Assembly: GCA_051294375.1 (NCBI GenBank)
Contig: CM119264.1
Span: forward strand, 13,722,813 to 13,786,812
Source: Paraspadella gotoi
Lineage: Eukaryota > Animalia > Chaetognatha
Length of the DNA: 64,000 nt
Direction of reading: 5' to 3'
In this document: piece after piece, positions 1 through 64,000 of the stretch
Layout of the letters: each line of letters opens with the position of its first letter
Numbering within the stretch: position 1 is the first letter of the stretch
The notes under the pieces: generated by a model
What the model saw: only the letters and a program-made list of their open reading frames with translations
Told to the model about the DNA's origin: nothing
Databases searched by the model: none
Made by a program: the position numbers and the translations under genes

Positions 1-6
1 GACGTC

Positions 7-3000
7 TTGATTGATAATAAAAGGGAGAAGGATAACGACGTCGATAATAAAGACGAAGAGGATGATAAAGAAGACGTCGTTAACGACGATAAGGGCAAGG
101 ACGAATGCCACGATGTCAGAAATGCTGGACATATCTTCGACGAATTTTCTGAGAGAGATTATTACACTGCGATTAACGAGAATTCACTCGAATTGAAGCA
201 AGATACTCATAAAAGTTCTTGTAACTCGGAGAAAAGAGGCAAAGACGAGGAAAGCCAGGTTAAAGACCGAAAATCACAACCTCTTGGCGTGGAACAGTTC
301 CGACGCTTGGAAGGAAAAGCGGAACCCGTCGAAGTTGAGGAAGAAAAAGAGAAAAGGAAAGATGAGTTCCATCGAGCGAATCTCGGCCTCGCCACCGATT
401 CCTTTGTTGATCCCATTTTTTCCGCCGCGCCCACTTTTGACAGCGACGCGGCTGAGGCCAACGACTCCGACGCCGACGCGTCAACGACAACGACGACGAC
501 AATCACTTCCGGTCGTGACGACGACGCCGAAATCCACTCGGCGCCGGACACCATCGCTTCCGGCACCGAAACCAGCGCCGATTCCATCGAGAATTCGGGT
601 CGGGACGGCGACGGCCTTGGCTGCGGCGTCGGTTCCATTGGCGGACAGAGATATTCCATCCTTTTCATCGCAAAACGACGACGAGTTGAGAGAAATTCTT
701 CTTACAGGAGATCGATTCGGGAAAGAATGGAAGATGATGGAGGAAATGAGGAGGAGGAAGAAGGAGAGGGAGAGAAAGGGGAAAAAGAAGAGGGAGGAAA
801 AAGAGAGGAAAAGGAAGACGGAGGAAATGAGGAGGAAGAAGAAGGAGAGAGGGAGAAAGGGGAAGGAGAAGAGGGAGGGAAAAGGGAGGAAAAGGGAGAC
901 ATTGAAAATGAGGAGGAAGAAGAAAGAGAGGGGGAGAGAGGGGAAGGAGAAGTGGGAGGAATAAGGAAGGAAAAGGGAGACGAAAAAAACGAAAAATATT
1001 CAACTTGTTCCGGGGTTGGGGGAGAGACGAAAAATGTGGCTTTATTAAAAGGAAAAACGGTTGGAAGAGAAAAGGAGTTAGGTGTGGAAGAAAAGGAGGA
1101 AAAAAGAGGAAGAGAAAACGAGAGAAAGAAGAAGAAAAAAGAAAAAGGAGGAACGGAAAACAGAGAAGAGAAATTGAAAGCGGAAAAATATGGCGACGCG
1201 AAGAAAAAAGAAGAAGAGGTGGAGAAAATAAATCGAGAGGCGAAAAGGAAAACAAAGACACTCAAGACTGAAATTCCCTCGACCTTTTCAGCATACTCTT
1301 CGTCGTCGTCGTCGTCGTCGCTGTTGCCTCTGCCATCACCGCCAACGCCATCTCCTGCATCGAATCCGTTTTACTCACCCAAGCGAAAACAAATGCCCCC
1401 GAATGAGAATGGAGAAAGTCGACACAAAAAGGATTCCAACATAAAATTTGAATATAAATTTTTTGAGGCGGAGGAGAAAAGATCCGACGAAAAAAACGAC
1501 GACGACGACGACGACGACAACAGCGACGATGAAATCCACGAATCCGCTGCCCTGACGTCAAATCAATCCGACAAAACCGAACTTGCTTCCTTCGTTACAA
1601 TTTCCGCCAACGAAAACAAAAAATTGAAAGACGCAATCGACCAACTAGCGGGTGATTCAAAGCATAAACTAACGAAGAATGAAAGGAGAAATGAAGACGT
1701 CACATTCGACGCGCCAACAGTTGTCAATCCTCAGATTCACTTTCACTGCTACCCGGTGATTAACCCGCTGATTAACCCGGTGATCCAACCTGGGATTCCA
1801 TGCGCCGCACTCTGTCGAAATCTCTTTCTTCGAGGCCTCCATCCCTTGGACCGACTCCGAGGTTCCGAACGATGGGTCATGCCCGATCACTATCAATATC
1901 GCTGGGGTCGAGAAGGAGGATCAGCGTTCTCGACGGGTCACGATGCCAGGCAAGCGGTTCCTCACAGGATCTTTCAATCTTACAACAATCAGTCAGGCAA
2001 AGGGAGAACTCATTTAGTTTTCAGCCAATCGGACGCAGAACTTTTCCCTCCGGCATCGACGATCGACTCCGGGTCAGGAAAATTCGATTCTGCGCATCAT
2101 TGTAATCGAAGCGTCGACGCCGATAACGACGACGACAAAAAACCAAAATATCAAGAATATAAAAAACAAGAACAAGGAAAACAAAGACAAAAACAACAAG
2201 AAAACTTGAACGGCCAACGGATAGTCGCCAATGACAATGCAATAACTTCCTGGCGCGATTCGACGATACAACGCGTTCGATGGATTCACCCGGCGCCGCG
2301 AACGACAACTCTCGACAATGACGACCAACAGCACCGCAATCTGCAACAACACCATCAACATCAGCAGAACCATCAACGTTATCGTCATGAAAGTCTTTCG
2401 TCTGATCTCTCGCGTCAAAGGGAGGCGAATCTCTGGCAACAATGCAATCGCTTTACCGTGGGACAACGACGACATGAAAACGTCGTAGACCGTTCAAGCG
2501 TCGGCGTTGATGGACAATATCTGCTTTTGGATCGACGATATCATTTTTCAAATTGGCGAAATCGAAGATCGCCGGAGTTTTATCCCAGTATCTCCCCAGA
2601 CGCCGCCGTCCCACGCTCTGCCGCCTGCACTTCGCACGTCGACGCTCCCCCCGCAAACGCCGCCGCTAACGCAGCCCTTGTCGCCGCCTCTCTTCCCTTC
2701 TTTCCCAAAAGCTCCCAAGATAATCCTGACTCCCTTATTTGTTCCCCGTCCGATTTTCGCTTCGCCTGTTCCCGTCGTGATCAGCCACTCTTTCCAAGGA
2801 TCCCATTCAAATCCGTTTACTTCCCCCGTACCCAACTTGAAATGGCTCAACCCCTACCCCCAATCGATGGTCCCTTCTCGAGTCAGCGTTTGGCCTCGAT
2901 CCCACGTTTACCCGCCGACCACAACGCCCCTCCGATGAACACTTTTGGCGACGATCGCGTTCATCCGCGGCGTAGTCACGTCGTCGTTTTCGTCGACGCC

Positions 3001-3045
3001 CACAGATGGCAGAATCGAGATTCGCAGTACGAAATTTTACTTTGA
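7..3045 (+). CDS. Long low-complexity ORF (D/E/K-rich N-half, Q/H/P-rich C-half), no recognisable domain; probably a large exon or single-exon gene
   Basis: 1012 open codons. A 27-aa repeat inside varies at synonymous positions (gat/gac, gag/gaa, aga/agg). The listed start is TTG, so the true start is unknown. The last ~150 codons are uncertain because another frame (2945-3160) also reads as plausible protein. Confidence 0.55.
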   Translation: MIDNKREKDNDVDNKDEEDDKEDVVNDDKGKDECHDVRNAGHIFDEFSERDYYTAINENSLELKQDTHKSSCNSEKRGKDEESQVKDRKSQPLGVEQFRRLEGKAEPVEVEEEKEKRKDEFHRANLGLATDSFVDPIFSAAPTFDSDAAEANDSDADASTTTTTTITSGRDDDAEIHSAPDTIASGTETSADSIENSGRDGDGLGCGVGSIGGQRYSILFIAKRRRVERNSSYRRSIRERMEDDGGNEEEEEGEGEKGEKEEGGKREEKEDGGNEEEEEGEREKGEGEEGGKREEKGDIENEEEEEREGERGEGEVGGIRKEKGDEKNEKYSTCSGVGGETKNVALLKGKTVGREKELGVEEKEEKRGRENERKKKKKEKGGTENREEKLKAEKYGDAKKKEEEVEKINREAKRKTKTLKTEIPSTFSAYSSSSSSSSLLPLPSPPTPSPASNPFYSPKRKQMPPNENGESRHKKDSNIKFEYKFFEAEEKRSDEKNDDDDDDDNSDDEIHESAALTSNQSDKTELASFVTISANENKKLKDAIDQLAGDSKHKLTKNERRNEDVTFDAPTVVNPQIHFHCYPVINPLINPVIQPGIPCAALCRNLFLRGLHPLDRLRGSERWVMPDHYQYRWGREGGSAFSTGHDARQAVPHRIFQSYNNQSGKGRTHLVFSQSDAELFPPASTIDSGSGKFDSAHHCNRSVDADNDDDKKPKYQEYKKQEQGKQRQKQQENLNGQRIVANDNAITSWRDSTIQRVRWIHPAPRTTTLDNDDQQHRNLQQHHQHQQNHQRYRHESLSSDLSRQREANLWQQCNRFTVGQRRHENVVDRSSVGVDGQYLLLDRRYHFSNWRNRRSPEFYPSISPDAAVPRSAACTSHVDAPPANAAANAALVAASLPFFPKSSQDNPDSLICSPSDFRFACSRRDQPLFPRIPFKSVYFPRTQLEMAQPLPPIDGPFSSQRLASIPRLPADHNAPPMNTFGDDRVHPRRSHVVVFVDAHRWQNRDSQYEILL
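736..978 (+). repeat. Three in-frame 81-bp (27-aa) tandem repeats, DGGNEEEEEGEGEKGEKEEGGKREEKE-type
   Basis: Units begin at 736, 817 and 898 (DGGNEEEEE, DGGNEEEEE, DIENEEEEE); the third is more diverged. Confidence 0.9.
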
Positions 3046-3500
3046 AACAAAAGGCAACTTGGATCTTGAGATCGTCGAAGCCTTTAACTCAAGGCCGTTA
3101 ATTTTTCAAAAAGAGAATAAGAACGTTGATAGATTTCTAAAGAATTTTAAAAGGGAATAAGTAATTGTAAAGGGTGAGGTAAAGCGTGAATGAAATCGAA
3201 TGGAGTCTCGTTTTAAATTTTAATATCAAAAACCAATTATGAATAGACAAAGATTAAAGATAATATATTTAAATTGACTCTCTCTGAAACTCACGCTCTT
3301 GCTCTCACTTTTCTCCCTTTATTCTTTTTCTTCACGCCCTTGTGGGACAAAGGATCCAAAGAACAAGGTTAATGTTTTCACCAATGAAATTAAAAAATGG
3401 GAAAAAAAAATTCTTACGATCCACTTTTTGTTCCCATTGAGTCTAAAATAATGTATTTTTAATGTATTTTGAACCTTGATATTTTTTGAAACGGAATATA

Positions 3501-3730
3501 TGTGGATAAGGTGCTAAGTGGGCTGAAGATGACTATCCGTAACTTCTATAACCCCCTCTAGCAGACATGGAACGGGTCCTGGGCTTGGAACCAGGCTTGA
3601 GGGTTTGCCACGCCCCCAAGGCGGCTTACGGCCATCCTCACTCTTCCCGCAGGGTAGGTACCGGGTTGGGATTGAACCCGGTATCTAGTGGTCATGAGCT
3701 GATGGCTTTACTCAATGAGCCACCGGGTCA
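3501..3730 (-). mobile_element. tRNA-derived SINE-like element
   Basis: Minus strand reads gacccggTGGCTCATTGAGtaaagccatcagctcatgaccactagataccgGGTTCAATCCcaacccgg: Pol III A-box-like (3711-3722) and B-box (3668-3678) at tRNA spacing, degenerate stems, then ~160 bp of GC-balanced body in AT-rich DNA. Only one copy in the window. Confidence 0.6.
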
Positions 3731-3902
3731 CAACTGAAATAATCATGCTTATAGGCGGGGTGAACCTAGGCAATGCCCGACTACATATATTTAAAGTTTT
3801 TCTTTTGGACGTAATTAATAAAATTTTTACACAAAATGTTAATTTCTTGCATTCAAATTAAAAAAAGCAATCAATCCTTTCGTCAAGAAGTAGTTTTTCA
3901 AG

Positions 3903-39191
<35,289 letters not shown>

Positions 39192-39691
39192 GATCCAACG
39201 AAATGAAAAGAGTTTATAATAAATAAGTCATTAGAATTTACTAATAGAATCTCTAAGGACGTCGACCTATAACTAAACATTCAATTAAAACAAAACTTTC
39301 GCCCCAAGTAGACACATTCCGGGAGAAAGCAATCGAAGTCAAAGACCCTTTCGCGATTTCTCGTCGCGGGTTTCGTAGCGAAGCTTGAAATTTGTGAATC
39401 TATGCAGTTTAATTTCTTTAATCGGGAGAAGTAATTTTTTTTATGTTACGCAACATAGAAATAAATATGAACGTAGGTAGAGCGTAGTCGTAATTGTTAT
39501 AGAAACTAAAATGTAATCGTGCCAATTTATTGAATTTGTTTAAATTTTTTTTTTTTTTTTAAATTTCTAGCCGATTTATCGGCTAAAATCACTGTAGATC
39601 ATGAACACATTTGTTGCTCTCTCCAGTTTTAATTTTTATTATTTCTTTTTTTCCCTTCTTCTTCTTCTTTTTCTTTTTCTTTTTCTTTTTC

Positions 39692-39800
<109 letters not shown>

Positions 39801-42610
39801 CGCACACTCATCATCTTTATTATTTGTTGCCCGTAATTTGTTTGAAACTGACCAAATCTGCTTTATTCTCGTTTGGACTCGGAACATTTCTATAATCAAA
39901 AATCTCCAGACGAAACTTTTCAATCAAAAACTTGAATTTCAAAAAAAGTCATAATTCCTGAGAAAAAAAAACCCGTAACGTGCCGCCTGATTCTTACAAT
40001 CATAGATTATGCCCCTCTCTCGCCTCTCCCGCTGAATTAAAAAAATCAAAAACTAATCATCGGAACTGTAGATTTAAATGTCGTAGTTTGGACGTCTGTA
40101 CATCAATAACGCATGAGCAAAAGTCATCTTTTTTTTTTTTCATATCGTAACTAAACAAAAACGCTTCTAGTTTTTTTTATTCCTTAATTTGTTTCCCGCA
40201 ATTGTTAGTTAATCTGTTTTGTTAATTTATCGAATATGATTGTTATCGTCGTCTTGATATCGTCTCCACATTTTTTTTGCATCGCAAAAAATTAAACGAT
40301 CACCAAATTGCAAAATTGTTTTATGTTTATACTCATTTGTTTTTTTATTCGATTTTTTTTTTTTTAGGACGCAAACTGTAGCGTCGCTCGATTTTTTTTT
40401 CTTTTTTCTACCAATGAAATCGCTTTGTTTCAAACTTGCAATCGTGATTAGCCAATTACGTTAAAGAAATAGCTTATCACTGTTACGTTGTTCTGTTATT
40501 CGCAAGAGTCTTAAACTTTGCATGAGGTCTCATTTTGCATCAGCGAACTTTTAAAAATTGTCATTTCACATCGCTCTCGCTCTTCTGCCTGTAACTAACT
40601 GAAAGCTTAATCAATACAGTTGAATGACACTACTTTGCTAGTATTTATTTTTTTTTTAATTAAAAAGAGGCAAAAAGTTTTTCTTTCGAAGTCATCTTCG
40701 TTTAGACTTTCTTGAAGTAATTTAGTGTTTATGAGTCGTCATGGATACTACAGGTAATCTATTTTATTCTAATTAAGGCACGATTGACCCCCCAGTTCGT
40801 ATAAACCGGCTCAGCGAGTTTTTCGCCGCGTTGAGCAAAGAACATAAATTTACGTGTAATGATCGTCAAAGCAAGAGGAACGACACAGAAAAAGAAGCGA
40901 ATGTAACATTCTCTCCAAGCATACAAAGGTAATACGTAAAATAAAAAGTCGCTACATTCCACAAAAGCGGTTAGAATAAGAACATTAAGAAAGAACACGG
41001 GCCTCAGTCATGGAAAGAGAATAAAAAGTTGAACTCAACGAACCCGTTATTTTTGGAAGGTACAAAACTGCAAGAATACGTTATGGTTGATTGACGAAAA
41101 ACGGAGAGAAAACGAATGTAAATGGGAGTAATAAATCTTGGTGACCAGTGAAGGGTAAAACAGTTCTCCATGGTTTGCTTCATACCAAATTTTTTCTATC
41201 ATCTTGGACATTGCTCTTTCCAAAGATCCGAAAATATGTAAAAGACTAACACCGCGATGACAGAGAGAGAGATGATGAGAGCAACGGCGAGAACAATAGA
41301 CATTCGGGTGCAGAGCATCTGTCGACCGACTCCTCCGAAGGCGGCTTCCGAGACGGTGAAGCCGACACCAGTCGTGGGTGCGTCGACTGCGCTCGTGCGT
41401 CGTACGTCTTTGAGCCCGAGCGTCCTCCTTTGATTTTGAATGCCTGAGAAAGTCGAGTGTTATTTTCGTCATTGGACCTAAAGCGATTTTGATTAATTTT
41501 GGTTCCTTTGAGTCCTTAAATGTAGTTTATTAGGATGATATTTTATTTAGCGATTTTTTTTTTTTAAATGGAATCATGAATAAAATGTTATGAACTTATT
41601 TAGTGATTTTGTTTAACAAAAATTTATACACTAAACTATATAATTTCAGAATTAACTTCGTAAAAGTTTAATAATCGATTTTGAAAGTCATTGACATAAA
41701 TCTTCTACAACCAAGAAATTGTCAAAAGAGAAAAATAAGGCCGACTGCGAAAAGCGACCTCGTTAAAAAAAATTTGGTTTCAAGTTTTTAATTAATTAAC
41801 ACATATTGCAGACATGGTTCTTTCGTGCTTATTTTTTTTGCGTTGCGTTTGAAATTAAATTTTTATGAAGATATTTTTGTTTTGTTTACAGACAACCAAT
41901 TCGATGTCTGTGATTCACAATGTGAACAATGAAATAATTCTGAACTCACTTTGTATAAGTTAATTTGGGTGACAACCAGTCAAACATGACTGCATGATCT
42001 AATCCTATAAAAAAATGCTCAGAAAAATTAATCATAGAAGTTTTTAACTTACTCGACAGGTCCATTTTAACCATTTTCTTTTTCTCCATTTCGAAGTTGA
42101 TTATCCAATCAAGTTTTCGGGAACGGTGTCGAAATGAAATTAGAAAGTAAATAAGTCGAGGTTGTATTTTATATTTTCTTTTGTGTGTGTGTTTCTAGTT
42201 TTTTTTCTGAATATTTGTGCAGTTTATTCCGAGAGTAAAAAGAGATGGTTTCACCATCTTAGGAATCGTCAAACCGGATTTTTTACGGCGTCTTTGGGAC
42301 CGGTATTTGCTCTCAAATTGCCTAGACGAAGTCATCCAGATTTGGCTACATTAAAAGTTGATCGCGATGTGAACGACCGCATATATGGCAAATCTTGCCC
42401 AAACTCGTTATCTATATAGAAGAGTCGTTGACGATTAGATCTTAATTATATGTAATCGTAGCTTGGTGTGACATTATTTGAGAAAGAGGTTAAAAAAAAT
42501 AAAATAAAATAAAACTGGTCCAATCTGTTTTGATAGAAAACTTTTCTTTATTTTTTTTCTTTCCTAATCGTCTTTCTGAATCTGAATCTGAAGGAAAAGG
42601 TTTAATTATA

Positions 42611-43140
42611 ACTCTGGGAGTGAACAAGCGAGACTGTGAGAGAGTCTTGACTGAAAGCTTGCAGGGACCTGCTATGTCATTATCTTGTAAGAGTGATGGA
42701 GGCCTTAAACTACCGAAGCCTGTCCAAAGTCAGGGGCAAGATATGATATGAATTAGCGCCGTTATAGTCATACCGGTAATTTAGAGGAAGCGACTCTATG
42801 AAAATCTTGAGGATAAGGTCAAGTTTGTCTTAAGCTATGTACCAATAATCAATAGGTGATTGATTAATGATTATTTATTTAAAAAATAAGAAAATAAACA
42901 ATAAATGTTTTCTAGAATGAAATGCCTAAAACTGTTCTGATACTCTTATATTATAAATCGCCTCAGTACAACCAATATAAAAATTAACCATTCATTTAAT
43001 AAATAAGCTATCTTGCTCCTGACTTTGGACTGGCTTTGGTGGTTTAAGGCCTCTATCACTCTTACAAGATAATGACATAGCAGGTCACTGCAAGCTTTCA
43101 GTCAAGACTCTCTCACAGTCTCGTTTATTCACTCCCCGAG
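42611..43140. repeat. Inverted pair of the 5614 repeat family (~132-bp arms, ~265-bp spacer)
   Basis: 42611-42743 is the reverse complement of 43009-43140 with scattered mismatches; no target-site duplication seen. Confidence 0.85.
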
Positions 43141-43997
43141 TTCCTTCACGTCTTTTGTTTTTCGTTTATGCGTTTATATTCAGTCTTTAGTCCCACCTGG
43201 TGAACGATTGAAGTACAAATATTTTGATAAGATTTAGGACTTGTAAAATATATACTCATTACTCAAGCGAATGGAAAAAAGTTTTTATTTAAGTAATAGA
43301 CTTAGAACAAGAAAGTGGAAGCCAATATCATTCCAAGTTATAAACTGGAATAGAAACTCGAAACTAGAAACAAGTTTATTAAACCAACGACATGAAAAAT
43401 TTTAAATTGAAATCGAATCTAAATTAAATAGATGTCTTCAAACATTAATCAAAGTTATGAAAACAAAACCAAAAAACAGGTAAAAAAAACAACATATGAC
43501 CGTCTGGGCCTCCCGACTTTTTTCCACGTCGTCACAGCCTTTCATTCTCTAAATCGCATTTCATTCAGACGTAACTCGAATATTCACGCTCCCCATCACT
43601 CACCCCGTTCACATCGCTGCTCCGTCAGATAGTTTTATTAACTACTTTTATTAACCACTAATCCATAACCAAATCCCTAACTTTAATCTTGAAACAAAAC
43701 AAAAACTAAAATAAACAAAAAATTTTTTTGATTTTTTGTTGAAATAGGGCGGCTTTGGAAAACGTGGCCCTTTTCTCTTCAACCTTCGCTCGCTTTTTTC
43801 TATCAGTGATTCTTCATATGTGGTTGTGCTTAATAGAACTGAATTCGACAAATCTGTTTTACTTTTCAAATTTTACGCGAAATTCACTGGAGCATTCGAT
43901 GATAACCCCTCGCGCACCATCAGAGCACCAACTCATTCCAGAGCCATTTACGTATCTCTCCGTCTCTATCTGTCTCTGTCTTCCTCTCTCCCCCCCC

Positions 43998-44035
<38 letters not shown>

Positions 44036-44084
44036 CTTGCGCATTCAACCCTCGCCACGAAAGCGCCATAGAGAGAGAGAGAGA

Positions 44085-44153
<69 letters not shown>

Positions 44154-44169
44154 TAAAGGCGATATGAGA

Positions 44170-44226
<57 letters not shown>

Positions 44227-44480
44227 AAGAGAGAGAGATGAGAAGAGTAAAGCGACGCCCCTATTTGGGGCGCGCGATCGCTCGTGAACTTGAGACGTTC
44301 TTCGTCTGCACGTGACTGACGAACGAGACGCTGCGCGCGCGATGCGTGTCGATCAATGGGAGGAGGAAGAGGATGAGGATGAGGAGGAGAAGCCGGCCGG
44401 AGAAGACAAAGCTTGTTAGAAACCGGGACACGTTACAACGTAGACCATTAGGACGATTCATCTCTCTCTCTCTTCTCTCT

Positions 44481-44538
<58 letters not shown>

Positions 44539-44607
44539 ATCTGGCAGAAAGCATTTCTGTCCCCGTTTTGGTTTTCATAATATATGTTTCTCTCTCTCTC
44601 TCTCCTT

Positions 44608-44644
<37 letters not shown>

Positions 44645-45977
44645 CTCTCATATCGCTATCATCCAACTGGGAACACGCGTGATTCACACGAGAGAGACCT
44701 TGAATTTTTTTTAGTTTTGTCATCTATCATCATCATCATCATCATCATAATCATCATCGTCATCATCATCGTCTTCACTTTTCAATTACATCCTCGAAAT
44801 TCTATTTTCGTGTCATCGCAGTTATAATCGTCTCCATCACCGTCGTCGTCGTCGTCGTCGTCGTCACCGTCATCGCCTCGATTCTCCTTTTTATTTCCTT
44901 CTACTTGGTCTTCGTCGTCGTCGTCGTCGTCGTCGTCGTTTATTCCTTCCTTCCCGCTGTTTTGCAGAAGAACAAAAGAAGACAACGAAATAAATCCTGG
45001 AAAAAATCCTCTTCAGATTTTTTTTTCTTTCGTCGGTTTTTCCTATTTTTTTTCAGTCTTTATTTTTCGTCTTTTTTCTTTTCTTGTTCTCAATGGAAAA
45101 ACCATGAGCACAACCAATTCACCAGGTGGTTTAAGACGAATGACGAACCTACTTATCACGCGGATTCGGTTTTCCCATCAAACGGCGGAATTTTTAAAAA
45201 TTACTGGTAGTTTCTCATGATAACCCGCGCATATATTACGGATTGACTCGTCTCGCTTACTGTTACACCATATCAAAATAGATGGGAGACTTGTAACGGT
45301 CCCTAGAAAAAATTACAGTATGTATTAAGGATCCTTCCAAATTGTTTTGCCTCCCTTCACACACTTCGATAAAAAAAAAGGAAAATCGATTCCTCACGCC
45401 ATTTCGTCTCACGGAGTCACGGGGCGACCTCAGCGTCAACTTTATCGTCGCCACAAGGGGGAATTTCAGAGCCTTAACAATTAATGGTTGAGCTACGAAA
45501 GCGAGAACCGATGCCGAGACAAGCAGAAGAGAGTTCTAGATAACCGAGTATATGATTCAACCGTTAATGGGAAACAATAATGACATAACGACTGAATGCT
45601 TGTGAGCGGTCCACCAAGGAGTCAAAATTTTACCTACGAAGAAGTAAAAAGAATATGAAGAGTCCAAACGGACAACATCGCAATGTCTCGTCGTCGCCAG
45701 TCTTATTCGTTGGATCTGTCCATTGTCCAGTGTCTAGTGCCTGGTCGTCTAACTTGTCTCCATGTCTTTCTCCGTTTGCGTTCTTTCTTGAAATATTGAA
45801 TTCTTTGCGAAGCTCAAATTTTCTTTGTCTTCGGCGAATTCATGCTATTATTATTATTATATTATCGACAATTGGGTAAGTGAGGATTAAGGATTAAGAT
45901 TTAAGGTTTAAAAATTCATAAACTAAGTATATAATAATGGTGTGATAATGGTAATAATAATAACAATTGTGACGTTA

Positions 45978-46070
<93 letters not shown>

Positions 46071-46241
46071 GTAATAATGATAAAAATAATAATAGTATTA
46101 TTAATGATAAGAATAATAATAATTAGGACATGAAAACAAAAAAAATATCGACTTAGTGGGTAATTCCACCACCCTGGTTGTATCTTCGCAATAAAAAAGT
46201 TCAAAAAAGAAAAGTATCTAAGTTTTACTTAATAATAGTCT

Positions 46242-46294
<53 letters not shown>

Positions 46295-46398
46295 AGCGAA
46301 ATGACAGCGAATAAAGGAGAGAAAACCCAGGTATCAATAAACGGACCGAGAGATAACCTTCTTTTCTTGGGGAAAATCCCTAATTTTATTTGGAGGAA

Positions 46399-46448
<50 letters not shown>

Positions 46449-46574
46449 TCCTCTCTCTCTCTCTCTCTCTCTCTCCTCATCTCTCTCGCTGATTTCATTT
46501 CCTTTCTCTCCATACGTTTATTAATGATTCACGCCCATGAGAATCCACAAAAAAAATTATTACGTGTCATTTAA

Positions 46575-47214
46575 GGTCAGGGATCACTCAACCCAAAATT
46601 GTAGCATTCTCAATTTCAAGTATACTAGTACTTCTCTCATATCCTGTAAGAGGTCTTTTATAAAAAAAAATCTGGATTAAAAAAATTAAAAACAGTAAAA
46701 CGAGTTGGACGAACTCCATCATCACATCCCCTTTTTGTGTATTTTGTGGTGAATTTTGAAAAAGTAATGAGTACAGAATTTAACTTTCTTGATGAAGAGA
46801 AGTTGAAAAAAAAGAGTTGCAGCTCAAACCGTTGGACTTATCATAAAGAAAAAAATATCTAGGGCAAGAAAGGAAAGGTGGGGGAGATTCTATGAGTGGG
46901 TTTTTGGAAAAATGGTTTTCGTTTCAAAAATAACAAGGAATTAATGCCAAAAATTGATTAAAATAACCAAATTTTCTATGAAGGAAGGCGAAAATTGAAA
47001 ATATATTTTCACAGAATTGGAGTCCGTCACCTAAAAGTAATTCATGTCAAATTTCATGAGGAACCGCCTTACCGTTTGGGCTGAAACTCTTAAGATAGGT
47101 TTCTTTTATTTTACATAGTAATAAAAAAAGCCAAAAAAAGGGAACGCCTTTGAAAAAATAGTAATGTTAATACATTTTCGCCTATTTATAATTTGAATTA
47201 AGTGATCCCTGACC
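46575..47214. mobile_element. 640-bp non-autonomous DNA transposon (MITE) with TTAA target duplication, Kolobok-like ends
   Basis: TTAA (46571-46574) + GGTCAGGGATCACT ... AGTGATCCCTGACC + TTAA (47215-47218): perfect 14-bp terminal inverted repeats, imperfectly extendable inward; no ORF. TTAA duplication with RR...YY termini fits Kolobok rather than piggyBac (CCC...GGG). Confidence 0.75.
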
Positions 47215-47479
47215 TTAAAGAGAAGGTTTTTCTTACTTAGTTACTTCATTTACCACAAATATCTTAAAATTAGATCTTTTAAAAAGTTCAGCGTTGGATC
47301 GAAGACTTTTACTTAACAAAACAAGTTTTTTTCTGCTGTAATTAAATGCGGGTCATTTCGTCATTTTAAGAAATCGAAAATATTTGAACTAAAACTCGAT
47401 TTTCGACTTTGACATTAAAAAATTTTCACTTGAAAACGACGCTTTTTAAATTTAATGTTCTGAACCTACATCTGACAGC

Positions 47480-48979
47480 ATGGAAAGGCGTATATTTGAC
47501 AGATTGCTGCGAGATTTTGCCGACCATCTAGCCCCGCCTGCAGATTGGGCGAGATGCGCAAAAAATAATCTTGAAAGTCTCGTCAACGTTTTGTCGCAAC
47601 ATTCGACGTACGAATTAGATCGACACGTGATCGTGGGTGGCGTCGCCAAAGGCACGTCGACCAATCTCAAGGCCGACATCGACGCTGTCATCTATTACAA
47701 TGATGAATATAAACAGTATGATCGAAAAGTCGTTTTGGCCGAATGGAACCAATGCTTAGTTCTCCACACATCTCTCACAAACGAAGATGTTCGACGAACC
47801 GACTATCTACTGTCATTTCAATACAAAGGCATCAAGATGGACATTGTGGCCATCCGAAACAACGTACATGGAAATCAACCGTTTCCGGAGTTTGAACAAA
47901 TGATGAATGATTTCCAAGAAGTGAGGGCTTCACGCGATCCTTCGGAAGCGGCCAAAGAGTTGACTTTGTCGACTCAGAGTGTCAAGTGGATGAGTACGAA
48001 GCACCCTGACGTCGTGCTTTTCGTTCGTTTAGCAAAGTTCTGGATGCAGACCGTTCTCTTTGACGAAACGGTGAACGGTATGTCGTACATTTTCGAGAAT
48101 CTTGCCATCAAGGCCATGTTCACTGTCGAAGATGATGGGGATGCCTCTCCGAGCTTCACAAAAGCTCTCGAACGTTTTCTCTCCCATGTCAGAAACATGG
48201 ATTCGTTAAACGTTCATTTCAACTCATCCAACGGAGCGTGGTATGAAAATAACAAGATCCCCGAAGGAATACGGAGTCAAATTCCTCTTCTCTTGGATCC
48301 AATCAACCCTTACAACAACCTTCTCGATGTTTACAAAAGTGTTAAGGCAAAATTTTTTAAAATTTTTAGCGATTATGCGGAAGAAACGCTAAAAATTTTA
48401 AATGAAATAAGCAACAATGGATATGTCGATAGAAGCGACGTAGCGAAGCTATTTTTACCCCGAATTCGTCCTGGGGAATTGGGCGAGTGTCCCGAGTTGG
48501 TGGAAATTTCGACAGAAATCGTCGAACGAAAACCCGACGATGCAGAAGCCGCGTTGCCACGTCGACTAAAATCGCGGGTTTCGGTTCCAGATTCCAAATT
48601 GCTTCACTTTCATCGTCTTTTGGAAACGCTGATGCTTAACGTCGCAGCGGAAGTGAGGCTGGATAGCTGGAGTCGAAAGTTTTCCAGTCCTAATGAAATC
48701 GCTGAAAGAACAGAGACTTTTTTGGAGAAAGAGTCGAAAACCAAATGTATAATGATAACCAACTTGCTAGAGAAACCTTTTGGGGTTGTGGATTCTACAT
48801 TCCGATCGGTCGGGATAAAGAATTACGATGCTTCTTCAAGATGGAAATGCTTGAAACTGGTGGAGGCCAGGATTCGACGCATGAAGTTAGAGCAAAAGAA
48901 GGCGGAACAATTTGAACAGTTTCAATGGGATCAGTTGCACGGGAACGTTTCTTGTATCGATTCCTGCACTATTAGTTGA
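47480..48979 (+). CDS. OAS: 2'-5'-oligoadenylate synthetase-like nucleotidyltransferase (pol-beta superfamily NTase + OAS1_C-like domain) with C-terminal extension; coding region intronless
   Basis: VGGVAKGTSTNLKADIDAV fits hG[GS]x9-13Dh[DE]h (D66, D68; compare OAS1 GGSSGKGTTLRGRSDADLV); third acid in KMD121IV; FVRLAKFW ~ LIRLVKHW; SYIFENLAI ~ QYALELLTV; LLLDPINPYNNL ~ VILDPADPTGNL. A possible acceptor (ctgacAG) lies just before the ATG; aataaa at ~49142. The last ~80 aa may be in the wrong frame. Confidence 0.9.
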   Translation: MERRIFDRLLRDFADHLAPPADWARCAKNNLESLVNVLSQHSTYELDRHVIVGGVAKGTSTNLKADIDAVIYYNDEYKQYDRKVVLAEWNQCLVLHTSLTNEDVRRTDYLLSFQYKGIKMDIVAIRNNVHGNQPFPEFEQMMNDFQEVRASRDPSEAAKELTLSTQSVKWMSTKHPDVVLFVRLAKFWMQTVLFDETVNGMSYIFENLAIKAMFTVEDDGDASPSFTKALERFLSHVRNMDSLNVHFNSSNGAWYENNKIPEGIRSQIPLLLDPINPYNNLLDVYKSVKAKFFKIFSDYAEETLKILNEISNNGYVDRSDVAKLFLPRIRPGELGECPELVEISTEIVERKPDDAEAALPRRLKSRVSVPDSKLLHFHRLLETLMLNVAAEVRLDSWSRKFSSPNEIAERTETFLEKESKTKCIMITNLLEKPFGVVDSTFRSVGIKNYDASSRWKCLKLVEARIRRMKLEQKKAEQFEQFQWDQLHGNVSCIDSCTIS

Positions 48980-49630
48980 TTTAGACAAAATATTGTTAAA
49001 TATATACTTATGGTGAATGTTGGTTTAAGTTGTGTTAAAATTCGTTTACAAAAAAAAACATACCTTTTACCCAATAGATATTGTGACTTGAATTGTGCCT
49101 GAATTATTATTCAGCCTACTGATATAATACTTTACCTTATTAATAAATATATTATATTTCCGTGATCCACCTCTCTCTCTGTCTCTCTCTCTCTCTCTCA
49201 CACACACCACACACACACACGCACAAACAAACAAATATTCGCTGAACAGTGACCTCTCGATGTTTGCAAAACTATTTTTACATTTTTAAAAACACATGCT
49301 CATTAATCAATCAATTAAATAATCAATCAAATTAATCAGTCAAATAATCAATCAATCAATTGATCTATTAGTTTATCAGTCAGTGACCCAACGAAAAGAC
49401 CTAAAACAAATAAGTTTGAGCAATTAGTGACGGATCTGATCAGATAATTATTTAATCAATTAATCAATCAATTAATTAATCAACGTTGGTTTTATCCTCG
49501 TCGTTGTTGCCATCAACGTCGTCGTTGTTTTTGTCGTGGTTAGTGACTAGTGACAAGACGAAAAGACCAAAAACCAAAAAGTTTGTGCAAACAAATTAAA
49601 TTTAAAAATTAATTAATGTGTATTAAATTA

Positions 49631-50903
49631 TAAATTAAATTATAAATTATATAAATATAATTTGGACAGTGTTACCCCTAAAAAAGCAGCACTAGGTGTA
49701 TTTATTAGCCAATTAATAAGATATGCAAGAATATGTTCGACGTTTATAGATTTCCTTCAAGAGCTATAAATTAAGCAAAAAACTCAAAGTCAGGGTTATA
49801 TATTTAAGGACTTAAAGAAAAATGGGAATTAAATTTTCAATAATTATAAGGAGCTAAATAAAAAAATATAATGTTACTGATGTTAATCTATTTTCAAAAA
49901 AGATTATACATGATAGTTCCAAATAAAAATAATAAGGAAAAGATAACCAAAATAAACCACTAAATAATAATTATAATAATAACATCAACAATATTATTTA
50001 AATAACTTATTTAACTTATTTAACTCTCTGATTTAATTTATTTTTTAACTTTTACCAATTAACTTAATGTTAACTTTACATTAACATACCCTTAATTATT
50101 AACTTATTATTAAACTAATTATTTAACTTATTTTATTTATTTACAAATTACAAATTATTACAAAACCTGAATAAAATTTCTCTAAAATAATAAATGCTGT
50201 GATGCCAGGGCTTTGGTCTGTTCAGATAAACATTCAAGATATACATTGTTAAAACTATAAGATAAGCAACAATGAAGGATCACCATTTGGTGATGGCTCA
50301 CCTATACCTGGATATTGGGATTAAAGAGCCGAAATCCATGAAGGGTATAGGTTCCCAACTGATGACCTTCCCATTGTATAAATAATAAAATTAAAAATAT
50401 TCAAAAGAAATAATTTAAAAAGTAGAATAAAGAAAAAATATTATTTAAAAATATATTCATGACATAAAGGTGCCCCTATAGACCTTTCCCCGGTATGTAT
50501 CCCTATCAGAACATACAATTCTACATGGTAGTCTTATCCCTATTAGTAAAAAAAATCATATATAACTTTGATCACCCCTCAAAAAATTAATCCATTCCCA
50601 CCCCTTTCTTGTCAGCCTCTTAGATATTATATTTTCATTAATGACTTTCTAACAGAAATGATGTGTAATATCTATTAGAAAACTAGGTACAGATAGTAAT
50701 CTAACCTTGTGTTGTAATAGATGCTCCCTCTATTTCCAGAAGACAACACGACTTCCCCTTCCCAAATTGAATTATTAATAAATAAAAACATTTTTAAGAA
50801 AGAAAGCAATATATATTGATTAAATAATAAGATTAAATACTAAATCCTTCATAAAATATAAAAATAGAAAATAGTGAAACAAGTAATTTGCAAATTTTCA
50901 TTA
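49631..50903. other. 1.27-kb AT-rich segment present in copy 1 and absent from copy 2
   Basis: Copy 2 reads gtgtattaaATTAattagttattg continuously (58127-58150); copy 1 has these flanks separated, with a 4-bp ATTA overlap. Confidence 0.8.
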
Positions 50904-51146
50904 ATTAGTTATTGTTTTAACTAATTAATTAATAAATTAATGTTTTAAAGTAATTAATTAATTAATTACCGCTAATGATCGTGGGCAATATCCGACATTG
51001 TTTGTTCAAACTTGTTTTGAGAAATCGTAATCTACTTTGACGTAAGATGACTTTTAACCTTGGATGAGTTACCTCATTTATCATATGAGCAATAGGTTCC
51101 TTTCCATAGGAAGGAAAAAAGATTAGAACAACAATGATATCCTTAC

Positions 51147-51420
51147 TCCTGTTCCATTCGGATTCCGCGGCACGAATTTTATCGGCGACTTTCCTTTCCC
51201 ATTCCCATTTCCCTTTCCCATCGTTTTTTTTTGTTCTCGTTCCGTTTCAGCATTCGCCTCGATATATCTTCGAATTACCAAGAATGAACATTCTGACCCT
51301 CACATCTTTCTCTTGCGCGACCCTTGACCTATTCGTTCTTATCTTGTTTATTTCCGATGACCTTTCCAAACGAGCGGTCAAAATCGAAAGGGCGTTGGAA
51401 ATCGCGAAATCATTCGGTGA
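51147..51420 (-). CDS. Possible exon with a charged helical peptide (...WEWERKVADKIRAAESEWNR); re-read at ~58385-58650
   Basis: Strong a|GTaagg donor on the minus strand; upstream frame is broken by indels and the acceptor is unclear. Confidence 0.3.
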
Positions 51421-54400
51421 CATTCAATCCTTGAGGATGCGAACGATACTACATTAATAGTAGTACGCATTTGTATTGCCATTATGTATCGCTATCCCGT
51501 CCCGTTATTTCCGCTTTTCATCGCGACAATGACAATGACAATGACAATGAAGGGTATCGCTATCGGGTCCCGTTATCTCCGCTTTTCATCGCGACAATGA
51601 AGCCAGAAAAGTTACAACCAAAATGAAAATCAAGTTTGTCCGATTTATTTCTCCCGGTGACGCAAAGTTTAGAGTGAAAACTGAAACTGAAAAGAAAATA
51701 ACAAACTGTTGGATTTCCCAGCTGGAGAGGACTCCGAGACGACGAACGACGACGACGACGACGACGAATGTGACATCGAAGACTAGCAAAAGAATCTAAT
51801 GAATTTTTTTTTTCATATTGATCAGCCTATCATTATAATTTTAGTTACGGGGACAAAAAACAAATAAAGTAAATTATAATACCCAAGATACTTTTAAAGT
51901 TGAATGGAAGAAAAGGTGTGACGAAAAAGCGTCTTACGAAAGTATTTGAAAAAAAATACTAATGTTTGATTTGGAAGGAAATTTACTTACGTTTTAGTCG
52001 TTCGTTTCATCGACACCCGACTTTCAATGCCGCGGCAGATGCAGTCTTCGGGTGCAGTTCAACGCTGCTTTTTTCCTGCTGTTTGCAATCTCAGGTGCCA
52101 AGAGTTTTTGGAAAAAAAACAAAGCTCGATCAACAACCCTTTTTCCCTTTCTGTCGAAGAACCGAAATACGATTTTAACTTCGAATTGCTTTTTTTTAAT
52201 TGCTTCTTTTTTAATTTAAAAACAAATTATATTTCGTACTAAATTTACGTCCTTCTTTCGTCATTTCTAAACCTATAAAATCGCTCGAGGTGAACTTTTA
52301 AACTTTAATGATTTATACCTAGAAATAAACTAATAAAACGATTATCTGATCTTCGTTGATACTCAGGACGCGAACGCCCAACCGTGTTTTTGTAATTTTT
52401 TTTATTATATAAAAGGAAACAGTCCACTGATCCGGGGTCGATCAACTCCCATACTTGGTCAACACTCTTTTCTGATACATTAATCTTTTCCGTAAATCAC
52501 CGTAAATAAAATTTCTCCAGTTTTACCCGCATTGGATTAAGTGTCCGCACGACTAAACAGCTGACGTCATATTTTTTGTTGGGCGGTTTTTAAAATCAAA
52601 GAATAACGCTTTGTTGTGACTCTTGGACTAAAGCGAAATCTGTTATTTCGCTCAAAAAACACTTTATAAAAAAATATGAGTTTTACAACAATTCTACTTT
52701 TTTTTACGTTTAGTTTGTAAAATATGCACATAGTAAATCCCTTTAATTTTCAATTTTTGCACGAGTTTTTGGTTAATTTGTAAATGATCCTTAAAAACTA
52801 ATTTCGCTTTTTTTTAAGTTAAAGCAACGCGATCGTTTCCCCAAATAAAAACACTTAAAACGCGTCCTTTCATTTTGTCCTTGACGTCGTCACCCTCCCG
52901 ACCCAAGTTCTGATTCAACCCAAACGCCCTTTCCTAATCACAATTTAACCTACTTTTTGAAAAAAAAGATTTGATCAGGAAAACAAATTAAAAATTTATT
53001 TGAGATGATTCTCCTCAGCATTAAAACACTTATTACTGGTTCAGAATATAAAGCATATCTATATCAATTTTTGTTTAAAAAATCGTTTACGGGATTTAGT
53101 ATTGAAATCCAAAAAGGAACTTGTAAGTACGCATTACTTCTCACTACCCATCAATTAACTATATCATATTTTGAGCCCAAACCACCTGACTTAAAGTGCG
53201 ACAGCTTGCCAAACTTATATCTACGACGACGACGACGACGAAGACGACGACGACGAAGACACGGATTTTGTTTACATCCTCCCCTACTCTTCCTCATCGG
53301 CTGCTCCTTTCCCTCGGCTCCTCCTCCTCTTCTACTCCCTCCCCCTCCTCCTTTCTACTCCTCCTTCCCCCTCCTCCTCATTCTTGTATCTCTTTCTCTC
53401 GATGGCGATTCGTCTTCTGTTCGACCGAGATTCCAGATCCGCCCCCGAAAGGGGGAAAAAAAAGAAAGAAAAAAAAAAAAAACAAACGACGGATAAAAAT
53501 GAAGAGAAATAAAAGAAAGAAACGAATAAAAGAAAATAAATTAAAAATTTCTAAATTTATCCAGAAAAAAAAACTTTCAAAAATTTACTATTTGTATTAA
53601 GAAATTTTAATATATTTTCATTTTAAAAGTGAAAATCCTTTAAAAAAATGAAAATCCGGTTGACTCGAATGGGACTTTGGAGGCGGCGTTCTTAATTTTG
53701 TCGACATCTTTAAGAGATTCACTATCTTCACAATTCACGAGCAAAGGGTATTTTTGGCTCAATGATCTGATTTTCAAAACTGTGAGTTTATCTTCGAATT
53801 AATGCTTTCGATGGAAAAGGTAAGATTTTTAAGTCTCTATCGCTTCTATCCACTTTTTAATTTTTGATTTGTGATTTGAGATGAGACACACATCATTCAT
53901 CAGAGAAAGCAATTTTTAGACTGTTTGTTGCTTGTTGCCCATTTAATGTTATGCTATTAAATATTTGTTATTTTTATGAAACTTGTTTTATTTTCAGGAT
54001 CCTGTTCACCGATGTTTCAGTGAGGATAAAAAATTTACATCCTTTTTAATATTTATCTAGCGACAATAAGAAATCAACATAATACAATATAAAAAGCCAA
54101 GACATCAGCGAAATGTTTAAAATAATTTAACTCTCGACCGCTTTTTAGTTTTTTCAAAGTTAATTTTTCCGATGAGAATTTTCCGTCGTCATCGCGTGTG
54201 GCTTCTAAAAAATCTTTTTCCCCCGAAGTTTTTTAAAAAGAGTATTTTATCGTTATTTTTTATTCATTCCTTCTTTCAGCTTTGTTTTAAAATTATCATA
54301 AATAGCCCGTGTCTATAAACCGAAGAATAAAAAGATATGAGTGAAAAAAAATTCTTATCACCAGAAAAAGCTCAAGAAGAAAAATCCAAAAATTCGACAA

Positions 54401-55651
54401 AATCCAGATGTAGATTTTTGTTACTTATTACAATCATCCTCAATTGTTGTTCTCCCGAGCTGCCAGCGGCCGATCACCGGCAAAACACCGCCGCTCACTG
54501 CTCATCAACGGGGGAAGACGTCCCTCCGACTCTACCGTCCAAATCGTGCGCCCCCCCACCCCTCATCCATCCGCCACCAGTTCGAACAATCGGTCTAATC
54601 GCTTCCAAGTCTTCCGCCTCGATCCTCGTCCAACTTTCCTTCCAGGCCGCACAAAAAAGAAAAAATGACTTTCGATCCCGATTTTGCGCCAACAACTTTT
54701 GCCGGATTCTCTTGCCGACTTTTGGAATCTTTCGCCGACGGGGCCGAACCCTCCGTCCCCGCGGAACCACGACCTGCTCTTTGCCCCCCGAATCGCCCCT
54801 GAGATCTTCGCGAAGGTCGCCCAAGGGACGGCCTACGATCCGCTCTTGCCTCCCAGTTCGCCGCTCAGGTCTCCACGACGGTCTCCTCGATCGCCTTCGG
54901 ACCCACCTTCTCCTCCGTCCAATCTCGAGGCGGACTGTCCCTCTCTCCTCCTCCCTCCACCCTCCGTCCTCTTCCTCCTCTTCCTCTTCCTCCGCTTTCG
55001 TCCGGACTTCGTACAAGAAACTCTTCCGCGTCAAACCCCCGCCCTCTTTTTCTTTTGGCAAAAGAAAACAAACGAACAAAACAAACGTTGATCGGAGGGA
55101 AGAAACGGACAAACGAACGGAATAAAGAACGGAGTGACGAAACGGATTAACGAACGGATTAACGAATGAAAAGGCGAACAATGTCGTCGAAAGAACCAAA
55201 ACCGGAACTTCAGTCAAACAACGGAGAACTGGACGAAGCGCGCGGAAAGGAACGACCGGAAGTGACGGCGCGAGAACGCCACTCGTTGAGGAGGCGCGAA
55301 AAGGTCGCTCCGCCGCGCTCGTTGTCTCGGCGGCGGCTGGCGTCGGCGGCTGCGAAGGCGTTCTCCCATCAAATCTTCGGCGTCCTTCGTCTCCCACGTT
55401 CCGCCAGAGTTTCTCCCACATCGATTTTTTCAAAACAACAACGAGCGATTTGTAAAACAAATAAGAGGCCGAAGGAGGCGGAAGGAGATGACGAGGGAAG
55501 AAGGGGAAAAAGGGGAAGCAGCTCGAAAAAAGGACGTTTTTGTTTGAAAATGGGCGCCGCGATTCTTCGGGGGAAAAAGTCATTCCACCTCTAATTCCGC
55601 TCNNNNNNNNNNNNNNNNNNNNNNNNNCCCACACACACAAGAGAGAGATCC

Positions 55652-57497
55652 GATTTCCAGAGTGAGGGATTCATGCGACCTTCGGAGCGGGCCCTAAAGA
55701 GTTGACTTTGTCGACTCAGAGTGTCAGAAGTGGCGAGTACGAAGCAACGCCTGACGTCGTGCTTTTCCGTTCGTTTAGCAAAGTTCTCGGAGCAGACCCG
55801 TTCTCTTTGACGAAACGCCGTGAACGGAACTGTGCGGTAATTTTCGAGAATCCTTGCCATCAAGGGCCATGTTCACTAGGCCGGAACAGGTTAAAACTAG
55901 AAGTCTCATCAAATATAATAGGTAAACGTGACTGTTCAGAGAATATGAAAATAAGAAATTATTTTGAAAATTATTCTCATTAATAAGCGCAGCGGAAGCC
56001 TTTAAAGATTTTTTTTACTGATAACCGTCTAAACAATTCTTTTTTCCCGAATTATTACAATTTTTGTTTCTGAGTAGGATTCTGATAGAGCTTTAAAAGT
56101 TAAAATAAAGGTTATTAATAGCAACTTTTTTAAATTTTTCTCTTGTTTTATCTGATCAACAATTTTAAGAAAACCTATAAACATTCAGCCAATGATCGCA
56201 TGATGATGACTGATTTTTAACTTTTTTCTTGTTTTGTAACCAATTTCTTGGTCAAAATTTTAAAAAAATTGTAGTAACTAACTTTCATGTTAACTTTCAA
56301 GCTTTTCATAAGAATCCGTCTCTCACCACACCACCATCACTCTCTCTCTTAAAAAAATTTTTTGTCATCTGTGTTATATACTATAAATTATTTAGAAACA
56401 CAACGCTTCAGTGCAACAACACGCAATGAACCTCACATTCAAAAGGTCTGCTTGAAAGAATACGATGTTAGTAATGGAAGGAGAAAAGAATTTTTCTTTG
56501 ACGCAGAACTTAGAAGTTATAAAAAGTGTTCAACTTTTTGGCCCCGCCTTAATGTTCACCTGTCCGCAAGAATGATGGGGATGCTCTTCCGACGTTTCAC
56601 AAGCTTCGAACGATTTTCTCTCCCTATATGTCCAGAAAAGCTCATCGGCACTTCGTCCTAACGTCTCATCCCTTCAACCTCCACATCCCCGGACGCACCG
56701 TGAGAGTTAACAAAAACTACCAGAATATGTACACCACCACAATGGAAGAGAGAGGAAAGAGAGATATCACATACACTCTATATCACTATTGGAGTCCAAT
56801 AACGCGCATACAACAATCTTCTCAATGTTTACAAAATGTTAAGGCAAAATTTATTAAAATTTTTTAGCGATTATGCGGAAGAAACGCTAAAAATTTTAAA
56901 ATGAAATAAGCAACAATGGATATGTCGATAGAAGCGACGTAGCGAAGCTATTTTTACGCGGCCGAATTCGTCGTAGGCGAATTGGGCGAGTGTCCCGAGT
57001 TGGTGGAAATTTCGACAGAAAACCGAAACGAAAACGACACGAGATAGAACCACGAACCACAAACGCGGTGCCACGTCGCCAACTCGCGGGTTTTGGATGC
57101 CAGGATTCCAAATTGCTTCACTTTAATCGTCTTTTGGAAACGCTGATGCTTAACGTCGCAGCGGAAGTGAGGCTGGATAGCTGGAGTCGAAAGTTTTCCA
57201 GTCCTAATGAAATCGCTAAAAGAACAGAGACTTTTTTGGAGAAAGAGTCAATGGAAAACCAAATGTATAATGATAACCCACTTGCTAGAGAAACCTTTTG
57301 GGGTTGTGGATTCTACATTCCGATCGGTCGGGATAAAGAATTACGATGCTCTTCAAGATGAAATGCTTGAAACTGTGGGACGGCCAGGATTCGACGCATG
57401 AAGTTAGAGCAAAGAGAGGCGGAACAATTTGAACAGGTTTCAATGGGATCAGTTGCACGGGAACGTTTCTTGTATCGATTCCTGCACTATTAGTTGA
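55652..57497 (+). pseudogene. Second, 5'-incomplete copy or allele of the OAS-like gene, interrupted by an insertion
   Basis: Colinear with 47909-48979; very noisy near the gap; carries a 675-bp insertion after ...gccatgttcac. Confidence 0.75.
55877..56551. mobile_element. 675-bp hAT-like non-autonomous insertion within the OAS-like coding sequence
   Basis: ATGTTCAC occurs once in the intact gene (48116-48123) but flanks both sides here (55869-55876, 56552-56559). The 8-bp duplication fits the hAT nTnnnnAn pattern; termini TAGGCCGG... and (reverse complement) TAAGGCGG... are an imperfect inverted repeat. Confidence 0.75.
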
Positions 57498-58972
57498 TTT
57501 AGACAAAATATTGTTAAATATATACTTATGGTGAATGTTGGTTTAAGTGTGTTAAAATTCGTTTACAAAAAAAAAAATACCTTTTACCCAATAGATATTG
57601 TGACTTGAATTGTGCCTGAATTATTATTCAGCTACTGATATAATACTTTACCTTATTAATAATATATTTTATTTCCGTGATCCACCTCTCTCTCTGTCTC
57701 TCTCTCTCTCTCTCACAACACCACACACACACACGCACAAACAAACAAATATTCGCTGACAGTGACCCTCGATGTTTGCAAAACTATTTTTCATTTTTAA
57801 AAACACATGCGCATTAATCAATCAATTAAATATCAATCAAATTAATCAGTCAAATAATAATCAATCAATTGATCTATTAGTTTATAGTCAGTGACCCAAC
57901 GAAAAGACCTAAAACAAATAAGTTTGAGCAATTAGTGACGGATCTGATCAGATAATTATTTAATCAATTAATCAATCAATTAATTAATCAACGTTGGTTT
58001 ATCCTCGGTCGTTGTTGCCAGTCGGCCATCAACGTCGTCGTTGTTTTTGTCGTGGTTAGTGACATGACGAAAAGACCAAAAAAACCAAAAAGTTTGTACA
58101 AACAATTAATTTAATAATTAATTAATGTGTATTAAATTAATTAGTTATTGTTTTAACTAATTAATTAATAAATTAATGTTTTAAGTAATTAATTAATTAA
58201 TTACCGCTAATGATCGTGGGCAATATCCGACATTGTTTGTTCAAACTTGTTTTGAGAAATCGTAATCTACTTTGACGTAAAGATGACTTTTAACCTTGGA
58301 TGAGTTACCTCATTTATCATATGAGCAATAGGTTCCTTTCCATAGGAAGGAAAAAAGATTAGAACAACAATGATATCCTTACTCCTGTTCCATTCGGATT
58401 CCGCGGCACGAATTTTATCGGCGACTTTCCTTTCCCATTCCCATTTCCCTTTCCCATCGTTTTTTTTTTGTTCTCGGTTCCGTTTCAGCATTCGCCTCGA
58501 TATATCTTCGAATTACCAGAATGAACATTCTGACCCTCACATCTTTCTCCTTGCGCGACCCTTGACCTATTCGTTCTTATCTTGTTTATTCCCGATGACC
58601 TTTCCAAAACGAGCGGTCAAAATCGAAAGGGCGTTGGAATCGCGAAATCATTCGGTGACATTCAATCCTTGAGGATGCGACGATACTACATTAATAGTAG
58701 TACGCATTTGTATTTGCCATTTGTATCGCTATCCCGTCCCGTTATTTCCGCTTTTCATCGCGACAATGACAATGACAATGACAATGAAGGGTATCGCTAT
58801 CGGGTCCCGTTATCTCCGCTTTTCATCGCGACAATGACAGCCAGAAAAGTTACAACCAAAATGAAATCAAGTTTGTCCGATTTATTTCTCCCGGTGACGC
58901 AAAGTTTAGAGTGAAAACTGAAACTGAAAGAAAAATAACAAACTGTTGGGATTTCCCAGCTGGAGAGGACTC

Positions 58973-59014
<42 letters not shown>

Positions 59015-61743
59015 TGTGACATCGAAGACTTAGCAAAAGAATCTAATGAATTTTTTTTTTCATATTGATCAGCCTATCATATATAAATTTTAGTTACGGG
59101 GACAAAAAACAAATAAAGTAAATTATAATACCCAAAGATACTTTTAAAGTTGAATGGAAGAAAAGGTGTGACGAAAAAGCGTCTTACGAAAGTATTTGAA
59201 AAAAAAATACTAATGTTTGATTTGGAAGGAAATTTACTTACGTTTTAGTCGTTCGTTTCATCGACACCCGACTTTCAATGCCGCGGCAGATGCAGTCTCG
59301 GGTGCAGCTTCCAACGCTGCTTTTTTCCTGCTGTTTGCAATCTCAGGTGCCAAGAGTTTTTGGAAAAAAACAAAGCTCGATCAACACCTTTTTCCCTTTC
59401 TGTCGAAGGACCGAAATTACGATTTTAACTTCCGAATTGCTTTTTTTTAATTGCTTCTTTTTTAATTTAAAAACAAATTATATTTCGTACTAATTTACGT
59501 CCTTCTTTCGTCATTTCTAAACCTATAAAATCGCTCGAGGTGAACTTTTAAACTTTAATGATTTATTACCTAGAAATAACTAATAAAACGATTATCTGAT
59601 CTTCGTTGATACTCAAGACGCCGAACGCCCAACCGTGTTTTTGTAATTTTTTTTATTATATAAAAGGAAACAGTCCACTGATCCGGGGTCGATCAAATCT
59701 CCCATACTTGGTCAACACTCTTTTTCTGATACAATTAATCTTTTCCGTAAATCACCGTAATTAAAATTTCTCCAGTTTTACCGCCATTGGATTAAGTGTC
59801 CGCACGACTAAACAGCTGACGTCATTATTTTTTGTTGCGGTTTTTTTAAATCAAAGAATAACGCTTTGTTGTGACTCTTGGACTAAAGCGAAATCTGTTA
59901 TTTCGGCTCAAAAAACACTTTATAAAAAAATATGAGTTTTACAACAATTCTACTTTTTTTTACGTTTAGTTTGTAAAATATGTCACATAGTTTAATCCCT
60001 TTAATTTTCAATTTTTGCACGAGTTTTGGTTAATTTGGTAAATGATTCTTAAAAACTAATTTCGCTTTTTTTTAAGTTAAATATTTTACAACCGATCGTT
60101 TCCCCAAATAAAAACACTTAAAACGCGTCCTTCATTTTGTCCTTGACGTCGTCACCCTCCAGACCCAAGTTTCTGATTCAACCCCAAACGCCCTTTCCTA
60201 ATCACAATTTAACCTACTTTTGAAAAAAAAGATTTGATCAGGAAAACAAATTAAAAATTTATTTGAGATGATTCTCCTCAGCATTAAAACACTTATTACT
60301 GGTTTTCAGAATATAAAGCATATCTATATCAAATTTTTGTTTAAAAAATCCGTTACGGATTTAGTATTGAAATCCAAAAAGGAACTTGTAAGTACGCAGT
60401 TACTTCTCACTACCCATCAATTAACTATATCATATTTTGAGCCCAAACCACCTGACTTAAAGTGCGACAGCTTGCCAAACTTTTTTTTTTCTGTGGAGAC
60501 TACGACGACGACGACGACGAAGACGACGACGACGAAGACACGGATCTTTGTTTACATCCTCCCCCTACTCTTCCTCATCGGCTGCTCCTTTCCCTCCCGC
60601 TCCTCCTCCTCTTCTATCTCCTCCCCCTCCTCCTTTCTACTCCTCCTTCCCCCTCCTCCTCATTCTTGTATCTCTTTCTCTCGTGGCGATTCGGTCTTCT
60701 GTTCGACCGAGATTCCAGATCCGCCCCCCGAAAGGGGGAAAAAAAAGAAAGAAAAAAAAAAAAAAAACAAACGACGGGATAAAAATGAAGAGAAATAAAA
60801 GAAAGAAACGAATAAAAGAAATAAATTAAAAATTTCTAAATTTATCCAGAAAAAAAAACTTTCAAAATTTACTTATTTGTATTAAGAAATTTTAATATAT
60901 TTTCATTTTAAAAGTGAAAATCCTTTAAAAAAGTGAAAATCCGGTTGACTCGAATGGGACTTTGGAGGCGGCGTTCTTAATTTTGTCGACATCTTTAAGA
61001 GATTCACTTTCTTCACAATTCACGAGCAAAGGGTATTTTTGGCTCAATGATCAGATTTTCAAACTGTGAGTTTATCTTAAAATTATGCTTTCGAATGAAA
61101 AGGTAGATTTTAAGTCTCTATCGCTTCTATCCACTTTTTAAGTTTTTGATTTGTGATTTTGAGATGAGACAACATCATTCATCAGAGAAAGCAATTTTAG
61201 GCTGTTTGTTGCTTGTTGCCCATTTAATGTTATGCTATTTAAATATTTGTTATTTTATGAAACTTGTTTTATTTCAGGATCCTGTTCACCGAGTGTTCAG
61301 TGAGGATAAAAAATTTACATCCTTTTTATATTTATCTAGCGACAATAAGAAATCAACATAATACAATATAAAAAGCCAAGACATCAGCGAAATGTTTAAA
61401 TAATTTACTCTCGACCGCTTTTTAGTTTTTTCAAAGTTAATTTTTCCGATGAGAATTTTCCGTCGTCATCGCGTGTGGCTTCTAAAAAATCTTTTTCCCC
61501 CGAAGTTTTTTTTAAAATAGATTTTATTTTATCGTTATTTTTATTTCATTCCTTCTTTCAGCTTTGTTTTAAATTATCATAAATAGCCCGTGGTCTATAA
61601 ACCGAAGATATAAAAAGATATGAGTGAAAAAAAAATTCTTATCACCAGAAAAAGCTCAAGAAGAAAATCCAAAAATTCGACCAAATCCAGATGTAGATTT
61701 TTGTTACTTATTACAATCATCCTCAATTGTTGTTCTCCCGCAG

Positions 61744-62929
61744 CTGCCAGCGCCGATCACCGCCAAACACCGCCGCTCACTGCTCATCAACGGGGGAGAC
61801 GTCCCTCCGACTCTACCGTCCAAAATCGCCCGGCCCACCCCTCATCCATCCGCCACCTCGAACAATCGGTCTAATCAGCCTCCAAGTCTTCCGCCTCGAT
61901 CCTCGTCCAACTTTCCTTCCAGGCGCCAAAAAAGAAAAAAAAATGACTTTCGATCCGATTTTGCGCCAACAACTTTTGCCGGATTCTCTGCCGACTTTGG
62001 ATCTTTCGCCGACGGGGTCCGACCCTCCGTCCCCGCGGAACCACGACCCTCTTTTGCCCCCCGAATCGCCCCTGAGATCTTCGCGAAGGTCGCCCAGGAC
62101 GGCCTACGATCCGCTCTTGCCTCCCAGTTCGCCGCTCAGGTCTCCACGACGGTCTCCTCGATCGCCTTCGGACCCTCTTCTCCTCCCGTCCAATCTCGAG
62201 GCGGACTGTCCCCTTCTCCTCCTCCCTCCACCCTCCTCCTCTTCCTCCTCTTCCTCTTCCTCCGCTTTCGTCCGGACTTCGTACAAGAAACTCTTCCGCG
62301 TCAAACCCCCGCCCTCTTTTTCTTTTGGCAAAAAGAAACAAACGAACAAACAAACGTTGATCGGAGGGAAGAACGGACAAACGAACGGAATAAAGAACGG
62401 AGTGACGAACGGATTAACGAACGGATTAACGAATGAAAAGGCGAACAATGTCGTCGAAAGAACCAAAACCGGAACTTCAGTCAAAAACGGAGAACTGGAC
62501 GAAGCCCGCGGAAAGGAACGACCGGAAGTGACGCCGAGAACGCCACTCGTTGAGGAGGCGCGAAAATGTCGCTCCGCCGCGTCGTTGTCTGCGGCGGCGG
62601 CTGCGTCGGCGGCTGCGAAGGCGTCTCCCATCAAATCTTCGGCGTCCTTCGTCTCCCACGTTCCGCCAGAGTTTCTCCACATCGATTTTTCAAAACAAAC
62701 AACGAGCGAGATTTGTAAACAAATAAAGGCCAAAGGGGCGGAAGGAGATGACGAGGGAAAAGGGGGAAAAGGGGAAGCAGCTCGAAAAAAGGACGTTTTG
62801 TTTGAAATGGGCGGCGATTCTTCGGGGGAAAAGTCATCCACCTCTAATTCCGCTCGCCCTCTCGCGAACGCCGATAAAACGAAACGAAAACAAAAGACAA
62901 AGGGAGAAAGGCATTCCATGTTTGTCGAG
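61744..62929 (+). CDS. Large S/P/K-rich disordered exon of a gene continuing beyond the window; partial re-read at ~54460-55602
   Basis: tctcccgcAG acceptor and gag|GTaagc donor; CpG-rich coding-like composition with PPTLPSK and PPSLPPR; at least one frameshift is needed and the correct frame is uncertain. Confidence 0.45.
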
Positions 62930-63471
62930 GTAAGCGGAAAGAGGGAGAGGTGGTGAGGGGAGAAGGGGTAAGGAGCAGAGCAGGGGGCAAGAGTTGAATT
63001 AGGAAGGGGAAGTTTTGTTTGCGCGTTCCTTTTCTTCCTTTTAATAAACTTTGGTTGCGAAGACGAAAACAAAATCTTGAACAAAGAGAAACTCATAAAC
63101 ATTGGATCGCCGACCTTAAGAGGTTGTTATTGTTTGGAATCCAAGCGGGTTTGGAATGTTTTGGACGTGATTTGAAAAAAAGATGAGGGACACAAATATT
63201 CCTTTTTTCTCTCCCTCACTCTCTTTCTCTGCCTCGTAATTTATAGAAAACATTATTTTTTATCATTTGATTAAATCTGCATAAAATTCTGAAATACATT
63301 TTTGTTGTGTTAACTTAAAATCCTAAGGATTGATATAAGGTCATCTTGAGTGAGTGCTCGCGTCTCTTGAACACATTTCCAAAGAATTAGGATCATCGTT
63401 TGATTCTTGAATGAAAATGTAAATTTGTACAAGAAAAATTTCGATGAGGAAAGAGGAGAGAGGAGAGAGAT

Positions 63472-63524
<53 letters not shown>

Positions 63525-64000
63525 ATAAAGTTTTTATCCGTTAAAATCGTCTAGGTATCTTGGAAAAAAAAATCCCTCAAGGATTAACACGACAAATCCA
63601 TAAGGACTAACACGCCCACCAAGGACCACGACACAAACACAGAGACGCCACCTGATGATTTGCATATTACCAAGCAAACGCCCTCCCTTCCACTTTCAGT
63701 TTACAATCGGTACTCCTTCGAGGCGACGTTACTGTTCTCTTTAACGCTTTCCTTTTGTTTAAACTCTTTTCACTTTTGTTGACAAGACTTTTTTCTTCTC
63801 TTATACAAATCGATTAGTCATTGTCGTCGTCGTCATCGTCGTTTGATCTCGCTCCCTTCGTATGTCATTAATGAATTTTGAAATCCCCAATTTTTGTAAA
63901 AATTCTGTTTTTTTTTCTGGATGAGTTTTACTATAAAACAAAATATTTTTCTTTTGGGTGATATAAAACTTTGTGGCCAAACGGTATCGCCTACTTTCGT

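Follow-up and report, generated by a model that had tools for sequence, protein, structure and literature searches.

The stretch of DNA analysed here, referred to below as the window, spans 64,000 nucleotides of a Paraspadella gotoi contig and carries an intact gene for an OAS-family enzyme. The original prediction had recognised this gene as a single uninterrupted frame with OAS-type motifs, and the frame proved to be real: the ORF translation at 47480..48979 (+) gives 499 aa, with each motif where it had been placed. Read from stop to stop, the frame opens at 47456, the ATG being preceded 8 codons earlier by an in-frame stop, and with A at -3 and G at +4 the start context is good. Since relatives match from Met1 to past residue 310, no coding exon has been lost from the 5′ end; an intron may be present in the 5′-UTR. 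The features of the locus are as follows.

46571..47218 (no strand assigned), MITE-like element whose terminal inverted repeats are perfect over 17 nt and begin with TTAA (chance expectation, 0 matches)
47480..48979 (+), full coding sequence of the OAS-like protein in one exon (499 codons and the stop), with relatives aligning from Met1
47480..48415 (+), catalytic core, residues 1-312, a Pol-beta-type NTase lobe and a helical OAS1_C-type lobe (from Pfam, the family profile, AF2 and Foldseek)
47636..47683 (+), G53-G54...K57-G-T-S...D66-I-D68, the hG[GS] loop, then the first and second of the metal-binding aspartates (family and pig OAS1 alignments, as for the next three lines)
47840..47842 (+), D121, third catalytic aspartate (D147 of pig OAS1)
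48026..48043 (+), R183-L-A-K186-F-W188 motif (K186 being K212 of pig OAS1)
48290..48322 (+), L271-LDPINPYNN-L281 motif
48416..48964 (+), C-terminal extension, residues 313-495, mostly helical, of low to moderate model confidence
48965..48976 (+), C496-T-I-S499, CaaX box and predicted farnesylation signal, read from the sequence and adjoining the stop codon
49142..49147 (+), AATAAA, candidate polyadenylation signal, 163 nt past the stop
55652..57503 (+), second, broken OAS-like copy that runs from about codon 143 through the stop and carries numerous indels of 1-2 nt
55880..56570 (no strand assigned), insertion of ~690 bp inside the second copy relative to the first, with ATGTTCAC repeated on both sides

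The Pol-beta NTase active site of the protein is complete, comprising the hG[GS] loop, the Dx[DE] pair and the third acidic residue. The motifs G53-G54, K57-G58-T59, D66/D68/D121, RLAKFW and LLDPINPYNNL were all confirmed, and the triad was found to be intact, in an alignment of 75 family sequences and in one with pig OAS1. Across the family, conservation is complete or no lower than 90% at thirteen residues (G53, K57, D66, D68, D121, R183, K186, W188, E206, P274, N276, P277 and N280). On pig OAS1, D66, D68 and D121 fall on D74, D76 and D147, and K186 on K212, the lysine that contacts the triphosphate in OAS1 structures. G53-G54 align with pig G61-S62, G54 standing at the position of a serine in bacterial CdnC, and the wording of the L271 to L281 motif is nearer to CdnC (IIDPVNPVNNV) than to OAS1 (ILDPADPTGNV). 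The dsRNA-contact and acceptor-site residues of the classical (vertebrate, OASa) enzymes are not conserved: the pig acceptor residues S186/T187/T190/Q193 correspond to E161/L162/S165/S168, and the dsRNA-contact residues R194/R198 to V169/S173.

An HMM search had been put forward as a check of the OAS assignment, and it upheld OAS at the level of the family, the single protein scoring below the Pfam cut-offs. Alone, the protein matched Pfam NTP_transf_2 (residues 43-88, 17.9 bits against a cut-off of 21) and OAS1_C (PF10421, residues 169-282, 17.1 against 19.9), both below cut-off, and gave no match to SMODS (PF18144) or Mab21 (PF03281) at E up to 1. Its sole sequence match among solved structures was bacterial CdnC (E 3.6e-8); the PADLOC 'oligonucleotide cyclase' model was matched at E 2.9e-11, which denotes similarity only, and the NCBIfam CBASS cyclase NF041117 at 24.3 bits against a cut-off of 200. 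In contrast, a profile of the protein and 74 relatives ranked OAS2 (E 2e-62) and OAS1 (3e-37, the match spanning residues 9-293) above CdnC (1e-27), and OAS1_C was the commonest Pfam match, found in 64 of the 75 family members (E up to 0.01). A profile of the 12 closest relatives was about equidistant from CdnC (9e-16) and OAS1 (1e-14), and a cyclic product is therefore possible. Poly(A) polymerase, TUTase and NF45/DZF, the families that had been named as those whose better profile scores would speak against OAS, produced only isolated weak matches in the profile, Pfam and Foldseek searches, and these identities were rejected.

AlphaFold from the single sequence was useless (pLDDT 34); the AF2 model has an overall pLDDT of 81.7, with values exceeding 90 throughout residues 1-330, and its core shows the two-lobed OAS fold. 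With this model Foldseek returned CdnC (E 2.6e-10) and OAS1 (E 1.3e-8), both with a TM of about 0.6 (0.59-0.63 for OAS1) and with CdnC marginally better. In a neighbour-joining distance tree of 281 columns, rooted on CdnC as the one bacterial outgroup, vertebrate OAS1 and OAS2 were placed among invertebrate sequences, the window protein grouped with relatives P0001 and P0003 with 94% support, and the split 'vertebrate OAS + CdnC' was recovered in 9 of 100 bootstraps, a figure tied to this distance method and single outgroup. Published trees nest OAS inside bacterial CD-NTase clade C (PMC10732462), and the divergence of the lone protein, together with its CdnC match, fits this arrangement. The protein is best placed as an OAS-superfamily CD-NTase in the scheme of PMC10732462, corresponding to the non-vertebrate 'OASb'-like group of PMC10400998; in both sequence and fold its distance to bacterial CdnC is about the same as to vertebrate OAS1. 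The predicted OAS-type nucleotidyltransferase, of the superfamily shared with cGAS and bacterial CD-NTases, is thus supported by the family profile, OAS1_C, Foldseek and the pig alignment.

Beyond the core, the protein departs from its family. Most relatives keep a C-terminal domain with the pattern LFxPQP...W..HED.DVT..IP...ISF; the tail of the window protein does not resemble its profile, and hhalign gave no match between the two (probability 0.3%). A solved-structure sequence search with the relatives' domain found no relative of it. The tail ends in CTIS, which reads as a CaaX box: at the true C terminus, a cysteine at -4 is followed by two residues that are small or aliphatic and by a permissive final one. 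Endings of this type occur in 5 of 190 family members against 0.24 expected, a count for which the pattern was set after CTIS had been seen and in which three of the four CaaX-bearing relatives come from one clade. The human OAS1 isoform p46 ends in CTIL, which is necessary and sufficient for its prenylation (PMC8357416), and the prenylation cysteine is needed for its anti-SARS-CoV-2 activity (PMC7612834). The CaaX box is the feature that makes p46 effective against membrane-replicating viruses, and if prenylation holds true here and in the other family members with such a box, the OAS family would have resorted to membrane targeting recurrently, albeit a modest point.

The gene is likely to be a functional, single-exon member of the OAS superfamily of the non-vertebrate type, and a mode of action can be proposed for it. 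The enzyme would bind two NTPs, most likely ATP, and join NTPs template-free into short oligonucleotides. By analogy with what has been measured for the sponge and protostome enzymes, the product would be linear oligoadenylates with 2′-5′ and possibly also 3′-5′ linkages, which may act as a diffusible signal to a receptor other than RNase L. Because the basic dsRNA-binding residues of OAS1 are not conserved, activity may be constitutive, or may be triggered by some other ligand or partner; a sponge OAS produces 2-5A and 3-5A without dsRNA (PMC6307210). OASb is uncoupled from RNase L (PMC10400998), an effector to be expected in jawed vertebrates only (PMC10400998, PMC6307210), in agreement with the original statement that it is not known from invertebrates. 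CTIS is predicted to be farnesylated, which would tether the enzyme to endomembranes on their cytosolic side, as CTIL does for OAS1 p46.

The absence of coding introns had been taken as a hint of retroposition or horizontal acquisition, and this was not borne out by the relatives. Word-indexed protein searches with the protein or the family alignment gave no matches, and 254 relatives were found by an exhaustive HMMER search of 1.84 billion representatives, the best at 39% identity and located on a eukaryote-like contig. The named relatives are all from invertebrate animals (Rotaria, Holothuria, Tigriopus and Orchesella), and named relatives are annotated as OAS-like, that of Holothuria as '2′-5′-oligoadenylate synthase-like protein 2' and that of Orchesella as '2′-5′-oligoadenylate synthetase 1 domain-containing protein'; among relatives of known provenance, the closest are in eukaryotic contexts. 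The genes of the rotifer Rotaria (1320 nt for 439 aa) and the sea cucumber Holothuria (1113 nt for 370 aa) are single-exon, and relatives on two other eukaryotic contigs are also intronless. Motif-seeded scans, run on the genomes with the 12 closest sequences, gave motif matches but no confirmed relative, either among 185,579 bacterial and archaeal (GTDB) genomes or among IMG/VR viral contigs, and the best viral fold matches are weak. A recent arrival, whether by retroposition of a processed copy from a parent with introns or by horizontal transfer from bacteria or viruses, would agree with the intronless frame, with the CdnC-like signal and with the GC of the gene (44%), which exceeds that of the flanks (26-32%). 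However, a coding GC above that of flanking DNA is ordinary, the 3′ end has neither a genomic poly(A) tract after the AATAAA nor a target-site duplication, and bacterial sigma-70 promoter or terminator signals are not in excess at the locus. Given the intronless relatives, the missing poly(A) tract and the lack of a confirmed bacterial or viral near-relative in the scans, retroposition and transfer are unsupported, and such an origin is very improbable. The absence of introns is instead a trait common to the non-vertebrate OAS branch.

Two further readings assign the gene a different role. It could work in the manner of CdnC, as a clade-C-type CD-NTase of eukaryotes whose product is a cyclic oligonucleotide (e.g., cyclic tri-AMP) read by a dedicated effector; the best single-sequence matches (CdnC and, among CBASS cyclase models, those of PADLOC and NCBIfam), the first rank of CdnC in Foldseek, the DPxNPxNN motif and the lack of conservation at the OAS1 acceptor and dsRNA residues all point this way, as does the placing of OAS within bacterial clade C, the characterised members of which make cAAA (PMC10732462). 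Against this, the family profile prefers OAS2 and OAS1, OAS1_C is the commonest Pfam match among the members, the NCBIfam score (24 against 200) and the lack of a SMODS match do not favour a bacterial-type cyclase, the scanned upstream flank showed no recognisable HORMA, TRIP13 or nuclease partner, and the bacterial genome scan gave no confirmed relative. The invertebrate OAS enzymes assayed so far also yield linear oligomers (PMC6307210). A CdnC-like mode of working is unlikely. The gene could also lack an active signalling role, as a silent or decaying copy, or as one for a regulatory pseudo-enzyme able to bind nucleotides or nucleic acid but not to catalyse, in the way of OASL, NF45/NF90 or MAB21. 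The hallmark motifs of the relatives' C-terminal domain are lost, a broken copy sits at a distance of 8 kb, and NF45/NF90 and Utp22 are among the weaker Foldseek matches; but the frame of 499 codons is open in AT-rich surroundings of roughly 35% GC, the catalytic residues that pseudo-enzymes typically lose are all kept, a CaaX box stands exactly at the frame end, and among relatives the DZF and poly(A) polymerase matches are isolated and weak. Inactivity is accordingly improbable. A more adventurous variant of the preferred, active OAS-type gene would be a farnesylated animal enzyme between CdnC and OAS, with a product other than linear 2-5A (cyclic or of mixed linkage), a switch other than dsRNA and an undiscovered receptor. 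This version is doubtful; if true, it would describe an animal counterpart of a clade C CBASS module that has been redirected to watch over endomembranes, and would mean that lipid anchoring evolved repeatedly in the OAS family.

Among known systems, the gene is closest to the non-vertebrate OAS ('OASb', PMC10400998; OAS superfamily, PMC10732462), with which it shares the two-lobed core of NTase and OAS1_C type, the catalytic triad, a patchy distribution among invertebrates and the lack of an RNase L partner. OAS proteins have been described from sponge, cnidarian, mollusc, brachiopod, springtail and hemichordate (PMC6307210). The window protein differs from these in its strong divergence (at most 39% identity, and below the Pfam thresholds when taken alone) and from most of its non-vertebrate relatives in that a helical tail and CaaX box replace their conserved C-terminal domain. 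With vertebrate OAS1 (pig 1PX5/4RWN, human 4IG8) it shares the fold (TM about 0.6) and the catalytic residues, and with human p46 the C-terminal CaaX box (CTIS here, CTIL in p46), whereas identity in the structural alignment is ~15%, conservation does not extend to the dsRNA-contact and acceptor residues, the gene is a single exon, and the predicted lipid is farnesyl and not geranylgeranyl. Interferon is not known outside the vertebrates, nor RNase L outside the jawed vertebrates. CdnC of E. coli MS115-1 (6P80; a clade C CD-NTase of type III CBASS), the best single-sequence and fold match, shares the motifs GxxAKGT, RLAK[FY]W and DPxNPxNN; in contrast, the window protein has a eukaryotic context with no HORMA, TRIP13 or NucC partner recognised in the scanned flank, about 190 additional C-terminal residues, a CBASS cyclase score far under the cut-off, and a higher family-level similarity to OAS. 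The eukaryotic eSMODS and cGLR/Mab21 enzymes (PMC10732462) belong to the same superfamily and share the logic of nucleotide second-messenger synthesis, but have a bacterial clade D origin and Pfam SMODS or Mab21 matches, neither of which the window protein has.

Non-vertebrate OAS proteins have an acknowledged place in innate immunity that is still to be explained, their receptor being something other than RNase L. Enzymatically active OAS proteins have already been published from sponges to protostomes (PMC6307210), as has the 'OASb' group. The original interpretation was supported as to an OAS-type NTase with an intact triad, unsupported as to retroposition or transfer, and overstated in its novelty. 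The gene appears to be a very divergent, intact addition to this published and widespread kind. For genome scans it also carries the caution that absent introns alone are no evidence of transfer.

The surroundings of the gene are clearly eukaryotic, with microsatellites and the MITE-like element, which ends 261 nt upstream of the ATG; like the invertebrate relatives, they agree with an invertebrate gene. Pfam scans gave no match for upstream ORFs of 40 aa or longer across most of an 8-kb flank, and for ten long ORFs from other parts of the window one sub-threshold, proline-rich match, nothing meaningful; Rfam and tRNA searches of the 64 kb found nothing. The second OAS-like copy, 8 kb downstream, starts directly after an N gap (55603-55627). 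It was considered as a tandem paralogue or pseudogene, but this reading was withdrawn because direct repeats of one kind flank each of the window's three N gaps. The copy probably stems from the assembly, as a contig end left un-merged or as the other allele, and serves as a reminder that 'tandem copies' beside N gaps can arise in this way.

The reading frame at 47480-48979 is, on the evidence of its sequence, a real, intact, single-exon gene predicted to encode a divergent OAS-like nucleotidyltransferase of the non-vertebrate type, complete in its active site and ending in a CaaX box. The gene belongs to an already known kind, and its proposed origin by retroposition or horizontal acquisition is not supported. 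The frame and motif list of the original prediction held: the frame is uninterrupted, and every motif is present at the residue number first assigned to it. An in-frame stop lies 8 codons 5' of the ATG (the stop-to-stop frame runs from 47456), and the start-codon context has A at -3 and G at +4.

47480-48979, + strand: OAS-like ORF, a single uninterrupted frame of 499 residues (the window protein)
46571-47218: MITE-like element (~650 bp) bounded by perfect 17-nt terminal inverted repeats (TTAAGGTCAGGGATCAC), the repeats beginning TTAA
49142: candidate polyadenylation signal (AATAAA)

Around the gene lie long microsatellites, (CT)n and (AAT)n, as well as the MITE-like element, which stops 261 nt before the start codon and has no further copy within the window. 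Bacterial promoter and terminator signals show no excess around the gene, and its genomic context is plainly eukaryotic. Such microsatellites are plentiful across the window (e.g., 45980-46070, 46240-46480 and 49170-49220). A CpG observed/expected ratio of 1.40 over the whole window (~1.2-1.6 in every 4-kb bin), at 41% GC, points to a genome without CpG depletion.

Taken alone, the window protein matches everything weakly in single-sequence searches. It scored 17.9 bits against Pfam NTP_transf_2 (cut-off 21), 17.1 bits against OAS1_C (cut-off 19.9), 24 bits against NCBIfam CBASS_cyclase_b (cut-off 200) and E 2.9e-11 against the PADLOC 'oligonucleotide cyclase' model. Its sole sequence match among solved structures was the CBASS enzyme CdnC of E. 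coli MS115-1 (E 3.6e-8, residues 22-286), with no OAS or cGAS at E up to 1. The profile of a 75-sequence family alignment (A1) matched human OAS2 at E 2e-62, pig and human OAS1 at 3e-37 to 5e-36, CdnC at 1e-27, and OASL and OAS3 at ~1e-20; OAS1_C was matched by 64 of the 75 members, and SMODS was also touched in 28. Restricting the profile to the 12 closest sequences (A2) left it about equidistant from CdnC (9e-16) and OAS1 (1e-14). As single queries, the Holothuria protein found OAS1 first and CdnC second, and the closest relative matched nothing. AlphaFold, given A1 as its alignment, returned a model with a confident core (mean pLDDT 81.7, >90 over residues 1-330), for which Foldseek ranked CdnC first (E 2.6e-10, TM 0.66) and OAS1 next (E 1.3e-8, TM 0.59-0.63).

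A neighbour-joining tree of 281 core columns, including pig OAS1, both human OAS2 domains and CdnC (the OAS1, OAS2 and CdnC sequences as taken from search alignments), grouped the window protein with two relatives, P0001 and P0003, at 94% bootstrap. Rooted on CdnC, it nested the vertebrate OAS clade among invertebrate sequences; the alternative split, uniting vertebrate OAS with CdnC, appeared in 9 of 100 bootstrap replicates. This result agrees with published placements, in which the whole OAS superfamily lies inside bacterial CD-NTase clade C, according to Culbertson and Levin (PMC10732462), and OAS-related proteins are divided by a 2023 PNAS study into OASa (jawed vertebrates, RNase L-coupled), OASb (patchy across unikonts, without RNase L coupling) and OASc (PMC10400998). 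Within these schemes the window protein appears to fit best as a putative OAS-like enzyme of the OASb, non-vertebrate type.

Residues that are invariant or at least 90% conserved in A1 are G53, K57, D66, D68, D121, R183, K186, W188, E206, P274, N276, P277 and N280. The OAS-like nucleotidyltransferase with an intact triad, as originally proposed, is borne out by alignment to pig OAS1.

G53-G54 in the window protein: G61-S62 in pig OAS1
K57: K65
D66/D68/D121: D74/D76/D147
K186: K212
S202-Y203: Q228-Y229

G54 replaces the usual Ser, and Gly still fits the hG[GS] rule. By these correspondences the catalytic machinery is complete. R194 and R198 of pig OAS1, basic residues that contact dsRNA, are V169 and S173 in the window protein. 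The acceptor-nucleotide residues of pig OAS1, S186, T187, T190 and Q193 (PMC6307210), are replaced by E161, L162, S165 and S168. Since both sets differ, dsRNA activation and strict 2'-specificity should not be assumed for the window protein; sponge OAS produces 2-5A as well as 3-5A in the absence of dsRNA (PMC6307210).

Most relatives (at least 49 of 75; alignment A3, sequences P0001-P0120) share a C-terminal domain of ~135 residues marked by LFxPQP ... W ... HED.DVT..IP ... ISF; no Pfam family matched it recurrently, and sequence searches of solved structures gave no relative. Residues 313-499 of the window protein (cf. 48416-48964) retain the start of this domain, LFLPRIRP, but did not match the relatives' domain profile (hhalign probability 0.3%). 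The hallmark motifs are lost, and AlphaFold modelled this part as helices with low to moderate confidence. The protein ends in C-T-I-S before the stop codon, a CaaX box. Under established CaaX rules a final Ser predicts farnesylation, and the CTIS box may be so modified. Human OAS1 p46 likewise ends in a CaaX box, CTIL, which is necessary and sufficient for geranylgeranylation, and its antiviral activity requires membrane targeting (PMC8357416, PMC7612834). CaaX-type termini occur in 5 of 190 family sequences (CTIS in the window protein; CVIL, CVMA, CILL and CSII in the relatives P0033, P0066, P0075 and P0142) against 0.24 expected from the pattern's internal frequency (Poisson P ~6e-6, for a pattern set after the fact and with 3 of the 4 relatives from one clade). 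They represent about three independent lineages, and no fewer than three with the window protein included. These recurring ends in the invertebrate OAS-like family parallel prenylated human OAS1 p46.

A word-indexed search found no relatives with either the window protein or the family alignment as query. When 1.84 billion representatives were searched exhaustively with HMMER, 254 relatives emerged, the best at 39% identity across ~300 residues. Those that are named come exclusively from invertebrate animals:

Rotaria sp. Silwood2
Holothuria leucospilota, annotated '2'-5'-oligoadenylate synthase-like protein 2'
Tigriopus kingsejongensis
Orchesella dallaii, annotated '2'-5'-oligoadenylate synthetase 1 domain-containing protein'

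The closest relative comes from a metagenomic contig of 18.7 kb on which gene calls are sparse and short; another lies on a contig of 2.1 Mb, and both contexts look eukaryotic. Some arthropod relatives, such as L008 (Orchesella dallaii, contig CAXLJM020000161.1) and P0019 (Tigriopus, 1074 aa), run to 970-1074 aa and consist of more than one unit, the search having matched two or three stretches in them, and Orchesella has two such proteins on one contig; unit duplication has thus also occurred outside vertebrate OAS2 and OAS3.

The two-unit Orchesella gene has introns. The Rotaria relative spans 1320 nt for 439 aa, the Holothuria relative 1113 nt for 370 aa, and two metagenomic eukaryotic relatives are single ORFs, so that an intron-free coding region is a common state of the branch. 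Relatives that are equally intronless were the very outcome named by the original prediction as removing its retrocopy or horizontal-transfer idea, which is accordingly not supported. Further results speak against a recent arrival: the candidate AATAAA is not followed by a poly(A) tract, motif-seeded scans of 185,579 bacterial and archaeal genomes and of IMG/VR confirmed no relatives, and the best viral fold matches were weak (Hyperionvirus 5e-6, squirrelpox OAS 7e-4).

A second, broken version of the gene (copy 2) begins just after one of the three N gaps of the window.

55652-57503: copy 2 of the OAS-like gene (tblastn, residues ~143 to 499)
55880-56570: insertion of ~690 bp in copy 2, with ATGTTCAC repeated on both flanks
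21310-21334: gap of 25 N; direct repeat 19462-21309 = 21335-23214 (self-comparison)
26219-26243: gap of 25 N; direct repeat 22016-26216 = 26244-30447 (self-comparison)
55603-55627: gap of 25 N; direct repeat ~47903-55602 = 55652-62855 (self-comparison)

Copy 2 has many frameshifts (37 indels of 1-2 nt in ~900 nt) and retains the ...SCIDSCTIS end. Its coding part is more diverged than its flanks (3.9% against 0.3-1.2% substitutions). It may represent an artefact, an allele or a paralogue, and may have arisen by genuine recent tandem duplication. Outside the coding region, the two copies show 3 substitutions but 22 single-base indels per 1095 nt, an indel-heavy pattern that is the signature of unpolished long-read sequence. 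At all three gaps the first repeat copy ends at the gap and the second begins right after it, the repeats being 93-97% identical with mainly single-base indels, and copy 2 appears truncated at its 5' end where the gap lies, the point at which a new contig would start. Given the indel pattern, the repeats at every gap and the position of the truncation, the reading of copy 2 as a tandem pseudogene was dropped; the most economical reading is un-merged overlapping contig ends or haplotigs, in which case copy 2 represents this same locus or the other allele. The gap-flanking repeats look like false duplications over ~14 kb of the window.

Pfam was scanned with ten long ORFs from other parts of the window and with most of the ORFs of 40 aa or more in the 8 kb upstream of the gene, namely those not of low complexity. 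The former gave nothing meaningful (a single sub-threshold match to a proline-rich family), the latter no matches, and neither the ~28-exon neighbour of the original prediction nor a candidate effector beside the gene was recognised among the ORFs scanned. Long, low-complexity open frames without a Pfam match lie on the + strand:

1-3042
9276-10340
31724-32875
33058-34359
37671-39188

They may be large exons of at least one gene for disordered proteins, and may represent the multi-exon neighbour of the original prediction. Their predicted proteins are acidic, Gln-rich or Ser/Pro-rich, and in the 32-34 kb block of long frames GC reaches 59%.
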